This document shows positions 1-64,000 of a stretch of 64,000 nt of DNA, in pieces. Origin of the DNA: an archaeon (GTDB lineage: Archaea; Micrarchaeota; Micrarchaeia; Norongarragalinales; UBA97); contig JAGVFW010000014.1 in the NCBI GenBank assembly GCA_020057405.1, forward strand, positions 32,001-96,000, written 5' to 3'. The position numbers and the translations under genes were made by a program. Under the pieces are notes generated by a model. The model saw only the letters and a list, made by a program, of their open reading frames with translations. It had not been told where the DNA came from and searched no databases. Position 1 is the first letter of the stretch, and the number at the start of each line of letters is the position of its first letter.

Positions 1-1
1 T

Positions 2-442
2 GTTAGCATAACCTACCACTTCAAATGCCCGGCACCAGTTGACGGCGCAACGGCTATCGCCACGTTCACAGTCAACACCGCGGGACTGCTTAAGCTCGAC
101 GTTTCCCGCAACAACAAGGACTGGTGGAAGGCCGCTTCAGGCAAGAGCGGCACGCTGACTGTTGACCTTGACGGAACCGCGATAGGCAATGACGTTTACC
201 TGCGCGTCACCATGACCTCGCCAGACAACGACCCCACTCACCTGCCACTCACGCTTACCCGACTCGAAATTGGGCCCAAGTCAGCCGGCCGACCGCCAGG
301 CGCACCCGGCGACGGCGGAAGCGGCGGCTCGAGTGGAGAAGGAAAGGCAAGCACGCCCGGCACACTCACTGCAAAGAAAGGCATTGGCACGGTCGTCACC
401 GGCATTGCCGACTGGCTTCGCGGCCTCTTTCGACCAAAGTAA
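2..442 (+). CDS. C-terminal part of a secreted/surface protein (5' end outside window)
   Basis: Frame open from base 2 (VSITYHFKCPAPVDG...). Beta-rich domain, Gly/Pro linker, then C-terminal helix GIGTVVTGIADWLRGLFRPK, similar to the end of the next ORF. Confidence 0.8.
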   Translation, partial: VSITYHFKCPAPVDGATAIATFTVNTAGLLKLDVSRNNKDWWKAASGKSGTLTVDLDGTAIGNDVYLRVTMTSPDNDPTHLPLTLTRLEIGPKSAGRPPGAPGDGGSGGSSGEGKASTPGTLTAKKGIGTVVTGIADWLRGLFRPK

Positions 443-502
443 GGGCTAACCGTTTCAATACGCTTTTATTCAGCAGTTCACTGACATAACAAAGGGAACT
501 TT

Positions 503-3500
503 GTGTTTGGGAAAAAAGCGCTTCTTGCGCTAGTGGCATTTCTTTTGTTACCCAGCTTCGGCCACGCCACCAACCTCTTAGCCAACGGCAATTTTGAATC
601 ACCGGGCCAGGCGCCTTGGACTTTTGGCTTTCCCCCCGGCTCGCCGGTAACGGTCGAAATCATTTCTGGCGCGGAGTGCAAGACCCCACCCTGCCTCAAG
701 ATTAGTTTAGGGGAAACTTCAGCCAATATTGCCGGCCACGCGCGCCAAGACATAACAAGCCCACTAGACCCCAGCCAGTACTACCTGCTAAGTGCACTGG
801 CGAAAACTGCGCCAGGCGCAAAAATCCGCGTTGGCATTTATGACAACGACTGGAAGAACGCAAGCGGCAAGCGCGTGGGCAAGTTCCTCTTCACGGATTA
901 CTTCGGCAACGGCAACTGGATGCGAGTTTATCACGAACAGCAAATTCCTCTAAAGGACGACTTTGGAGAGACAACATCGGGCCACTTGTGGCGCGCCTAC
1001 CTCTACGCAGTGTTGCCAAACCCAAACGCCGACCCAGTCTACTTTGACGACGCGGTCCTGGAATTCGAGTCCGAACCACAAGGCCAGCTTGACCTGGAAG
1101 AGACGCTCGATTGGAAAACGACTTGCTGGACATTCACACAAACACCGTTAAACATTAGCTGTAACCGTGACGCGCGGTTGATGGACACTAAAACCAAATT
1201 AACTGGCCAGTCGTCAATGCGCATGACGACACTTAAAACGACGACCAACAAGTACACTGGCGCAATCAGCGTCACAAGCGACAAGCCAAACACGCTTCGG
1301 CCACACACCCGCTATAAGATAAGCGTTGCAATGCGGATTGAGGACCGCAAGTGCTACAACTACCTGGACTACGACTATCCTAGGCTTTGGAATGAAACTT
1401 ACAACAAAAACACGCACGGCCTGTGGTGCGGAAAAATCGCCATGAACGTCCTTGACGACGCCGACAAGACCAACAACCTCATCCTCACACCGCCACTCAC
1501 AGTGGCCCAAGCCTATCTTTCAAGCCCCAACGTCGAGTGGTTCACCCAGGACGCCATCATCGAGACGGGCCTGGATACTACAAAATTAAGCTTCCAAATC
1601 ATCCTAGACGGGTTTGACGGAAAGTTCTATATTGACAGCCTCACCGTCAAGCAAATCGACTCGGTCTTTGACTACTCCGCTGCCCTCACTCCGGTGCAAA
1701 ACAGTTTTGGCGGCATGAAAATCAAGTCAACAAAAATCAATCCCATCATTGTCGAGACCAACGCCGCGCGGTTCATCTTCTCCGAAAAGGAAATAAAGGT
1801 AGAAAAAGCAGGCGCCGACCCGGCTACCCCCGGAGGCTTTTCGGCTGTCGGCAAAATCGCGTTTACAGACACGAAAATCCTTGCCAACCCGACACTTGAC
1901 ACGAGCATTTCCGGAGTGGCGCAAATCAACGCAGACGGCGCGAAAATGGCAATAGGCGCCGACTCGACGCTCACGCTAGAACTAAAAACGCCGACCAAGG
2001 TGAGAGTGAGCGGCCCCAAGCTAGCCTACCAGGTGTTTGAGGGAGGCGTAATTTTTGCAACTGACTACACCAAGGGCTTCCTCTTCTCGCCAATGCGCGC
2101 GAAAAGCAGGATCAAGGGAATGCCCTACAATTATACCGACGAGAGGAACGTAGTTTACGACAACAAGAGACTCGCAGAACTTGGCTACAACGTCGGCACA
2201 ATTGAACAAGGTTCTTACAACACGGCGGACTACACCGTCACTTACGACTTCGGCAAGGGCGACGGCTTCCTCGCACAGGCCTTCCCGCCCAAGGATTTTG
2301 ACGCGGTAAAGTACTGCAAGGAACGCTCTGAAGTGACCAATCCCTTCCAGTTTTCTGACCTCCTTAACTTCGACAACCCGTCCACAATGAAACCCTACGC
2401 AAGGGACGCAGTCAAGTATGAGGCCCAGCGAATTACCGAGCGCTACAGCGTCCCTATCATCAACCAAATTAGCTACGCCAAGAGCGACGCCAGCCCCATG
2501 ATGTCATACCGGAATGTTTCCTCACCCCAATGGTACGTAAGCGAGTCATTCGCAAGACAATATCCCGCGCTCGTCACCCCCGTCCCAGTATGGCCTTTTG
2601 ACGTTGCCGGGCCGACAGACATACTCAGCGAAAACCTGACGCGATTATACGCAGATACTATCCACAAAATGGGATTCGAGACAATCGCTTACATAAGCCC
2701 AGAGTTCTACCACACCAACGACATTGACAAGATCGTTGACAACATCGCTTCACTGCGTACGCGAGGCAATCTTGACGGCATTTACCTCGACGGAAGCGTC
2801 CGCTATGACCCCATGCGCGCTCTTGAACTCGCGCGAAAGACGCGAAACGAGCTTGGCCTGAGTGGCTACATCCTCCAGCACTTGTCCTGGATAAACATAT
2901 TCACCCTACCCCAATCCAACCACTTTAGAGTGCCCTATGCAGACGTTTATGCAGACGCGATTTGGGCAGGCGAGGACATCAAGCTAGTTGACGACGACTC
3001 GTGGAAGTTCAACTACTGCGGCGCGACCTCAAACACGCCAACCACTCTCCTCTCAGAGGCCAGGCCCGTTGACTACACTAAAAACAAGACCTATAACCAA
3101 GAACTCACGCTCAACGCGCAGGAACAGTGGGAAAAGAGCCTCGCCTGCAACGGCCAGTTCCGAACCGCCCTGCAATACCCCGCCTACATCAACGACAGGG
3201 TTAAAGGCTACTACTTACCCTTTGACCCTGCGCCCTACTGGAAGGAATTAAACGAAAAGTGCCTGCCAATCACCTGCGGCGACCTTGTCTGCGACGTGGG
3301 CGAAAGCATTTTCTCCTGCCAGACTGACTGCGCCCCGGCCTCACAGCGTGCAACAGTCACCCAGACGGCGGGCCTCTACGAATGCAGCGCGCCACCCTCC
3401 CAGTGGATAGTCAACGGCAAGCCACTCTACCTCATGCACTTCACCTTCGACGGCGACATCATCAGCGACGATGCAGACAACAACCTCAACCCGTGGCTGC

Positions 3501-5314
3501 TTGGCCAGAAGGAAATAACCGCGCCCAAGGCCGAAAAGAAGGACGGCAGGGGCACGTTCTACTTCGACGGCACCGCAAGCGTCTACCGGCCGTTCTACGG
3601 CCTGCTTGAAGACAGGAACGCGTTCACTCGGGGCGGTTCTGCCGACTACTCAGTCTTCGCCAAGGTAAAGCGCGACGACAGTGCAGCTACTACCCCGCAA
3701 GTCATACTCAACATCGCGAACCCAACGAGATTCATCTTCGCAATCAAGAACAACAAGCTCGAGGCAACCGTCGAGGAGTCCGCAGGCAACCTGAAGACCT
3801 TCTCGTCAACCAAACCAATTGATTCAAATCCAAACCAGCCAGAGTGGCACACTATTGGCTTTACCTACAGTACAAGCGGAGAGCCCACGCTCACCATCTA
3901 CATTGACGGGCAAGAGGATTCGCGCCACGCCGTCACACCCCCCGGGGCGCTTGCTGAAAACGGCGTCTACGTTCTTGGCCGGCGGACGCCAGATTCAAAG
4001 AACAACGGCTTTCGGGGCTGGCTCGACGACTTGATCGTGCTACGCTGGGCAATGCCAATCGAGCAAGTCAAGGAATACGCTAACAACGCAAACGCCAAGC
4101 TCCACTTGACTGCCGATGTAAGCTGCATCGTGGTTGAGGACGGAAAGACCAGGACTGCAAGGGATTCCGGTTCCACGGCACCGCCCACTTGCGGCGACTT
4201 CGTCTGCAGCGCGGGCGAAGACCGCTTGAGCTGCGCTGCCGACTGCTGGCCCATCTTAACTTACGGAATGTACAACACGCCAGACTGGATTTCTCGCCTG
4301 CCGATAAGCCACATCCGCACCAACTTCATAAACTTCGAGCCCGCAACAGTCAACGCGGTACTGACCAACTCGAAAGCCAAACGCATTTTCGTCAAGCTCC
4401 CGTACACGCCAAGCACATTCACTGCACAAAACAAGGCGGACTACGCGGCTTACGCCGCACTCGTGAGCCAAAAGAGCGCCGAGTTCCCAGCATTCTACTC
4501 GCTTTCAATCGACGACTTCAACACTTACTGGGACAAGAGCGGAAAAGACGCTGCGCACCTAGCGGCAATTATCACTAAAGCAAAATCAGTAAACCCCAAC
4601 CTCGACTTCAGCATAACCGTCTACGAGGACAACCTCGAAGCCCGCCTCTTTGACACCATCCCCACCGCAACACGAGCAAAAGTCGGCACAGTCTTCCTCG
4701 CGCTCCACTTCCGCAAGAACGGCGAAAAGTTTGCCCAGTATGTCCAGACCGTCAAGTCGCTCTTCCCCTCAGCCAAGGTCTTCGCCCTGTCCTACGCCTA
4801 CGACCGGATTGACTATGTCGGCTGCACTGGCCTCAGCACGCCAGCCTGCACGCGCGAAGAGGAAACCGGGTTGTTCAAGCAGGTAACGCAAACCCAGGCG
4901 CAAATGCTCGCAGACGGCCAGCTTGCAGGAATTGAATTCTACCCCGCAGGCTTCGGCAACGAGGACAAGCCCAACATACTCAAGTGGGGCAACGGCGCAG
5001 GCCAACTTAAATGCAACGACACCCCGCGGTGCATCGAAGTCACGCGCGAAATGCGCAACGATGCCTACGGCACCCTTTGCGAGGCGCGCGGCGATTGCCA
5101 GGACCGATATGGAGGAGAAAGACCAAACCCGACCGCCTCGCCTGGCCCAGACGCTGGCACCGCAGACAAGCCTGGAGCCGACGCAGGAAAGCCTCCAGGC
5201 GGAGACAGCAGCACGGCACCACGCGCGCCAGCCACCCAACGCGCAACCAACTTCATTAGCAACATCGTCACCGGCATTGTTGACTGGATACGCAGCGTCA
5301 GTGGGCGCAAGTAA
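503..5314 (+). CDS. Large multidomain cell-surface protein (CBM-like domains, possible glycoside-hydrolase-like barrels, LamG domain, two Cys-rich repeats)
   Basis: Signal peptide; NLLANGNFE start typical of CBM4/9-like domains; CGDLVCDVGESIFSCQTDC and CGDFVCSAGEDRLSCAADC repeats; LamG motifs WHTIGFTY..IYIDG..FRGWLDDL; Pro/Gly linker and amphipathic tail. Confidence 0.8.
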   Translation: MFGKKALLALVAFLLLPSFGHATNLLANGNFESPGQAPWTFGFPPGSPVTVEIISGAECKTPPCLKISLGETSANIAGHARQDITSPLDPSQYYLLSALAKTAPGAKIRVGIYDNDWKNASGKRVGKFLFTDYFGNGNWMRVYHEQQIPLKDDFGETTSGHLWRAYLYAVLPNPNADPVYFDDAVLEFESEPQGQLDLEETLDWKTTCWTFTQTPLNISCNRDARLMDTKTKLTGQSSMRMTTLKTTTNKYTGAISVTSDKPNTLRPHTRYKISVAMRIEDRKCYNYLDYDYPRLWNETYNKNTHGLWCGKIAMNVLDDADKTNNLILTPPLTVAQAYLSSPNVEWFTQDAIIETGLDTTKLSFQIILDGFDGKFYIDSLTVKQIDSVFDYSAALTPVQNSFGGMKIKSTKINPIIVETNAARFIFSEKEIKVEKAGADPATPGGFSAVGKIAFTDTKILANPTLDTSISGVAQINADGAKMAIGADSTLTLELKTPTKVRVSGPKLAYQVFEGGVIFATDYTKGFLFSPMRAKSRIKGMPYNYTDERNVVYDNKRLAELGYNVGTIEQGSYNTADYTVTYDFGKGDGFLAQAFPPKDFDAVKYCKERSEVTNPFQFSDLLNFDNPSTMKPYARDAVKYEAQRITERYSVPIINQISYAKSDASPMMSYRNVSSPQWYVSESFARQYPALVTPVPVWPFDVAGPTDILSENLTRLYADTIHKMGFETIAYISPEFYHTNDIDKIVDNIASLRTRGNLDGIYLDGSVRYDPMRALELARKTRNELGLSGYILQHLSWINIFTLPQSNHFRVPYADVYADAIWAGEDIKLVDDDSWKFNYCGATSNTPTTLLSEARPVDYTKNKTYNQELTLNAQEQWEKSLACNGQFRTALQYPAYINDRVKGYYLPFDPAPYWKELNEKCLPITCGDLVCDVGESIFSCQTDCAPASQRATVTQTAGLYECSAPPSQWIVNGKPLYLMHFTFDGDIISDDADNNLNPWLLGQKEITAPKAEKKDGRGTFYFDGTASVYRPFYGLLEDRNAFTRGGSADYSVFAKVKRDDSAATTPQVILNIANPTRFIFAIKNNKLEATVEESAGNLKTFSSTKPIDSNPNQPEWHTIGFTYSTSGEPTLTIYIDGQEDSRHAVTPPGALAENGVYVLGRRTPDSKNNGFRGWLDDLIVLRWAMPIEQVKEYANNANAKLHLTADVSCIVVEDGKTRTARDSGSTAPPTCGDFVCSAGEDRLSCAADCWPILTYGMYNTPDWISRLPISHIRTNFINFEPATVNAVLTNSKAKRIFVKLPYTPSTFTAQNKADYAAYAALVSQKSAEFPAFYSLSIDDFNTYWDKSGKDAAHLAAIITKAKSVNPNLDFSITVYEDNLEARLFDTIPTATRAKVGTVFLALHFRKNGEKFAQYVQTVKSLFPSAKVFALSYAYDRIDYVGCTGLSTPACTREEETGLFKQVTQTQAQMLADGQLAGIEFYPAGFGNEDKPNILKWGNGAGQLKCNDTPRCIEVTREMRNDAYGTLCEARGDCQDRYGGERPNPTASPGPDAGTADKPGADAGKPPGGDSSTAPRAPATQRATNFISNIVTGIVDWIRSVSGRK

Positions 5315-5370
5315 GGCCCGCGGCTAAGGGCTTGCGACTGGTTTTTATTGCTTGCCGGCGGAATTCATCT

Positions 5371-6132
5371 ATGAAGCACTTACTGGCGGCCGTATTTGCA
5401 GTATCACTATTGCTTGCAGGCTGCCTGGGCATCGGGGAGGCGCCCAACAACTTCGTCGAAGTCACGCCCAACCCCAACATCGAAGTCGTGCAATTCACCA
5501 CTCCAGACAACTGGACGCTCACGGGCTTCTACTTCAAGCCAATTGGCCCCATAAACAAGAGCGTGGTGCTTCTCCACCAATTGGGTGCAGACAAGAGCTC
5601 GTGGGGCGACCTCCCGGCCACATTCCAGTACTCGGGCATCGGCGTGCTAGTCGTTGACCAGCGGGGCCACGGCGATTCTTTCATCAACGGCAGGAAAAAG
5701 AGCTACTCGACTTTCGGCCCAGACGATTTCCAGAAGATGGTTGACGACGGCGAGGCATTCGCCACCTTCTTCAAGGAACGCCGGCCGAATGACGAGATAT
5801 ACTTTGTCGGCGCAAGCATTGGCGCCAATGTCGCGCTCAACTACGCCGCGCGAGACAAGAATTTGTCCGGCGTGGTGATGCTTTCGCCCGGCATCGACTA
5901 CCGCGGCATAGCCACTACCGGGACAATCAGCCAGTACGGCAGCAGGCCGCTTCTCCTCATCGCGAGCAAGGGCGACGAATACTCCACCCTCTCGGCAAAG
6001 CAACTCTCTGAAAAATCGCCTTCAACGCGCACCACGCTTCAGGTGGTCGAGGGAAGCGCCCATGGCACCAACCTACTTAACGCCAACCCCGAACTCAAGC
6101 GCACGCTCGGGCAATGGATTGTAAGAAACTGA
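5371..6132 (+). CDS. Alpha/beta hydrolase, lipoprotein-like
   Basis: LLLAGC lipobox-like signal; DQRGHG; GASIG nucleophile elbow; AHG catalytic His. Confidence 0.85.
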   Translation: MKHLLAAVFAVSLLLAGCLGIGEAPNNFVEVTPNPNIEVVQFTTPDNWTLTGFYFKPIGPINKSVVLLHQLGADKSSWGDLPATFQYSGIGVLVVDQRGHGDSFINGRKKSYSTFGPDDFQKMVDDGEAFATFFKERRPNDEIYFVGASIGANVALNYAARDKNLSGVVMLSPGIDYRGIATTGTISQYGSRPLLLIASKGDEYSTLSAKQLSEKSPSTRTTLQVVEGSAHGTNLLNANPELKRTLGQWIVRN

Positions 6133-6149
6133 GTTAGGTGAAAATAACA

Positions 6150-6797
6150 ATGGTTACCAAAATCGGCATTCTCGGCTCGGGCATGGTCGCCCAGAGCTTG
6201 GGCAATGGCTTTCTTGCCGCTGGCCACGAAGTGAAGTTGGGCACGCGCGACACCGCGAAGCTTGCCGAATGGCTGCATGCTGCCGGGCCAAAGGCTTCGG
6301 TTGGAAGTTTTGAGGAAGCGGCAAAATTTGGCGAACTGCTTTGCGTTGCCACGAAGTGGGAGGGAACGAGAAACGCGATTTCGATGGCAGGAAAGCAGAA
6401 TTTTGCAGGCAAGACCGTCATCGACGTGACTAACCCGCTTGAGTTTGGCGCCGAGGGCACTCCCCCGAAGCTGGCGTTCGGCTATCCTGACTCTGCTGGC
6501 GCCAAGGTACAGGCGCTTTTGCCCGACGCGAAAGTCGTCAAGGCATTCAACACCATCAGCGCTAATCGCATGTGCAACGCGAAGTTCGAGGAAGGCACGG
6601 GCGACCTCTTCATTTGCGGAAACGACGCGGCCGCCAAGAAAACGGTTTCGGATATTGCGGCAGGATGGGGCTGGAGCGTCTCGGACATCGGCGGAATCGA
6701 GGAATCGTACTTGCTTGAGGCACTCGCCATGGTGTGGATTCGGTACGGCTTTTTGAACAACCACTGGACGCACGGCTTCAGGCTATTGAAAAAATAG
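6150..6797 (+). CDS. NADP oxidoreductase, F420H2:NADP+ reductase-like family
   Basis: GILGSGMVA Rossmann motif, IDVTNPL, VVKAFNT; AGGTGA Shine-Dalgarno before ATG 6150. Confidence 0.85.
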   Translation: MVTKIGILGSGMVAQSLGNGFLAAGHEVKLGTRDTAKLAEWLHAAGPKASVGSFEEAAKFGELLCVATKWEGTRNAISMAGKQNFAGKTVIDVTNPLEFGAEGTPPKLAFGYPDSAGAKVQALLPDAKVVKAFNTISANRMCNAKFEEGTGDLFICGNDAAAKKTVSDIAAGWGWSVSDIGGIEESYLLEALAMVWIRYGFLNNHWTHGFRLLKK

Positions 6798-6832
6798 TTT
6801 TGATTGAGCTGTGCAGATTTACGGTGCCCTAA

Positions 6833-7213
6833 CTACTTGCGGCGGCCTTTCTTTGCGCCGGTCTTGTCCATGCGCTTGATGCGCGTTTCGAGGTCGTCAA
6901 CTTCGGTTTTTATCTCGCCTACGACGACGTCAAGCGGCTCCTTTAGGTGGGGAACGGTGTTTAGGCGAATGGAGTTTATCATGCGGTCCATCTTGTGCGT
7001 CTGCTTGTTGACCGACCGCTGGATCATCACGCTTAAGTAAATCGCCTCGATGGAGACGAGAGTAGTGAGGATGAGCAGGATTTGGGTGGCGTCGACTCCC
7101 AAGTAGTAGAGCCAGGCGAACGCAAGGAAGGCGATGGTGTGGATTAAAATCGAGAGATTCGAGCCAATGCCGTCGCTAACGTGGTCGGCAAACTTGTCGA
7201 GATAGTCACTCAC
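6833..7213 (-). CDS. Small membrane protein, DUF1003-like
   Basis: Two hydrophobic helices, LTTLVSIEAIYLSVMIQRS motif and coiled-coil tail; TATA-like element ~25 bp before GTG 7213. Confidence 0.65.
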   Translation of the reverse strand: MSDYLDKFADHVSDGIGSNLSILIHTIAFLAFAWLYYLGVDATQILLILTTLVSIEAIYLSVMIQRSVNKQTHKMDRMINSIRLNTVPHLKEPLDVVVGEIKTEVDDLETRIKRMDKTGAKKGRRK

Positions 7214-7361
7214 GCAATCGTGGAGGCAAGCGTGGCTTAAAATCCCATATGGTCTGGCCGTCCCGAGGGAGACTCGCATAAGCAAAGGACAGCTGGATTA
7301 CGATAAGCAAGAGTTTTTTAAGCCCTAAAACGTGAGCTAATGCGAGAGAGGTAGATGACAT

Positions 7362-7856
7362 ATGAATTACACCTTCATTCGAACCGGAATGCTGCTTGGC
7401 GCAATTGCGTTGTTCTTGATGCTGCCTTCAGCGCGGGCAGACGTCTTTGACTACGATACGGGTTATGTGACAGACTATTCGGATTCAGGTTATGATTATT
7501 CGTACGACGAATTCAGCGTGCCACCCGTGCCGTCAGACGGCCAGTCTGAAGAGCAATACGGCGAATTTCCCCCTTTGCCAACTGAAACAGGCGGGGATGA
7601 AAGCACAATAAATGATGCCGATTCTATCGACACTCCCCCTGCGCCGCCTGGAGAATTAACGAACGACAACGCGCCCCCAACGCCACCCGGTGAAGGCACT
7701 GGTGCGGATTCCTCCAACAACTTGCTTCCGGGCAACGCCAAGCCAACTCCCATTCGCGTCGAAGTTAGCGCAAAACCGCCGCAAGTAAGGCGCGATGCGT
7801 TCTCGTCCTTCATTAGCTCGGTAGTCAACTGGATACGTGGATTTAGGGCAAGCTAG
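7362..7856 (+). CDS. Secreted acidic Pro-rich low-complexity protein with C-terminal amphipathic helix
   Basis: Signal peptide ending ARA; D/E/P-rich body; ends AFSSFISSVVNWIRGFRAS; GAGGT SD. Confidence 0.75.
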   Translation: MNYTFIRTGMLLGAIALFLMLPSARADVFDYDTGYVTDYSDSGYDYSYDEFSVPPVPSDGQSEEQYGEFPPLPTETGGDESTINDADSIDTPPAPPGELTNDNAPPTPPGEGTGADSSNNLLPGNAKPTPIRVEVSAKPPQVRRDAFSSFISSVVNWIRGFRAS

Positions 7857-7861
7857 AAATA

Positions 7862-8771
7862 GAGTTTGTCCCAAAACTCTTAAAAAGCCTCGGAAAGTGG
7901 GTGTTTAACCCACTTTCACGAGGTGAGAACCGTGGTACCGGTTCTCGGTATTCCGTTGGATGACCGAGTTGTAAAAGCGTTTCGCCGCGTTTACGCGGCG
8001 GTTGGCGAGCCTTGGCGGCTCGCTAAGACAGGCAGGCCGCCTAAGCGGCGGCCTGATGAGTATGCGCTGGCGTTGTTCGCGCGGTCTTTCTGGGGTTGGA
8101 CTTTCCGCGAAGCTGCCTGTATTCTGAAGGTTCCAAAAACATGCTTGCATTGGGCGAGCAAACGCTTGGCGCTCGCGTGGGTGCGAGCGCTCGTAGAGCG
8201 CACTGCGCTTGATTTGCGAGAAAAGTTTGTAGTCAAGTGCAGGATTGCAGACTCGACGGGAGTCAGCGTGCATTCGAGTGGTTTCAAGCGCCGCTTCCAG
8301 CGGCGCGCGTACTGGAAGCTGCACGCGATAGTAGACTACGCTCCATGGGCGCACAAGCTCTGGTTTTCTGTCGCGCGTGCAACGCGCGGCGCCGTTCATG
8401 ATGTCGTTATCGGAAGGCGCTTGCTCGAAAAAACGCCGCCGTCAGAACTATACGCCGACAAGGCGTACGACGACAAGAAATTCTACAAAATCGCGTTCAA
8501 GCACGGCTTTACGCCGTGCATGCAACAACGCAAAAATGCCGCACGCCGGACAGGCGTACGAGGCAAAATATGGCGGTCGTACGACGACCGCAAACGCAAG
8601 AAATACCGCGGACGCATAGAAGCCGCCTTCGGCGGCTTCGCCAACCGCTACCACTCACGCATCAACGAACGCAAAACCAGCACGCGCCGACGCGCGTGCG
8701 AAATGTGGGCAATCACCCACAACATCAGAACACTCGCAAAAAGCCTTCAAATCTACTTATGGGACAGACTC
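7862..8771 (+). mobile_element. IS5-family insertion sequence (910 bp)
   Basis: Terminal inverted repeats GAGTTTGTCCCAAAA (7862-7876) and TTATGGGACAGACTC (8757-8771), 13/15 match; 9-bp target duplication CTAGAAATA at 7853-7861 and 8772-8780. Confidence 0.92.
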
Positions 8772-8816
8772 CTAGAAATAAGCCCAGCGACAATACCAAT
8801 GCGGTTGAACAACTAG
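7923..8816 (+). CDS. IS5-family DDE transposase
   Basis: IADSTG, WKLH, HD, YADKAYD and YRGRIEAAF motifs; the ORF runs past the right TIR. Confidence 0.9.
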   Translation: MRTVVPVLGIPLDDRVVKAFRRVYAAVGEPWRLAKTGRPPKRRPDEYALALFARSFWGWTFREAACILKVPKTCLHWASKRLALAWVRALVERTALDLREKFVVKCRIADSTGVSVHSSGFKRRFQRRAYWKLHAIVDYAPWAHKLWFSVARATRGAVHDVVIGRRLLEKTPPSELYADKAYDDKKFYKIAFKHGFTPCMQQRKNAARRTGVRGKIWRSYDDRKRKKYRGRIEAAFGGFANRYHSRINERKTSTRRRACEMWAITHNIRTLAKSLQIYLWDRLLEISPATIPMRLNN

Positions 8817-8817
8817 C

Positions 8818-9645
8818 ATGGCATCGCCCTTCCGCGTTTACTGGTCGCAAGTGCACCCCGTCTTCATGGTTGCCGCAATCGGCGCGACTGTCGTCGGCGG
8901 ACTCTACTCCCCGATTGCCAACCTTGGAAACCTGACGATTTTCTGCGTCTGCGTTTTCGCCGCCCTCTACTTTGCGCACGTGCGCGACTCGTACGTCGAC
9001 TTTTTCGAGCGCGGGGAAGACCGCTTTTCCTACATGACTAAGCAACAGGCGAAGCGCGCCATGCTCGCTTGCACGCTTGCCGTCGTTGCCTGCGGAGCCT
9101 ACTTCGCACTGCAGGGATTGTGGCTTGCAGTAGGCGTCGTGTTTGCAGGCCTGCTGCTCGCGTTCTTCCACACGCCAATGGACCTCAACCCCATTGGCGC
9201 AACCGCGGGGTACCCTACGGGCCTGGCGCTTGCGGCAATAGGGGGCTTTTACGTGCAGGCGGGCGCGGTTTCAAACAAGATTGTCTTCTTCGCCGCTGCA
9301 GTGTGGCTCGTGCTAAATGGCGTGAAGATAGTTGACGACATCAAGGACTTCGAGTGGGACAGAAAGTTCGGCAAGATTGCGGCGCCAGTCTATTTTGGCA
9401 AGAAAAAGGCGAAGAAAGTCGCGGTTGCACTCGTTTTTGCCGGCGCAACGCTTGGCTTGCTTCTCTCGCTTGCCGGCGTCCTGCCGGTCTTCTCGGCAAT
9501 TGCATTCCTGCCACTTTACCCGGCAGGTTACCTCTCGCTTTATCGAAATGACCGAAAGTCGCTTTTCGGCCTTGACGCCATGCTTTGGGGCACTTACGCG
9601 TTTACGGCAATACAGTTGATTGGCCTGGCGCTGCGCCTGCCTTAA
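8818..9645 (+). CDS. UbiA-family prenyltransferase
   Basis: Multi-pass membrane protein with DSYVDFFERGED and DDIKDFEWD Asp-rich motifs. Confidence 0.85.
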   Translation: MASPFRVYWSQVHPVFMVAAIGATVVGGLYSPIANLGNLTIFCVCVFAALYFAHVRDSYVDFFERGEDRFSYMTKQQAKRAMLACTLAVVACGAYFALQGLWLAVGVVFAGLLLAFFHTPMDLNPIGATAGYPTGLALAAIGGFYVQAGAVSNKIVFFAAAVWLVLNGVKIVDDIKDFEWDRKFGKIAAPVYFGKKKAKKVAVALVFAGATLGLLLSLAGVLPVFSAIAFLPLYPAGYLSLYRNDRKSLFGLDAMLWGTYAFTAIQLIGLALRLP

Positions 9646-9800
9646 GCGTATTCTGCAAGCTTTTTCTTGAGTTCCGCAATCTCCTCGTGGAGCTTGCGGT
9701 TGCGCTTGAGCGGGTCGTTAAGGGCTTCCTTCTCGAGTTCCACTAGCTTTTTCTTGAAGTTAGAAAGCCTGTGCGCCAAATCCTGTTTAGAAGCTCCCAA
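9642..9800 (-). CDS. Small coiled-coil protein (52 aa, below ORF-track cutoff)
   Basis: TTG start after GGTGG SD; MGASKQDLAHRLSNFKKKLVELEKEALNDPLKRNRKLHEEIAELKKKLAEYA; stop overlaps the ubiA stop (TTAA). Confidence 0.6.
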   Translation of the reverse strand: MGASKQDLAHRLSNFKKKLVELEKEALNDPLKRNRKLHEEIAELKKKLAEYA

Positions 9801-9868
9801 TGAAACCACCGTCCGAAACTTCTAAGGAGCCGGGCGGTAATAAAACCCGCGCAGTAGAGGGGTTGGAG

Positions 9869-9953
9869 TGCAGGAGGGGGGATTTGAACCCCCGAACCCC
9901 TAAGGGAACAGACCCTGAATCTGTCACGTTTGACCAGGCTTCGCTACCCCTGC
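9869..9953 (-). tRNA. tRNA-Leu (anticodon CAG)
   Basis: Acceptor stem GCAGGGG/CTCCTGC + A; D-loop AGCCTGGTCAAA; anticodon stem ACAGA/TCTGT with loop TTCAGGG; long variable arm; GGTTCAAATCC T-arm; CCA not encoded. Confidence 0.95.
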
Positions 9954-10020
9954 GTGAAAACTAGGTTAACTAATTGTGGTTGGAAAGGGAAATAAAAGGT
10001 AGTGCGAAGATAGTAGTAGA

Positions 10021-10075
10021 GTGATGAAACTGTCCCAGTATGAGCTAACGCTTTGATTACCGAGGTAGCTTCTGA
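10021..10075 (+). ncRNA. Box C/D 2'-O-methylation guide sRNA
   Basis: C box GTGATGA, 12-nt guide AACTGTCCCAGT, D' ATGA, C' TTGATTA, 12-nt guide CCGAGGTAGCTT, D box CTGA, then a T-run; AT-rich TATA-like element ~25 bp upstream. Confidence 0.85.
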
Positions 10076-10099
10076 TTTTTCGTATTCCGGCGGTTGCTT

Positions 10100-10357
10100 A
10101 TGAAAATCATTAGGGGAATTGAGCGCAGGGAAGCGGAAAAGCTGCTTGAGCCCTTTGGGTTTGAGCCTATTCCCGGCACTAGATTCTGGAACCACGGGCA
10201 GACGAAAAGGTCGGTTTCAATGCCCGCCTCGAAATCTGGCAACTTGACCCGCGGCAATTTGGAGACGCTGCTGGCCCACGCCGAGTACGCCGAAGGCCTT
10301 ACCCACGCCCAGCAAAAAATAATTAAGAGAATCAGGCAGGTAATGACTCAAAAGTGA
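10100..10357 (+). CDS. HicA-like small protein
   Basis: LEPFGF...VSMP...LTRGNLETLL pattern resembles the HicA fold; the GSH His is absent. Confidence 0.45.
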   Translation: MKIIRGIERREAEKLLEPFGFEPIPGTRFWNHGQTKRSVSMPASKSGNLTRGNLETLLAHAEYAEGLTHAQQKIIKRIRQVMTQK

Positions 10358-10369
10358 GCACTCGCAAAC

Positions 10370-11140
10370 TCACGCTAATTTCTTGAAAAACTTCCTTAAC
10401 GCCTCCTTCACTTTAGCAGTGTGCTTTCGAAGGCGATGGTCTCCTCCCTTGATTAGCGAGAGCGTTGCGTTTGGCAAGTTCTTGGCGTAAGAACTGGCGT
10501 CCTTTACTGAGACGACTTTATCGCGGTTTCCGTGGAGTATGAGCACTGGCTGCTTGACGAGTGGAAGAAAGCCCGCCATTTCGTAAGTCCACTGGTCTTC
10601 CTTGAAAGCGTAATTTAGTCGGACGACTTTTTCACCGTCCTTTAGTTCGACAACGCCCTGCGCCATCCACTTGCTGAAATCGTAGGAGGTCGCCATCCAA
10701 GTCATTTTCTCCGGAAAGTCGTGAATTTTGTAGGGCGCGGCTATTGAGGCGACTGCGAAGACCTGGCCAAAACGGCTTGCTGCAATGAGCGCGTCAACCC
10801 CGCCCATTGAATGGCCGACGAGGCCGAACTCGTGCACTTTGCACTTGAGGAGCAAATACTCCATCGCCGCCTCGGCGTCACCAACTTGCTTGGAGTAGCT
10901 CGTTTCCTCGAACTTTCCTTTCGAGCGGCCGCAGCCGCTAAAGTCAAACCCAAGGGTAATGAAACCCAAATTTGCGACTTCCCGCATCCACGCGAGCTTG
11001 TTGGGCGTGTCGTGCCTGCCGTTAAAGCCGTGCAGGAAAACCACCGCCCTGCCGTTTGGCTTCTTGGGCGTAAAGAGCGTTCCCACAAGCCGCTCGCCGG
11101 AAGCGTTCTTGAAGGACACCTGCTTTTGAGAGATTTTCAC
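10370..11140 (-). CDS. Alpha/beta hydrolase
   Basis: LHG, FDFSGCGRS, GHSMGG, HGNRDKVV and GGDH motifs. Confidence 0.9.
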   Translation of the reverse strand: MKISQKQVSFKNASGERLVGTLFTPKKPNGRAVVFLHGFNGRHDTPNKLAWMREVANLGFITLGFDFSGCGRSKGKFEETSYSKQVGDAEAAMEYLLLKCKVHEFGLVGHSMGGVDALIAASRFGQVFAVASIAAPYKIHDFPEKMTWMATSYDFSKWMAQGVVELKDGEKVVRLNYAFKEDQWTYEMAGFLPLVKQPVLILHGNRDKVVSVKDASSYAKNLPNATLSLIKGGDHRLRKHTAKVKEALRKFFKKLA

Positions 11141-11202
11141 TAAGCAACTACTACGCCAAACAATCTTTTAAAAAGCAGGCACGCGGAAAGATTGTCAAAG
11201 GA

Positions 11203-11673
11203 ATGGACAAAATGGCTGGCTCAAAACTTGTCAGGAATGCGGGATGGCTTATAGCCGGGCTCGGTACGGGCTACGCGGTAGTCAATAAATTGAGGCAACT
11301 TTCCAAAAGAAAGGCACTCAAGAATGAAAGCCTTGAAAACCTGTCGCACCTCGCTGGCGTGTTCGAGGGCGTGATGGGCTACGCGGGGTTTGAGATGACG
11401 CCCTCGTCAAAGCACTCCGCTTACTCTGGCAACAACCTGACGCACGTGGGCTACACCTACGCAACCGAGCTTTCTGAAGAAGCTCAACTCAATGCACTCA
11501 AACTAGCTAGCCAGCACTTCACCCAGGAGACTAAAAAGCACTTGGTCATTGACCACGACGAGCACGTAGCGAGAATGAACGCCGGAGGCAACGCGTATCC
11601 CATCGTAATAACACACGGCGGACAAGCGCATCGATTCAACGGCAAAACCTGGAGCCATGAAAGACTAAGATAA
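11203..11673 (+). CDS. Hypothetical protein
   Basis: ORF with upstream TTTTAAAA element; no recognisable family. Confidence 0.6.
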   Translation: MDKMAGSKLVRNAGWLIAGLGTGYAVVNKLRQLSKRKALKNESLENLSHLAGVFEGVMGYAGFEMTPSSKHSAYSGNNLTHVGYTYATELSEEAQLNALKLASQHFTQETKKHLVIDHDEHVARMNAGGNAYPIVITHGGQAHRFNGKTWSHERLR

Positions 11674-11687
11674 GGAGTTGATTTCTA

Positions 11688-12320
11688 ATGCCTGCAAAGA
11701 AAACTTCAAAAGTAAGTTCAAAAGCCGCTTCAAGGCCAGCGGCAAAGTCCGGCAACGGCCTCTCGGCAATGCCTAGGCTGTGGCTTGAGTCGCTCATTAA
11801 GCCTGCCATCACATTTAGCTCGCAGAAAGGCAACGCCGACTGGGGCCACGCTTTCCTCAACTACGCAATCGCCGGGGCCTTGGGCGGCCTCTTGGCGGCA
11901 CTGCTTTACGCCGGCATCGTGGCGACAATCTTTCCGTTCGCTGGCGCAATTTCCTTCGCGTTCGTCACCGCCATCGGCGCTGTCGCGTTTATCGTCGGCT
12001 CGCTCTTGGTTACGCTCGTGCTCTTCGTCTTCGCCAAAATCTTTGGCGGCAAGGGCTCGTTTAAGTCAATGTACTACTGCATGTCGCTTTACTCCGTGCC
12101 CCTTTCGCTAGTCTACCAGCTGCCTTTCGCGGGATGGCTTGCGGCCCTATACGGCATTTACCTCCAAGTGCTTGCCGTTCGCCAGACGCAGGAGTTTACA
12201 ACCGCCAGGGCAGTCGCAACCGTGTTCATACCCCTAGTGCTTGCAGTCCTGGTCGTGCTCGTGCTGCTGCTCTTGGTTTTCGTCTCAGTAGCACAATCGG
12301 TTGCAGGCGGCATCGGCTAG
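11688..12320 (+). CDS. Yip1-like membrane protein
   Basis: Five hydrophobic segments, LIKP..TF and KIFGGKGSF motifs; AGGAG SD. Confidence 0.75.
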   Translation: MPAKKTSKVSSKAASRPAAKSGNGLSAMPRLWLESLIKPAITFSSQKGNADWGHAFLNYAIAGALGGLLAALLYAGIVATIFPFAGAISFAFVTAIGAVAFIVGSLLVTLVLFVFAKIFGGKGSFKSMYYCMSLYSVPLSLVYQLPFAGWLAALYGIYLQVLAVRQTQEFTTARAVATVFIPLVLAVLVVLVLLLLVFVSVAQSVAGGIG

Positions 12321-12334
12321 ACTGCGAGGGCAAG

Positions 12335-12763
12335 TCAGCCGCGGGATTTAAGAAACGCCTGTCCGCTAACCATGACTTTTCTGTCGCTATCGTAAGTCAG
12401 CCTCGCGGACGCTTCCTCAAAAGGCAGCCAAACCGCTTCAGTGTGCTCGCGGCTTAGGGCAAGTTTGGGGTTGCCGTCAACTTGCGCCAAGAAAAACGCG
12501 ACGGTCTTGTGCACGGGGGCGCCCAGCTTCTTGAAAAAGTACGCGATTTCTTCCCTAAAGCCCTCGTCAAAGTGCAGTGAGGACGCAGGGATGCCGGTTT
12601 CCTCGGTGAGTTCGCGCAAGGCAGTCTGGCGCTCGGTCTCGCCTGCCTCGACATGGCCCTTGCAGAAGCTCCAGTGGCCTGCGCCGTAGTGCAGCACGAG
12701 GAAAAGGCGCTCGCCGGCCTCGAGGCGGTAGAGGAGGATGCCTGACGACTTTTCTTGCGGCAT
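12335..12763 (-). CDS. NUDIX hydrolase (Ap4A hydrolase-like)
   Basis: GHWSFCKGHVEAGETERQTALRELTEETG Nudix box; LSREH motif. Confidence 0.9.
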   Translation of the reverse strand: MPQEKSSGILLYRLEAGERLFLVLHYGAGHWSFCKGHVEAGETERQTALRELTEETGIPASSLHFDEGFREEIAYFFKKLGAPVHKTVAFFLAQVDGNPKLALSREHTEAVWLPFEEASARLTYDSDRKVMVSGQAFLKSRG

Positions 12764-12884
12764 AAGCACTTTGCAGTGCCGCAAGAAATAAATACTTGCG
12801 CTGCACCATAGACAATTGTCGAACGCCCGCTGGTTTGGGGCTTATGCCGTATTTCGTTGTTACCCGGCGAATTGAGACAAAATC

Positions 12885-13103
12885 ATGGACCCGCAGCTAG
12901 TACTAGCACCGAAACCCCACTTCTTGGCCGCGTTGTTGATGTTTATGTTCATAACATGGATGGCAGTCGAAGACAGCCGGTTCACTAGAGGCCTGCTTAT
13001 TGTGCCCATTTTCACGCTCTTCTTCTGCTTCCTAGTCTTCTACGGCATGGAAGTCAGCCTCGCGATGGGCGGCAAGCAAAACGGCGGCACTAGCACGGCT
13101 TAA
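12885..13103 (+). CDS. Small two-helix membrane protein
   Basis: Two hydrophobic stretches; abuts the glycosylase gene. Confidence 0.5.
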   Translation: MDPQLVLAPKPHFLAALLMFMFITWMAVEDSRFTRGLLIVPIFTLFFCFLVFYGMEVSLAMGGKQNGGTSTA

Positions 13104-13104
13104 T

Positions 13105-13914
13105 TTGCTTTGGCAGCTCAAAAGCTTGCTTGTGGAAAAGATTTTCGCCAACCTCAAGCTCACGATGGAGAGCGGCCAACCCCCGCACTTTCTCTGGCAC
13201 CAAAAAGACGGCCGATACTCAAGGAAAATCGGCGGCCAGCTCATTACACTACGCGAGGAAGGCGGGCGCGTCAGGGCTAGTGCGGGCCACGAGAAACACG
13301 CGGCCGAACTCCTGCGGTCCTGTGACGACCTGCAAGAGATTTACGCAACCATTTCAACCGACGCCACCATCAAGCGCGCCATTAGCCGTTACTCCGGCAT
13401 GCGCTTGACGAAAAACGACGAGTGGGAAACTACCGTTGCCTTCCTTTGCTCGCAGAATTCCAACCTCAAGCGCATCCGCGCAAACGTGCAGGGAATGCTG
13501 GGCAACGACGGCATGGTCCTGTCGGCGCAAGCGCTTGCGAAAACAAACTTGCGCAAACTAAACCTCGGCTACCGCGAGCCCTACCTCAAGGGCACGGCTG
13601 CAATGGTCGCAGGCGGCGAGTTTGACTTTGCCGGCGTGAAGAAACTAAACTATGCCGACGCGCGCGAGGAACTCCAGGAGCTTCCGGGAGTGGGGCCCAA
13701 AGTCGCAGACTGCATCCTCCTTTACGGCTTTGGCAGGCTTGAGGCGTTTCCCAATGACGTGTGGATTGGCAGGGCGATGTCAAAATGGTATGGCGTGTCA
13801 AGCCCGAAAAAAGTCGAGGCTTTTGTGCAACGCAGGTGGGGTCCGCTAGCAGGATACGCGCAACAATATCTTTTCGCCTTGGCCCGCGATGAAATTTCAC
13901 GACAGCGCCCCTGA
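13105..13914 (+). CDS. ogg1: 8-oxoguanine DNA glycosylase (Ogg1-like, HhH-GPD)
   Basis: SGQ N-terminal motif, FLCSQNS, HhH LPGVGPKVADC, FPNDVW, AGYAQQYLF. Confidence 0.88.
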   Translation: MLWQLKSLLVEKIFANLKLTMESGQPPHFLWHQKDGRYSRKIGGQLITLREEGGRVRASAGHEKHAAELLRSCDDLQEIYATISTDATIKRAISRYSGMRLTKNDEWETTVAFLCSQNSNLKRIRANVQGMLGNDGMVLSAQALAKTNLRKLNLGYREPYLKGTAAMVAGGEFDFAGVKKLNYADAREELQELPGVGPKVADCILLYGFGRLEAFPNDVWIGRAMSKWYGVSSPKKVEAFVQRRWGPLAGYAQQYLFALARDEISRQRP

Positions 13915-13926
13915 CGCGTCAAAGAG

Positions 13927-14088
13927 CTAGTCCCACAAGTTGGGCTTGCTGTTGCGAGAATACTTCTTTGTTCGGGCAAGGATTGTTTTAGCTTGTTCGG
14001 CGGACAACGTGTTCGCTTTCTTCCAAGCTTTTGTCTGCTTGGCCCGCTGCACAAGCTCTTCGGGCTTAAGGGCATGAATTTGATCCAC
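13927..14088 (-). CDS. Small basic hypothetical protein (53 aa)
   Basis: Fills the gap downstream of the GH gene: MDQIHALKPEELVQRAKQTKAWKKANT... Confidence 0.35.
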   Translation of the reverse strand: MDQIHALKPEELVQRAKQTKAWKKANTLSAEQAKTILARTKKYSRNSKPNLWD

Positions 14089-14095
14089 GCGCACC

Positions 14096-16444
14096 CTAGG
14101 CGGGCGAGAGCTTGATTACAATCACTTCGTCAGGCACCTGGAGAGACAGCACGCTTACTGAAGGGTAGGTGGATGCCGGCTGGGCTGAAGTTCTTGGCAC
14201 GTAGACTGCGGCGTCGTAGTTTGCGCCAAAAGTCAGCGTTACCGGCTCGGCGTAGGTGTTGTCATCGCTTGGCACTTCGCTCCACAAGGCGAGGAAATAG
14301 TCGCCGTTAGACTTTTGGAAGAGGGCGTGCTTGACGACCGCGGAATTGGCATCGATAGTGTAAGAGAATTTGCTTGCAAACACACTCGCGCCGGGCTCCT
14401 TGAGGAGGGAAACGAGATTCTTAAGCGCCGTGAAAGCGGGCTTAGGAGTGCCGTCGTAGTGCACCATACCAAAGTGGTGCTGCAGGTCGGTGGCATTTGT
14501 GCCCTCATCAAGGAATTCGTAGACGTAGGCGCGCTTGTAGCCCAAGTTCATGGCACTCAAGAGCGCGCGTGGCAAGTACTTTGCCTGCACGGTCTCGGTG
14601 ACAGGCGCGTGCGGGTCGTTGGCCCACGAGCTGGTGTGGTAGCCGATTTCAGTCAAGTACATTGGCTTTCCGGCAAACGGCCGGCCGCGGTTGACCATGT
14701 CCGCGTAGAGTTCGGGGCTGCCGGGGTAAAGGGGATAAGAGTGCACGTTGCCTAAACTCACCCAGGGTGTCAGGTCTCCCCAAAGCGTGCAGTTGGCGTA
14801 AATTACGCAAGTCGCGCCTATGATGGGCGTTGATGCAGTCACCGGGTCGGCGCGGAAGACCTCGAAAATTCGCTGCGTGTAGTTGCGCAGCGTGAGGACC
14901 GCGTTGGGATCCCACTTCTTGTAGTCGTACTCGTTTGGCCCCTCAATATATTCCATTGCCGCCAGGCCTATTTCTTTGAAGCGCAAGAGTGCGGCCTCGG
15001 CAGTAATCCATTGCGGCGAGATTGTCGAGCCTATCTTGACTCCATTTGCGCCCAAGTCCGCCATGCGTTGGCGGTGTGTGGCGTTTGAAGGCAGGTCGCC
15101 GTCGCGCACGTGGCGGACTCCAAGCTCAAGTAGCCGCGGCTTTAGTAGCAAGTCGTAGTTCTGGTAGGAGTTAAACGAAGTGCCGTCAGAGTAAGGCGGC
15201 TCGAAGCGGTAGCTTATGTGCACGTTGACGCCGAAGAAATCCACAAACGAGTCTGACGGTGCGGGGCTCTCCTGAAGCTGGGTGACTTGCGAAATGCCGG
15301 CCGCTTGCGAGACTTCCCCTCCGCTTAGCGCCCGCGAGTAGACCCGCACGTCGTCAAGCGTGCCGTCCCAGACTGGGGCGTAGATGACAACCCCCGGAGT
15401 GAACGGGCCATTGGCTGTTGTCGTGTGCTTGAGGCCAACGAATTTGCTTGCCAAAAGCGCGCCGTCAAGGAATATGCTGAAGCGGTTGCCGTCGTAAGTG
15501 CAGGCGACATGATGCCACTCCCCGGCAGACACTGGCGTTGGCGAAGTAGGCTCGAGGGAAACGATTTCGTTTGAGTCGGTGCGCATGGAGCATGCCCATG
15601 AGTCGGTCCACCCGCTCCAGCCGAGCTTGATTTGGGAAGGCGACCCCTTCTTCTCGATGCCGCCCATCCATCCGTCCGGAAGGCCCGCCTGCAGGCCGGT
15701 TGCGTGCTTGAACCAGCCCATCACGGTGAAGGACCCGTCAAGGGCAAGGGACGGCGATTGCGAAACGTTGAGGTATTTTGAGGAAGGCGAGGTGCGAAGG
15801 CCGTTGCCGCTGTGGCCGGCTACGATGTCGCTTGAGTCGCCTGAAAGGAATTTTCCGTTGTTGCCGTAAGCCGTGCCGTCAAAAACGTGGGTGGCGTTGT
15901 AGCTCTCGAAATCCCAGCTTCCCCGCAGGCTCGCGTCGGGAGTGGGCGAGGGTGAAGGCGAGGGCGTTGAGGTCGGAGAAGGTGTCGGAGTTGATGATGG
16001 GCCCGGCGTTGGCGTCGGAGTTGCTACAACTGTCGGCGTAGGCGAACCGACAGGAGTTGCGGTTGGCCTTGGCGTTGGTGATATGGAGGCCAAAGGCGTT
16101 GGCGTGAGTTGCGTGATGACGCAGAGCTCGCTTGAAACAATTGCGACGCCGGCACAGCGGGCGTGGCACTCGTTGAAATAGTTTTGCCGGTCGGAACCGC
16201 AAACCGGACGGTAGACCGCAGGGCAATCGCAATTGTCAACAAAAACTGGCGTTGGAAGCGGCGTTGGCGCGGGAGTCACGACCTGCGGTTTTGGCGTGGG
16301 AGTTGGGAGAATAGTTTTTGAGTGCGGCAACTTGCCTGCTGAAATGTCTTCAAACTGCGTCTTAAGAGCGAAAAGCGCGGCGAGAAGAAGTACGACGAGA
16401 AGCATTGCCGCTAGGCCGGAATTGACAAAACCGCGCTTAGTCAT
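14096..16444 (-). CDS. Surface protein: Kazal domain, PT linker, LamG domain and clan GH-A glycoside hydrolase
   Basis: CDCPAVYRPVCGSD..YFNECHARC (Kazal); PT repeats; WHHVACTYDG..LDDVRVYSRAL (LamG); EGPNE and LTEIGY catalytic Glu motifs; KRG/F + hydrophobic N-terminus. Confidence 0.85.
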   Translation of the reverse strand: MTKRGFVNSGLAAMLLVVLLLAALFALKTQFEDISAGKLPHSKTILPTPTPKPQVVTPAPTPLPTPVFVDNCDCPAVYRPVCGSDRQNYFNECHARCAGVAIVSSELCVITQLTPTPLASISPTPRPTATPVGSPTPTVVATPTPTPGPSSTPTPSPTSTPSPSPSPTPDASLRGSWDFESYNATHVFDGTAYGNNGKFLSGDSSDIVAGHSGNGLRTSPSSKYLNVSQSPSLALDGSFTVMGWFKHATGLQAGLPDGWMGGIEKKGSPSQIKLGWSGWTDSWACSMRTDSNEIVSLEPTSPTPVSAGEWHHVACTYDGNRFSIFLDGALLASKFVGLKHTTTANGPFTPGVVIYAPVWDGTLDDVRVYSRALSGGEVSQAAGISQVTQLQESPAPSDSFVDFFGVNVHISYRFEPPYSDGTSFNSYQNYDLLLKPRLLELGVRHVRDGDLPSNATHRQRMADLGANGVKIGSTISPQWITAEAALLRFKEIGLAAMEYIEGPNEYDYKKWDPNAVLTLRNYTQRIFEVFRADPVTASTPIIGATCVIYANCTLWGDLTPWVSLGNVHSYPLYPGSPELYADMVNRGRPFAGKPMYLTEIGYHTSSWANDPHAPVTETVQAKYLPRALLSAMNLGYKRAYVYEFLDEGTNATDLQHHFGMVHYDGTPKPAFTALKNLVSLLKEPGASVFASKFSYTIDANSAVVKHALFQKSNGDYFLALWSEVPSDDNTYAEPVTLTFGANYDAAVYVPRTSAQPASTYPSVSVLSLQVPDEVIVIKLSPA

Positions 16445-16590
16445 TTTGCTTATGTGATAAGACGGCTGGCCTTTTTTTGGTTTGCGCTTGCAGGGGGGAA
16501 GCCTGCAAAGTATAATAAGCGTTCAGCGCAGCTATACTGTCTAGCGCCTTCTAGTATTCGGAGCGCTTTTTCATCTGGGGGGTGCCCGAC

Positions 16591-16836
16591 ATGTCCGACG
16601 TTGCTAAAATTGTTTCCTTCCTAGACCAGCTTTTGGACGACACTTCAGTCCCGAAGAACGTCCGCGCGTCAATAGCCGCCGCCAAGGACCGACTGCTTTC
16701 GGCAGAGGGCGGGGCGGGAGTCGCCTCGGCAATCTATTCACTCGACGAGGTAAGCAGCGACATCAACATGCCGATGCATGCCAGGACAATCATCTGGAAC
16801 ATCCTCTCAGAACTCGAATCGATGAAGCGCGACTAA
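16591..16836 (+). CDS. UPF0147 family protein
   Basis: DTSVPKNVR..AIYSLDEVSSDINMPMHARTIIWNILSELE signature of this archaeal family. Confidence 0.85.
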   Translation: MSDVAKIVSFLDQLLDDTSVPKNVRASIAAAKDRLLSAEGGAGVASAIYSLDEVSSDINMPMHARTIIWNILSELESMKRD

Positions 16837-16844
16837 GAAGCCAA

Positions 16845-17330
16845 CTAGCTTTCCGCAGTCACCACGTTCGGCATCATCCGATAATCTTCTTTTACAGTGT
16901 TTAGCACCACGTGGGTGTTGCTTGACTGCACTTTATCGATTGCGAGAATCTTTTTCACCAATCGCGAGAACTCGCTCCTTGACTTGACGCGGGCAATTAC
17001 CATGCTGTCGCGCTCGCCCGTCACATCATAGACGGAAACCACGCCCGGCATTTGCGCAATCTTGCGCTGCACCTCAAGCAGGGCGCCCTTTGCAATCGTC
17101 ACCTCGATTATGGCTGTGAACTCATAGCCAAGGCGCGAGTAGTCAAAGTCAGCAGTGTAGCCAAGCACCACGCCAGACTTCTCAAGCCGGTGCAGCCGCT
17201 GGATGATTGTTGCTGGCGACGCATGAAGCTTGTCCGCGAGCTTGCGGAAACTGGTTCTTGAATCACGGCGCAATTCCTCAAGCAAACGCGCGTCAAGCCC
17301 GTCCAACTCAACAGCCAATTGTTCAGCCAC
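16845..17330 (-). CDS. Lrp/AsnC family transcriptional regulator
   Basis: LDARLLEELRRDSRTSFRKLA HTH and YDVTGERD RAM-domain motif; divergent from glnA. Confidence 0.92.
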   Translation of the reverse strand: MAEQLAVELDGLDARLLEELRRDSRTSFRKLADKLHASPATIIQRLHRLEKSGVVLGYTADFDYSRLGYEFTAIIEVTIAKGALLEVQRKIAQMPGVVSVYDVTGERDSMVIARVKSRSEFSRLVKKILAIDKVQSSNTHVVLNTVKEDYRMMPNVVTAES

Positions 17331-17486
17331 CGACCAAAAACACCTCAAAAAGATAATCAAATGCACCTATTTAACCCTTAGCACTCAACAAACGTTCAAT
17401 AATCGCGTTAAAGGCAATAAATTTATTAACTAGCAGTTTCCTCAACGGCTTAGTATTTTTTAACGGTTCTTTAGGGGGGAGTCTAG

Positions 17487-18899
17487 ATGGTTGGGGATGG
17501 CATTAGTCTTCTGGAGTTTTTCAAGCGCGACAAGATTCGGTGGGTTGACCTGCAGTTCGTCGACGTCACGGGTGCGCTTCAGCACATTACCGTCCCGGCG
17601 CACACCATCGGCGAGGAGGACCTGAAAAACGGCATCGGCAAGCTCGACGGTTCCTCAATCAAGGGGTTCAAGGCCATCTTCGAGAGCGACATGATACTCA
17701 TGCCGGCGGCCTCAACCTACGCGAAAATCCCGTGGGAGCCGGACACTGCCCGCGTCTTCTGCGACATCTACGAATCGGGAGGAAAGGAGCGCTTTAGCCG
17801 CGACAGCCGATTCATGGCACAAAAGGCCGAAGCGGAACTTGCAAAGAACGGCTTTGACGTGAGCTACTGGGGCCCCGAGGCGGAGTTCTTTGTCTTTGAC
17901 GGCGTCAAGGTCGATGCCTTAACGCCGTATAAGGGTCAAAGCTACGAAATCATTTCCCGCGAGGCAGCGTGGTCAAGCGAGGGGACGAACTACCCCATCC
18001 GCTTCAAGGAAGGCTACTACCCGACCCCGCCTGTCGACACGCTCCAAGAATTCCGGCGCGTTGCGTGCAACATGCTTGAAGACGCCTTTGGCATGCGCAT
18101 CGACGCGCACCACCACGAGGTCGCAACCGCCGGGCAAGTCGAGATTGACATGCACTACGACTCGCTACTAAAGATGGCCGACCAGCTCGTCACCTACAAG
18201 TATGCAATCAAGAACGCGGCTGCCCAGATGGGCAAGATAGTGACTTTCATGCCCAAGCCCCTCTTTGGCGACAACGGCAGCGGCATGCACGTGCACCAGA
18301 GCCTGTGGGCAGCAGGGCGAAACAAGTTCTATGACGAAAGCGACAAGTACGCGCAAGTCTCGCAAGCCTGCCGATACTACATCGGCGGCATCCTCAAGCA
18401 CGGCCGCGCGCTTTCGGCGCTCTTGTCACCGACAACGAACAGCTACAAGCGTCTCGTGCCAGGCTACGAAGCGCCAATTTATTTGGCCTGGAGCAGGCGC
18501 AACCGCTCGGCAGCCGTCCGCATCCCCGCCTACCACTCTAACGAGGGTGCAAAACGCATCGAGTACCGCTCGCCCGATCCTGCTGCCAACCCCTACGTCG
18601 CCTTTGCGGCAATGGCCGCAGCCGGCCTTGACGGCATCAAGCACAAGATTGAGCCCGGCGACCCGATTGACGAAAACATCTGGCACCTTAGCCCGGCGAA
18701 GCGGCGCGAGCTTGGCGTGCACGAGCTGCCGGGCAGTCTTGAGGAAGCCGTTCTCGAGCTTGAAGCGAACCACAAGTTCCTTGAGCCAATCTTCACCGAG
18801 GACTTCATCATCGCCTACGCTGACCTCAAGCGCGAGGAAGCAAAGCAAAACTCGATTCGGCCGACGCCCTACGAATTCCAGCAGTACCTAGACGTTTAA
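17487..18899 (+). CDS. glnA: Glutamine synthetase type I
   Basis: DGSSIKGF, HHEVATAGQ, FMPKP..DNGSGMHVHQS, NSYKRLVPGYEAP, RIEYRSPDP. Confidence 0.97.
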   Translation: MVGDGISLLEFFKRDKIRWVDLQFVDVTGALQHITVPAHTIGEEDLKNGIGKLDGSSIKGFKAIFESDMILMPAASTYAKIPWEPDTARVFCDIYESGGKERFSRDSRFMAQKAEAELAKNGFDVSYWGPEAEFFVFDGVKVDALTPYKGQSYEIISREAAWSSEGTNYPIRFKEGYYPTPPVDTLQEFRRVACNMLEDAFGMRIDAHHHEVATAGQVEIDMHYDSLLKMADQLVTYKYAIKNAAAQMGKIVTFMPKPLFGDNGSGMHVHQSLWAAGRNKFYDESDKYAQVSQACRYYIGGILKHGRALSALLSPTTNSYKRLVPGYEAPIYLAWSRRNRSAAVRIPAYHSNEGAKRIEYRSPDPAANPYVAFAAMAAAGLDGIKHKIEPGDPIDENIWHLSPAKRRELGVHELPGSLEEAVLELEANHKFLEPIFTEDFIIAYADLKREEAKQNSIRPTPYEFQQYLDV

Positions 18900-18925
18900 C
18901 AAGAGTCAGGCAACCCCCGAGGCAA

Positions 18926-18982
18926 AGACAGGCGGTTAAGTCACCGCCTAGTCTCATTCAAGGACGCTTTCCAAGAAGCGTC
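18926..18982 (+). terminator. Two tandem stem-loops after glnA (terminator or processing signal)
   Basis: AGAC-AGGCGGT/ACCGCCT-A-GTCT and GACGCTT/AAGCGTC inverted repeats. Confidence 0.45.
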
Positions 18983-19055
18983 AGTTAGCGCAAGCATTCA
19001 TAACCAAGGCTAATCACAAGCGCTTTAATTCAGCTCAAGCAATATCCATACGAAA

Positions 19056-20252
19056 ATGGCATTCGAAGCAGTTACCCTGGACCTGCAGATGAGCGTGCTT
19101 TTGCTCGTCGCGATCTTGGGTTATTTGTTGTCAGTCAAGCTTGGCCACGCGGTCGTCCTCGGCGAAGTGCTCGCGGGCATAGTCTTCGGCCCGACCTTCC
19201 TAGGCATCATCACATTTAACGAATTTCTCCAAACCATGGCGTCCTTCGGTGCGATTGTGCTGCTTTTCACCGTCGGCCTTGAGACTAAACTGCGTGATGT
19301 CTACAACTTCAAGAGCCTGTGGGTCGCTCTCGGCGGAGTGACATTACCATGGATAGGCGGCTACGCAACAGCAACTCTCTTCGGCTACTCGACACTCGAG
19401 GCGGTCTTCATTGGCACTGCGCTAACCGCGACCAGCATCGCAATCACAGTCGCGGTCTTGCGGGAATTTGGCGCCCTTGACACTGCAGTTGCAAAGACCA
19501 TCATTGGCGCTGCTGTTGTCGACGACGTGCTCAGCCTCATCCTCTTGAGCGCCACAGTCGGTGCCGGAACCGGCGCACTGACGCTCGAATCATTCACTGC
19601 ACCCGCATTCTACGCAATCGCATTCATCGCAATCGGCCTGATGCTAGGCACATTCTTCGCAAGCATCCTGCGCAAGCTCGACCACCTCGTGGCTACCCGC
19701 AGCTACCCCGAAAACATCACGCTCATCGCAGCATTCGCTGTCGCCTTCGCCTACGCTACAGTCGCCGAACTAATGGGCCTTAGCGCCATTGTAGGTGCCT
19801 TCATCGCTGGCGTCAGCCTCGAACCCATCGCCAGCCGCGGCTTCCGTGAGGGCGCGCGCAACCTCGAAGCCATCTTCTCCGCAATCTTCTTCGTCTCACT
19901 GGGCGCCCTCGTCAAGATAGACCCGGCAACGCTAGTTGCAGCCGCGCCATTCGTAATCGTCCTCACGCTAGTCGCTGCGGCGACCAAACTCGCCGGATGC
20001 TACCTGCCAGCCAGCCTCGCCGGACACAACCAAAAAGAGGCACTCGCAATCGGCGTTGGCATGATTCCGCGGGGAGAAGTCGCGCTCATCGTTGCCCTCA
20101 TCGGACTTAACGCGGGCATTATCGCGCAATCGACTTACGCCATCCTCCTCTTCGTCACCATGCTCACGACCGTCATCACGCCAATTTTCCTCAAGCCTAT
20201 GTTCCCCCGCCCGCAAAAGCAATCTCGCGTTTCCGGAAAGAAGCGCAAATGA
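19056..20252 (+). CDS. Cation:proton antiporter (CPA2, NapA-like)
   Basis: Highly hydrophobic; LLFTVGLE, TATSIAI, AAVVDD, GMIPRGEV. Confidence 0.92.
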   Translation: MAFEAVTLDLQMSVLLLVAILGYLLSVKLGHAVVLGEVLAGIVFGPTFLGIITFNEFLQTMASFGAIVLLFTVGLETKLRDVYNFKSLWVALGGVTLPWIGGYATATLFGYSTLEAVFIGTALTATSIAITVAVLREFGALDTAVAKTIIGAAVVDDVLSLILLSATVGAGTGALTLESFTAPAFYAIAFIAIGLMLGTFFASILRKLDHLVATRSYPENITLIAAFAVAFAYATVAELMGLSAIVGAFIAGVSLEPIASRGFREGARNLEAIFSAIFFVSLGALVKIDPATLVAAAPFVIVLTLVAAATKLAGCYLPASLAGHNQKEALAIGVGMIPRGEVALIVALIGLNAGIIAQSTYAILLFVTMLTTVITPIFLKPMFPRPQKQSRVSGKKRK

Positions 20253-21577
20253 ACTACAACGCCGCCCTGAGGTTTCTCGACACGCTGCCAGCAGAAGGCG
20301 CCAACCTAAAGGCCAACGCCATGCGCCTCGAGCGAATGCACCTTTTGCTCAAGCTCTTGGGCAACCCGCATCGCCGCTACCAAGCCATTCACGTTGCCGG
20401 CACCGCAGGAAAGGGAAGCACGTGCGCAATCGCGGCCCAACTCTTAACCGCCCACGGCGTGCTCACGGGCCTGCACTCCTCGCCCCACCTGCAAACCATC
20501 CGAGAGCGAATGTCAGTTGACGGCAAAAAGATTTCCGAGAGCGAGTTTGCCGCCCTAGCAACCAAAATCGAGCCATTGTGCAAGCGCGTTGCAAAGCAAC
20601 TTCCAAAGTTCGGCATTCCCACGTATTACGAAGCAACTCTCGCAATGGCATTCCAGCACTTTGCCGATAACGGCGTGAAAATTGCGGTTGTCGAGACGGG
20701 CTTGGGCGGTGCCCTCGACGCAACTAATGTGCTAAAACCAAAAGTCGCAGTCATCACGAACGTTGGCCTTGACCACACGGAAATACTCGGGCATACAATC
20801 GCGCTTATTGCAAAAGACAAGGCAGGCATAATCAAGCGCGGCGCGATCGTGGTGACTGGCGCTAATGGAAGCGCACTAAAAATAATTGAAAAAAAAGCAC
20901 TGAAAAATCACGCGCCCATTCTACGGCTGGGCAACGAAATTCTCATCGACAGCGTTTTGTGCGATGCCAACGGCAGCACGTTCTGCCTGCACCTGCTAGG
21001 CAAGCATTTCCACAACCTGCGCTTATCGCTAGTCGGCCCTTACCAGGCGGTAAACGCCGGGCTCGCAATTGCGGCATGTAGCAAAATCATCAAGCTTGAC
21101 GAAAAGAAAGTGCGAAAACCCCTCGCAACCGCATTTGTGCCTTGCCGTCTTGAAATAATGCAGCGAAAGCCGCTCGTCATTCTCGACGGGGCGCACAACC
21201 CGATGAAAGCACGCGCGCTTGCGGCAACCCTGCCACTCTTTGGGCATAAATTTGTTTTCGTCGTCGGCATTTCAGCAACAAAAGACGCGGCCGGCATCAT
21301 AAGGGCGCTAAAGCCGCTGGCGGCAGAATTTATTTTCACCCGCGGGAGTGACGGGAAACGGTTTTACCCGCCGCAGGAGCTAAAAGCGATTGCTGGAATG
21401 GGGAAAGTGGAGCCGAACTTGAGAAAGGCAGTCCCTCTTGCGCTCTCAATTGCCCTGCGCCGCAAAGTGCCCGCCTGCGTCACCGGCTCGCTTTACGTGG
21501 CGGGCGAGGCTCGGGGGTTCTGGGCAAAGGCCGCGGCTAGAAGCAGGGGGAAGGGCTTAAAGCCTCATTACCTTTAA
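20249..21577 (+). CDS. folC: Folylpolyglutamate synthase / dihydrofolate synthase
   Basis: IHVAGTAGKGST, SPHL..IRER, VETGLGGALDATNV, LDGAHNP, GSLY. Confidence 0.93.
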   Translation: MNYNAALRFLDTLPAEGANLKANAMRLERMHLLLKLLGNPHRRYQAIHVAGTAGKGSTCAIAAQLLTAHGVLTGLHSSPHLQTIRERMSVDGKKISESEFAALATKIEPLCKRVAKQLPKFGIPTYYEATLAMAFQHFADNGVKIAVVETGLGGALDATNVLKPKVAVITNVGLDHTEILGHTIALIAKDKAGIIKRGAIVVTGANGSALKIIEKKALKNHAPILRLGNEILIDSVLCDANGSTFCLHLLGKHFHNLRLSLVGPYQAVNAGLAIAACSKIIKLDEKKVRKPLATAFVPCRLEIMQRKPLVILDGAHNPMKARALAATLPLFGHKFVFVVGISATKDAAGIIRALKPLAAEFIFTRGSDGKRFYPPQELKAIAGMGKVEPNLRKAVPLALSIALRRKVPACVTGSLYVAGEARGFWAKAAARSRGKGLKPHYL

Positions 21578-21654
21578 ATGCGTTCCTAGCCTAATCACTC
21601 CAGTTTAAGGCGCGATTAAGCGCCGCAATCCACATAAGTTATTTTTCAGCCCGC

Positions 21655-23187
21655 ATGGGTGGAATGCGTTGGGAAGTGGCAGGAATGGAAAGGGAAGAGA
21701 TAGTCTCTAGGCTTCGCGAGCGAAAGCTCTTGGTCGCTCCAGACGCGGTCGACCACCTCGTTGGCGAGCACGCGGGCGAGGCCGAAGAAATAATCAAGCG
21801 CATCATCGAGCGCGCAAGCGGGCCGTTTGTCTCACGCGAGTTAGTCGAAGAGACAGTCAGCGACATGCACGAGGCCCAAAAAATCAAGAGCATCGTCGTA
21901 CTCCAGCAAGCCAATTACACTCCCGCGGCAAAGGACGTCGAGGCGGACGTCAAGATCCACGACGAGTGGGATGTGACCGGCAAGAGCACGTGCACTGGCC
22001 ACGTCGAGGACTTTGTCAACTACTTCCGCGACAGGCTCGCCCGCGAGAGCCACTTGCTTAAGAACCGGCCAAGCGACCTTGGCGTCACGCGCATGTCGGC
22101 ACTCAAGCAGTCAATGCAAAAGAAGAACGCACGCATTGTCGGGATGGTGTGGGAAAAGCGCGTCACGAAAAACGGCCACACCTTAATCGACATCGAGGAC
22201 GAAGAGACGTCATTGCCGTGCTTCATCTCAAAGGACGCCCCTGCGGCGCTTAAGGAGGCGGCCAACGACATCGTTTCGGACGAAGTCATTGGCTTTGACG
22301 GGTACCTTAGCAACGGCCTTTTCATCGTCAAGGAAATCATCTGGCCCGACATCCCGATTCGTGAAAAGAAGCTGGTGGAGGACGACATTGCCATTGCATT
22401 CATTTCAGACCTGCAAATCGGCAGCCGCTATTTCATGCAGGAGAACTTCACGCGCTTTCTCAAATTCATCAACGGCGATGCCGAGAAGCCGCAGGATCGC
22501 GAGTTGGCAGGAAAAATCAAGTACTTGTGCGTCGCGGGCGACGTGGTTGACGGCATCGGCATCTACCCCGAGCAGGAAAAAGAGCTTGTAACCAAGGACG
22601 TCTACACGCAGTACGAAATCTTCTCGGAATACATGAAAAGCGTGCCAGAGCACATCCAGATCCTCATCGGACCCGGCAACCATGATGCCGTCCGGATTGC
22701 GCAGCCGCGGCCCAGGCTGCCAAACGAGTTTACCAAAGCGTTTGAAGGGTATTCCAACATCCATTTAGTCGGCGACCCGGCCTTTTTCGAGCTGCATGGC
22801 TTGCGAACGATGATGTTTCACGGCGACGGCTTCTTCTCACTTGCGGCAAACATGCCGAAACTAAGCGGCGCGTACACCAACCCCGAGCGCGCGGCGGTTG
22901 AGATGCTCAAAAAGCGCCACCTCTCGCCCATCTATGGGGAGAACCCGGTTGTGCCTGAAAAGACTGACTTTCTTTTCTTGCGCGAAGTGCCCGACTTAGT
23001 GCACTTTGGCCACGTTCACCACAATGGCTACGCTACTTACCGCGGCACTACGGTAATCAACAGCGGCACCTGGCAGTCGACAACCGCCTACCAGCTAAAG
23101 CAAGGCCACTTGCCAACTCCGGGACAGCTTCCCATTTACAGCGCCCGGACGGGCACGCTAAACATTCTTGATTTTGGAGGCGATTGA
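21655..23187 (+). CDS. DNA polymerase D small (exonuclease) subunit DP1
   Basis: OB fold plus phosphoesterase motifs ISDLQIGS, GDVVDGIGIYP, PGNHD, HG, GHVH, NSGTWQ; start may be ATG 21685. Confidence 0.93.
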   Translation: MGGMRWEVAGMEREEIVSRLRERKLLVAPDAVDHLVGEHAGEAEEIIKRIIERASGPFVSRELVEETVSDMHEAQKIKSIVVLQQANYTPAAKDVEADVKIHDEWDVTGKSTCTGHVEDFVNYFRDRLARESHLLKNRPSDLGVTRMSALKQSMQKKNARIVGMVWEKRVTKNGHTLIDIEDEETSLPCFISKDAPAALKEAANDIVSDEVIGFDGYLSNGLFIVKEIIWPDIPIREKKLVEDDIAIAFISDLQIGSRYFMQENFTRFLKFINGDAEKPQDRELAGKIKYLCVAGDVVDGIGIYPEQEKELVTKDVYTQYEIFSEYMKSVPEHIQILIGPGNHDAVRIAQPRPRLPNEFTKAFEGYSNIHLVGDPAFFELHGLRTMMFHGDGFFSLAANMPKLSGAYTNPERAAVEMLKKRHLSPIYGENPVVPEKTDFLFLREVPDLVHFGHVHHNGYATYRGTTVINSGTWQSTTAYQLKQGHLPTPGQLPIYSARTGTLNILDFGGD

Positions 23188-23188
23188 A

Positions 23189-23977
23189 ATGGCATACGAA
23201 AAACAGCTGAAGGCGGCGGTCGGCGCTGCAAAAGCTGCGGGAAAAGTCTTGATGAAGCACCGGGGCGCCAAATTGTCGCTTTCGATGAAGGAAAGCAACG
23301 ACTTTGCAACCCAGGCGGACTTTGAGTCGCAGGCGCTTGTGAAAAAAATGCTTGCAAAAGCTTTTCCGGACTACTCTTTTCTCGGCGAGGAAGACAAAAA
23401 GCACTCCACCGACTACCGGGGCTTCAAGTGGATTGTCGACCCGCTTGACGGCACGATAAACTACGCCCTTGGCCTGCCGTGGTTCTGCACCTCAATTGCC
23501 TTGGCGAAAGACGGCGAGCCAGTCCTTGGCGTCATCTATTCGCCAGTCTCAAAAGAACTCTTCGTCGCGGTTACTGGGGGCGGCTCGTTTCTTAACGGCA
23601 AGCGGCTTAGCGTGTCGAAAAAGCCCCTAGAGCAGCTGGCCCTCGGCTTTTCTATTTCCCACCGGCCGGAAAACTCCCGCCGGGTTGTCAAGCACCTGCC
23701 ATTCCTGCACCCCATTTGCCTACGATTTAGGTGCATCGGCTCGATTGCCGAAGAAGTTTGCCACGTCGCAAGCGGCAGGTTCGGCGCGTACTATAACCTC
23801 ATCTCAACGCCCTGGGATTTCGCAGCTGCGAAAGTCATTGTCGAAGAGGCAGGCGGGATTACAAGCGACTTGACGGGCAAAGCGTGGAAGCCAACGTCGC
23901 CAAACATCCTCGTCGCCAATAGCAAGCGCAGCCAAAGGCTCTTGATAGAAGCAATTGCCATGGGAGAACGGTCATGA
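23189..23977 (+). CDS. suhB: Inositol monophosphatase family protein
   Basis: GEE, WIVDPLDGTINY, WDFAA motifs. Confidence 0.9.
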   Translation: MAYEKQLKAAVGAAKAAGKVLMKHRGAKLSLSMKESNDFATQADFESQALVKKMLAKAFPDYSFLGEEDKKHSTDYRGFKWIVDPLDGTINYALGLPWFCTSIALAKDGEPVLGVIYSPVSKELFVAVTGGGSFLNGKRLSVSKKPLEQLALGFSISHRPENSRRVVKHLPFLHPICLRFRCIGSIAEEVCHVASGRFGAYYNLISTPWDFAAAKVIVEEAGGITSDLTGKAWKPTSPNILVANSKRSQRLLIEAIAMGERS

Positions 23978-24507
23978 GCGAAAAGCAGCCTGCAGCGGAC
24001 GGCAATGAAAGCCATGCGGAGGAAGTCGAGGGAACGCCAGTCCAGCGCCACTTCTGCAGCACCACTTACGTCACGCAAAAGCAGTCCGGCGTCTTCAAGA
24101 CTCTTCTCCTAATGCACAAGAAGCTCGGCGTGTGGCTCCCGCCCGGCGGGCACGTTGAGGAAAACGAGCTGCCCCACGAGGCTGCCTTGCGCGAAGTGTT
24201 TGAGGAAACCGGGTTGCGGGTGACTTTAGACGGTGGCAATGAAGGGAAGGCAATGGGCGAACGGACGCTCTTGCTGCCGCCGGCTCACCACCTGCAGCTT
24301 GAGGAAATCGAGGCGGGCCGCCATTATCACATTGACTTCATTTATTTTGCAACCGCTCCCGACGGGGCGCAAGTGGTTGACGGGGAAAACCACGGCGACA
24401 TAAAGTGGTTTGACGAGCACGAAATCCGCGCGATTGCGGAAAAAGACATGTTTGGCGAAGCGCGCTTGAATGCGCTTGAAAGCATTTGGAGGCACGACAA
24501 ACACTAA
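23974..24507 (+). CDS. NUDIX hydrolase
   Basis: HKKLGVWLPPGGHVEENELPHEAALREVFEETGL. Confidence 0.9.
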   Translation: MSEKQPAADGNESHAEEVEGTPVQRHFCSTTYVTQKQSGVFKTLLLMHKKLGVWLPPGGHVEENELPHEAALREVFEETGLRVTLDGGNEGKAMGERTLLLPPAHHLQLEEIEAGRHYHIDFIYFATAPDGAQVVDGENHGDIKWFDEHEIRAIAEKDMFGEARLNALESIWRHDKH

Positions 24508-27500
24508 TGGCAGCTCCGGAAGCGGCGGCGAACAGGGAAGTCACTGTCGCCTCCCCGCGCATGAAGCTTTATCTCGGCGGCCTTAACGACGAGTTTCACC
24601 GCGCGTACGCAGTTGCAAGGCAGGCGCGCTCGAAAGGCAAGGACCCGGCAACTGACGTCGAGATAGCACCCGCAGAGGACATGGCCGCGCGCGTCGAGGG
24701 CCTCGTCGGGCCAAAGGGGATTGCCGAACGCATTCGCGAGCACATGAAAACCAAGGACCGCGAGGCAGCCGCGTTTGCAGTTGCAAAGGAGCTCATGCTC
24801 GAAGGCGGGGAAATCACCGCCCAGACTCTGCCAAGCGAGAAAGTCAGGCGCATCGAGCAGGCGGTTCGCACGGGGCTGGCTCTTGTGACTGAAGGAGTCG
24901 TCTCGGCGCCAATCGAAGGCATTTCAAGAGTGCAGGTGCGCAAGAATCCTGACGGGAGCGAATTCATTTCAATCGGCTTTGCGGGGCCAATTCGGGGCGC
25001 TGGTGGCACGGGCCAGGCTTTTGCCCTTCTCTTGGCCGACTTTTGCAGGCAGGTTGCGCACATCGGAAACTACCGGCCCCGGCAGGATGAAGTAGAACGG
25101 TACGTCGAGGAACTGAATTTGTACGCCAGACGCACGCGCGCGGGCCAGTACGTGCCGACTGAAGAGGAAATCAAGCACATTGCAAACAACTGCGCGGTGT
25201 GCATTGACGGCGAGCCGAGCGAGGAATACGAGGTCAGCACGAAAAAAGACCTGCGCGTGACTGTCGCGGATGACACGGGCACTAAAGTCGAGATGGTGAC
25301 CAACCGCGTGCGAAGCGGCGTTTGCTTAGTCATGAGCGAGGGCGTGTGCCTCAAGGCGGCTAAAGTGCTGAAAATTACGAAGAAGAACGGCCTTGACTGG
25401 CAGTGGGTTGAGAAGCTCATTAAAGTCGCGAAAAAGGACTCGATGAAGATGGAGCTAAAGCCTTCGTCAAAGTACATGGACGAGATTGTCGCCGGCAGGC
25501 CAATCTTTTCCTATCCCATGCGGCCCGGCGGCTTTCGCCTGCGCTACGGCCGCACGCCGATGACGGGCATTGCAGCAAAGGCGACGCACCCCGCGACGAT
25601 GGTGGTGCTTGGAGAATTTCCGGCAATCGGCACGCAGCTAAAGGTCGAGCGGCCCGGCAAGGGGTGCGTGATTACCCCGTGCTCCGACTGCGAACCGCCC
25701 ATAGTCAAGCTCGCTAATGGTGACGTCGTGCGCGTGAATAGCGCCGAGGAAGCGCGCGTTCTAGCGCCAGTGATTTCTGAGATTCTCTTCATCGGCGACT
25801 TGCTCGTCAACTACGGCGATTTTCTAAAGAGCAACCACGTGCTCGTGCCCTGCGGGTATAACGAGGAGTGGCACTCGCTTGAACTGGCGGCAAAGGGGAT
25901 TGAGCTGACGCCTGCACAAGCGAGGCTGCAGCCTGCCGAAGAGGCACTCGAGCTGTGCAGGACTAAAGGCGTGCCCCTGTCACCTAGGCTGACTTTCTTT
26001 TGGAACGACGTCTCGGCACAGCAAATGCAGGAGCTGGCAAGCTGGCTTGACGCCGCGAAGTACGAGAGTTCCAAGGGGCTGCTGCAGGCAAGCATGGCGG
26101 GGCCAATTGAGGCGAAGGCCAAGCACTGCCTAGAGGAACTGGGCGTGCCCCACCGCGTGACGGAAGGCGAGATAGTCATTGGCAGGGACGAGGCGCTCGC
26201 GTTGCTCGTATCAATGGGCATGCTTGCTGCAGACGGGAGCAAAAAGGGCCTCGAACGATTTAACGCGGCGTTTGACGCGCAAAAAACGGGCTTGCAAATT
26301 ATTGTTGACGCTGCCACCGTGCAAGTGCGAGACAAGTCGGGAACTTACATTGGCGCGAGCATGGGCCGACCCGAGAAAGCCAAGCCACGAAAGATGAAGC
26401 CGCCTGTGCACGCCTTATTTCCCGTTGGCCTGCACGGCGGAAAGCTAAGGAGCCTAGTGAAGGCAGTAAAGAGCATTGCCGAGGCGGATGTGAAGACGGC
26501 CGAACTGGAATTAAACTACCGCGCGTGCCCCGACTGCCAGAAGGAGACTTGGGAACTCTTGTGCGAGTCTTGCGGCGTGCACACTGTTGGTGCAAACAAG
26601 TGCTTCAAGTGCGGCAAGCTCTTTGTCGGCGAGCTTTGCTCCTGCGGTGGCGAGGGCTCACCAGCTGGCAAGCAGCCCATTTACTTGGAGCGGGCGTTTA
26701 GAAGCGCGTGCGAGCGCACCAACTGCAAGCCGGTTGAAGTCAAGGGAGTCGTCGGCCTCATTTCGGATGCCAAGACTGCCGAGCCGCTTGAGAAGGGCGT
26801 GCTTCGCGCGGCGCACGATGTTTCAGTCTTCCGCGACGGCACCATCCGCTTTGACGCGACTGAAATCCCGCTCACGCACTTCACTTGCAACATGGCAGGC
26901 ATCACGGTAGGCCAGGCGCGCGAGCTGGGTTACGAGGAAGACGCGTTTGGCAAGCCATTAGAAGACGAGGGCCAGTGGGTCGAGCTAAAGCCGCAGGACA
27001 TGATTCTCCACGAGGACGCGGGCGAGTACCTCATGCGCACGGCGCGGTTTGTCGACGACCTCCTGGTTACTTTCTACGGCATGTCTGCGTACTACAAGCC
27101 GCAGACCGTGCGCGACATGATTGGAAAGCACGTCGTTTCGCTTGCGCCCCACACTTCAGCCGGGGTTTTATCCCGCGTCATCGGTTTTAATCAAGTTCGC
27201 GCGATTCTCGCGCATCCTTACATGCACTGCGCGTGCCGGCGAAACGCCGACGGCGACGAGCTTGCGATAATGCTGCTCTTGGATGCGCTCTTGAACTTTT
27301 CGCTCGCCTACCTGCCCGCAAGCCGGGGCGGGAAAATGGACGCGCCCCTCGTTCTTTCAAGCGAGATTAACCCGTCGCAAGTGGATGACGAGGTGCACGC
27401 GATGGAGTCAGTGTGGGGCTACCCGCTTGAGTTCTACGAGGCTGCGGCAAAATTCACGCCCCCGGGTGAAGTCAAGGTAGAGACGATTGGCCAGAGGCTT

Positions 27501-27989
27501 GGCACGCCGGGGCAGTTTGAGGGCATTGGCTTTACAAACACCTGCGAGTTTGAGGGGGCGCCCTACCAGAGCGCTTACGTGCGGCTTGGGAGCATGGCCG
27601 AGAAGCTCCAAATCGAGCTTGAGTTGATGAGCAAAATCCGGGCGGTCGACACTGCGGGGGCCGCCGAGCGCATCCTGCTTTCGCACTTCTTCCCCGACAT
27701 TTACGGCAACCTGCGCTCGTTTAGCAAACAGAGCTTTAGGTGCGTGGAGTGCAACTTCAAGCACAGGCGCGTGCCCCTCATTGGCAAGTGCAGAAAGTGC
27801 GGCGGCAAGCTTCTCCTCACCATCAACCGCGGTGGGGTCGAGAAGTACTTGAAATTAAGCAAGGCGGTTGCGGAGAAGTACGGCTTGCCCAACTACCTCA
27901 AGCAAAGGCTAATGCTTTTGGGGAAAGAAATCGCGAGCATTTTCGAGAACGAGCAAGTCAAGCAAGTGACGCTGGCGGAATTCGTCTAG
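24507..27989 (+). CDS. DNA polymerase D large subunit DP2
   Basis: GPIRGAGGT, GGFRLRYGR, MGRPEKA, FRDGTIRFD, LAPHTSAG, catalytic RRNADGDE, C-terminal Zn finger; no intein seen. Confidence 0.97.
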   Translation: MAAPEAAANREVTVASPRMKLYLGGLNDEFHRAYAVARQARSKGKDPATDVEIAPAEDMAARVEGLVGPKGIAERIREHMKTKDREAAAFAVAKELMLEGGEITAQTLPSEKVRRIEQAVRTGLALVTEGVVSAPIEGISRVQVRKNPDGSEFISIGFAGPIRGAGGTGQAFALLLADFCRQVAHIGNYRPRQDEVERYVEELNLYARRTRAGQYVPTEEEIKHIANNCAVCIDGEPSEEYEVSTKKDLRVTVADDTGTKVEMVTNRVRSGVCLVMSEGVCLKAAKVLKITKKNGLDWQWVEKLIKVAKKDSMKMELKPSSKYMDEIVAGRPIFSYPMRPGGFRLRYGRTPMTGIAAKATHPATMVVLGEFPAIGTQLKVERPGKGCVITPCSDCEPPIVKLANGDVVRVNSAEEARVLAPVISEILFIGDLLVNYGDFLKSNHVLVPCGYNEEWHSLELAAKGIELTPAQARLQPAEEALELCRTKGVPLSPRLTFFWNDVSAQQMQELASWLDAAKYESSKGLLQASMAGPIEAKAKHCLEELGVPHRVTEGEIVIGRDEALALLVSMGMLAADGSKKGLERFNAAFDAQKTGLQIIVDAATVQVRDKSGTYIGASMGRPEKAKPRKMKPPVHALFPVGLHGGKLRSLVKAVKSIAEADVKTAELELNYRACPDCQKETWELLCESCGVHTVGANKCFKCGKLFVGELCSCGGEGSPAGKQPIYLERAFRSACERTNCKPVEVKGVVGLISDAKTAEPLEKGVLRAAHDVSVFRDGTIRFDATEIPLTHFTCNMAGITVGQARELGYEEDAFGKPLEDEGQWVELKPQDMILHEDAGEYLMRTARFVDDLLVTFYGMSAYYKPQTVRDMIGKHVVSLAPHTSAGVLSRVIGFNQVRAILAHPYMHCACRRNADGDELAIMLLLDALLNFSLAYLPASRGGKMDAPLVLSSEINPSQVDDEVHAMESVWGYPLEFYEAAAKFTPPGEVKVETIGQRLGTPGQFEGIGFTNTCEFEGAPYQSAYVRLGSMAEKLQIELELMSKIRAVDTAGAAERILLSHFFPDIYGNLRSFSKQSFRCVECNFKHRRVPLIGKCRKCGGKLLLTINRGGVEKYLKLSKAVAEKYGLPNYLKQRLMLLGKEIASIFENEQVKQVTLAEFV

Positions 27990-28459
27990 AGCCCGTACCA
28001 GCGGCGGAGTGCCGCAATCGCCAAGTACCAGTGGTCCTGCGCTTCGCCCGAAAGGCCGCTTGGCTTGAACCGCGGAATCAGCATGGTGAAAACTTCGCGA
28101 AGCAGCTTGGCGTCTGCCTTGCCCTCGATTGGCGTGCTTACGGTGGCGTGGATTTGGGGGTCGTCGTCCTTGATTACTCTCTGCCAGTAGTCTTTGGCGT
28201 CGTCCTGGAAAAGGCAGGATTTTCCTAACAGCGTCGGCTCGGAGTCTTGGGGGACCGCGCCGATGTGGAGGGCCGGGCCGTTGAGCTTGTCGTGCATGAT
28301 TTCAATGACTATGTCGTGCTCGTCGCGGTGGTCGAGCTTGGCGGTGAAGAAATAGACATCCCCGTGACCGGTTTGGCTAAACGGTATGCGTTTGGGGATG
28401 AAAATCCCCTCGCGCTTTAGCAAGTCAAGCTTGAGGGCGGCAAGCGGGTGTTCGGCCAT
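27986..28459 (-). CDS. Hypothetical protein
   Basis: ATG-started ORF whose stop overlaps the DP2 stop (CTAG). Confidence 0.6.
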   Translation of the reverse strand: MAEHPLAALKLDLLKREGIFIPKRIPFSQTGHGDVYFFTAKLDHRDEHDIVIEIMHDKLNGPALHIGAVPQDSEPTLLGKSCLFQDDAKDYWQRVIKDDDPQIHATVSTPIEGKADAKLLREVFTMLIPRFKPSGLSGEAQDHWYLAIAALRRWYGL

Positions 28460-28478
28460 GAAGCTAGTTTGGCCCCGG

Positions 28479-28751
28479 CTATAATTTAAGCCCTGCTAGG
28501 TGCAGGAGGATGAGGAGTCCCACGCCGGCCAGGCCCAAGACGGCCGTTACCAGCACGCTAAGAAAGTTGATTCCGATTTTGATGCCGTAGGCGCCGCCAA
28601 GCCAGTTGACGAGAATGAGTGCGATGAGGCCGATGACGGTGTTGACCAGAAGCTTGCGCAAAAAGCCGACTAGGAAAATCGTGATTGCGATGAAGGCGAT
28701 TGCGATGACTAGTAGAATCCAAATCGGGATTGCGAGGAACTCAAGAACCAT
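28479..28751 (-). CDS. BofA-like small membrane protein
   Basis: LLVNTVIGLIALILVN..GIKIGINFLSVLVTAVLGLAGV resembles the BofA family pattern. Confidence 0.7.
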   Translation of the reverse strand: MVLEFLAIPIWILLVIAIAFIAITIFLVGFLRKLLVNTVIGLIALILVNWLGGAYGIKIGINFLSVLVTAVLGLAGVGLLILLHLAGLKL

Positions 28752-28878
28752 CGGGTCTCATCTTCTCCTTTAGTTTTCGGTAGACTCCCATCAAAATGAA
28801 GACCGCGACGATGGCGCCGATGCCCAGGGCAAGCAGGAACCAGATTGGAATCGAGTCGAAGTTGTCAAAGAGCGCCAT
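28741..28878 (-). CDS. Single-helix membrane peptide (45 aa)
   Basis: GGTGA SD; MALFDNFDSIPIWFLLALGIGAIVAVFILMGVYRKLKEKMRPDGS. Confidence 0.6.
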   Translation of the reverse strand: MALFDNFDSIPIWFLLALGIGAIVAVFILMGVYRKLKEKMRPDGS

Positions 28879-28926
28879 TTTTTCACCAAAAAAATATTGT
28901 TGGAGCCGCTTTGGCCCCGAATGATT

Positions 28927-29097
28927 TTAGCAGTCGTGCGCCATTACGGTCTGCCTGCCGTTTGCCTTCGCGCGCGCTGCAGCTGCGCCTAGCAATGCCG
29001 CAACCTGGCGGTCAAGCGCTTCGAAAACACTGCCTGAAGTTCGCATGCCCTTCTTCTTGAAAAAGTCTCCAACTTCGCTCTTTACAACAAGTCCCAT
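28927..29097 (-). CDS. Small histone-fold protein (56 aa, missing from ORF track)
   Basis: MGLVVKSEVGDFFKKKGMRTSGSVFEALDRQVAALLGAAAARAKANGRQTVMAHDC, with the histone RxTxxxxD motif; GAGGTG SD and TTTTAT element upstream. Confidence 0.85.
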   Translation of the reverse strand: MGLVVKSEVGDFFKKKGMRTSGSVFEALDRQVAALLGAAAARAKANGRQTVMAHDC

Positions 29098-29222
29098 CGC
29101 AAAACACCTCGGAGAAAGGAGGGCGGGGGCGGATAAAAAGGCTTTTGGTGGCCGTTTGAGACGGTTTTTGGCAAAAAGCTCTTAAGCGCACGCCGCGAAG
29201 AATGGCTTGAGGATTAGCGCCG

Positions 29223-29879
29223 GTGTACTATAGACTCAAGGATTTCATCAACGCGAATTGGGACCGGATTCCTGCCGGTCGCAACATCAGGCGGGATCAG
29301 TGTGTGCTAAGAAAGCACGACAACCTCGTCATTACGAGGCCCACGGTGGCAGTAGTTCGAAAAGCGCGCGCCATTCGCGACTATAGGGATACCGAATTCC
29401 GCGTGATTGCGTGGCCGCACCCTTCGCTCTCGCACGAAATCGAGTTGTCGTCCAAAATCGCGGGAAACTTTCCAGGCAGCGACGCGCCCGGAGCGATTGG
29501 CACGCTGCGCTTTTCAGTCGGGCGGTTCAAGACCCGCTTGTCGCGCCACAAGTACAAAGTGGTGATGGAGTATGGCCAAACGCATTACAAGACGAGCCCC
29601 GAGTACCCCGGCGACCCGACGGTTAGCCGTGAGATTGCAGACGAGCACACTCGCTGGCGCCGGCCCTCGCTTGTGCACGCGATTGAGTTGGCGGCGCAGC
29701 TTGGGACCGTGTTCTTGATTGACATCAACAGCTTCGACCTCCAGCGCCACTTCCACCGCGTTCACCCCAAATTCCTGACGTCGTTTGAGAAAGACTTGAA
29801 CGCGGCAGTAAAGCAGACGGGCGCGCAAATGGTCAGGGACGAAAACCACATTGTCATACGGCCGGCAAGCAAAAAGTAG
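29223..29879 (+). CDS. Hypothetical basic protein
   Basis: 218-aa ORF with GAGG SD; no recognisable family. Confidence 0.6.
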   Translation: MYYRLKDFINANWDRIPAGRNIRRDQCVLRKHDNLVITRPTVAVVRKARAIRDYRDTEFRVIAWPHPSLSHEIELSSKIAGNFPGSDAPGAIGTLRFSVGRFKTRLSRHKYKVVMEYGQTHYKTSPEYPGDPTVSREIADEHTRWRRPSLVHAIELAAQLGTVFLIDINSFDLQRHFHRVHPKFLTSFEKDLNAAVKQTGAQMVRDENHIVIRPASKK

Positions 29880-29885
29880 TGGCCG

Positions 29886-31460
29886 CTATTCCGGCGCTTT
29901 CTCGACGCGCGTGACGGGCTCGCCTGCGTCGTCGAACTTTAGCGTGCCAGCGAAAAGCTGTCGAATGGTGTCGGCGAGCTTCTTTGCGGGGAGGCGCACT
30001 TGCTTTGTCGTCTCGCGGTCGCGCATGGTGACGGTGTGGTCCTTTAGAGTGTCGTAGTCGATTGTGACGCAGTAGGGGACGCCGACTTCGTCGTAGCGCG
30101 CGTAGCGCTTGCCGACAGAGCCGCTCGCGTCGTATTCTGCGCGGAACTCTTTTTTGAGTGCTTCGAAGACTTGCATTGCCTTTTCGTCAAGGCCGTTTCG
30201 CTTCATGAGGGGCAGGATGGCGATGTCTAATGGCGCGACTCCGTGCTTTAGGTGGAGGACAATAGTGCTGCCTTCGCCTGAGGCGGCAGCGGCGCCTTCG
30301 CCGAAAGCGTCGAGGAGGAGGGTGAAGATGAGGCGTTCGCTGCCGAAGGAGGGCTCGAAGCAGTAGGGAACGACTTTTGCCTTGAGTTCCTCGTCGAAGA
30401 CGCTCAAGTCTGCGCCTGAGTGGGCGGCGTGTTGCTTGAGGTCAAAGTCAGTGCGGTTTGCGAGTCCCGCGAGTTCCTTCCAGCCCCAGGGAAAGTCGTA
30501 TTCGATGTCCCAAGTTTCGCTAGAGTAGTGCGAGAGTTCGGTTTGGCCGTGCTTTCTGGCGCGTAGTTTGCCTGGCTTGATGCCTAAGTCGTAGAGAAAG
30601 TTGAAGCACTCGGCGAGCCAGTAGGCGTGCCATCGCGTGCCGATGAGTTTGGCGGTCAGCGCGGCTTCGAGAGTCATTATTTTGCCTGGCGAGCCTTTTT
30701 CGCGCTCGTCTTGGGTGACTAGGAGGAGCTCTTGGGCGAGCATTTGCTTGGTGAGTTGCGGGCAGTCGTTTAGTTTTTGGGGGTGGATGAAGTACTCTAG
30801 CTCCATTTGAGTGAACTCACGGGAGCGAAAGACGAAGTTTCGGGGCGCGATTTCGTTTCTGAAGCTTTTGCCGATTTGGGCGATGCCGAACGGGAGTTTG
30901 CCGCGGCTTGCCGTGAGTGCTGTCTTGAAGTTGGTGAAAATGACTTGTGCTGTCTCGGGGCGCAGGAAGGCGTCGGAAGCGGCAGTGTCTTTTGCGCCGA
31001 CCTTGGTTTTGAACATGAGGTTGAAGGGTGACTTGAAGGCGAGGGAGCCCTTGCACTTGGGGCAGGCGACTTTGTGTTTTGTGAGGAGTTCTTCGAGGCT
31101 CGTGATTGAGAGGCCGTCGACGCTCTCGCCCGTTTGTTCTTCGATTAGCGAGTCGGCGCGGTAGCGCTCGTGGCACTTTTCGCACTCGACCAGCGGGTCG
31201 TTGAAGCTCTCGGCATGCCCGCTTGCTTGCCAGACTGTGGGGTGGGTGATGATGCTGCCCTCAAGGCCGGTGACGTCGAGGCGGTGCTCAACAAAGCGCT
31301 TCCACCATAAGGTCTCGACGTTGCGTTTGAGTTGCGCGCCGTAGCCGACGAAGTCGAAGAAGCCCGCGTAGCCGCCGTAGATTTCGCTGGATTGGACTAT
31401 GAGCCCGCGGCGTGAGCACAAGTTAATTACTTTTTGAGCCAAGTCTGGTTCTTTAGCCAT
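29886..31460 (-). CDS. glyS: Glycine--tRNA ligase (alpha2 type)
   Basis: FNLMF, LRPETAQ, AQIGKSFRNEI.PR..FRSREFTQME, EPSFG, GKRYARYDEVG. Confidence 0.96.
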   Translation of the reverse strand: MAKEPDLAQKVINLCSRRGLIVQSSEIYGGYAGFFDFVGYGAQLKRNVETLWWKRFVEHRLDVTGLEGSIITHPTVWQASGHAESFNDPLVECEKCHERYRADSLIEEQTGESVDGLSITSLEELLTKHKVACPKCKGSLAFKSPFNLMFKTKVGAKDTAASDAFLRPETAQVIFTNFKTALTASRGKLPFGIAQIGKSFRNEIAPRNFVFRSREFTQMELEYFIHPQKLNDCPQLTKQMLAQELLLVTQDEREKGSPGKIMTLEAALTAKLIGTRWHAYWLAECFNFLYDLGIKPGKLRARKHGQTELSHYSSETWDIEYDFPWGWKELAGLANRTDFDLKQHAAHSGADLSVFDEELKAKVVPYCFEPSFGSERLIFTLLLDAFGEGAAAASGEGSTIVLHLKHGVAPLDIAILPLMKRNGLDEKAMQVFEALKKEFRAEYDASGSVGKRYARYDEVGVPYCVTIDYDTLKDHTVTMRDRETTKQVRLPAKKLADTIRQLFAGTLKFDDAGEPVTRVEKAPE

Positions 31461-31561
31461 AAACGATGCACCTTTTCCCTGCGCCTGGAATGGTCAGTGG
31501 CAGAAAAAGCTGTTTATTGGGTTAGGCGCGAAAGCGAATTTAAAGCAGGAGGGTGGGAAGG

Positions 31562-31798
31562 CTAGCGCCGTTTTTTCCTTGCCTTTAGGTATGCCGTCAT
31601 TAGCTTGCTCCACACGTGAAGCACCTTGGAACTGAGCTTTCGGTTTAGTTCCACGCAGTTCTTGCAATCTTGCGTAAATCGCCACATTTCATCTTCAGTT
31701 GCGTCAACGCTCTTGTGCTTGTCACACAAGTTCCAAGCAATTGCCAGGTTTTCAAGAGCGTCAAGCTCGTTGTTTGAGATTTCGATTTCAACTCTCAT
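31562..31798 (-). CDS. Small hypothetical protein (CxxH/CxxC)
   Basis: GGTGA SD; CDKH and CKNC pairs. Confidence 0.55.
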   Translation of the reverse strand: MRVEIEISNNELDALENLAIAWNLCDKHKSVDATEDEMWRFTQDCKNCVELNRKLSSKVLHVWSKLMTAYLKARKKRR

Positions 31799-31887
31799 TC
31801 AATCACCACACTAGGTATACGACACGATGAAAATGGTTGCTTTCGGAAGTGGCTTGCCGGACAGCCGCCGCTTTAGCTTGAAGGCCG

Positions 31888-32358
31888 CTAGGCGACTCGG
31901 GTGCCGAAGTACTTGTTTAGCACAGCCGGGCCTGCGGGACTGGCGAGTAAGGTCTTGTGCCAGGTTTTTAGGTGTGGCTTGATTTCGGCGATTGTGAACT
32001 TGTAAGTTCCTTCTGCGCCCGTAAGCTTGAAAGCCAGGATTGCGTTTCTAAGCTTTTCTGCGCTGACGAAGTGAAAGTAGTTGTTGTGGACGAGGACGAC
32101 GTGGTGGGCGTCATTGTTTCTCCACGCTAAAACGCCGTCGTCAATCTTCTCAAGGCGGAGGGCAACGCCCATGCCGTTAACTGATTTAACCTCAACTTTC
32201 TTGCCGTTTGAAAGCACAAAATCGTGGCCCTTGGCCTTTCCGGTCGAAACCGCGTTTGGCAGCATCAACTGGACCTTTTTTTCGGCAGCCCTACCCGCAT
32301 TCTCAATTTGCCGCTGTATTTTTGGCGTCAATTTGGTTAGCTTTATTCTCGTTGGCAT
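31888..32358 (-). CDS. Putative PD-(D/E)XK nuclease-fold protein
   Basis: GRAAE..HDFVLSNGKKVEVKS motif. Confidence 0.55.
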   Translation of the reverse strand: MPTRIKLTKLTPKIQRQIENAGRAAEKKVQLMLPNAVSTGKAKGHDFVLSNGKKVEVKSVNGMGVALRLEKIDDGVLAWRNNDAHHVVLVHNNYFHFVSAEKLRNAILAFKLTGAEGTYKFTIAEIKPHLKTWHKTLLASPAGPAVLNKYFGTRVA

Positions 32359-32420
32359 GCAAACACCTAGCTCCCCGCCGCTTTAAATAGCTTTGACGAC
32401 AATATAGTTACGAAATTTAC

Positions 32421-34229
32421 ATGGCTAAAAAGTTTGAGCGCAAGGGCAACAAGCCCGGCGGCTTCAAGGATAGAGTCGACAAGACTGGCGGAAAGTTTAA
32501 GCCCAGCGGCGGCTTCGACCGCCCTCGACCGTCTTACGGCGACAGGCCAAGCGGCGACCGCCCCCGGCCAGCTTATGGCGACAGGCCGCGCCCGTCTTAC
32601 GGCGACCGCCCAGGCGGAGACAGGCCCAGGCCAACTTATGGCGAGCGGCGCGAAGGCGGTTTTGACCGGCCTCGGCCGTCTTACGGCAGCGACCGACCGC
32701 GTCCTTCTTATGGAGACCGGCCCCGGCCATCTTATGGAGACAGGAAGCCTACTTACGGAGACCGCCGCGAGGGTGGTTTTGACCGTCCTCGACCCTCCTA
32801 CGGCGACCGAGACCGGCCGCGTCCAGCTTATGGAGACCGACCCCGACCTTCCTACGGCGACAGACCCCGCCCAGCTTATGGAGACCGCCGAGAGGGTGGA
32901 TTTGACCGCCCGAGGCGCGATTTTGGCGATAAGCCGCGGTTTGGCAGTGACCGACCGCGTCCGTCTTACGGCGACAGGCCGAAGCCTGCTTTTGATGCCA
33001 AGCCCAGCGTGGGCGACAAACCCAAGCCGGCGTTTGTAGCCAAGCCTGGCGTTGGCGACAAGCCGAAGCCTTTTGAGAAGCCTGACTTTAGTGATTCTGG
33101 CAGGCGCGAGTTTGAGGATAGGGAGAAGAACTTTCACGCTAGCAGCGCTCGGCGTTACGAGCGCAAGAGTTTTGACCGCAATGGCCCCAGGCGCGACTAT
33201 GGCGACAAGCCGAGGTATGGCGGTGACAGGCCGCGTTATGGCGACCGGGAAGGTGGGGAAAGGCGGTCTTATGCGCCTGGCGGTAGTGGTTTTGGCGGTA
33301 GGCCGCAGAGGCGTGATTTTGATCGCGGTGGCAGTGGGCGGGCTGGTTTTGAGCGCCGCGAGTCTAGCCGCGACGAGAAGCCCAAGTTTGACCACGGTGC
33401 TAAGGTAGACCCGACGAAGACTGACTTTGGCGGAACTGGCTCTTCTCTTCAAGACAAGCGCATGGCGCTTCTACAGCGCGCGAAAGAAAGCGTGAAAGAA
33501 GCGTTTACCGGCAAGGGAGCTGCCCTGGCGCAGTCAATCCGCGCCCTAGACGACCTTGACTACACTAAAAGCCTGCTCTTCTCAAGACTCCAAGAATACT
33601 ACGGCATCCACTTCCCCGAACTCAAGCTCGACAACATGGAAAGCTACGCCAAAATCGCTGCTTTGGGCGACCGAAAGGGCCTAGACGAAAAGAAACTAGC
33701 TTTCCTGGGCCACGGCAAGGCAACCCAAGTGGTTAAATTGGCTGAAAAGAGCTTTGGCTCGGACTTGACGAAGGAAGAAATGGAGTCAGTCCAAAACTTT
33801 GCAACCGCCCTAGTAACTGCGAGCGAATCGCGAGAAAAAATGGCGAAATTCATCGACGAAGAAGCCAACCGCGTCATGCCCAATGTTACTGCATTGACCG
33901 ACGCCTTCCTCGCCGCACGCTTCCTCTCACTCGCCGGCTCACTCGAGAAGATGGCCCGCATGCCCTCAAGCACGATTCAAGTCATGGGCGCCGAAACCGC
34001 CCTCTTCATGCACTTGCGCTCCCACGGCAGGACTCCCCCGCCCAAGCACGGCATCATCTTCCAGTCGGCTCTCGTCAGGGGCGCTCCCCTAGAACAGCGC
34101 GGCAAGATTGCAAGGGCATTGGCTGGAAAGATTTCCATTGCGGTCAAGGCAGACGCTTACACTGGAAACTTCATCGCAGAGAAGTTGAAGAAGGATTTGG
34201 ATGAAAGGCTGAAGGAGATTAGAGGCTAG
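32421..34229 (+). CDS. nop5: Nop5/Nop56 C/D-box RNP protein with long N-terminal repeat IDR
   Basis: Coiled-coil (QSIRALDDLD..RLQEYYGIHFPEL) and Nop domain (MPSSTIQVMGAE.ALF..PPKHGIIF..RGKIARALAGK) from about aa 348. Confidence 0.9.
   Translation: MAKKFERKGNKPGGFKDRVDKTGGKFKPSGGFDRPRPSYGDRPSGDRPRPAYGDRPRPSYGDRPGGDRPRPTYGERREGGFDRPRPSYGSDRPRPSYGDRPRPSYGDRKPTYGDRREGGFDRPRPSYGDRDRPRPAYGDRPRPSYGDRPRPAYGDRREGGFDRPRRDFGDKPRFGSDRPRPSYGDRPKPAFDAKPSVGDKPKPAFVAKPGVGDKPKPFEKPDFSDSGRREFEDREKNFHASSARRYERKSFDRNGPRRDYGDKPRYGGDRPRYGDREGGERRSYAPGGSGFGGRPQRRDFDRGGSGRAGFERRESSRDEKPKFDHGAKVDPTKTDFGGTGSSLQDKRMALLQRAKESVKEAFTGKGAALAQSIRALDDLDYTKSLLFSRLQEYYGIHFPELKLDNMESYAKIAALGDRKGLDEKKLAFLGHGKATQVVKLAEKSFGSDLTKEEMESVQNFATALVTASESREKMAKFIDEEANRVMPNVTALTDAFLAARFLSLAGSLEKMARMPSSTIQVMGAETALFMHLRSHGRTPPPKHGIIFQSALVRGAPLEQRGKIARALAGKISIAVKADAYTGNFIAEKLKKDLDERLKEIRG
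32517..32972 (+). repeat. Coding tandem repeat DRPRP[SAT]YG (12 copies) with RREGGF spacers
   Basis: Repeat is near-exact at protein level while codons vary. Confidence 0.9.
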
Positions 34230-34239
34230 ACGTGGTTTT

Positions 34240-34764
34240 TTGGAATCCACCAAACGAGTTTTAAGTAAAGATGAGATTAAGCGACTAGAAAAACTATTGC
34301 GCCTCTCTTTTCATAGTATTAGAAAAATAAGAGATTCGGACACGTTAGCGAGTGCAATACAGTATCCAAAAATTCCGGCTATTTTTTCGGAATCACTAAT
34401 AATTCAAGCTTCAAAAAAGATTTTTGGACCTAAGTACAACGCCAAGCCTGGAGGAAAGCAATGTGACATAGAACTTTCTTCTAAAGGAAAGCAAAAACTT
34501 AAAGTCGAAATTAAGGCTACAGGCGACAGTAGTTTCCAGTATTTTGGAGAAAAAGACATTAATGCAGACTATTTGGTTTGGGTTTCTTTTGGCAGCTACT
34601 TCAAAAAACAAAGGCCCAAAACAACTATACAAATATTGATTTTATCTCAACCGAACAAAATATTTTTTAAACCAACTAAAATAACTCTCAAAAATTTCAT
34701 CAAAATAAGTAAAAAACACATCAAGACAAAGCACTATAAAAACACGGCTCAACTATTAAGTTAA
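34240..34764 (+). CDS. PD-(D/E)XK nuclease, Bsp6I-like restriction endonuclease fold
   Basis: IPAIFSESL..CDIE..VEIKAT..FGEK..DYLVWVSF; AT-rich DNA. Confidence 0.6.
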   Translation: MESTKRVLSKDEIKRLEKLLRLSFHSIRKIRDSDTLASAIQYPKIPAIFSESLIIQASKKIFGPKYNAKPGGKQCDIELSSKGKQKLKVEIKATGDSSFQYFGEKDINADYLVWVSFGSYFKKQRPKTTIQILILSQPNKIFFKPTKITLKNFIKISKKHIKTKHYKNTAQLLS

Positions 34765-34774
34765 AGGGAAAACC

Positions 34775-35923
34775 ATGGAAGTGCTTTCAAAACTCCGCGA
34801 CGGACGAATTAATGCAGACAATATACTAATCGAGCTTACAATTAAAGAGTACCTTGAACTCGCAGAGAAAATACTAAGCAAAAACGAGTTTCAGCGCCAA
34901 CGAGTAGGCTCATCAAAAACAGTGTACTCCTTGCTAAAAGCAGACTTGTTAAAAGGCTGCGTTATTCCTCCAATTGTACTCGCATCTAGTTCAGATTCAG
35001 AAAAAGCCCTAGATGTTGTCAAGCTTATTGAAAACGGAGATTTACTAATCCTAGATGGACTTCAAAGAACTATGACCTTACTCGATATAAAAAAGGAATT
35101 GGTTGCAAATGGCGATAAAGAAAAATTAGAAGAAATATATAGAGGAAAAATTCGCGTCGAAATATATTCTGGCGTTAATCGTCTTGGAGTACTTTATCGA
35201 ATGCTGACCCTAAATACTGGGCAAACCCCAGTATCCCTTAGACATCAGATAGAAATCCTATATATCGACTACATCAATAGGGACATTAGCGGAATTCACC
35301 TGATACGCGAAGTAGATGACGAAGCACCCGGTAAATCAAAAGAGTACGTTTTTCGGGACATAGTCGATGGTTTTAACGCCTATCTCGATCGCGATATTTT
35401 GCCAATGGATAGACTAGACGTATTAGACAATATCAGGGGACTTGAGAAACTTTCAACGGAGAACCAGAAACTAGACTTGTTCAAGCAGTTTGTGATAACT
35501 TACAATAACTTTATTGAAAAGGTCGAAATGCTCAGTAAAGATTGGGTTCAAGGCGAAAATACTAAAACAATAAGCCGACCATTTGGAAAGACAACTAGGA
35601 AGATCTTTTCAAAGTCGCAGGCAATGACTGGATTCGGATCAGCCGTCGGCAAGCTCGTCGACTACAAATTAGTTACAGGATTCGAACAAATTGACGATAT
35701 GATATCAAAATTAGATAATATCGGGCCGGATACGAGTGCAATTGATCAGCTCCTACTAAACCTTAATACGATTAAAGAGCAGTCTAAGAAAATTGGAACT
35801 TCGCAACGCTTTTACTTCCACTACTTTTTTAGAGAATTATTCAACCATGATGGCGACTCATACCTAAAATTTGATCTCGCCGTACAAAATGGCTACAACA
35901 AATACCTTAGCCAGACGGTCTAA
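34775..35923 (+). CDS. DUF262/ParB-like domain protein
   Basis: FQR, IPPIVL, ILDGLQR, LNTGQTP motifs. Confidence 0.8.
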   Translation: MEVLSKLRDGRINADNILIELTIKEYLELAEKILSKNEFQRQRVGSSKTVYSLLKADLLKGCVIPPIVLASSSDSEKALDVVKLIENGDLLILDGLQRTMTLLDIKKELVANGDKEKLEEIYRGKIRVEIYSGVNRLGVLYRMLTLNTGQTPVSLRHQIEILYIDYINRDISGIHLIREVDDEAPGKSKEYVFRDIVDGFNAYLDRDILPMDRLDVLDNIRGLEKLSTENQKLDLFKQFVITYNNFIEKVEMLSKDWVQGENTKTISRPFGKTTRKIFSKSQAMTGFGSAVGKLVDYKLVTGFEQIDDMISKLDNIGPDTSAIDQLLLNLNTIKEQSKKIGTSQRFYFHYFFRELFNHDGDSYLKFDLAVQNGYNKYLSQTV

Positions 35924-35925
35924 GA

Positions 35926-36987
35926 ATGCCACTAGTTATTGAAAATAGTGGGAACGTCCCATTAAATTTCGCTAGCTACGACAATCCAAAAAAACAAATC
36001 ATCCTAGAACAAGGCGACCTAAGTTGCACACTAGAATACAAGCTGAAATACGATAATCAATTTGACCCAACAAATTTTACAGCCCAGATGCTATTCCACA
36101 ATAACTTATCAGAAAATAATATCTTTCAGGTATATGAAAAAATACTTGGCGAAAGGATCGGCTGGATAATTCCGCTAAGTGCACTCGGATCAAATGAGCA
36201 CGATTATTCCGACAACCCCCACTTTCTTCGATATGCATACGTGGCTTACCGAAAACTAATTGATTCCGATTTTCAAACTAATAAACCAGCATACAAACTC
36301 AACTACACTCTCGAGGACTTCTTCCCACCTAACTCCGCAATATTAGTTTTAAATGATAAAACTCGGAAAATTCCAGATTTCGATATTGACAACTATTTCC
36401 CAACACTATACTTTTACGGATATTATCCCAATTATGTGCGAGTTGAATCAACGAAAGAAATGAGATTTGAAGCAGATCAAAAACGGATAACACTCTATCC
36501 GATTTCCACCGTGCTTCGAGACGAGACCTTCCTAAAAGAATTATTCAAAAACTACCTGAATGTGTCAACAGATGACATTTCAAAATTTCACTTACTTTAT
36601 CAGGTCGTAGAGCTGCTTATAGAACGCGTCTTTAGATCAAAGTTAAAGGCATGGCTTGCCGAGAACCATGAACACGAGGAAGCACATAAACTGCGTGAAA
36701 AAATCCTAGAAATTAGCAATACTGAAAAGCGGCTCGAGATCTTATTTTGCGACTACGTAAAGATTGAACGCCCCTTAACTGAACTCCGATCAATTCTTCT
36801 TGAATTTTTGGACGAAAAATCAGACTCCGACACGCCGACATCAAGGTTACTCTATCAGGCACGAAATGTTATATTTCACGGATATCGCAAACTAACTCCA
36901 GAACAAAAAGCACTCTTAACTGAATTAAATAAGTACTTAGACGAATACCTAGTAAAAGCTGTAGCGACCTACGCCGAAACCACCTAA
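35926..36987 (+). CDS. HEPN-domain protein (putative RNase effector)
   Basis: LYQVVE helix and LYQARNVIFHG (RxxxxH). Confidence 0.7.
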   Translation: MPLVIENSGNVPLNFASYDNPKKQIILEQGDLSCTLEYKLKYDNQFDPTNFTAQMLFHNNLSENNIFQVYEKILGERIGWIIPLSALGSNEHDYSDNPHFLRYAYVAYRKLIDSDFQTNKPAYKLNYTLEDFFPPNSAILVLNDKTRKIPDFDIDNYFPTLYFYGYYPNYVRVESTKEMRFEADQKRITLYPISTVLRDETFLKELFKNYLNVSTDDISKFHLLYQVVELLIERVFRSKLKAWLAENHEHEEAHKLREKILEISNTEKRLEILFCDYVKIERPLTELRSILLEFLDEKSDSDTPTSRLLYQARNVIFHGYRKLTPEQKALLTELNKYLDEYLVKAVATYAETT

Positions 36988-37000
36988 TCCTATCAAAATA

Positions 37001-37042
37001 GGCCGGCAATCCTGGCAAACCACCCAGCCTAGGCTTATAAAG
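37001..37042 (+). promoter_or_regulatory. MTase promoter with tandem CCGGCAA/CTGGCAA boxes and TATA
   Basis: CTGGCAA at 37012, TTATAAAG at 37035; extra CCGGCAA at 37003. Confidence 0.65.
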
Positions 37043-37059
37043 GATTTTTCCCTGATCTT

Positions 37060-38352
37060 GTGGGGATTGTATTGAAGGGCGAAGTTGTGGTTGAAAGGCA
37101 GATTCAGCGTGCTGGCTTGAAGCATGTTGACCATTCTTGGGATTTCGCTAGGGCTAACACTAAGTATTTGACGCACGGAATTCACCCTTACCCGGCCATG
37201 ATGATTCCGCAAGTAGCTAGACGCGCCATTGAAGCCAATAGGGGTACGGCCAAAGTTGGATTGGACCCATTCTGCGGATCCGGAAGTGTTCTTTTGGAGT
37301 TTAAGCTCGCTGGGCTTAGCTCCTATGGAGTCGACATTAACCCATTGGCAACGCTAGTTAGCAGGGTAAAAAATACGCCCATTGCACCCGAAGTGCTGGA
37401 ACAGGAATGGCTCCGCTTGGGCAGGCGCATTGGTGAGATCGCCTTAAGCCGTGATTTCGACGTGCCGCAGTTCTTTAACATCGATTACTGGTTTAAACCG
37501 GAAGTTATTTTGAAACTCGCTGCAATTCGAACTGCCATTGACGAAGTCGTAGATCCAATCACCAGAAATTTCTTCCTCGTTTGTTTTAGTGAAACAGTGC
37601 GCAAGTCGAGTAACACTAGGGGCGGCGAGTTTAAGCTATATAGAATATCCGAAGAGAAATTAGCCGACTACAATCCAGACGCGTTTGAAATAATGTCCGC
37701 AATTGTTAAGCGAAATATTGCGGCAATGGACGAAACATATTCTTTCTGCAAGAAAAACAAGACTGGCAATGTTGAAGTCATTCTTGACGACGTGACAACC
37801 ACTAAAAGCCTTGCAAGTAAGTCGATAGATTTTTTGGTTACATCCCCACCTTACGGTGACAGTAAGACTACCGTAGCTTACGGACAGTTCAGCAGACTTA
37901 GTCTTCAGTGGCTAGGGTTCCCGCAAGAAGTAGTTATGCGATTAGACCAGAGCATGCTGGGGGGAAGGCCCGCACCTAGCCTTGACTTTGAGTTTTCGTC
38001 CCCTTCCCTAGAGAGCGCTGTAACAAAAATAGCTGAAAAAGATGAACTGAGGGCTAGAGAAGTCCTCTCCTTCTTTATCGATTTTCACAAAGCGTCTGAA
38101 AAGTTTGATGCGGTCCTGAAGAAAAAGTCAGGCGTTTGCCTAGTCGTCGGGAATAGAACAGTCAAAGAAATTAAGATTCCCATGGATGAAATCATGGTCG
38201 ACCTTTTCGAAGACTTTGGTTTCGAACACAAGCAAACCATTGTCCGCCAAATTCCTTTAAAACGGATGCCTAGACGCAACAGCCCGACTAACGTCAAAGG
38301 CAATACTGTTTCGACGATGACTGAAGAGAATATCGTGATTCTTTCTCGCTAG
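37060..38352 (+). CDS. N4-cytosine DNA methyltransferase, M.MvaI-like
   Basis: NTKYLTHGIHPYPAMMIPQ, DPFCGSG, DINP, TSPPYGDS.TTVAYGQFS. Confidence 0.9.
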   Translation: MGIVLKGEVVVERQIQRAGLKHVDHSWDFARANTKYLTHGIHPYPAMMIPQVARRAIEANRGTAKVGLDPFCGSGSVLLEFKLAGLSSYGVDINPLATLVSRVKNTPIAPEVLEQEWLRLGRRIGEIALSRDFDVPQFFNIDYWFKPEVILKLAAIRTAIDEVVDPITRNFFLVCFSETVRKSSNTRGGEFKLYRISEEKLADYNPDAFEIMSAIVKRNIAAMDETYSFCKKNKTGNVEVILDDVTTTKSLASKSIDFLVTSPPYGDSKTTVAYGQFSRLSLQWLGFPQEVVMRLDQSMLGGRPAPSLDFEFSSPSLESAVTKIAEKDELRAREVLSFFIDFHKASEKFDAVLKKKSGVCLVVGNRTVKEIKIPMDEIMVDLFEDFGFEHKQTIVRQIPLKRMPRRNSPTNVKGNTVSTMTEENIVILSR

Positions 38353-39071
38353 ATAATTTTCTTTCTGTGCTCAAAGCATAAGTCTAGTTTGCCGGGCAGC
38401 ACTCGAAAACCAGTTCCGTGATCGTGAGGTTTTCCACTAGGATATTGCCCAATTCGAACATCTACTTTTATGACGCCTTGTTTTAGCAATGCAACGAAAC
38501 GCCTAAAGCTAAAACCCCAAAGAAACCACGCCTCATTAAACCAGAATTCTTCACCAAGACCTTTCCCCTTAGACTCGGCCTTAACATACAATAAACCTGG
38601 GTATTTAGACTCAAATCTCTGCCTCAGCGTTGTTCGGTCCCAATAACCAAGCACTTTTCCTCTCTTCGAAACTAGCGCCACTTTATCCGATTTTATTTGA
38701 ATTTTAAAGCCAGACTTTCCTTTGATTTGATTATACGCTAGAGCATTGACCGTAGTATGAAGTTCTTTCTTGCGATTTCCTCGTCTAGAAGGATATCCGA
38801 AGGTACTGAGAAGAACGGAGTTTGCTTTTTGGGGAAGAGGAGACTTCGTAAAGAGAGTCAGCATACTTTTTGCATTTTTCCGACCTGACTTAAGCTCGTA
38901 CAGCTTATCGTCAGGCCCTGGCAGATTGTTCTCAGGTATATTTGAAAGATCTTCGAGGGTTTTTCCTATACCGGTATCCCCAAGTCGGTGCGTCTTTACG
39001 AAACCGGCTTCTTTCGTCTTAATCAGTCGTTCCCGTAACTGTTCTCCGGTGATTCGCCTAGCAGATACCAA
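38349..39071 (-). CDS. MvaI/BcnI-family restriction endonuclease
   Basis: GDTGIGKTLE..ENN..PD..ELKS..LTLFT and HDHGTGFR motifs; convergent with the MTase. Confidence 0.9.
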   Translation of the reverse strand: MVSARRITGEQLRERLIKTKEAGFVKTHRLGDTGIGKTLEDLSNIPENNLPGPDDKLYELKSGRKNAKSMLTLFTKSPLPQKANSVLLSTFGYPSRRGNRKKELHTTVNALAYNQIKGKSGFKIQIKSDKVALVSKRGKVLGYWDRTTLRQRFESKYPGLLYVKAESKGKGLGEEFWFNEAWFLWGFSFRRFVALLKQGVIKVDVRIGQYPSGKPHDHGTGFRVLPGKLDLCFEHRKKII

Positions 39072-39148
39072 TTATTTCATCCTACCGATTTCCTTCTTCA
39101 ATTCCGGCAACGCATCATAAACTACTATTCGAAACTGCTTTTTAAGAC

Positions 39149-39179
39149 CCGGCAAACCACCCTAAATTCAGTTAAAAAC
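39149..39179 (+). promoter_or_regulatory. CCGGCAA box + TATA promoter
   Basis: CCGGCAA 39149, TTAAAAAC 39172, ATG 39201. Confidence 0.65.
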
Positions 39180-39200
39180 CACTAAATCAAAATAGTAGCT

Positions 39201-39482
39201 ATGTTAAAGGAAATTGCCGTTATGCTTGCAGGCATATTAGCTTTATCCAGCATCATTGGGCTAGCGGTAGTATTCACTCAATACTCAGCTTGTATGAATA
39301 AAGCAGGAAGCGCACCCAATCCGGACTGTGTGAGTGCAGCAATTACTGGAAGCGTTTCTTGGCTCGTGAACGAAATAACTTTTCCGCTAAACGTTATTGC
39401 GTGGATCGCAACAAATATAGGCGGAATAATTGGCGCAATCTTAATCCTCGGAGCCATTTGGTTCTTCTTCGGACAAAGGTAA
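39201..39482 (+). CDS. Small membrane protein
   Basis: Hydrophobic N- and C-terminal helices with a Cys pair between them. Confidence 0.6.
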   Translation: MLKEIAVMLAGILALSSIIGLAVVFTQYSACMNKAGSAPNPDCVSAAITGSVSWLVNEITFPLNVIAWIATNIGGIIGAILILGAIWFFFGQR

Positions 39483-39502
39483 TTAAGCACGCTATTTTTG
39501 CA

Positions 39503-40222
39503 TTACCTGACGCCGAACAGTCTTTCAGTCACGAGTAGTGTGTCGTGCGTGTCGGCTTCGAGATATTCGAGGAGTTTCGGGTCCTTGTCGAGCCACATGC
39601 GCCAGATTTTATCTCCCTTTGAGGCGCTGTCGCCCGCCGTTCCTTCTGCCAAGTGCTTTTTCTTCATTAAGGGAAGATCGGAAAACATCGCGTGCTCTAG
39701 CACGGCGGAGAGCTTGAGGTACTTTGCCGTAGTGTTGTCCCGCGCTGCTATTTCGAAGCGGGCGGCGTGCATCACGTCGAGAATAAACGAGCGGGTGAGG
39801 GCGTCTTTTAGGGCCCAGTACCCTTTGGGGTAGACTGGTTTTTCGCCGGGAGCGAGTTTGGCGCGGAGGAACCCTTCGTACTGCTTGAGTTTGAGGCAGA
39901 GGAGCGGAAAGTCGTAGCCGCTGATGTTGTAGCCGGCCAGGACAAGCGGATTTATGGAGGCTAAGACGGTACCTAGTTGCTCTAAGAGCGCGCTTTCGGC
40001 TTCGTCAGTGTCTTGCGCTAGGAGAATGGTTTTGGTGGTGACTTTATCGCCCGTGCGCCAGCTGACGCCGGCCGCCAGGACGCGCTCGTTTGAGAGAAAG
40101 TCGGTTGGAGAAAGGATTTTTGTCTCTAAGTCAATTGAGGCCACGCGGCCCCAGCTGCCGCTCTCTTTGACTACGTCAACGACTTTTCGGACGAACTCTT
40201 CAGTACGCATAAAACCGGCCAT
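39503..40222 (-). CDS. Standalone DEDD 3'-5' exonuclease (RNase H-like fold)
   Basis: ExoI IDLET, ExoII GYNISGYDFPLL, ExoIII YLEAD. Confidence 0.8.
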   Translation of the reverse strand: MAGFMRTEEFVRKVVDVVKESGSWGRVASIDLETKILSPTDFLSNERVLAAGVSWRTGDKVTTKTILLAQDTDEAESALLEQLGTVLASINPLVLAGYNISGYDFPLLCLKLKQYEGFLRAKLAPGEKPVYPKGYWALKDALTRSFILDVMHAARFEIAARDNTTAKYLKLSAVLEHAMFSDLPLMKKKHLAEGTAGDSASKGDKIWRMWLDKDPKLLEYLEADTHDTLLVTERLFGVR

Positions 40223-40261
40223 GACACTCTTTAGGAGGAGGCGAGCATTAAACCCTTACCG

Positions 40262-40302
40262 ACGGCAAGGGCCGGCAAACCACCCTAGAATCGCTTAAAA
40301 AG
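40262..40302 (+). promoter_or_regulatory. Tandem CCGGCAA boxes + TATA promoter
   Basis: ACGGCAA 40262, CCGGCAA 40272, TTAAAAAG 40295, ATG 40324. Confidence 0.65.
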
Positions 40303-40323
40303 CCCTAAAAATATTGTTTTCTT

Positions 40324-40605
40324 ATGGCAAAAGTTTTCGTTGACAGGAACGGTTACAAGCGGTACGCTGATTCGGGAAAGCCCGTGCACCGGCACGTGGC
40401 GGAACAAAAGCTCGGCAGATCGCTGAGGCCCGGCGAAGTAGTGCACCACAAGAACCGCGAAAAGACCGACAATAGCAGACGAAACCTTTGGGTGTTTGGT
40501 AACCAAGGCCAGCACGACAGGGCGCACGAAACTGACGCCAGAAAGTACGGCGAGAAATACAGTTACCAAGGAAAAAAGAAGAAAAGCAGCTGGTGGCCGT
40601 TCTGA
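40324..40605 (+). CDS. Small HNH endonuclease
   Basis: HRHVAE..LGR.L..GEVVHHKN..KTDN...NL. Confidence 0.88.
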   Translation: MAKVFVDRNGYKRYADSGKPVHRHVAEQKLGRSLRPGEVVHHKNREKTDNSRRNLWVFGNQGQHDRAHETDARKYGEKYSYQGKKKKSSWWPF

Positions 40606-40606
40606 C

Positions 40607-41140
40607 CTATTTCATGATTTTGTCAAGTCTTTTTTCTAGCTGATATGCGGTTAGGTCTACTCCATTATTTTTGAATCCTCTTGTTCCATTGATTGAGGTT
40701 ATTTGCATTTTTTCATTGAATGATATTTGCACGTAAAGGAATTTTTCTTCGGTGAGGAGTTCGCGTACTTCTTCTGGGGTAAAGCATAGTGTGACGGCTT
40801 TCCAGTTTTCTATGCTTTTGCTTTTTTTGGTACTGTTTTTTGTAATAAGTGGGTACAGACCGAAAATCAAGTACCAGTCTGCGTTTTCTCGACTGGTTTT
40901 TTCTATGAAATTGTTTAGCCAAAGAATGTGCTTGTTTCCATTGCTATAAAGTTTAGAACTTTTAACTTGGAACCTAGTAGTTTCCGACTTAAGCCCATTT
41001 TTGACTAAAATGAAGTCTACGCCCTTCTGTTGTCTGCTTACGGGGATGTAAAACGCGTAATCTTTATTCTTTTTGAACTTCGTTTGAAGTATTTCGATAG
41101 CTTTGAACTCGGAGTAGGGAATGCTTATGATTGGTTCCAT
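40607..41140 (-). CDS. PD-(D/E)XK nuclease-fold protein
   Basis: YSE..GVDFIL..FQVKSS motif. Confidence 0.65.
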   Translation of the reverse strand: MEPIISIPYSEFKAIEILQTKFKKNKDYAFYIPVSRQQKGVDFILVKNGLKSETTRFQVKSSKLYSNGNKHILWLNNFIEKTSRENADWYLIFGLYPLITKNSTKKSKSIENWKAVTLCFTPEEVRELLTEEKFLYVQISFNEKMQITSINGTRGFKNNGVDLTAYQLEKRLDKIMK

Positions 41141-41215
41141 TCGACCACCACTTGGTTTACTTCTTCGCGATTTAGCAGGGTTTGGTGGAATTTAAAGAGC
41201 CCGGCAAGCTGCGAG

Positions 41216-41617
41216 TTAGGTTTTCAAGTTTGTTTTGGCCCAGGTGTAGATTTTTTCTGTTTGTTTGATGGTGTTGCGGGCGTTTGTTTCGGTTGGTTCT
41301 TCGGCGTCGTATTCCACTAGGTTTTTTCGGCTCAGGATGTCGAGGAGTTGGCGGGCGGTTTCTTTTGCTTGCGGCACGCCAGTTTGCTGCAGCAAGGCGG
41401 CAGCGTCCTCGTGGCGCTGGCCTGCAGAGCGTTGCTTTAGGTAAAAAGTGGTGACGGCGTCGACGCTCGAGATGGCGCAGTGGATGGCGTTTAAGCACGC
41501 GAGGTTCCAGTTGCCGTCTTCTTCAGCTTGCTTCATTCCAGTGTAGAATTCAGTGGCCTTGGTCCAGTAAGAAGCGTACTTGTGCTTGTCAACTGGTCGT
41601 GAAACAATTTGCTTCAA
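41216..41617 (-). CDS. HEPN protein (toxin of MNT-HEPN pair)
   Basis: KATEF..AIHCAISSVDA..GQRH..KNLVEY. Confidence 0.8.
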   Translation of the reverse strand: MKQIVSRPVDKHKYASYWTKATEFYTGMKQAEEDGNWNLACLNAIHCAISSVDAVTTFYLKQRSAGQRHEDAAALLQQTGVPQAKETARQLLDILSRKNLVEYDAEEPTETNARNTIKQTEKIYTWAKTNLKT

Positions 41618-41627
41618 CTACTCTCCC

Positions 41628-42230
41628 TCACTCTTTCGGGTATATGACTATCCCTTCCTTTTCGATGTTTTTAAGTAGGGCTGGGAGTGGTTTGCCGGCC
41701 ATTTCTTTTGCTGAGAAAACAACGGGCATGACGGGATTGCCAAAAACGCTTGCGAGCTCTAAAGAAGCGTCTAAAACCTTTTCAGCCGCAAGACCCTTGT
41801 CGCTAGCGTCACGCACTACCACAAGCAAGTCCAAGTCGCTCGAGGGACGCTCGCTCCGACGAGCAACTGAACCAAACACCACCATCTTGACTACTTTAGA
41901 CAAGTCAAACCGCTTGGCAACCTCGCTAACTATGGCGCTAGCTACTGCGTCAAACGGCTCGTCAGCTTGCCCAAGCGGCCCGGCCAAAAAATGCTTTTCG
42001 TTCAGCTTCCAGACAAACGCCTTGCCCACTTGCTTGCACGACACCAAGCCATTATCCCTAAAAACCTTCAGCGCCTCGCCAGCCTGAGGCTGCGAAACAG
42101 CTGCAGACAAAGCCAACTCTCGGCCAGTAAACTCCTTTGACGGAAACTTCAACAACACGCCCAAAACCCTGGTTCGCGCCTTCGAACCAGCCAAAACACC
42201 CAGAACGCCACGAAAAATCAAGCCAAACAC
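41628..42230 (-). CDS. wHTH-fused minimal nucleotidyltransferase (MNT antitoxin)
   Basis: TGRELA HTH; VFGSVAR..SDLDLLVV. Confidence 0.88.
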   Translation of the reverse strand: MFGLIFRGVLGVLAGSKARTRVLGVLLKFPSKEFTGRELALSAAVSQPQAGEALKVFRDNGLVSCKQVGKAFVWKLNEKHFLAGPLGQADEPFDAVASAIVSEVAKRFDLSKVVKMVVFGSVARRSERPSSDLDLLVVVRDASDKGLAAEKVLDASLELASVFGNPVMPVVFSAKEMAGKPLPALLKNIEKEGIVIYPKE

Positions 42231-42240
42231 CCCACAAACA

Positions 42241-42280
42241 AACCTTACACATATAAGGAAAACCTAACATATAAGGTTTT
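42241..42280. promoter_or_regulatory. Two tandem imperfect palindromes, probable operator of the MNT-HEPN operon
   Basis: CCTTA-cacata-TAAGG and AAAACCT-aacatata-AGGTTTT just upstream of the MNT start. Confidence 0.6.
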
Positions 42281-42327
42281 GGACGAGACGGGGAAATATC
42301 CAAGCTCGCCGACCTAGGATGGAAGGC

Positions 42328-42358
42328 CCGGCAAGGCACTCAAACTGCGTTTAAAAAC
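42328..42358 (+). promoter_or_regulatory. CCGGCAA box + TATA promoter
   Basis: CCGGCAA 42328, TTAAAAAC 42351. Confidence 0.55.
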
Positions 42359-42507
42359 TACAAAAGTAACTTAGTTCTAGAACAAACCGAATTCATTGAG
42401 AATAACGCAATTATCCAATAATATATCAATAAAGACAATACCTATATATATTATTAACAACAATGACATAATATAGGGTGTAGTGGATTGAACTGGTGGC
42501 GGATTAA

Positions 42508-43494
42508 TTGACTAACGGCTTGACTAGACTCGAGATTGAAGCGTTCAGTAAAGCTAGTTCTAGTGGCGAGGTTTCGGCTTCAAAACTTGCTGAAAGTTTG
42601 AATATTTCGCCTAGTTCTGCTTCGCGAATTATCTCTTCTTTAGTGACTAAGGGTTTTGTCACCACAAATAGAAACGGAATAAGCAAGCAGATCACTGCAA
42701 CTTTTTTTCCAGCTGCCCTTAAGCTGAAGGAACTAATTGAGGCTAACCCGCACGTAGAATTTGAATCACTCTTAGACGGAGCTACCCTCCAAGCTCTTTC
42801 AGGCTTTATCCCGGGACCCGCAAGCGTTCACTCTGCAAGTATATCCAGCTTCACTCCAGAAGTAACCGAAAGGAGGGTAGTCTCGATGTTAGTTGAGCGG
42901 GCCGTGCTGCAAAAGACGGGGCACGGCAAGTACGAAATTAGGCTACCGAGGCTCAAGGAATTCGTCGAGGCCTGGCTGCTCCAAGAAATTGAACTAAACA
43001 GACGCAGGGAAGTGCCCGGATCACTCATCGTAAGCGGTCCGCACGGATTGCTTAGAAGCACCAAGCAGGATGTTCCGACCTACATGGTTCGTACTGGACT
43101 AAGCGTTTTCCACGAGTATGGAGTAAGCCTGAACTTCGATTTCGAAGACTACTACTTCAACGCGTTTCTAAACACTCAAATCAATCTAGGAATGGAAGAA
43201 CACTTGATTCACAGCTTGCTCCGCTCTACGCTGCTATCTAGTGGAAGGGAAGTATCTTACGCTCTACTGGTCATGTTCAAAAATTGGGCGAAATTGGATG
43301 CAGAAAAGTTTCTCGAGTACGGCCAGATGCTCGGAGTAAGCAGTGCGTCGGAACGATCTCTTGAATTCATTAAAGTGTTTAATGAGGGCGGGCCGACTAT
43401 GCCTCTAGCCTATGGCAGATTGGTCGAAGGGCCTGTTTTCCCTTCAAGAGAAGAATTTCTGGAGTTAGTGAAACAATATGAACCAAGAGCGTAA
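42508..43494 (+). CDS. wHTH transcriptional regulator / AbiEi-like antitoxin
   Basis: SKLAESLNISPSSASRIISSLVTKGFV HTH; TGLSVFHEYGV motif; coupled to a nucleotidyltransferase. Confidence 0.65.
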   Translation: MTNGLTRLEIEAFSKASSSGEVSASKLAESLNISPSSASRIISSLVTKGFVTTNRNGISKQITATFFPAALKLKELIEANPHVEFESLLDGATLQALSGFIPGPASVHSASISSFTPEVTERRVVSMLVERAVLQKTGHGKYEIRLPRLKEFVEAWLLQEIELNRRREVPGSLIVSGPHGLLRSTKQDVPTYMVRTGLSVFHEYGVSLNFDFEDYYFNAFLNTQINLGMEEHLIHSLLRSTLLSSGREVSYALLVMFKNWAKLDAEKFLEYGQMLGVSSASERSLEFIKVFNEGGPTMPLAYGRLVEGPVFPSREEFLELVKQYEPRA

Positions 43495-44104
43495 GTATTC
43501 CAAAGACGACATTGACGAAGTGCTTAAGGGGGTTGGAAGCAAGCTAGCGAAGCCCTTGGATTGCTACTTGATCGGCGGCTGCGCTATGACGTTCTACAGT
43601 TTGAAACCAGTTACAAAAGATGCTGACGTTTTATTTGAAGACGACTTGGCCGAACACAACTTCTTAACGGCTCTAAAAAAGATTGGCTTTGAAGACTTGT
43701 TTCCAGGTGCAGAAGAATTTAACGTCAAAGCCAAGGACATCCTAATTGGCCCGAATGGCTTAACTTTTGACTTGTTCTCTAAAACCGTAATGGGCGGCCT
43801 AACGCTAAATGCAAGCATGCGCAAACGGGCCGGGAAAGTCGGAGTTTATGGCAAGCTCGCAGTTTACTTGGCTGCTAAGGAAGACATCTACTTGTTCAAG
43901 GCAATAACCAACCGAAAACCGCCACGAGACTATGAAGATCTAGTAACTCTTCAACAGTCCGGTCTTGACTGGAAAACCGTGACAAAAGAGTACGAAACAC
44001 AAATCAAAGATAGGGACGAACTTAGGGAACGCCTGAAAACCAAGCTCGACTACCTGGCAAGCAAGGGCATAATGAGCCCGCTCCGTAGGGCACTAAAAAC
44101 TTAG
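43478..44104 (+). CDS. Nucleotidyltransferase (DUF6036/AbiEii-like)
   Basis: LIGGCAM..TKDAD..FK..R..RDYED motifs. Confidence 0.8.
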   Translation: MNQERKYSKDDIDEVLKGVGSKLAKPLDCYLIGGCAMTFYSLKPVTKDADVLFEDDLAEHNFLTALKKIGFEDLFPGAEEFNVKAKDILIGPNGLTFDLFSKTVMGGLTLNASMRKRAGKVGVYGKLAVYLAAKEDIYLFKAITNRKPPRDYEDLVTLQQSGLDWKTVTKEYETQIKDRDELRERLKTKLDYLASKGIMSPLRRALKT

Positions 44105-45057
44105 CCAATCTCCTTCTTCATCTCAAGCAGCGCTTCCAATCTCTTTGCCGTCAGGGGATGCGTCATGAAGGCCTCAAAAATTCCTGCCTTCTTCTCTTTC
44201 TCGATTGCCTCAACCAACTTGGCGTCGTTCTTCGTCGCTATTGCAGCGGCAATCTCCTTTATCGAATTCGTCTCGCTTCCTGCGGGGTCGGCGAAGTAGA
44301 AGCTCTTGAGGCTGGCGTCGCGTTCGCGCTTGTCGGAGACACCAGCATACGAAATCTTGGCCAAAGCACTCATGAGGGATTGGGGTTTTCTTGTGGCGTA
44401 GGCGGCGTAGGCGTCGGCGTGGTACTCTCGTTGTCTTGAGAGCCACATTACTAGGAGGGTGCCGAAGAGGCGGGCGATTATCGCACCAACGAAGACGGCG
44501 ATGAAGCCTGCGGCGCCTTGGTTGCGGGAGTCGCGGCCGGAGAACATTAGCACTAGGTAATAGAGGATGACGGGCAGGGCGCTTGCGATTGTCATGATGA
44601 AGACGTCGTTGTGCTTGATGTGCGCCATTTCGTGGGCTAGTACAGCTTCCACTTCGTCCTTGTCAAGCATTTTTAGCAAGCCGTCGTGAACTGCTATGCC
44701 GGCGTCGGACTGCGTGCGGCCAAAAGCAAAAGCATTGGGGGCAGGATCGTCAACGAAGTAGAGTTTAGGAGTCGGCACGCCGGCGTCTTTAGCCAGCTTG
44801 GCGATGACAGCGTGCAGGCCAGGCGCTTGCTTTTCGGAAAGCTCCTTCGCACCGGAGACTCGGCGGATGAGCCAGGGGGACACCCACCACTGGATGCCAA
44901 TGAAGAGGAGGGAAATGAAGAGCCAGCCAAGGATGCCCACTTGGGCGCCAGAATACCACAAGACAAGCGCCAGGATGGCGGCGATGACGCCGAAGACTAG
45001 AGCCGAAGTAAGCCAAATCGTCAAGTTAAGCTTTGAAAGACCTTGAGCAGTTACCAT
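44101..45057 (-). CDS. htpX: Zinc metalloprotease HtpX
   Basis: PNAFAFG, HEMAH, SRQREYHAD, THPLTAKRL. Confidence 0.93.
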   Translation of the reverse strand: MVTAQGLSKLNLTIWLTSALVFGVIAAILALVLWYSGAQVGILGWLFISLLFIGIQWWVSPWLIRRVSGAKELSEKQAPGLHAVIAKLAKDAGVPTPKLYFVDDPAPNAFAFGRTQSDAGIAVHDGLLKMLDKDEVEAVLAHEMAHIKHNDVFIMTIASALPVILYYLVLMFSGRDSRNQGAAGFIAVFVGAIIARLFGTLLVMWLSRQREYHADAYAAYATRKPQSLMSALAKISYAGVSDKRERDASLKSFYFADPAGSETNSIKEIAAAIATKNDAKLVEAIEKEKKAGIFEAFMTHPLTAKRLEALLEMKKEIG

Positions 45058-45211
45058 GCAAATCCCACCGCTAGGGAATAGGAAGAGAGGAAATAAAAGA
45101 TAATGACAAAAGCGGCCGGAAGGAGGGTATGGCCGGCAAGGCGGTTGGGAAAGGAACGACCTGTACGGAACCTAAATAGTTTCTAGGCAAACCCGAAAGC
45201 CTTAATAAGAT

Positions 45212-45229
45212 AATCTTACTAGTAAGATT
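45212..45229. promoter_or_regulatory. Perfect 18-bp palindrome, probable AbrB-PIN operator
   Basis: AATCTTACTAGTAAGATT between a TATA-like element and the AGGTGA SD. Confidence 0.7.
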
Positions 45230-45241
45230 TAGGTGATTTGG

Positions 45242-45514
45242 ATGGTTTCAACGGTTGGCGCCGAGATTACTAGAATGTCGTCAAAGGGGCAGGTGGTGAT
45301 ACCTGAAGACATCAGGACCGCACTGGGTCTAGTAGCGGGATCGGTTTTTGCGGTCTACGGGCGAAAGGATGCCGACACCATCTTGCTAAAACGGATCGAA
45401 CTTCAAGAGCCCGCCAAGGCATTTGAGGAAATGGCTAATTGGGGACGAAAGCACGCGAAGCAAAAGGGTCTTGACGTTTCAATCAAGAAAATTCTGGAGA
45501 GTCAACATAAATGA
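45242..45514 (+). CDS. AbrB/MazE-family antitoxin
   Basis: MSSKGQVVIPEDIR motif. Confidence 0.88.
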   Translation: MVSTVGAEITRMSSKGQVVIPEDIRTALGLVAGSVFAVYGRKDADTILLKRIELQEPAKAFEEMANWGRKHAKQKGLDVSIKKILESQHK

Positions 45515-45524
45515 AGTGAGGCTT

Positions 45525-45944
45525 ATGGTGAGAGTCGTTTTTGACCTGAATGTACTAATTTCTGCCGCGCTCTCACCAAAAGGCGCTTCTTACGGAGTAG
45601 TTCAGCTTGCGGCTACCCGCAGGATTGATGGCTATATCTCAATTGCACTAGTTGAACGCCTCAAACTAGTTGTTCAAAGAGACTTTGGCTTAACGTCAGA
45701 GAAGGCGGAAGAGATGGTCGGCGTTTATCTGCAAGTCCTTAAGCTCGTTGAGCCGGACGTGAAGATAGATGAGCTGGAAGATCAGGAGGACAACCGAGTA
45801 CTAGAGTGCGCAGTCCACTCTAAAGCTGACTATTTGGTCTCTTGGGACCCGCATTTAACAAAACTAAACGAGTTTAGGGGAATATCCGCATTCAACCCCG
45901 GAAAAATAATTGAAGTATTACGAGAGGTGCATTCAATTGAATGA
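45525..45944 (+). CDS. PIN-domain toxin (VapC-like)
   Basis: VVFDLNVLISA..DQEDNRVLECA..ADYLVSWDPHL. Confidence 0.88.
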   Translation: MVRVVFDLNVLISAALSPKGASYGVVQLAATRRIDGYISIALVERLKLVVQRDFGLTSEKAEEMVGVYLQVLKLVEPDVKIDELEDQEDNRVLECAVHSKADYLVSWDPHLTKLNEFRGISAFNPGKIIEVLREVHSIE

Positions 45945-46125
45945 CAAACTGCCCAAACAACACAAAAAAGAGAACCGGCCACCAAAAGAAAACAAGTGTA
46001 AAATTTGCCCACAGCCTCTTGACGACCACTGCGAAGGCTGCTGCGAGGAGGTCAAGGCAGGCGTCCACAAGGGAAAGTTCTGCGGCAAGAAAGGAAACGA
46101 AGTAAGCAAAGACGTATTCCGCTAA
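45937..46125 (+). CDS. Small Cys-rich (possible Zn-binding) protein
   Basis: GAGGTG SD before TTG; CKIC..HCEGCC..FC. Confidence 0.45.
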   Translation: MNDKLPKQHKKENRPPKENKCKICPQPLDDHCEGCCEEVKAGVHKGKFCGKKGNEVSKDVFR

Positions 46126-46134
46126 ATCGCTCGG

Positions 46135-46174
46135 CCGGCAGGCCCGGCAAGCCACTGGCTTTTTGCTTAAATAG
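46135..46174 (+). promoter_or_regulatory. Tandem CCGGCA(A/G) boxes + TATA promoter
   Basis: CCGGCAG 46135, CCGGCAA 46144, TTAAATAG 46167, ATG 46198. Confidence 0.6.
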
Positions 46175-46197
46175 GTGACAAAAGCCTCACTCTGCTT

Positions 46198-46281
46198 ATG
46201 CTCACCTACATCGACAAGAAAGGATTCAAGCGCCGCGCGCCGGAACTCCAGAGACTCACTGGCGTTCAGGCACGGGCTTGA
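46198..46281 (+). pseudogene. Possible truncated paralogue of the HNH gene
   Basis: MLTYIDKKGFKR resembles MAKVFVDRNGYKR of the 40324 HNH; same promoter type; similarity stops after ~12 aa. Confidence 0.4.
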
Positions 46282-47068
46282 GCCGCTCACGGATTTCCCT
46301 ACGCATTTGGGGGGTTACGTGCGCGAGCAACCGCGCTTGGGAGAAGCGCAGGCCCGCCATCATGCGATTGCGCAGCATGCTGAAGTTAGTGTCCGGCCGC
46401 ATGGAAAGGTAGTCGAGCACGTCTTGCAGGGCCTTGTAGGCGCGCACGTGGCCGTCGGCGTCGGTCTGCCAAAGGGAAATGTGAACTTGGTCGGCCTTAA
46501 GCGGCCTGTCGGGCTGGCTATGAAGCAAGAGGATGGGCTTGCGCGTCTTGACGGGCTTGCCGGAATCGCGGTTGTAGACGTGAATCATGCCCTCGTCGGT
46601 CGTCTCGTGGTGCAGGATGTCGACAATCGAGTTGTTGGTGATAAACTGCGTCTCGTTAGTCAGGTTGTCGGACTGGTCGATGTGAAACACGCCCATCTTC
46701 AGCCGCTTGCGCGCCATTTCGGCCATGGAAAGCGCGAAAAACGCCCGCCGGTGCGCCTTGACTTGCGCCAGTTGGGGAAAGCGGCCGATGATGATCCTGC
46801 CGCTAATAAGCTCGTACTTGCCGAAGTTCGTCGTCCGCTCGACAAAACGGCCTTCGGCCGCGTCCCACGAAAGCTCGTAGACTGGCTTTCGGTCGCGGGG
46901 AATTTCCAGCTTGAAACCCACCGGCCTTGAGGCGGACTCGGACTCAAGTACGCTCAACGTGACTTTTCCAGGCCCTTCCTTTGCCCGGCCGGGTACTTCA
47001 AAAACGTACTTCCTTACTTTGGGCCCGCGGCTTGACTGCTTCAAGAAAAACAACTCCCAGCAAGACAA
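46256..47068 (-). CDS. Hypothetical basic protein
   Basis: Long ORF with host-like codon usage; start uncertain. Confidence 0.55.
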   Translation of the reverse strand: MSCWELFFLKQSSRGPKVRKYVFEVPGRAKEGPGKVTLSVLESESASRPVGFKLEIPRDRKPVYELSWDAAEGRFVERTTNFGKYELISGRIIIGRFPQLAQVKAHRRAFFALSMAEMARKRLKMGVFHIDQSDNLTNETQFITNNSIVDILHHETTDEGMIHVYNRDSGKPVKTRKPILLLHSQPDRPLKADQVHISLWQTDADGHVRAYKALQDVLDYLSMRPDTNFSMLRNRMMAGLRFSQARLLAHVTPQMRREIRERLKPVPERQ

Positions 47069-47186
47069 GCGCCCGACGGCTTAAAAACGGCGCTGGCGGG
47101 GCTTGGCGGCCCCAAAAAAACGCTTAAAAGCCACCCCTTGCGTAATTAGTTAGTCGAATTCAAAGTAGTTTTTGAGGTGCATCTGA

Positions 47187-47618
47187 ATGAGGAATCTCTT
47201 GCTTGGACTTTTCGCGGTTTTCCTGCTCGCAGGCTGCCTGGGTGACGGTGCGCAAGCCACGCCCACGCCCGTTGCAACTGTTGAGCCTACCCCGGTCCCT
47301 ACTGTCGAGATTACGCCTCCGCCGGCCCCGACTGAAGCGCCAAGCGTTGAGCCCACGCCAGTTTATGAGGAGACCGACAAAGTCACTATAATCTATGGCG
47401 GATTTAGCCCGCAGTTCATCAAGGTTGCCGCTGGCACGAAAGTCACTTGGGAGAACCAGGAGTCTGCTCTGCACAGCGTCGACGCGGTTGACGGCTCGTT
47501 CACTTCAGGCTATATCGCCGGACGCCAGTCGTGGAGCTACACGTTTGACACTGCAGGCACTTTTGAGTACACTGACGAGACTGCTGGTGGCAAGACCGGC
47601 ACCGTAGTGGTGCAGTAA
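47187..47618 (+). CDS. Cupredoxin-fold lipoprotein-like protein
   Basis: LLAGC; PT linker; FSP..IKV..GTKVTWEN..H..SYTFDTAGTFEY. Confidence 0.85.
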   Translation: MRNLLLGLFAVFLLAGCLGDGAQATPTPVATVEPTPVPTVEITPPPAPTEAPSVEPTPVYEETDKVTIIYGGFSPQFIKVAAGTKVTWENQESALHSVDAVDGSFTSGYIAGRQSWSYTFDTAGTFEYTDETAGGKTGTVVVQ

Positions 47619-48104
47619 ATGAAGTCACTTGCCCTCGTGCTCTTGGCCGCAGTCCTCCTCATGGGCTGCACGCAACCCGCGGCAACCCCGACGCCAGTCC
47701 CAACCGCAATTGCAACTCCAGTGCCGACGGTAATTGCAACGCCGGTTCCGACTGTCGAGGCGACTGCGACGCCAACTCCGGCTCCGGAGTTTAAGGAATC
47801 TACCCTCAAGGACTTTACCACCGAGTGCAGCGGCAAGTACGCGCTTAGTGGCTTCATCAAGAAGGACGAAGTGCGGGAAGGCGGCAACATAAACCAGGGC
47901 GGCAACTTGACGAAAATGTGGATTGCTTACGATGGCGCAGGCGCTTTTGTACCCCTCGCGGGCTACCCGCCGACAGTCAAGCCCAAGACCATTGACGCCA
48001 GCTCGAGTGTCGAGTACAACTACTACGGCGTAGCAGATCCCCACCCGACTTCAGAGTTCAAGTGCTGGCTTAGAATCGAGAAAATGGCCGACTCGACGGG
48101 CTAA
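47619..48104 (+). CDS. Lipoprotein-like surface protein with ATPVPT repeats
   Basis: LLMGC signal and repeated (I/E)ATPVPT linker. Confidence 0.75.
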   Translation: MKSLALVLLAAVLLMGCTQPAATPTPVPTAIATPVPTVIATPVPTVEATATPTPAPEFKESTLKDFTTECSGKYALSGFIKKDEVREGGNINQGGNLTKMWIAYDGAGAFVPLAGYPPTVKPKTIDASSSVEYNYYGVADPHPTSEFKCWLRIEKMADSTG

Positions 48105-48315
48105 CGCAACGGCTTTTAACTCTTCACGCCCTACTAATGCATTATGGTGGGTCGGAAACTAGTTTTCCACCAATTCGGCGCTCGACGCGCCTTTAGCAGC
48201 AGTCTTTTTGGCAATTTGAACCCCTAGCGAGCCGCTTGGGGCAATTAGAGGGAGCAGATGACGGCAAACGCGGAAAAAAGCGATTGGCGCCTGCTTCATG
48301 CGAGTTGAACTGCAC

Positions 48316-49668
48316 ATGTCCAGCCACCCGATTGACTACCGTTACGGAAGCAAGGAAATGCGGGCCGTTTGGGACGAGGAGCAGCGGCTTGACTACTATT
48401 TGAAGGTCGAGGCGGCCCTCGCCAGGGCCCTTGCCAAACTGGGCAAAATCCCGGCCCCCGCGGCAAAAGAGATTACTGGGAAGGCGGACTCCAAGCACGT
48501 CAAGCTCGCCCGCGTGCGCGCGATTGAGGCCGAGACCAAGCACGACGTCATGGCCATGGTCAAGGCGCTCACGGAACAGTGCGGCGAGGCGGGCAAGTAC
48601 GTCCACCTGACTGCAACTAGCTACGACATTGTCGACACGGCGCAAGCCATCCAACTCAAGGAAGGCCTCGGGATTCTAGTCAAAAAAGGCAAGAAACTGC
48701 TTGGCACGCTAGTCCACCAGGCGGAAAAGCACGCCGGCACGACGATGGTCGGCCGGACGCACGGCCAGCACGCCCTGCCAATAACTCTTGGCTTCAAGCT
48801 CGCCAACTACGCCGAAAAGCTGGGCAGTGGCATCCGCAACCTCGAGTGGGACCGGGAAAACCTCGTTCAGGCCAAATTCTCTGGTGCAGTCGGCACTTAC
48901 AGCGCGCAAACGCTTTACGAAATGAAGGGCACGTCTCTCGAGCAAGCCGTGATGAAGGAGCTCGGCTTGACCCCAGCGCCAATCAGCACGCAAGTCGTGG
49001 CGCGCGAGAACATCGCCCGCATTGTCGCCGACATGGCGGTTGTCGCAGGCAGCCTCGAGCAGATGGCAAAGGAAGTGAGGAACTTGCAGCGCACCGAGAT
49101 TGGCGAACTGGGCGAGCCTTTTGGCAAGAGCCAAGTCGGGTCAAGCACGATGGCGCAAAAGAAGAACCCCGTTGACTGCGAGAACGTGTGCGCCAACGCG
49201 CGCGTCGTGCGCAGCTGCGTGGCGGTTGCACTAGAAAACATTGCACTCGAGCACGAGCGGGACTTGACTAACAGCGCAAGCGAGCGGAGCATGCTGCCAA
49301 CCGCGTTCATTCTTTTAGACGACATGCTGGATAGGATGGAAGGGGTGATGGCCGGGCTTGTTGTCAATGAGGAGCAAATGCGCTACAATTTGGGCCTCAC
49401 CCGCGGGGCAATCATGGCGGAAGCGCTCATCACGCACCTCGTCAAGAAGGGCATCGGCAGGCAGGACGCCCACGAGCTCATGCGCATTGCCTCGCAAAAG
49501 GCCATCCGCGAGGGCCGGGACTTGAAGGAAGTGATTTTGGAGGACAAAATCGCGATGAATACGTTTTCTGAACAAGAGTTGGCTGAGCTTCTTGATTACT
49601 CCAACTACACGGGCCAGGCAATCGAGAAGACGAAGGAAATCATCAACAAGTGGGGAAAGTGGGCATGA
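48316..49668 (+). CDS. purB: Adenylosuccinate lyase
   Basis: PIDYRYGS, HDV, GRTHGQHA, GSSTMAQKKNP. Confidence 0.95.
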   Translation: MSSHPIDYRYGSKEMRAVWDEEQRLDYYLKVEAALARALAKLGKIPAPAAKEITGKADSKHVKLARVRAIEAETKHDVMAMVKALTEQCGEAGKYVHLTATSYDIVDTAQAIQLKEGLGILVKKGKKLLGTLVHQAEKHAGTTMVGRTHGQHALPITLGFKLANYAEKLGSGIRNLEWDRENLVQAKFSGAVGTYSAQTLYEMKGTSLEQAVMKELGLTPAPISTQVVARENIARIVADMAVVAGSLEQMAKEVRNLQRTEIGELGEPFGKSQVGSSTMAQKKNPVDCENVCANARVVRSCVAVALENIALEHERDLTNSASERSMLPTAFILLDDMLDRMEGVMAGLVVNEEQMRYNLGLTRGAIMAEALITHLVKKGIGRQDAHELMRIASQKAIREGRDLKEVILEDKIAMNTFSEQELAELLDYSNYTGQAIEKTKEIINKWGKWA

Positions 49669-50690
49669 AAGGACTTGACTACGAGAGTGCCGGCATCAGG
49701 GGCCTTGGGAAAGACAAGAGCCGCAAGAACTTTGAACTCCTTGAAGCCAGCCACAAGTTTGCAAAAGGCCCGCTTCTGCAACTGCCTTTCAACACGCTTT
49801 ACCCCGTCGGGGGCAGCCTATACCACACCAAGTGCAGCGACGGCGTTGGCACTAAAGTGCTCTTGGCCGAACTGGCTGGCAAGCACGACACCATCGGCAT
49901 CGACGCGGTCGCCATGGTCGCAAACGACTGCATCCGCTGCGGGGCAACGCCGCTTGCGCTAACTAACACCATTGACGCGACCGACCCGAGCGAGAGCCTC
50001 GTAAGCGAGCTGATGACGGGACTTCTGGAGGGCGCGATGCAGGCGCAAGTTCCCATGGTTGCCGGAGAGACCGCCAGCCTGCCCGACATTTTCAAGGCAG
50101 GCTACATCGTCAACTGCGACATTGTTGGCGAGGTGGCGGCAAACGACGTGATTGACGGCAAGTCGGTTGCAAAAGGCGATTGCATCATTGGCCTGCGCTC
50201 AAGCGGGCTGCACTCTAACGGAATCACGCTTGCACGAAAGGCGTTGTTCAAGAAGTGGGGCGGAAAATACGATGCAATGACTAAGCCACCGGGCATGGAG
50301 CGCGAACTTGTGCTAGAGTGCCTCGAGCCGACCAAAATCTACGTCAAGGAATTCGCTGCCTTGCGAAAGAAAGTCAGGGTCAAGGCCGCAGTGCACATCA
50401 CCGGCGACGCTTACGCGAAATTCAGCCACTTGGGGGCGCCCCTTGGTTTTGAGTTTGACCACTTCGAGCCCCAGGAGATTTTCTTCACCATCCAAAAGGC
50501 AGGCAACGTAAGCAGCCAGGAGATGTTCAAGCGGTTCAACATGGGCTGGGGTTTTGCGGTAATCGTCGCCGAGGCGGATGTCGGGGGGGCGCTAAAGGCG
50601 CTTGGGAAAGACGCGGCGCAAATCGGCCGCGTGACAGACTCCCGAAAGGTCATAATTAACTACAAGAAAAAAGAATTGAGGATAAGGTAA
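49665..50690 (+). CDS. purM: AIR synthetase
   Basis: DGVGTK, GIDAVAM, GETA, SSGLHSNG, HITG, FNMG. Confidence 0.95.
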   Translation: MKGLDYESAGIRGLGKDKSRKNFELLEASHKFAKGPLLQLPFNTLYPVGGSLYHTKCSDGVGTKVLLAELAGKHDTIGIDAVAMVANDCIRCGATPLALTNTIDATDPSESLVSELMTGLLEGAMQAQVPMVAGETASLPDIFKAGYIVNCDIVGEVAANDVIDGKSVAKGDCIIGLRSSGLHSNGITLARKALFKKWGGKYDAMTKPPGMERELVLECLEPTKIYVKEFAALRKKVRVKAAVHITGDAYAKFSHLGAPLGFEFDHFEPQEIFFTIQKAGNVSSQEMFKRFNMGWGFAVIVAEADVGGALKALGKDAAQIGRVTDSRKVIINYKKKELRIR

Positions 50691-50697
50691 TCGGGCG

Positions 50698-51585
50698 ATG
50701 AAGGGAATTTCAAGAACTGAACTGCCGGGGCTAAGGCTCTTCAAGCGCGGCAAAGTGCGCGACGTCTACGACTTGGGCGACTCGCTTCTCTTCGTCGCTA
50801 CCGACAGGGTGAGCGTCTACGACGTCGTGCTCCCGACACCCATTCCCGGCAAGGGCGCGATTTTGACGCAAATGAGCAACTTCTGGTTCGAGAAGACAAA
50901 AAGCATTTGCGAAAACCACTTGCTTGAGACGAAGTGGGAAAAAATGCCGACTCAAATAACCGCCTTTCCCGAACTAAAGGGCCGAAGCGCGATTGTGAAG
51001 AAGACGGCAGTCTTTCCGGTCGAGTGCGTTGTGAGGGGCTACATCGCGGGGAGCGGCTGGAGCGATTATAAGAAGACGGGCGAAGTTTGCGGCATCCCGC
51101 TTGCGGCCGGGCTAAAGGAAAGCGAAAAGCTCGCCGAACCCATTTTCACCCCGGCGACGAAAGCCGAGACTGGCCACGACGAGAACATTTCCTTCGAACG
51201 CGCGTGCGAGATTGCGGGCAAGCCCGAGATGGAGGCCCTGCGCGAACTAAGCATCCGCATTTACACTATGGCCGAAGCGCACGCGCGGGAACATGGCGTC
51301 ATCATTGCAGACACTAAATTCGAATTCGGCATGCTTAACGGGAAAATCACCCTCATTGACGAAGTGCTGACCCCCGACAGCTCAAGATTCTGGCCCGCTG
51401 AAGACTACCACACCGGCGGCGGGCAAAAGAGTTTTGACAAGCAATTCGTGCGGGACTACGCCGCAAGCACGGGATGGGACAAGACCCCGCCCGGGCCGAA
51501 CTTGCCTGCGGAAGTTGTCGAGCAGACGCGAGCGAAGTACGAACTAGCATTTGAGAGAATTACTGGAAGAAAGTTCGAGGAGTAA
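50698..51585 (+). CDS. purC: SAICAR synthetase
   Basis: GKVRDVY, ECVVRGY, FTPATKA, DTKFEFG, DEVLTPDSSRFW. Confidence 0.96.
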   Translation: MKGISRTELPGLRLFKRGKVRDVYDLGDSLLFVATDRVSVYDVVLPTPIPGKGAILTQMSNFWFEKTKSICENHLLETKWEKMPTQITAFPELKGRSAIVKKTAVFPVECVVRGYIAGSGWSDYKKTGEVCGIPLAAGLKESEKLAEPIFTPATKAETGHDENISFERACEIAGKPEMEALRELSIRIYTMAEAHAREHGVIIADTKFEFGMLNGKITLIDEVLTPDSSRFWPAEDYHTGGGQKSFDKQFVRDYAASTGWDKTPPGPNLPAEVVEQTRAKYELAFERITGRKFEE

Positions 51586-51589
51586 AAAG

Positions 51590-54556
51590 ATGACACACCG
51601 AATCGAAGTTGCATTCAAGCCCGGAGTCAAGGACGCGCTAGGCGAACGCACTGCCAAAAAAGTCCACGACGACGTCCACCTAACCGTTAATGGAGTCAGG
51701 ACGGTTGAAATCTACCTCATCGAGGACAACCTGAACTCCAAGCACCTCGACTTGGTTGCGAAGGAAGTGTTTGCGGACGCGATTGTCAACGACTGGGCCG
51801 TAGACCGCCCGATTGCGAAGAAAACCGACTTTGACTACATCATCGAAGTCGGCTACCTGCCGGGTGTTACCGACAATGTCGGCCACACTGCAAAGGAAGC
51901 GATTGAAGATGCGATTGGCCGCAAACTGAAAGGCGGCGTTTTCTCGGCAAGGCAATATCTTGTCAGGGGCATCCGCGCGACCGCGCAGGCTGAAGCTATT
52001 GTCAAGGGACTTTTGGCAAACCCGCTAATCGAACGCTGGCAAATCAAGTCGTCGCAAGAGTGGGATGAGAAGCGCGGGTTTGGGAACACGCTCCCGACAG
52101 TGCGGCTTGAAGAGCAGGCCGAGAAAGTCAAGGAAGTCAGGGTAATTGAAGCCAGTGACGACGGCCTGGCGATTTTGAGCCGCAACATGTCCCTCGCCTT
52201 AAGCCGCGACGAGATGAAGGTGATTCGGGATTACTTTGCCCTCGGCCGGGTGAGAAACGAGCGCAAGAAGCACAAGCTTCCCGAGAACCCTACTGACGTT
52301 GAGCTTGAGGCAATTGCGCAAACCTGGAGCGAGCACTGCAAGCACAAGATATTCAATGCGCAAATCGAGTACGACGAGAATGGCAAGTCGCGCAAGGTTA
52401 ACTCGCTCTTCAAGACTTATGTGCGGGGTGCGACCGCGCAAACGAAAAAACCGTGGCTGGTGAGCGTCTTTACCGACAACGCCGGCATCATCGAGTTTAA
52501 CGACGAATGGAACCTGGCGGTAAAGGTCGAGACGCACAACGCGCCAAGCGCCCTTGACCCGTACGGCGGGGCACTGACGGGCATTGTCGGAGTCAACCGC
52601 GACATCATGGGCGCCGGCTTGGGCGCAAAGCTTCTCTTCAACACCGACGTGTTCTGCTTCGCACCACCAGACGCAAAGAGCGCCTCAGGCGTACTCCCGC
52701 CAAAGAGGATTGCTGAAGGCGTGCGCAAGGGCGTTGCAGACGGCGGGAACAAGACTGGCGTGCCCACCGTGAATGGAGCTATTGTTTTTGACGAGCGCTT
52801 CCTGTACCGGCCACTCGTTTACTGCGGGACTGGCGGGATGCTGCCAAAGAAGGCGGCCGGCAGGGCGACGCACAAGAAGGAAGTCGCAAACGGCGATTTG
52901 ATAGTCATGGTCGGCGGCCGCATTGGAAAAGACGGCATCCACGGGGCGACAATGTCGTCAATGCACATCGACGCGCACTCTCCCGCAAGCGCAGTGCAGT
53001 TGGGCGATCCCATTACGCAAAAACGCATGGCCGACTTCCTGCTTGAAGCGCGCGACGCCGGGCTCTACACCGCAATTACTGACAACGGCGCTGGCGGACT
53101 CTCGAGCAGCGTTGGGGAAATGGCGCAGCTAAGCGGCGGGTTCGAGCTGCACTTGGAAAAGGCACCCGCCAAGTACGCAGGACTCCTGCCTTGGGAGATT
53201 CTCGTGAGCGAGGCGCAGGAGCGCATGACTGTTGCCGTACCGCCGGCGAAGATGCCGGAATTTGAGAAACTTGCTGCAAAGCACGGCGTTGAGGCAACGG
53301 CCTTGGGCAAGTTTACAAAGAGCGGAAAGTTCCACTGCCTCTACAACGGCAAGACTGTCGCGCTTTTGGACATGGCGTTTCTCCACGAGGGCGTGCCGCA
53401 GCTAAAGCTTCGGGCCAAGTGGTCACCGACGGCAGCGGTTGAAGCGCAGGTGCACGAGGCTGGCGACTTGACTGAATCGCTGAAAAAAGTCCTCGCTAGG
53501 TACAACGTGTGCTCGAAAGAGTATGTTGTGCGCCAGTACGACCACGAAGTGCAGGGCGGCAGCGTAGTCAAGCCCCTGACTGGAGCGGAGAACGACGGGC
53601 CAAGCGACGCCGGCGTGCTGCGGCCCATTTTGTCTGGTTTTGGGGGAATTGCGGTCGCGAACGGCATTTGCCCCAAGTTCGGGGACTCCGACGCTTACGT
53701 GATGGCCGCAAATGCCGTTGACGAGGCGGCAAGAAATTGCGTTGCAGTCGGGGGCAACATCGAGCACATGGCCGCCCTAGACAACTTTAGCTGGTGCGAC
53801 CCGCTTCCCGCAATCAACAACACTGATGCGGCCAACAAGTTAGGCGCGCTAATCCGGGCCTGCGAGGGCCTGCACGACGCTTGCGTGGCTTACGGCATTC
53901 CCCTCATCAGCGGGAAGGACAGCATGAAGAACGATTTCATCATGGCCGACGGGAAACGAAAGAGCATTCCCCCGACTCTGCTCGTCACTGCAGTTGCCAA
54001 AGTCAATGACGTGAGAAAAGCAGTGACTATGGATGTCAAGAAGCCGGGCGACGTGGTCTACATTGCAGGGGAGACGCGAAACGAGCTTGGCGCAAGCGAG
54101 TACTACGCAATGCAGGTCGAGAGTGGCGGTAAGACGCCCGTGCCGGACTTCAAGCGCAACCTTCGGCTCTACAAGGCGATGTCTAAAGCAATTGCAGCCG
54201 GGCTTGTCCGCAGCTGCCACGACGCCAGTGACGGCGGGCTTGCGGCTGCGCTTGCCGAAAGCGCTTTTGCGGGCGGACTCGGGTTAAAAGTTGACTTAAA
54301 GGGCGTGCCGAGAAATATTGACATCAAGAACTCGGCCGAACTGCTTTTCAGCGAAAGTGCGGGGCGGTTCGTAATCACTGTTGCAAAAGAGCACGCCAAG
54401 GAATTCGAAAAGCATATGGCGGGCAATGCCGTTGCCGCGGTCGGTGGAGTGACTGCCGATGGCATTCTTGAAGTGGCGGGCATTGACGGAAGCACGGCGC
54501 TAAAGGCGCCCATTGCGGAGTTGAAGCAGGCATGGCAAGGACCATTAGGAAAATAG
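51590..54556 (+). CDS. purL: FGAM synthase PurL with fused N-terminal PurS-like domains
   Basis: PGVKD/PGVTD..NPLIE PurS-like repeats; WSEHCKH, KVETHN.PS, SEAQERM, ISGKDS. Confidence 0.95.
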   Translation: MTHRIEVAFKPGVKDALGERTAKKVHDDVHLTVNGVRTVEIYLIEDNLNSKHLDLVAKEVFADAIVNDWAVDRPIAKKTDFDYIIEVGYLPGVTDNVGHTAKEAIEDAIGRKLKGGVFSARQYLVRGIRATAQAEAIVKGLLANPLIERWQIKSSQEWDEKRGFGNTLPTVRLEEQAEKVKEVRVIEASDDGLAILSRNMSLALSRDEMKVIRDYFALGRVRNERKKHKLPENPTDVELEAIAQTWSEHCKHKIFNAQIEYDENGKSRKVNSLFKTYVRGATAQTKKPWLVSVFTDNAGIIEFNDEWNLAVKVETHNAPSALDPYGGALTGIVGVNRDIMGAGLGAKLLFNTDVFCFAPPDAKSASGVLPPKRIAEGVRKGVADGGNKTGVPTVNGAIVFDERFLYRPLVYCGTGGMLPKKAAGRATHKKEVANGDLIVMVGGRIGKDGIHGATMSSMHIDAHSPASAVQLGDPITQKRMADFLLEARDAGLYTAITDNGAGGLSSSVGEMAQLSGGFELHLEKAPAKYAGLLPWEILVSEAQERMTVAVPPAKMPEFEKLAAKHGVEATALGKFTKSGKFHCLYNGKTVALLDMAFLHEGVPQLKLRAKWSPTAAVEAQVHEAGDLTESLKKVLARYNVCSKEYVVRQYDHEVQGGSVVKPLTGAENDGPSDAGVLRPILSGFGGIAVANGICPKFGDSDAYVMAANAVDEAARNCVAVGGNIEHMAALDNFSWCDPLPAINNTDAANKLGALIRACEGLHDACVAYGIPLISGKDSMKNDFIMADGKRKSIPPTLLVTAVAKVNDVRKAVTMDVKKPGDVVYIAGETRNELGASEYYAMQVESGGKTPVPDFKRNLRLYKAMSKAIAAGLVRSCHDASDGGLAAALAESAFAGGLGLKVDLKGVPRNIDIKNSAELLFSESAGRFVITVAKEHAKEFEKHMAGNAVAAVGGVTADGILEVAGIDGSTALKAPIAELKQAWQGPLGK

Positions 54557-54582
54557 TCAAGCACAAGAAAACGGGGCCCCGG

Positions 54583-55551
54583 ATGCCAAAGGCAAAGGCC
54601 AAAATAAGGGAAAAAATCAAGCCAAAGAAAAAAATCGCAGTCAAAAAGCAGGTAAAGAAAATGGCGCAAAAACAAACTAAACCGGCAGTAAAGAAGCAAA
54701 AGCCGGCCCCGGTCGAAAGCAAGCCCGTAGTCCTACTACCCCGCGTCAGGCGCGGGGACGGGAAAGTGAGGGCGTGCGTGCTTTACGGCTTTGGGATAAA
54801 CTGCGATTACGAGACTGCGCATGCTTTTGCATCTGCGGGAGCCATTGGCGAGCGCGTGCACGTCAACGACCTCATCACGGGCGCAAGAACGCTGAGGGAA
54901 TTTGAGATACTGGCGTTTCCGGGCGGGTTTAGCTTTGGCGACGACCTTGGAAGCGGCAAAGTGCTTGCCAACAAGTTCAAGTTCCACCTCCAAGACGAGT
55001 TGCAGCAGTTCGTAAAGGACGGCATGCTGGTTGCAGGAATTTGCAACGGCTTCCAGTCAATTGCCAAGCTCGGGCTCCTGCCGGCCTTCGCAGGCCACTA
55101 CAAGGAGCAGACGACCACGCTCACTTTCAACGATTCAAGCCGCTTTGAAGACAGGTGGGTGCGCCTGGCGTTTGACAAGAAGAACCCGTGCGTGTGGACC
55201 AAGGGCATCGAGCGCATGTACCTGCCCGTGAGGCACGGCGAGGGCAAGTTCGCAGCAAGCGAATTGATGCTAAAGAAGCTGGACGAGAGGCATTTGGCGG
55301 TTGCAAAGTACGCTGACTCCAAATGGAAGCCGACGATGGAGTATCCCGACAACCCAAACGGTTCGATGCACTCTATTGCCGCCGCCTGCGACGAGACGGG
55401 GCGGGTGTTCGGGATAATGCCGCACCCCGAGGCGTTTACCGACGAGACGAACCACCCGCGCTGGACGCGGGGGTCTGCCCACGAGGAAAACGGGCTCGGG
55501 CTGCAAGTGTTTGAAAACGCGGTGAAGTACGCGCGCGAAAAATTGATTTGA
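54583..55551 (+). CDS. purQ: FGAM synthase glutaminase subunit with Lys-rich N-terminal extension
   Basis: GINCDYE, PGGFSFGD, GICNGFQ, RHGEG, MPHPE; start uncertain (54532, 54583 or 54661). Confidence 0.93.
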   Translation: MPKAKAKIREKIKPKKKIAVKKQVKKMAQKQTKPAVKKQKPAPVESKPVVLLPRVRRGDGKVRACVLYGFGINCDYETAHAFASAGAIGERVHVNDLITGARTLREFEILAFPGGFSFGDDLGSGKVLANKFKFHLQDELQQFVKDGMLVAGICNGFQSIAKLGLLPAFAGHYKEQTTTLTFNDSSRFEDRWVRLAFDKKNPCVWTKGIERMYLPVRHGEGKFAASELMLKKLDERHLAVAKYADSKWKPTMEYPDNPNGSMHSIAAACDETGRVFGIMPHPEAFTDETNHPRWTRGSAHEENGLGLQVFENAVKYAREKLI

Positions 55552-55561
55552 AAGGTGTGGA

Positions 55562-56569
55562 ATGATGAAGCAAAAGATTGCGACTATTGGCAGCCACAGC
55601 GCACTCCAGATTTTGAGGGGCGCCAAGGATGAGGGCTTTGAGACCATAGTCGTTACCACGCCGAGAAATGCCAAGGTCTACCATGCATTCGGCGTTGCGG
55701 ACCAGTTCATCGAATTGGAGAATTACGCCGACTTTGCCTCTATTGACGCCAGGCTTGTGAAGGAAAACGCAATCATCGTGCCCCACGGTTCGTTCAACGC
55801 TTATGTCAGCAAGGCGGATTACGACTCGCTTAAGACGCCCGTCTTCGGCAGCAAGGCGATTTTGGAGTGGGAGACCGACAGGCTAAAGCAACGCGAGTGG
55901 CTGGAGAAATCGCAGCTTCGCGTGCCGAAAAACTTCCACAGCGCGGGAGACATCGACCGACCGACCATAGTGAAGTACTACGGCGCGCGGGGGGGCAAGG
56001 GCTACTTTTTTGCGAAAAACGAAAAAGAGTTCGAGGCCGGCGTGGAGAAGTCGGGCAGGAGCCCGCTAATCATCCAGGAATACATCGTCGGCGTGCCGTT
56101 CTACATCCACTACTTCCATTCTGCCCTGACTGGGGAAACTGAAATCATGAGCATGGACAAGCGCTACGAGACGAACGTCGACTCGCTTGGAAGAATTCCA
56201 CTCAAGCACCAGGAAGACATTGACATCGACCCGTCTTTCGTCGTCGTCGGCAACCTTCCGATTGTGATGCGCGAGTCAATGCTTGCCGAGTCCCTTGAGA
56301 TGGCCGAGCGCCTGGTAAGTGCGAGCAAGAAAATTGCCGGGCCCAAGGGGCTCTATGGCCCGTTCTGCCTTGAGACAATCATCACTCCCGAAGAAGAAAT
56401 GTACGTAATTGAGGTCAGCGCCCGCATCGTGGCGGGAACGAATGCGTTTATTCCCGACTCGCCTTACACGGCACTGCGTTACAGCAAGCCGGTTAGCACG
56501 GGCAGGCGCATCGCGATGGAAATCAAGCAGGCGATTGAGGAAAACAAATTGGGGAGCGTGCTGGATTAA
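55562..56569 (+). CDS. purP: Formate-dependent FAICAR synthetase (PurP)
   Basis: IATIGSHSALQI, PHGSF, GGKGYF, VVGN.P, EVSARIVAGTN. Confidence 0.92.
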   Translation: MMKQKIATIGSHSALQILRGAKDEGFETIVVTTPRNAKVYHAFGVADQFIELENYADFASIDARLVKENAIIVPHGSFNAYVSKADYDSLKTPVFGSKAILEWETDRLKQREWLEKSQLRVPKNFHSAGDIDRPTIVKYYGARGGKGYFFAKNEKEFEAGVEKSGRSPLIIQEYIVGVPFYIHYFHSALTGETEIMSMDKRYETNVDSLGRIPLKHQEDIDIDPSFVVVGNLPIVMRESMLAESLEMAERLVSASKKIAGPKGLYGPFCLETIITPEEEMYVIEVSARIVAGTNAFIPDSPYTALRYSKPVSTGRRIAMEIKQAIEENKLGSVLD

Positions 56570-57694
56570 ATGAAGCTCTTGACGGGTTATGACGAAAAGC
56601 GGCTGTGGGTCGCGACTTTAGGCAGCCACAGCGCACTTGACATTTGCGAGGGAGCAAAATCCGAGAAGCTGCCGACTATCGTCGTTTGCGCAAAAGGCCG
56701 CGAACGGACTTACGCCGTGCACTACAAGAGCCGCGAGTTACTCGGCAAGCCCGCCGGGTGCGTTGACGACGTGATTATGGTCGAGAAGATGGCGCAAGTG
56801 GTTTCCCCGCCAGTTGTCACGGCCTTGCGAAAACGCCACGCCATTTTCGTTCCCCACAAGAGCCTCACGGCCTATGCCGGATACGATGCGGTTGAGAAAG
56901 AGTTTGACGTGCCACTTTTCGGAAACCGGATGCTCATGCGCGCAGAAGAGCGTGGCGCGTCTAAGGACCAGAACTACTTGTTCGAGAAGGCGGGGCTTCG
57001 GACTCCGGCAAAATTCAAGAGCCCGTCGCAAATCGACCGCGTGGCAATAGTGAAGGCCATTGACGAGAGGCGCGGTTACTACGAGCGGGCCTTCTTCCTT
57101 GCCGCAAGCGCAAAAGATTACGAAAAGCGGGCGGCCGAGTTGCTTGATAAAAAGATTGTCAGCAAGGCCGGCCTCGAGTCGGCGGTCATTGAAGAGTTCG
57201 TGATGGGCGGCCAAGTGAACTTCAACTTTTTTTCATCGCCCTTGACTGGCGAAATTGAGTTGCTCGGCACCGACTTTCGGCGCCAGACTAACATTGACGG
57301 CGTGCTCCGCCTTCCGGCCTCTGAGCAGGCGCAGTGGATTTCTGCAGGCGGGAGAATTTCAAACGTAGAGATGGGCCACGTGGCCTCAACCGTTAGGGAA
57401 AGCCTGCTTGAGCCCGCTTTTGAGGCGGGCGAAAGGTTCGCGGACGCGTGCGCAAGAGAGTACGCCCTGGGAATCATCGGCCCGTTTGCACTGCAGGGCG
57501 CAATCGCACAGGCAGAAACTAAGGAAGAGTTCGTCGTGTTTGACGCATCGCTGCGCGTGCCGGGTTCGCCAGGCACTAGGTTCACGCCGTACTCGCAGGC
57601 GCTTTGGGGCACTGCAGTGAGCGTGGGCAAGCGCATTGCGATGGAAATCAAGGAAGCGGTCAAACAAGAGCGGCTTGGCGAGGTTGTCACTTAG
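56570..57694 (+). CDS. Second PurP-like ATP-grasp protein
   Basis: ATLGSHSALDI, FGNR, ERAFF, IGPFALQ, RVPGSPG. Confidence 0.88.
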   Translation: MKLLTGYDEKRLWVATLGSHSALDICEGAKSEKLPTIVVCAKGRERTYAVHYKSRELLGKPAGCVDDVIMVEKMAQVVSPPVVTALRKRHAIFVPHKSLTAYAGYDAVEKEFDVPLFGNRMLMRAEERGASKDQNYLFEKAGLRTPAKFKSPSQIDRVAIVKAIDERRGYYERAFFLAASAKDYEKRAAELLDKKIVSKAGLESAVIEEFVMGGQVNFNFFSSPLTGEIELLGTDFRRQTNIDGVLRLPASEQAQWISAGGRISNVEMGHVASTVRESLLEPAFEAGERFADACAREYALGIIGPFALQGAIAQAETKEEFVVFDASLRVPGSPGTRFTPYSQALWGTAVSVGKRIAMEIKEAVKQERLGEVVT

Positions 57695-57696
57695 CA

Positions 57697-59001
57697 ATGA
57701 GAAAGGCTTCAGTAGTCGTCGGCGCTCAGTTCGGCGATGAAGGCAAAGGGAAGATTGTCGATGTTATGGCCGGCGGGATGGACCTCATCGTCCGCTATCA
57801 GGGCGGCGCCAACGCGGGGCACACCATTGTCGCCGACGGAGTGACTTACAAGCTTCACTTGATTCCGACCGGCGTTGTGCGAGGCAAGCGCAGCCTGATT
57901 GGAGCGGGCGTGGTGCTTGACCCGGCCGCCTTGGCTCAGGAACTGGAGGGCTTGGCAGCCGGCGGCAAGGAAATTACTCCCGCGGGGCTTGGGATTGACT
58001 TTCGCACGCACGTGGTGCTCCCGTGGCACGCCGCAATTGATGTTGCAAGGCAGGCGAACAAGGCAATTGGCACTACGGGGCGGGGCATCGGGCCCGCTTA
58101 CGAGGACGCGGTTGCGCGAACGGGCATCACTTTTTCGGACTTCGTGCAGGCAAGCGTGCTTCGCGAGCGGCTGGCAGTGATTGCAGACGGCAAGCAAAAA
58201 CAACTTCAGTTGCTTGGCGGACACGGGCCCGACGCCGCGCAAGTCGAGGCGGAGTTTCTGGAACTCGCGGCAAGGCTGGCGCCGTTTGCCTGCGACGTTT
58301 CCCACGAGCTGTCTGTTGCGATGGCTAGCGGAAAGGCCGTGCTTTTTGAGGGCGCGCAGGGAACGCACTTGGACCGCAATTTTGGCACTTACCCGTTCGT
58401 CACTTCATCAAGCACCACTTCGGGCGGGGCTTGCGTTGGCGCGGGCGTGCCGCCGTCTGCAATCGGGGAAGTGCATGGCATTGCAAAAGCCTACACGACT
58501 CGGGTCGGAAGCGGGCCGTTCCCGACGGAGCTGATGGACGCCACAGGCGAGCGCATTTGCGAGAAGGGAAGAGAGTATGGCACTACGACGGGACGCAAGA
58601 GGCGGGTCGGGTGGCTTGACGTGCCAATGCTTCGCCGCAGCCACGAGCTAAACGGCTTCACTCACATTCACTTGACCAAGCTTGACGTGCTCGAGGGCCT
58701 GCCCGAACTCAAGATTGCAGTTGGCTACAGGCTTGCCGACGGCACTCAAACGGACCTTTTGCCCGCAACAGTAAAGGAAATGGATTCCGCAACTCCGCAG
58801 TTCATTTCAGTTCCCGGGTTTGAGGAAATCGGGGAGGCGGGATGGAAGCTGGTCGCGCAAGAAGGCATCGCAAAAGGCTTTGCCGCGCTTCCTGAGAAGG
58901 CCCGCCAGTACGTTGAGAAAGTCGAGAAGCTGGTTGGCGTCAGGATTGCAAGCGCATCTATCGGCCCCGAGCGCGAGAGCATCATCTGGGCGGGAAAATG
59001 A
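57697..59001 (+). CDS. purA: Adenylosuccinate synthetase
   Basis: GAQFGDEGKGKIVD, GGANAGHT, EGAQG, GTYPFVTSS, GTTTGRKRR. Confidence 0.96.
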   Translation: MRKASVVVGAQFGDEGKGKIVDVMAGGMDLIVRYQGGANAGHTIVADGVTYKLHLIPTGVVRGKRSLIGAGVVLDPAALAQELEGLAAGGKEITPAGLGIDFRTHVVLPWHAAIDVARQANKAIGTTGRGIGPAYEDAVARTGITFSDFVQASVLRERLAVIADGKQKQLQLLGGHGPDAAQVEAEFLELAARLAPFACDVSHELSVAMASGKAVLFEGAQGTHLDRNFGTYPFVTSSSTTSGGACVGAGVPPSAIGEVHGIAKAYTTRVGSGPFPTELMDATGERICEKGREYGTTTGRKRRVGWLDVPMLRRSHELNGFTHIHLTKLDVLEGLPELKIAVGYRLADGTQTDLLPATVKEMDSATPQFISVPGFEEIGEAGWKLVAQEGIAKGFAALPEKARQYVEKVEKLVGVRIASASIGPERESIIWAGK

Positions 59002-60437
59002 TTAAGCTACAAGTTGTTGTCGAACAGGAGAAGAAGCTCGATGAGTGCGGAGTTATCGCCATCCGCGCCCCGGGCGAAGGCATTGCGCAGGACTTGCTAA
59101 CGGCGCTAATGACCTTGCAACACCGCGGGCAGGAAAGCGCAGGGATGGCAACGCACGACGGCCGCAAGCTCTTTGCCAAGAAAGGAATGGGGCTGGCGAA
59201 CGAGGTGTTCAGCGAGGGTGAGCTGGCCGCCCTGCCGGGGGGCATGGGCATCGGGCACGTGCGCTACAGCACGACGGGCTCAAGCGAGGTTGAAAACGCG
59301 CAGCCGCTTGTCGTTGAGACTCGCGTGGGGACTTTCGCAATCGGGCTTAATGGAAATCTCGTCAACTATCCCGCCTTAAGGACTGGCTTGGAAAAGAAGG
59401 GCTATTCGTTTAACACGAGCACCGACACCGAGTGCCTCGCGTACCTGCTCGCCGAGGAGTTCTCAACTGGGGCGAAGGACTTTTTCGAGGCGTGCGGCAA
59501 CATCATGAAGGAACTTGACGGCGCGTACTGCTTCAACGTAATGACGGGCAAGGGGGAGATTGTGTTGATGCGCGACCCGCAGGGTTTCCGCCCGCTTGCC
59601 ATTGGAAAGCGCGGAGGGGCCGACGTTGTCGCAAGCGAAACTGCGGTGCTTGACGCGCTTGGCGCCAAGTTCGTGCGCTACGTCGAGCCCGGCGAAGTCA
59701 TTGTCCTCACTCAAGCGGGAATGAAAGCCAAGGTTGTCGGGCAGAGCAAGAGAAAGTCGCACTGCATGTTCGAGTGGGTCTACATCGCAAGGCCCGACAG
59801 CATCATTGAAGGCAAAAGCGTAATCGACGTGCGCGAGCGCATTGGCGAGAAGCTCGCGGCGCTTTACCCCAAGCTAAAGGACACCCTTGACGTCGTCGTG
59901 CCGGTACCCGATTCGGGCCGAAGCGCGGCGCACGGCTTCGCGAGGGTTACGGGAGTCAGGTTTGCGGAAGCCCTGCAGAAGAACCGCTATGTCCACCGCA
60001 CGTTTATCATGCCAAGCGACGAGAAAAGAAAGAGCATGGTGAAATTGAAGCTCAACGTCATCCGCCACCTGGTTGCGGGAAAGAGCGTGGCCCTCGTTGA
60101 CGACAGCATCGTTCGGGGCACGACGATGAAGAAGCTCGCTGCTGCCCTCAGGGAAGCCGGCGCGCGGGAAGTGCACTTGCTCATCAGCTGCCCGCCGATA
60201 GTTGCGCCCTGTTTCATGGGAGTCGACTTTCCGACGTACAAGGAACTGACTGCGCCCGGTAAAACTGTCGAGCAAATCCGCAAAGAACTTGAAGTTGATT
60301 CGCTAAATTACATGACAATCGCGGGGCTAGTCGAGTGCATCGGCGTTGAGAAGAAGGATCTCTGCCTCGCCTGCTTAAACGAGGACTACCCGCTCAAGAA
60401 AAAACCCGACATGAATTCAGACGGCCGGTGCGACTGA
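58998..60437 (+). CDS. purF: Amidophosphoribosyltransferase
   Basis: DECG, QHRGQESAG, GHVRYST, CMFEWVY, VDDSIVRGTT, CLAC. Confidence 0.96.
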   Translation: MIKLQVVVEQEKKLDECGVIAIRAPGEGIAQDLLTALMTLQHRGQESAGMATHDGRKLFAKKGMGLANEVFSEGELAALPGGMGIGHVRYSTTGSSEVENAQPLVVETRVGTFAIGLNGNLVNYPALRTGLEKKGYSFNTSTDTECLAYLLAEEFSTGAKDFFEACGNIMKELDGAYCFNVMTGKGEIVLMRDPQGFRPLAIGKRGGADVVASETAVLDALGAKFVRYVEPGEVIVLTQAGMKAKVVGQSKRKSHCMFEWVYIARPDSIIEGKSVIDVRERIGEKLAALYPKLKDTLDVVVPVPDSGRSAAHGFARVTGVRFAEALQKNRYVHRTFIMPSDEKRKSMVKLKLNVIRHLVAGKSVALVDDSIVRGTTMKKLAAALREAGAREVHLLISCPPIVAPCFMGVDFPTYKELTAPGKTVEQIRKELEVDSLNYMTIAGLVECIGVEKKDLCLACLNEDYPLKKKPDMNSDGRCD

Positions 60438-61007
60438 ATGAAAGTCGCTTTTCTTTCAAGCTCGTGGGGCACCACAATCGGGGGAGTGCTCGCGGCGCAA
60501 GAACGCGGGGAGCTCAAGGCACAAATCGCATGCGTCGTGGCCGACAAGGAATGCCCCGCCCTCCAGAAGGCAAGGACCGCGGGCGTTGACGCAGTTTTAG
60601 TGGACCGCGCTGCGCTTTCAAAAGAAGAATTTGAGGAGCAGCTTGACAGCGAGCTGCGAAAGCGGGGGGTCGAACTCGTTTGCCTCGCAGGGTTTATGAA
60701 AATCTTGTCACACGAGTTCGTCAACAAGTGGCGGGACAAAATCATCAACGTCCACCCGTCGCTTCTGCCAAGGCACGCGGGCGGGATGGACTTGCAGGTG
60801 CACCGCGCCGTGCTTGAGGCGCGCGAACGGGAGACGGGTTGCACCATCCACTTTGTTGACGAGGGCATTGACACTGGCAGGATTATTGCGCAGGAAAAAG
60901 TCGCGGTGAGGGAAGCTGACACGGCAGAGTCGCTAAAGGCGCGCGTGCAGGCTGCGGAAGTGGCACTCTTCGTCAAGGTAATAAACGATTTTGCGGAAAA
61001 GAAGTGA
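60438..61007 (+). CDS. purN: GAR transformylase (folate-dependent)
   Basis: LAGFMKIL, INVHPSLLP, GCTIHFVDEGIDTG. Confidence 0.93.
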   Translation: MKVAFLSSSWGTTIGGVLAAQERGELKAQIACVVADKECPALQKARTAGVDAVLVDRAALSKEEFEEQLDSELRKRGVELVCLAGFMKILSHEFVNKWRDKIINVHPSLLPRHAGGMDLQVHRAVLEARERETGCTIHFVDEGIDTGRIIAQEKVAVREADTAESLKARVQAAEVALFVKVINDFAEKK

Positions 61008-61012
61008 ACGAA

Positions 61013-61876
61013 ATGACTGCAAAAATAATTGACGGGAAGGCGCTTGCGAAAAAAGTCCTCGACGACGTCACCGCAAGGGCAACCGCACTCAAGAAGCGGG
61101 GCCTGACGCCAGGCATTGCCGCGGTACTCGTTGGCAGCGACCCGGCATCGGCGCTTTACGTGAGGATGAAGACTGAAAAGGCGCACGCGGCGGGCTTTCA
61201 CAGCGAGACGGTCATCTTGGGCGAGCGTGCGACGACGCAGCAGGTGGTTAGCAAAATCCGCGAGCTAAACGACGACAAGCGGATTCACGGCATCCTAGTG
61301 CAGCTGCCATTGCCTGACGGCATTGACCAAAACGAGGTGCTCGCCGAGATTGCTTCTGAAAAGGACGCCGATGGCTGCACGCAAAACAGTTTGGGCAAGC
61401 TAGTTGCGCGGGAAAAAGGCTTTGAGCCTGCAACCGCCCGGGCGGCAGTTGAACTCATCAAGAGCACGGGCGTCAAGCTTGAGGGATTGAATGCCTGCGT
61501 CATTGGCCAGGGAGTTCAGACTGGCAGGCCCATTGCGCTTTTGCTGCTTAACGAGCGGTGCACGGTTACTATTTGCCACTCGCGCACGAAAAATCTCAAG
61601 GAAATAGCGGCGGCGGCCGATGTGCTCGTTAGCTGCGTGGGGAAGGAGAAGTTCGTCACTGCCGACATGGTCAAGAAGGGTGCGATTGTGGTCGATGTTG
61701 GCATTGACAAGAAACCGGATGGGAAGGTTGCCGGGGACGTTGACTTTGAGGCTGTCAGGAAAGTTGCTGGCTTTGTCACGCCGGTTCCCGGCGGAGTCGG
61801 GCCGATGACGGTCGCCATGCTGTTGCTAAATACCACTGAAGCAGCTGAAAGGATGAAAGCAATAGCGAAAAGCTAG
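61013..61876 (+). CDS. folD: Methylene-THF dehydrogenase/cyclohydrolase
   Basis: IDGK, YVRMK, GILVQLPLP, KDADG, TPVPGGVGPMT. Confidence 0.95.
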   Translation: MTAKIIDGKALAKKVLDDVTARATALKKRGLTPGIAAVLVGSDPASALYVRMKTEKAHAAGFHSETVILGERATTQQVVSKIRELNDDKRIHGILVQLPLPDGIDQNEVLAEIASEKDADGCTQNSLGKLVAREKGFEPATARAAVELIKSTGVKLEGLNACVIGQGVQTGRPIALLLLNERCTVTICHSRTKNLKEIAAAADVLVSCVGKEKFVTADMVKKGAIVVDVGIDKKPDGKVAGDVDFEAVRKVAGFVTPVPGGVGPMTVAMLLLNTTEAAERMKAIAKS

Positions 61877-62193
61877 TCAATAACTTTTAGAATCCCTTTC
61901 TTTTTCATCGCGCCCCGTATTTCCTTAAGCGCTAGTGCGAAGTCCGCTGGAGTCACGGCCGCGTCGTGTTTTCGCGAAATGAAGTCAACGTGCTTTTCCC
62001 CCAAGTTGAATAGCCTTCCGCGAACTTTGGCGCCAATGGGTTGTGCGGAGTGCTCGTCTTTCCCTGAATTCCTTACGAGAACAACCCACTGGTGTGAACC
62101 TGAGGGTACGACGTGAACTGAATCGACGAATACTTTGCCACCCCCTCCGCTTACAGTATAATTTGGTATGCGTTGGGTTTTTGGCCGTTCCAT
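61873..62193 (-). CDS. Hypothetical protein
   Basis: ATG ORF with TTTTAAA ~25 bp upstream; stop overlaps the folD stop. Confidence 0.55.
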   Translation of the reverse strand: MERPKTQRIPNYTVSGGGGKVFVDSVHVVPSGSHQWVVLVRNSGKDEHSAQPIGAKVRGRLFNLGEKHVDFISRKHDAAVTPADFALALKEIRGAMKKKGILKVID

Positions 62194-62227
62194 GAGTCTA
62201 TCTTGAGGCGCGCGGGGTTTAAAATTA

Positions 62228-63294
62228 TAGCTAAGTGCGTAAGTATTTGAACATTTTAGTCAAATTTTTTACGCGAAGGCTGTGTCGGACTGCTTTTTTG
62301 AACTCGTGCTTGTTCTTGTAGCACGAGTTGGCAGTTGCTTGTTTGACTGTGCGCCATGCTTGCTCGATGGGGTTAAGTTCCGGCGAATAGGAAGGAAATT
62401 TTACGAGGCGCACGTGGTGCGCCTCGCACCACGCGGTAAGCCTTTTGGTGCGGTGCCACGGCCCGCCGTCGAGAAAGAGAGTCAAGCGCGGGTAACACGC
62501 CTGCAGGCGCTTGATGAACGTGAGTACGCCTGCAGTGTTAATGCGGGCGAGGAACGAATAATGTTCGCGTTTGCCGTTGACCGCGCCGATCGCGTGGAAT
62601 TTTTCGCGGGTAAAATTCGTTAATGCCACGGCAGGTTTGCCTCTGGCAAACCAACCTCGCGCCGTGTGCGGCGCGATTACGAAACTGCATTCGTCCAGGC
62701 AAAACGCGGTTCGCCGCTCGCGCCTCGCGCGGAGGATTTCCAGCCTCGCTTTTTTTTGAACGCGGCCACCTCGTGAGGTGAACTTTGGTAGTGTTTCGGG
62801 CGCGGCGTCTTCACCGAAAAACCAAGTTCGTGCAAAAGCCTGCGCAAATGCGACGCGTCATACTCTACGCCGTACTCGCGCTTGACGAGCGCGAGAACCA
62901 ATCGCGTATTCCAAAATCCTTCCTTGAAACCGCTCGCTGAAGGCGAGCGCAACAAACGCGCTCGTAAGCCGCGCAACTGCGCGGAACTCAAGCGTTTAGG
63001 CCTTCCCGCTTTGGGCAATGACTCGGAAGCGTTTAATCCACGATCAACGAACCGGTGCAGGATGTCTTGCACCGAGCGGCGGTGCATCTGCACCGCCTCG
63101 GCAATCGCGTCAATGCTCTTACCTTGCTTGCGGTGCACCGCAACCAACAATCGCGTCCGCTGACGCGCACGAGTTTCCTTAGCCGCACGCCGTTTCAACT
63201 CAGGAACGGAAACGCGCGGCAAAAACGCTTCCTCTGAGGGAAGGTTCCAAGTCATACACAAAATACGAAGTTCAAATACTTATACCTTTAGGTA
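62228..63294 (-). mobile_element. IS630-family insertion sequence
   Basis: Inverted repeats 62226-62252 and 63270-63296 (22/27 including the flanking TA); TA duplication. Confidence 0.9.
62231..63255 (-). CDS. IS630 transposase split by a -1 frameshift
   Basis: OrfA has HTH/GRP motifs; A8G run at 62749-62757; the -1 frame gives CLDECSF..LDGGPWH..SPELNPIE. Confidence 0.88.
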
Positions 63295-63297
63295 TAG

Positions 63298-63999
63298 CTA
63301 GTTTTTCGCGTGTTGGCTCGACAGGCTTCTTGCGGCGAGTGTGCTGAAGACGAGCGCGTAGGCCCAGATGCATAGTGCGAGCCCTACGAAGGCGTAGGTA
63401 TGGTTGATTGAATAGAGCAGGCCGCCTAGAAGCGGGCCGATTATTTGGCCCAAGTTTTGGAATGACGCGTTGAGCCCGAGGATGGCGCCGCGTTTGCCGT
63501 GAACTTTTTTGGTGAGCAGCGACGTTACCGACGGGAAGGTCATGGAGTTGCCGATGACGAAGACTGCCAATGGCAGGAGGAGGGTAAGCCAGTCGTTGGC
63601 GAATGCTAGGAAGAAAAAGCCAGTGCCGGAAATGACGAGCCCGATTTTGATGAGCTTGACTTCGCCAAAGCGGTTGACGAGATTGCCGGAAAGAAACTGC
63701 GCTATCATGATTAGAAAGCCAATGTAAGTGAAGAGCAGTCCTACCTCGGAAGAGGTGAAGCCAAGCTTATCGCCAGTGTAGATTGCCAGGACGGCCTGGA
63801 TGCCGCCGACCATGAAGGTAGTCATCATCGAGGCGAGGAGGAGGAAGAGCAGGGGCGAGGAGATGTGTTCTAGGAGCGTGACTTCCTTGCCGACTATGTC
63901 GTGGCTCTCCTTCTTTTCGTGCGGCTCGCGCAACTGGAAGAAGACTGAAACGAAATTCAGGGCGGAGAAGGCGGCGGCCAGCCAGAAGACTGCGTGGAC
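63298..63999 (-). CDS. MFS transporter (TetA-like), 5' end outside window
   Basis: Frame open to the window edge; GNLVNRFGE, RGAILGL..IIGPLLGG motifs. Confidence 0.88.
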   Translation of the reverse strand, partial: VHAVFWLAAAFSALNFVSVFFQLREPHEKKESHDIVGKEVTLLEHISSPLLFLLLASMMTTFMVGGIQAVLAIYTGDKLGFTSSEVGLLFTYIGFLIMIAQFLSGNLVNRFGEVKLIKIGLVISGTGFFFLAFANDWLTLLLPLAVFVIGNSMTFPSVTSLLTKKVHGKRGAILGLNASFQNLGQIIGPLLGGLLYSINHTYAFVGLALCIWAYALVFSTLAARSLSSQHAKN

Positions 64000-64000
64000 T

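Follow-up and report, generated by a model that had tools for sequence, protein, structure and literature searches.

A Micrarchaeota Nop5 with a long arginine- and tyrosine-rich disordered arm and no detectable fibrillarin-binding domain

Nop5 is the textbook bridge between guide RNA and methyltransferase. The closest described proteins are the archaeal Nop5 scaffolds of the aNOP56 family (NF011121), with structures from S. solfataricus (3ID5, 3PLA) and P. furiosus (2NNW, 3NMU). Truncated forms also exist as artificial fragments: 3ICX covers residues 135-380 of S. solfataricus Nop5, and 3NVI, by its entry title an "N-terminal truncated Nop56/58", was bound with L7Ae and box C/D RNA. Eukaryotic Prp31 of the U4 snRNP (2OZB, 3SIU) binds K-turn/15.5K without fibrillarin and is also a Nop-domain protein without the N-terminal domain, as stated in PMC11213020. 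According to PMC11528048, the KKE/D intrinsically disordered regions (IDRs) of eukaryotic Nop56 and Nop58 promote snoRNP accumulation near nascent rRNA and form coacervates with RNA, and archaeal snoRNPs have neither lysine-rich nor GAR-type IDRs. Another disordered extension of snoRNP core proteins is the Arg/Gly-rich, N-terminal GAR/RGG domain of eukaryotic fibrillarin and Gar1.

We analyzed a 64,000-nucleotide stretch (the window) of a Micrarchaeota contig. It contained a single uninterrupted ORF of 602 aa (32421..34229, forward strand), in which a 347-aa repeat region was in frame with a Nop5 core and no stop codon lay between the two. An earlier sequence-only reading had described one open frame with repeats joined directly to Nop5 domains, and this was borne out. 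Pfam Nop (PF01798) matched aa 376-598 (E = 1.9e-52; 178.5 bits; cut-off 25.4). Residues 355-601 aligned with residues 126-375 of the S. solfataricus chain 3id5_A and 130-376 of the P. furiosus chain 3nmu_A (E ~1e-54; fold-match identity 38-43%), and the signature stretches GAE(K/T)ALF.HL and PPKHGIIFQ were kept. The core had pLDDT >90 in the AlphaFold2 model, with long helices predicted at aa 343-397 and 451-485 in the coiled-coil region, and the model superposed on Nop5 chains. The best superposition was with the N-terminally truncated chains 3nvi_A and 3icx_A (TM 0.89, rmsd 1.9-2.1 Å, 242 columns), compared to 0.58-0.63 for full-length chains. The folded part of the natural protein equals these engineered constructs; in Micrarchaeota, however, the truncation is natural and phylum-wide, and here it comes with an IDR. 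Prp31-type identity was considered and rejected. The architecture is alike, but the sequence is far closer to Nop5 (E = 1.3e-54) than to Prp31 chains (E = 4.8e-15 to 5e-6), the truncation of Prp31 is a separate event, and the archaeon has no spliceosome.

The protein had been read as a Nop5 without the fibrillarin-binding domain, and the alignments agreed: the aNOP56 model was matched at positions 125-377 of 417 only (264.6 bits, under the 452-bit equivalog cut-off), and the alignments with solved chains began at residues 126-130. A Pfam scan of the protein that included PF21572, PF21667, and PF08156 found no N-terminal fibrillarin-binding domain, and positions 1-124 of NF011121 were unmatched. 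The possibility that this domain had been split off and is encoded elsewhere was rejected, as the same four models gave no other match in the genome at E up to 10, in a genome that is 90.6% complete and with models that are weak on archaeal controls (over cut-off in 0-2 of 14 control genomes). Taken together, these sequence and model comparisons show the protein to be a Micrarchaeota form of Nop5, the predicted box C/D 2'-O-methylation scaffold, with the coiled coil and Nop domain only. Fibrillarin, L7Ae, and a C/D sRNA candidate are all encoded in the genome, as expected of an archaeal Nop5 system. In contrast to the archaeal Nop5 proteins described so far, this one has no N-terminal fibrillarin-binding domain, carries a 347-aa arm, and is not encoded next to fibrillarin.

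Nop5 was matched in 199 of 201 sampled Micrarchaeota genomes (197 of 199 without two unpublished genomes), and the fibrillarin-binding domain was detected in none. None of the 201 genomes scored over the aNOP56 equivalog cut-off, and all 150 matches listed in the phylum survey began no earlier than model position 73. Comparison of N-termini across related genomes, a check the sequence-only reading had proposed, was performed for 31 orthologues of the order: the IDR was N-terminal in 10, C-terminal with the same composition in 8, and missing from 13, which were bare cores of ~260 aa, often in an operon with fibrillarin. An orthologue from the same genus had a G/F/R-rich arm without the DRPRPSYG unit. 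Composition was kept across the orthologue IDRs (R+K 20-39%, G 10-27%, aromatic residues 5-13%, hydrophobic residues at most 7% and mostly at most 4%), but sequence was not. Because the N-terminal domain was undetected throughout the sampled phylum, and because bare cores and C-terminal IDRs are both common in the order, the arm is an extension of a Nop5 that had been truncated beforehand, rather than a substitute for the missing domain. The description of the IDR as standing in place of the fibrillarin-binding domain is not supported as an evolutionary statement, since relatives without the domain have bare cores that adjoin fibrillarin. With terminus and sequence varying among orthologues and composition kept, we infer that the role of the IDR is generic rather than positional. 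The 13 bare orthologues also indicate that the arm is dispensable for core function in relatives. A literature search among papers available without subscription found no paper on a Nop5 of this kind, domain-less and with a disordered arm, in Micrarchaeota.

The arm was rich in R (18.7%), G (15.9%), P (13.5%), D (12.1%), and Y+F (11.3%), with K at 7.5%. A regex count returned 12 DRPRP[SAT]YG, 3 RREGGF, and 2 DKPKP, in agreement with the units previously listed. The RGG/GGR segments reported with them were present, although the plural overstated them (1 RGG and 1 GGR). A disordered repeat region of ~340 aa had been described; the region was there and measured 347 aa. AlphaFold2 pLDDT was <50 over most of it (aa 1-27, 29-224, 244-329, and 333-339). 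The fraction of charged residues was 0.427, with a net charge per residue of +0.098 and a net charge of +34. Charges were extremely well mixed (kappa 0.051; 0 of 500 shuffles were as low), and the 39 aromatic residues were spaced 8.7 ± 2.4 residues apart (0 of 2000 random placements were as even). The arm has in this respect the sequence grammar of IDRs that bind RNA or tend to condense, namely even Tyr/Phe spacing, much Arg, and a net positive charge.

All 12 DRPRP[SAT]YG units were distinct as DNA. Over the 66 unit pairs, pS was 0.68 and pN was 0.043 (ratio 0.064), and Tandem Repeats Finder detected only imperfect 24-, 42-, and 54-nt arrays (72-84% match). Such a pattern lies well outside what chance would give. 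The codon variation noted earlier as a sign of protein-level selection was therefore confirmed, and selection on the predicted protein is supported for the repeat region. These values also bear on whether the arm could be a tolerated, functionally neutral low-complexity expansion from replication slippage. Its length, its unit, and even its terminus vary widely among close relatives and many lineages have no arm, as such an expansion would allow. However, the units have kept their peptide and are saturated at synonymous sites, which indicates that they are old and under purifying selection and are not recent slippage, and the IDR composition is maintained across families. We regard a neutral origin as quite improbable.

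Whether the arm is translated had to be weighed against the deposited gene model. The deposited protein (P0003; 406 aa) is 100% identical to the query and spans 67% of it; its start at residue 197 lies downstream of all 12 DRPRP[SAT]YG units, which are hence absent from it. The protein could begin at that GTG (33009) or at the ATG at 33462, with the upstream kilobase being leader. Besides the deposited start itself, the GC-rich repeats leave other frames open too (a 361-aa antisense ORF and a 201-aa ORF in the +1 frame), which would be compatible with a non-coding leader. The pN/pS of 0.064, however, applies to the frame of the arm and derives from units that are all upstream of residue 197. 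In addition, the arms of orthologues are in frame with the core in 6 other assemblies, a 1-kb non-coding leader would be odd for a 1.22-Mb genome, and a TATA-like box is positioned for the ATG at 32421. That element, TTTAAATA, was the sole TTTAWATA-type match on the forward strand from 32001 to 34300, and its distance to the ATG fits a leaderless or short-leader archaeal transcript, if it acts as a promoter. A search of sequencing runs for the locus matched only DNA runs, with word shares of at most 0.08, and no RNA run. Since the units encode the same or almost the same peptide and are all distinct as DNA, the codon pattern indicates that the region is translated. We consider a start downstream of the units hardly credible, and the deposited model is 196 residues too short. 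Features of the locus are listed in Table 1.

Table 1. Positions of the nop5 gene features and the neighboring gene within the window
Feature	Position	Strand	Basis or remark
Glycine--tRNA ligase	29886..31460	-	NF003211, 590 bits; conserved divergent neighbor of nop5 in the order
TATA-box-like element	32382..32389	+	31 nt 5' of ATG 32421; promoter role putative, from sequence
Disordered N-terminal arm, aa 1-347	32421..33461	+	Composition, patterning, AlphaFold2 pLDDT
Block of 12 DRPRP[SAT]YG units, aa 33-184, with 3 RREGGF spacers interspersed	32517..32972	+	Regex count, codon comparison
42-nt repeat, 2.4 copies, encoding (A/D)KPxVGDKPKPAF units	32970..33071	+	Tandem Repeats Finder, 78% matches; contains the 2 DKPKP
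Internal GTG, aa 197	33009..33011	+	Start of the deposited 406-aa gene model; position from 602 minus 406
Nop5 core (coiled coil and L7Ae/K-turn-binding Nop domain), aa 348-602	33462..34229	+	Includes the stop codon; profiles, alignments, AlphaFold2 model

The combination of IDR and core in one ORF was also found in six independent assemblies of the same family and in six metagenome proteins (P0004-P0009). The divergent glycyl-tRNA synthetase (GlyRS) gene adjoined nop5 in four relatives as well, one of which is among those six assemblies. An assembly chimera at the junction, which had been raised as a way in which the finding could fail, was ruled out by the recurrence of this architecture and synteny in independent assemblies. 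The conserved divergent neighbor shows this to be the ancestral nop5 locus.

The genome encodes one fibrillarin (C2:389-1063; 224 aa, without extension), and it is unlinked to nop5. Among 40 relatives, the two genes were at most 1 kb apart on one strand in 13, and several arm-less nop5 orthologues overlap or abut fibrillarin in an operon. A complex prediction with full-length Nop5 and fibrillarin scored 0.50, weakly favoring contact, compared to 0.00 for the best of 3 controls, with no interface reported; runs agreed in at least 13% of contacts, and partner pLDDT was at least 87. The benchmark for this prediction comprised 157 solved complexes, of which 116 reached the mark, and 215 mismatched pairs, of which 2 did; passing scores of 0.60 or less were those of only 18 of the 157 solved complexes and of both passing mismatches. 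Nop5-fibrillarin complexes have already been solved, and the score of 0.50 may derive from those structures. The canonical Nop5 contact is centered on Tyr102 of P. furiosus fibrillarin, according to PMC7962484. At the aligned position, 27 of 30 fibrillarins of the order have an aromatic residue (Y 20 and F 7; the others are L 2 and V 1), and the source genome has Leu. These counts, taken from alignment, would neither prove nor exclude loss of the old Nop5 interface. A 74-aa basic ORF just upstream of fibrillarin (C2:137-361) was considered as a conserved adaptor and rejected; no counterpart was present upstream of fibrillarin in 29 relatives.

One reading of these data is that repeat units or a short motif in the arm bind fibrillarin directly and replace the lost N-terminal domain functionally. 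The arm occupies the former place of that domain, it was included in the complex that scored above its controls and, with no interface reported, may be the part that makes contact, and both the unlinked genes and the Leu at the Tyr102 position would fit this reading. However, the 13 arm-less orthologues include several that overlap or abut fibrillarin in an operon, the arm is C-terminal in 8 others, the repeat unit is completely different within the same genus, and the same repeats are found on enzymes of bacteria that lack fibrillarin. A direct tether is thus improbable, and the suggestion in the sequence-only reading that the arm is a different way of recruiting fibrillarin was not supported.

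We favor the explanation, with somewhat better than even confidence, that the arm is a non-specific RNA-binding and possibly condensing element carried by a truncated Nop5 core, and that fibrillarin reaches the particle otherwise. In such an arm, Arg and the evenly spaced Tyr/Phe residues would serve as stickers and Pro, Gly, and Asp as spacers, without RNA sequence specificity. The arm could keep a minimal RNP attached to rRNA that is nascent or still folding and make the particle locally more concentrated, like the KKE/D tails of Nop56 and Nop58; where the arm itself is abundant, it may condense with RNA. It would not be a fibrillarin tether; fibrillarin might be brought in by a further adaptor or by touching the Nop5 core, the guide-target duplex, or both.

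The arm resembles the KKE/D IDRs in being long, highly charged, net positive, and on the same scaffold, with either terminus used in this protein class. It differs from them in being Arg/Tyr/Pro/Gly-based and well mixed. Membership in the KKE/D class was rejected, since the charged fraction and net charge fit but the lysine share and kappa do not; the arm would be a functional analogue at most. A kappa of 0.1-0.4 is quoted for Cbf5 IDRs in PMC11528048, compared to 0.05 here. Unlike the blocky KKE/D tails, the even mixing of charges in the arm argues against self-association by charge blocks. A classical GAR/RGG domain was also ruled out, as the single RGG and GGR in 347 aa are outnumbered by the dominant DRPRP[SAT]YG unit; the arm is moreover rich in Pro, Asp, and Tyr and sits on Nop5, not on fibrillarin.

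Near-identical SYGDRPR-type repeats form the tails of bacterial DEAD-box helicases, RluB-type pseudouridine synthases, and a methyltransferase (P0068, P0062, P0061), with DRPRPSYGDRPRPSYGDR in P0061 and GDKPSYGDRPRRDFGDKP in P0062. All of these tails are on RNA-acting enzymes, which speaks for a link of the arm to RNA; the catalytic domains and the organisms are unrelated. The matches are low-complexity and no demonstration of homology, and the similarity is probably convergent. We know of no functional test of such bacterial tails. Within the archaeal genome, 8 open frames passed the composition filter for Arg/Gly-rich stretches, and the recognizable proteins among them other than Nop5 were a DEAD-box helicase and a protein that we take to be DnaG-like from its sequence and not from a family scan.

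Alternatively, the selected function could be an RNA-protein condensate, a nucleolus-like compartment for ribosome biogenesis, and not simple RNA tethering. The 39 evenly spaced aromatic stickers, abundant Arg, low hydrophobicity, and multivalent tandem units of the arm would suit this, as would the Arg/Gly-rich IDRs on the helicase and the DnaG-like protein of the same genome. Very small cells are expected to have little space for compartments, which counts against it. So do the absence of the arm from relatives and the kappa of 0.05, which predicts weak self-association, and the argument is purely one of sequence grammar. Eukaryotic snoRNP IDRs do condense with RNA (PMC11528048). Overall, a condensate as the selected function seems unlikely. 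A broader version is similarly doubtful: Micrarchaeota would carry out box C/D methylation with a domain-less scaffold, to one end or the other of which several lineages may each have added an Arg/Tyr sticker-spacer IDR independently. Such an IDR would concentrate the particle, perhaps with fibrillarin and with the similarly tailed DEAD-box helicase and DnaG-like protein, on nascent rRNA as a condensate. If true, this would be an independently evolved archaeal counterpart of the nucleolar snoRNP IDRs and would contradict the published view of such IDRs as a eukaryotic invention.

Arms of this type had been regarded as exclusive to the nucleolar proteins of eukaryotes, and this one belongs to a tiny DPANN archaeon. 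A long Arg/Tyr arm on an archaeal Nop5 runs counter to the statement of absence in PMC11528048, and gives a simple prokaryotic setting in which the contribution of such IDRs to an RNA-modifying particle can be studied. In the sampled phylum, fibrillarin, L7Ae, and one or more conserved C/D RNA candidates persist, yet the bridge is without the fibrillarin end. This raises the question of how the enzyme is positioned, or whether the job of the particle has changed, as with Prp31 in eukaryotes.

Of the remaining components, L7Ae is encoded at C7:26324-26599, and guide RNA candidates were sought by pattern. A strict four-box C/D scan of the genome gave 0 matches, as did 5 shuffles. A relaxed scan with rRNA complementarity gave 2 rows, both of them one candidate (C2:44751-44811), compared to 3 on reversed-target controls; complementarity alone is not significant. 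Rfam returned only a sub-threshold sR2 match (19.4 bits; gathering score 42). The guide-predicted positions lie around 1034-1045 and 1392-1403 of the 16S rRNA of this genome. At the predicted 16S target nucleotide itself, the conserved D guide forms an A.C mismatch, and because of this mismatch and the control matches a guide function is no more than putative. The candidate rests on its box architecture and on conservation; of 18 loci from the order, 16 retain both the D guide and the D box.

The claim of the sequence-only reading that one uninterrupted frame joins a repeat region to a Nop5 core was confirmed. Window positions 32421-34229 (+) are a single 602-aa ORF, in which Pfam Nop (PF01798) matched aa 376-598 (E 1.9e-52), and the final 255 residues are, on alignment, unmistakably the Nop5 core of coiled coil and Nop domain. 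The fibrillarin-binding N-terminal domain (NTD) is indeed lacking. Only positions 125-377 of 417 in the NCBIfam aNOP56 equivalog model were matched, with 264.6 bits where the cut-off is 452, and solved Nop5 chains aligned from residue 126 in 3id5_A of S. solfataricus and from residue 130 in 3nmu_A of P. furiosus. In the AlphaFold2 model pLDDT exceeded 90 for the core, and the best superpositions were with laboratory N-terminally truncated fragments (3nvi_A and 3icx_A; TM 0.89, rmsd 1.9-2.1 A). Full-length chains superposed less well (TM 0.58-0.63) because their NTD has no counterpart in the model. The protein descends from, and probably works like, archaeal Nop5. Eukaryotic Prp31, which likewise has no N-terminal domain (PMC11213020), offers a parallel in architecture; by sequence, however, the window protein is Nop5 and not Prp31.

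Loss of the NTD appears to be a trait of the phylum Micrarchaeota, to which the named homologues (e.g., Norongarragalina) belong. A search with the core hit 40 of the 41 genomes in the order Norongarragalinales; all full-length matches started at query residue 2-6, in open frames of 118 to 807 aa, and many orthologues were bare proteins of about 260 aa beginning right at the coiled coil. The NF011121 model matched 199 of 201 genomes sampled across the phylum (197 of 199 without the unpublished G067 and G216), 0/201 above cut-off, and of the 150 matches listed none started before model position 73, with most starts at 105-135. Four models covering the NTD found none elsewhere in this genome (1.22 Mb, 17 contigs, 90.6% complete), although these models were insensitive on controls. 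Searches of openly accessible article texts found no paper on an NTD-less Nop5 or its disordered region (IDR) in DPANN archaea. Database proteins P0038, P0051, P0058 and P0059 (the last labelled Diapherotrites) are NTD-less Nop5 with C-terminal Arg/Gly/Tyr tails from outside this order. P0056, a 729-aa protein on a 1.44-Mb contig of another archaeon, is a natural fusion (PF01798 and PF01269) running from a full Nop5 with NTD through an RREGG/DRRRG-type IDR linker to fibrillarin.

The first 347 residues (the arm) appear, with high confidence, to be translated. Protein-level selection had been proposed from codon variation between units, and this stood: the 12 repeat units are 12 different DNA strings, and across the 66 unit pairs pS was 0.68 (saturated) and pN 0.043, a ratio of 0.064. 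This in-frame selection, together with a TTTAAATA box 31 nt upstream of ATG 32421, the sole such motif on the + strand within 32001-34300, speaks against translation starting only at ATG 33462. The deposited protein P0003 (406 aa) takes residue 197, an internal GTG, as its start and therefore leaves out all 12 units. The antisense and +1 frames are also open across the repeats, a by-product of their high GC content. A chimeric assembly junction was excluded, since GlyRS is the divergent upstream neighbor both here and in relatives and IDR-plus-core ORFs occur in independent same-family assemblies; such ORFs were also present among metagenome proteins P0004-P0009. In relatives GlyRS and nop5 are directly adjacent, whereas here a 156-aa ORF without match in Pfam, NCBIfam or PADLOC is inserted between them.

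The arm is of low complexity (R 18.7, G 15.9, P 13.5, D 12.1, K 7.5, S 7.2, F 6.1 and Y 5.2%), with 91 K+R and 57 D+E residues. The reported 12 DRPRP[SAT]YG units were all found, as were RREGGF (3) and DKPKP (2), but the reported RGG/GGR segments came down to one RGG and one GGR. Predicted pLDDT was below 50 across nearly all of aa 1-339, except for a weak helix at 227-245. The fraction of charged residues was 0.427, net charge per residue +0.098, and kappa 0.051; none of 500 shuffles was as low, their mean being 0.157. Successive aromatics, 39 in total, lie 8.7 +/- 2.4 residues from one another, a regularity that none of 2000 random placements matched. Charges in this net-positive polyampholyte are well mixed, Arg is abundant, and Tyr/Phe recur at regular intervals. 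RNA binding and liquid-like condensation are favored by Tyr-Arg contacts and by an even spacing of aromatics, as described for the FUS family and prion-like domains.

Among 31 orthologues (30 loci plus same-genus L064), 10 had an N-terminal IDR: L003 (347 aa), L005 (184), L007 (78), L009 (257, likewise with DRPRPSYG units), L014 (59), L015 (211), L064 (about 190-240), and L004, L006 and L019, in which it lies upstream of the first ATG and had been cut by our first-ATG start rule (proteins P0006 and P0016 show it for L006 and L019). The same-genus arm is G/F/R-rich with zero DRPRPSYG units. Eight orthologues (L008, L011, L012, L013, L021, L024, L026 and L032) carried a C-terminal IDR of the same composition, 64-174 aa long, and 13 had neither. 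The comparison thus bore out the absence of the NTD but not the idea that the arm belongs specifically at its site; the arm is an add-on of variable position. Its composition was conserved, its sequence, length and terminus were not, and this favors a generic physicochemical role over a specific docking motif.

Outside Nop5, the arm's best matches in the database were tails with nearly identical units on bacterial DEAD-box helicases, RluB-type pseudouridine synthases and a methyltransferase. Eight open frames of this genome passed the composition filter, and apart from Nop5 the only recognizable proteins were a DEAD-box helicase with a C-terminal RGG-type tail and a TOPRIM protein, which we take to be DnaG-like, with an internal Arg/Gly/Asp-rich insert. 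RNA-acting enzymes thus seem to be the recurring company of such repeats. By composition the arm is neither a KKE/D nor a GAR domain, but functionally it would be closest to the KKE/D tails of Nop56/58, which PMC11528048 reports to coacervate with RNA and to help snoRNPs accumulate close to nascent rRNA. According to that paper, archaeal snoRNPs have neither lysine-rich nor GAR IDRs; the Nop5 of this locus and its relatives are counter-examples in kind. Specialists in box C/D RNPs and IDRs should find the locus of real interest, and an RNA-binding or condensing role is suggested by sequence grammar and comparative patterns. The interpretation of the sequence-only reading is partly supported: its condensate scaffold would fit the grammar of the arm, and its alternative, another way of recruiting fibrillarin, is not supported.

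This genome encodes L7Ae and a single fibrillarin of 224 aa without extension, on a contig other than that of nop5. Fibrillarin was found in 40 of 41 genomes of the order, and in 13 of 40 relatives match coordinates placed it on the same strand as nop5 less than 1 kb away, some overlapping by 4 nt; the truncated Nop5 therefore still travels with fibrillarin. Complex prediction for full-length Nop5 and fibrillarin scored 0.50 (best of 3 controls 0.00), passing a mark that 116 of 157 solved complexes also reached, as did 2 of 215 mismatched pairs; scores of 0.60 or under included only 18 of those 157 and both passing mismatches. Runs agreed in at least 13% of contacts, with partner pLDDT of at least 87 and no interface reported. 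The prediction lends weak support to a contact, and because Nop5-fibrillarin complexes are already solved, the pass may reflect those known structures. P. furiosus fibrillarin Y102 is the center of the archaeal Nop5 contact according to PMC7962484; across 30 fibrillarins of the order this position was Y in 20, F in 7, L in 2 and V in 1, with Leu in this genome (Leu94) and in its genus-mate. No conserved adaptor gene adjoining fibrillarin was seen in the loci examined. In 6 of 30 loci the place directly upstream of fibrillarin, or that between it and nop5, was taken by a gene of about 215-228 aa, presumably metallophosphoesterase-like from motifs such as GDxTxxG and HGNMD.

Coordinates of features in the window, on contigs of the same genome (C2, C11, C17) and in fetched loci of relatives (L)
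Feature	Position	Strand	Remark
nop5 ORF	window 32421-34229	+
156-aa ORF	window 31888-32358	-
Low-GC island	window 34240-36987	+	GC 0.32-0.42; surroundings 0.55-0.60
174-aa ORF	window 34240-34764	+	unassigned; precedes DzbA/DzbB
DzbA	window 34775-35923	+	PADLOC, E 8e-138
DzbB	window 35926-36987	+	PADLOC, E 1.6e-63
Fibrillarin	C2:389-1063
Box C/D sRNA candidate	C2:44751-44811 = L070:52-112	-	61 nt, between two same-strand genes
23S rRNA match	C11:135910-139650	-	3741 nt; model 2987 positions
DEAD-box helicase	C11:151504-152925	+
TOPRIM protein	C17:28139-29644	+
~215-228-aa gene	L010:2262-2942		also upstream of fibrillarin in L037, L039, L040, L042, L056, L057

The box C/D sRNA candidate consists of a C box, a 12-nt guide, a D'-like CGGA, a hairpin, a C'-like GTGACGA, a second 12-nt guide and a D box. 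Full-length homologues occurred in 3 other genera of the family (81-89% identity), and the D guide TGACGGACGG with its D box CTGA was retained in 16 of the 18 loci retrieved across the order. The D' guide is complementary to 16S 1034-1045 and the D guide to 16S 1392-1403 (ACCGCCCGTCAA, decoding-center sequence), the latter except for an A.C mismatch, itself conserved, at the canonical N+5 target nucleotide. The rRNA complementarity screen was not above its reversed-target control, and Rfam gave just a sub-threshold sR2 match. We take the candidate to be a real, conserved C/D-type RNA, with putative 16S targets. The 23S rRNA match is longer than its model, and the gene therefore probably contains insertions or introns. 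Directly downstream of nop5, the place of fibrillarin in many relatives, lies the low-GC island with its Dazbog-type pair, which looks like a horizontally acquired defense island in a Micrarchaeota genome.

Follow-up and report, generated by a model that had tools for sequence, protein, structure and literature searches.

A repeated box in a defence island

The window analysed here, a 64-kb stretch of one contig of a Micrarchaeota MAG, contains a low-GC defence island in which a short box recurs ahead of TATA-like sequences. The first of these promoters carries tandem boxes, CCGGCAA at 37003 and CTGGCAAACCAC at 37012 (37003..37023, plus strand), followed by a TATA box at 37035 and a type II DNA methylase gene (37060-38352, plus strand, GTG start at 37060; N6_N4_Mtase in Pfam, 1.4e-10; MTase_II in PADLOC, 9e-141). 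The box CCGGCAAACCAC at 39149 and its TATA box at 39172 (39149..39178, plus strand; an additional CCGGCAA lies at 39104) precede the ATG (39201) of a plus-strand gene for a 93-aa hydrophobic protein without Pfam family. The same 12-mer recurs at 40272, between a half-site CGGCAAG and a TATA box at 40295 (40263..40301, plus strand), ahead of an HNH endonuclease gene (ATG at 40324, plus strand; HNH_3, 4.3e-9); this 40263/40272 pair sits between the TATA box of the HNH gene and that of a divergent PolB-exo-like gene (39503-40222, minus strand). Further along, CCGGCAAGGCAC at 42328 with a TATA box at 42351 (42328..42357, plus strand) is followed by a 150-nt AT-rich leader and a wHTH gene (42508-43494, plus strand). 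Finally, a half-site CCGGCAG (46135), an exact box CCGGCAAGCCAC (46144) and a TATA box (46167) form a plus-strand module (46135..46173) whose sole downstream frame has 27 codons (46198-46281, plus strand) and faces the 3′ end of a minus-strand gene (46256-47068).

Re-reading the sequence bore out the five boxes that the original prediction had placed 23 bp before a TATA box: at all five window sites the TATA-like heptamer begins exactly 23 nt after the box start. The second copies that it had described 9-10 nt upstream were also found, at 37003 (CCGGCAA), ~40263 (CGGCAAG) and 46135 (CCGGCAG), as were starts 48-54 nt after the box at four sites [+48 (37060), +52 (39201), +52 (40324) and +54 (46198)]. 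A sixth well-formed module, overlooked at that first reading, lies on the minus strand within the 3′ end of a nucleotidyltransferase gene. It consists of CCGGCAAACCAC (41698-41687) and a TATA box ~24 nt later (41668..41698), with a HEPN gene (41216-41617, minus strand; HEPN, 1.1e-5) 81 nt downstream of the box.

Three copies reported earlier as lacking the 23-nt spacing were likewise confirmed. Two are box-like, without TATA at +23: CCGGCAAGCTGC (41201..41212, plus strand), with no plus-strand gene downstream, and CCGGCAAGGCGG (45133..45144, plus strand), ~68 nt before the likely TATA box of an AbrB-PIN pair (45233-45944). The third is an exact CCGGCAAGCCAC outside the island (31849..31860, minus strand, starting at 31860), 62 nt before a 78-aa gene (31562-31798) without Pfam family. 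The copies at 41201 and 45133, and the 46144 module with its 27-codon frame, are at odds with a simple promoter reading.

The pattern CYGGCAA-N16-TTWWAWA has these five matches and none further in the whole window, against a mean expectation of 0.04; none of 100 dinucleotide-preserving shuffles gave five or more (maximum: one). Without the spacing constraint, CYGGCAA occurs 50 times (28.0±5.1 expected). Beyond the 12-nt box and the TATA box, most sites have no sequence in common. The AACCAC subtype accounts for four of the six island boxes and is rare in the rest of the genome. In the adjacent modules at 39149 and 40272 the first 16 nt are identical and the following 35 nt largely alike; promoter modules have seemingly been copied locally, since these two are near-duplicates.

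The box in the genome and in related genomes

The genome comprises 1.22 Mb with ~1,160 predicted genes, and 11.6% of it is intergenic by crude gene calls. With the consensus written as CCGGCAA(G/A)CCAC, we counted ~32 strong copies of CCGGCAAGCCAC, mostly in intergenic DNA, with a TATA box ~23 nt and a start codon ~52 nt downstream. There are 15 exact copies of the 12-mer (reversed control: 0), 13 of them intergenic by the same crude calls. A position-weight matrix gave 41 matches of at least 16 bits compared with two in the reversed sequence; nine matches within predicted genes, as crudely called, were left out of the strong-site set, and Walker-A coding sequence is another source of CCGGCAAG. 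The motif-TATA spacing, noted earlier for the island, is not random genome-wide: TT[AT]A[AT]A lies at offsets 21-25 from CCGGCAA at 13 of 597 genomic copies, and nearly all other offsets between 7 and 59 have 0-2. Among the 32 strong sites, 19 have a start codon 44-66 nt downstream, 17 a TATA-like sequence and 12 an upstream half-site (random-position rate: 5.7%).

Core genes behind the box are radA, hel308, herA and one cdc6; other boxed genes are five LAGLIDADG endonuclease genes, toxin-antitoxin genes, and the methylase, HNH and HEPN genes of the island. Pfam searches of the downstream genes returned Rad51/RadA (5e-86), Cdc6, a Hel308-type helicase, five LAGLIDADG_3, a DUF559 nuclease, two VapB, AbrB, ParE, HicB, methylase, HNH and HEPN. 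The recombinase gene thus shares its box with the repair genes hel308 and herA, and in one related genome (G030) also with a PD-(D/E)XK nuclease gene. The arrangement had been described as missing from housekeeping promoters, which holds for the tRNA genes (0 of all 28 found in the genome) but not for radA, hel308, herA and the one cdc6. Nor is the box restricted to the island. The island, 0.75% of the genome, holds six of the ~32 strong sites and 26 lie elsewhere; because of this, and because the conserved targets are recombination-repair genes, we do not regard it as marking a defence-island regulon.

Conservation in relatives, which the original prediction had left to be checked, was found at orthologous radA, hel308 and herA promoters. 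The exact 12-mer is present in G001, G002, G005 and G030 (8, 6, 7 and 8 copies; reversed control: 0), and in G002, G005 and G030 the box with a TATA box at the right distance was found 14-16 times each (control: 0). Relatives carry a lineage variant, CA[CG][CT]GG[AC]AA, at the same place before radA, and in G012, G020 and G023 CASTGGAAA reaches 62, 31 and 32 copies (control: 4, 1 and 4). Counting by eye with the motif known beforehand, we found that at least 20 of the order's 26 genomes have the box upstream of radA (about five ambiguous, one clear miss, G011); of 22 hel308 promoters, 9 clearly have it and 10 show nothing clear. The box also stands upstream of radA in about half of 80 Micrarchaeota MAG loci, and upstream of herA in this genome (G000), G001 and G002. 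The motif drifts between lineages (GGAAA, GGCAA, GGCAG), yet orthologous genes keep it in families that have only 59-72% RadA identity to one another. In relatives, too, the variant box is found before hel308, herA and mobile or defence genes.

A putative recombination-repair regulon

The constant spacing and orientation of the box, its bias to intergenic DNA and its presence at orthologous promoters of other genomes indicate a cis-regulatory element, most likely one through which a single factor co-regulates unrelated genes. Judged from these sequence comparisons, the CCGGCAA box is a real control element before DNA-repair and many defence or selfish gene promoters, and the pattern suggests that one regulator switches repair, defence and selfish genes together. 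In our preferred reading, to which we give a probability of roughly three in four, the box is the site of a conserved putative Micrarchaeota transcription factor that governs a recombination-repair regulon, joined by defence and selfish genes. Of the earlier proposal that one activator co-induces unrelated defence genes, the cis-element at a fixed place upstream of BRE/TATA stands and the restriction to defence falls.

Counted from the transcription/translation start, the box would span about -50 to -39, placed a few bases above BRE/TATA and often with a second half-site 9-10 nt further upstream. A protein presumably binds there and could touch TFB or TBP, and transcripts are predicted to start ~27 nt after the TATA box. 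A recognizable TATA box is missing from nearly half of the boxed promoters, which makes us lean towards activation rather than repression by this factor. DNA damage or replication stress may be the inducing signal. Homing-endonuclease, toxin-antitoxin, restriction-modification, HNH and HEPN genes appear to have acquired the box in this genome, and through this acquisition the low-GC island would have been wired into the repair regulon. The wiring is not uniform, since the box is missing from the Dazbog genes with which the island begins. Regulators encoded in the island, among which the wHTH protein at 42508 had been named, are not supported as candidates for the factor: the gene of this protein was found in only 12 of 31 related genomes, and not in G001, G005, G030, G012 or G020, all users of the box.

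To our knowledge, almost nothing is known of how DPANN archaea, most of which cannot be cultured by themselves, regulate their genes, and our literature search found no paper that describes the box. The regulon is concrete and testable: one short site would link RadA (recombinase), Hel308 (fork-repair helicase) and HerA (end-resection helicase) and tie them to restriction-modification, toxin-antitoxin, HNH, HEPN, homing-endonuclease and TnpB genes. The box itself could serve as a sequence bait for finding its regulator. In the bacterial SOS response, the gene of the recombinase shares the LexA box with further repair genes and with numerous mobile, toxin-antitoxin and prophage genes. The box resembles it as one putative operator for recombinase, repair and mobile or toxin-antitoxin genes, but lies upstream of the core promoter, whereas the LexA box lies over it. 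Should DNA damage or replication stress prove to be the signal, the regulon would be the archaeal equivalent of the SOS network, and defence islands would be connected to it. Archaeal activators with sites beside BRE/TATA include Ptr2, GvpE and TFB-RF1; the box shares with their sites the position directly above BRE and the fixed helical phasing to TATA, but the sequences differ, and those activators are known binders of single-operon or small regulons.

A parallel in gene content is the UV-response promoter motif of Halobacterium sp. NRC-1 radA1, TTTCACTTTCA, also present at a few other DNA-metabolism genes (top6B and others), with a near-match before a transposase gene (PMC2556686). Similar motifs stand at radA promoters of related species, and the part of that paper available to us names no regulator. 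Like the box, that motif is common to radA and other DNA-metabolism genes and nears a mobile gene, but its sequence and the phylum are different, and UV induction was measured there, whereas our case is built on sequence. The set described here also has more members, many of them defence, toxin-antitoxin and homing-endonuclease genes.

Alternative readings of the box

Possible, in our view, but unlikely is a reading in which the box descends from the origin recognition box (ORB), is now carried by promoters and is read by an Orc1/Cdc6-family protein in an old circuit common to DPANN and Sulfolobales, with copied modules that might favour cassette shuffling. Such a circuit would make recombination genes respond to the state of replication or of DNA damage, and by acquiring the box, defence systems, toxin-antitoxin pairs, homing endonucleases and TnpB elements would have joined it time and again. 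This testable idea is raised by likeness to the ORB core, for which the available parts of two papers give CTTCCAGTGGAAACGAAAGGGGT (archaeal ORB/mini-ORB, as tabulated in PMC4153887) and GTTCCAGTGGAAAC-AAA----GGGGG (PMC1868953). The relatives' core CA[CG]TGGAAA[CG] exactly matches 9-10 successive positions of it, either central base occurring in published ORBs, and a few bases further on comes a second part, biased in composition. By contrast, the box stands in single or tandem promoter copies, whereas ORBs in these accounts cluster around an AT-rich unwinding element; in all but G023 its second part is a run of C rather than G; and the window variant CCGGCAAG fits the ORB core less well and only in part. 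We found no box cluster near either cdc6 gene (checked upstream of cdc6-A in G000 and at 24 cdc6-A loci), canonical ORB-like words in G000 are no commoner than chance and fall within genes, and the copies that occur in pairs in G020 and G012 do not mark origins. Among 28 Cdc6-A and 20 Cdc6-B sequences no residue of the winged-helix region is specific to GGAAA versus GGCAA lineages, the Cdc6-B helix being nearly invariant. A genome's own radA box (at least 11 of 14 nt) stands upstream of cdc6-A in 3 of 20 genomes (G000, G023 and G027; reversed box: 0 of 20) and is absent there from G001, a member of the same genus.

The precedent for such a reader is Orc1-2 of Sulfolobus islandicus, a non-initiator Orc1/Cdc6 protein that acts in a DNA-damage regulon through the element 5′-ANTTTC-3′, shown by binding and genetics, and that also regulates its own gene (PMC6061795). 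Its targets include pili, Ced and tfb3; radA is not among the four promoters tested in the available part of that paper. Both elements are short and oriented, that of Orc1-2 lying at promoters of DNA-damage genes, 23-55 nt upstream of their ATG; the variant core CA[CG]TGGAAA contains GAAA/TTTC and matches the ORB core, and one cdc6 gene of our genome is itself boxed. Relative to the gene, however, the GAAA core appears to point the opposite way, and the link to Orc1/Cdc6 comes here from motif likeness only.

More doubtful than an Orc1/Cdc6 reader is recognition by the general machinery (TFB, TBP, TFE or RNA polymerase), with no dedicated regulator, as for a bacterial UP element or an extended BRE. 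The box abuts the BRE position, about half of the boxed promoters have no recognizable TATA box, which would fit a contact recruiting TBP or TFB, and the genome has single TFB and TBP genes. A basal element would hardly be confined to ~32 promoters of ~1,160 predicted genes, functionally coherent and without a tRNA gene among them, and the drift of the motif between lineages may also speak against it.

The original prediction had also offered the box, or the box-promoter module, as a recombination site for gaining, losing and shuffling defence cassettes, like integron attC, which we now consider very improbable. As in an attC array, seven plus-strand copies stand in one orientation at successive gene-module boundaries (37012, 39149, 40272, 41201, 42328, 45133 and 46144), two of them without TATA box or plus-strand gene; the density of strong sites in the island, its AACCAC subtype and the stretch shared by the 39149 and 40272 modules would also suit such a joint. 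However, the repeats are not limited to the array, and the box stands at fixed distance before the single-copy core genes radA, hel308 and herA at orthologous positions in many genomes. No adjacent site-specific recombinase gene accompanies it: integrase, recombinase and transposase families are missing from 24 ORFs at 29.9-48.1 kb (Pfam) and from 16 island ORFs (PADLOC). On account of the core-gene sites and the missing families, this reading is not supported. The one informative metagenome contig (Nop5 73% identical) has no island after Nop5 and no box-marked joint.

That the island copies are mere leftovers of one promoter duplicated with neighbouring genes, without common regulation, is hardly credible: the 39149 and 40272 promoters are near-duplicates, but the genes downstream of island boxes are unrelated, most sites are alike in box and TATA only, and conservation at orthologous genes across families contradicts it.

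Promoter modules in the window and across the genome

Reading of window positions 36800-46400 confirmed the five boxes of the original prediction, all on the plus strand: CTGGCAAACCAC at 37012, CCGGCAAACCAC at both 39149 and 40272, CCGGCAAGGCAC at 42328 and CCGGCAAGCCAC at 46144. In each, a TATA-like heptamer begins 23 nt after the box start. Exactly these five boxes in the 64 kb matched CYGGCAA-N16-TTWWAWA (expected: 0.04), and five matches were reached in none of 100 shuffled windows. Second copies 9-10 nt upstream (37003, ~40263 and 46135) and copies lacking the 23-nt spacing (41201, 45133 and, on the minus strand, 31860) were likewise present. Start codons follow the box at +48, +52, +52 and +54 at four sites; the +54 start, after box 46144, opens a frame of 27 codons only. 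On the minus strand, a sixth complete module (box 41698-41687, TATA ~24 nt further, at ~41674) precedes a HEPN gene.

The 27-codon frame after the well-formed 46144 promoter (46198-46281) runs into the 3' end of a convergent gene (46256-47068), and its transcript may be an antisense RNA or encode a micro-protein. Downstream of the 42328 promoter is a 150-nt stretch of ~29% GC without an ORF; a long leader, a small RNA and a plasmid-type origin are all possible identities. Upstream of the wHTH gene, the divergent intergenic region (42231-42507) also carries two copies of the direct repeat ACATATAAGG, near 42249-42275.

We then searched the whole genome (G000; 1,224,631 bases in 17 contigs), in which the window is C14:32001-96000. 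The exact 12-mer CCGGCAAGCCAC occurs 15 times and its reversed word not at all. By the gene calls of our own crude caller (1,164 genes, 88.4% coding), 13 of the 15 exact copies were intergenic, compared with 10/27 one-mismatch and 34/253 two-mismatch copies. The spacing was not random genome-wide: among 597 CCGGCAA heptamers, TT[AT]A[AT]A peaked at offsets 21-25 (13 cases), with 0-2 cases at nearly all other offsets between 7 and 59. Scoring with a weight matrix derived from 31 seed sites gave 41 matches of at least 16 bits, versus two in the reversed sequence. Removal of nine matches inside predicted genes left 32 strong sites, including two where the 'gene' was a miscall. A start codon lay 44-66 nt from the box start in 19 of these 32 sites, a TATA-like sequence at 19-34 nt in 17, and a half-site (GGCA[AG] or GGAAA) 1-14 nt upstream in 12, for which the rate at random positions is 5.7%.

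In 405 genes with an upstream spacer of at least 80 nt, TATA-like hexamers are most frequent 28-31 nt ahead of the start codon, which fits mostly leaderless transcripts in this genome. With such transcripts, the box would lie at approximately -50 to -39, separated by a few bases from the BRE position downstream. A same-strand box 20-120 nt upstream was found at none of the 28 tRNA genes identified by ARAGORN. On contig C10 (46700-47300), an exact box (46958) sits in a GC-rich, structured-RNA-like region, ahead of two tRNA-like partial repeats and a tRNA-Gly whose called span is 86 nt.

A repair core and a variable set of accessory genes

In the window, the boxed genes encode a type II methylase, whose partner is an MvaI/BcnI-type endonuclease; a membrane-like protein of 93 aa; an HNH endonuclease; a HEPN protein adjoining a nucleotidyltransferase; and a wHTH protein whose gene is followed by that of a DUF6036 nucleotidyltransferase. 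They belong to the defence island, whose GC content is 38-50% from 34 to 46 kb (flanks: ~56-58%) and which holds 6 of the 32 strong sites on 0.75% of the genome. The island opens with a Dazbog pair (34775-36987; PADLOC: DzbA 8e-138, DzbB 1.6e-63), upstream of which, unlike at its island neighbours, no CCGGCAA box was found.

Outside the window, we ran Pfam on 24 box-downstream ORFs, of which eight had no Pfam family. The others included RadA (Rad51, 5.4e-86), an Orc1/Cdc6 protein (Cdc6_lid, 6.5e-18), a Hel308-type helicase (DEAD, 2e-30; archaeal helicase domain 4, 1e-17), five LAGLIDADG_3 proteins, an HTH-DUF559/Vsr-like nuclease, four antitoxins (two VapB-type, one AbrB/MazE and one HicB), a ParE toxin and, behind a weak box, a divergent ORC-like AAA+/wHTH protein. 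The herA gene also carries a box (CCGGCAAACTCC, TATA at +25, GTG at +53). The original prediction had noted no such arrangement at the housekeeping promoters. Its absence from the tRNA genes bears this out insofar as the box is no general promoter feature, but the presence of the box before radA, hel308 and herA contradicts it for core genes.

We grouped 84 ORFs that follow boxes in eight genomes into clusters and checked the families by Pfam. Recurring boxed groups were RadA (six of these genomes), the Hel308-type helicase (G000, G012, G020), HerA (G001, G002, and G000 by separate check), LAGLIDADG proteins (G000, G002, G005, G020, G030), an AbrB antitoxin (G000, G005) and an 88-aa protein (G002, G023, and also G000). 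Single cases included TnpB/OrfB_IS605 (two copies) and a PD-(D/E)XK nuclease in G030, DNA methylases in G002 and G020, a PIN protein in G001 and ParE in G012. Among 22 hel308 promoters judged by eye, the box was clear in nine, across five families, and possible in three; ten showed nothing clear. The recurrence of boxed RadA, Hel308 and HerA across genomes identifies recombination repair as the stable core of the predicted regulon. The boxed defence and selfish genes vary by genome, and each bears the local version of the box.

From the sequence, we read the box as a putative control element that would co-regulate these genes as one regulon. The closest published case is Halobacterium sp. NRC-1, in which an 11-bp motif precedes the TATA and lies ~50 nt ahead of the start codon (PMC2556686). 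That motif is common to radA1 and three other UV-B-induced genes, has a near-match at a transposase gene and recurs at radA of other haloarchaea and of Methanospirillum; its regulator is unknown there (PMC2556686). Our search of the open-access literature found no paper on a radA-type promoter box in DPANN or Micrarchaeota.

The original prediction offered, as an alternative, a portable promoter module acting as the recombination joint of cassettes. Seven plus-strand copies do lie at successive module boundaries, two of them without a TATA or a plus-strand gene; the 39149 and 40272 promoters are near-duplicates; and four of the six island boxes are of an AACCAC subtype that is rare elsewhere in the genome and also occurs at radA of the AT-rich relative G006. 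Together these features suggest that box-promoter modules move along with accessory genes or are duplicated with them. A dedicated recombination site leaves unexplained the fixed position of the box before radA, hel308 and herA across families, and no recombinase was found in the island. A Nop5 metagenome scan for island borders gave seven loci, one with a useful flank, and no island there.

Conservation and drift among relatives

We looked for the box in 30 related genomes (G001-G030). The genomes are incomplete assemblies (70-97% complete), so that 'not found' in one of them differs from absent. The exact 12-mer occurs in 8, 6, 7 and 8 copies in G001, G002, G005 and G030, in fewer copies in five other relatives and not in the remaining 21; the reversed control was 0 throughout. 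As in G000, nearly all of these exact copies are followed by a TATA at 21-26 nt and by a start codon at ~50-55 nt.

The radA gene was located in 30 of the 31 genomes, and its upstream DNA was inspected by eye in 26, with the motif known beforehand. On that basis, a related word lies 22-26 nt before the radA TATA in at least 20 of the 26; approximately five promoters were ambiguous, and G011 had no related word. In the window's own family the word is CCGGCAA(G/A)CCAC; elsewhere it is CACTGGAAAG, CACCGGAAA(G/T) or CAGTGGAAA(G/T), and in a few genomes CACTGGCAG or CACCGGCGG. The G020 word, CACTGGAAAGCCAC, bridges the two motif forms because it has a GCCAC tail in common with the window's box.

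Pattern searches gave further counts. For CASTGGAAA-N12-18-TTWWAW, G012 had 12 distinct sites, G020 had 7 and G023 had 3 (control: 0), and G011 and G027 had none; CASTGGAAA alone occurred 62, 31 and 32 times in G012, G020 and G023 versus 4, 1 and 4 in the control. CCGGCAA-N14-18-TTWWAW returned 14 rows in G002, 16 in G005 and 15 in G030 (control: 0) and did not exceed control level in G001 and G006. Among the matches listed, about half of 80 radA loci from named Micrarchaeota genomes (L122-L201) show the box, either before radA or before a small gene preceding it. In 43 of the 80 loci such a gene, ~80-110 aa long and with ...F(Y/F)T(L/M)K(I/V)G... as a conserved segment, stands immediately before radA; a conserved leader word, GCTAAATTTCACC, lies between its TATA and start.

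Two further observations concern these genomes. In G005, G026, G002 and G004 (L088-L091), the open frame of RadA spans 773-1088 aa and its match to RadA comes in two pieces, which suggests at least one intein. In G020 (L228; C1:~494060-494100), an intron-containing tRNA gene has a reversed copy of the box variant between its TATA and its start.

Candidate readers of the box

The core of the relatives' form, CA[CG]TGGAAA[CG], equals 9-10 positions of the core of the origin recognition box (ORB), whose consensus is tabulated as CTTCCAGTGGAAACGAAAGGGGT in PMC4153887 and appears as GTTCCAGTGGAAAC-AAA----GGGGG in PMC1868953. Sulfolobus Orc1-2, a non-initiator, recognises a short element in the promoters of DNA-damage genes and also controls its own gene (PMC6061795). 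An Orc1/Cdc6-type protein might read the box, and one cdc6 gene of G000 bears an exact box; three of 20 genomes also have their own radA box upstream of cdc6-A (reversed box: 0/20). Other observations are adverse or neutral to this reading. No ORB-like or box cluster was found near cdc6-A in G000 or at 24 cdc6-A loci of relatives, nor elsewhere in G000, where canonical ORB words occur only at chance level. The second part of the box is a C-run whereas that of ORB is a G-run. No winged-helix residue tracks the GGAAA or GGCAA class in Cdc6-A (in G000 at C17:23957-25051; 28 sequences) or Cdc6-B (in G000 on C10, ~92.6-93.8 kb; 20 sequences). On balance we regard such a reader as unlikely. Paired CASTGGAAA copies in G020 and G012, considered as origins, proved to be, on the one hand, a copy within a gene together with a tRNA promoter region and, on the other, a tandem promoter box.

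The island's wHTH protein (42508), named as a possible regulator in the original prediction, fares poorly, being patchy (12 of 31 genomes) and not found in five box-using genomes. The 88-aa protein (C17:129541-129807, L045; homologues P0002-P0018, L213) belongs to a family of 18 clusters confined to Micrarchaeota. Its predicted structure (pLDDT 92.5) is a beta-sheet with one long helix and had no PDB match at E<=0.001, the weak top rows being a COMM domain and a PUR-alpha repeat (E>0.1); the model gives no evidence of a transcription factor. Only one TFB and one TBP gene were found in G000, so an alternative general factor is unlikely.

A third ORC/Cdc6-like AAA+ and wHTH protein (405 aa; C1:31831-33048) is present in 23 of 31 genomes at 53-73% identity (L289, at G000:C1:31650-33048, and L290-L311). 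We rejected it as the reader, as it was not found in box-using G020, G023, G027, G006 and others; for an Orc1/Cdc6-type reader in general, this and its differing upstream repeats are adverse or neutral. Its upstream regions lack the radA box. In most genomes, 3-8 short repeats of a motif unrelated to the CCGGCAA box, CT(C/T)TTAC(A/G), lie directly upstream of the gene, possibly forming an iteron array, an autoregulatory operator or an origin.
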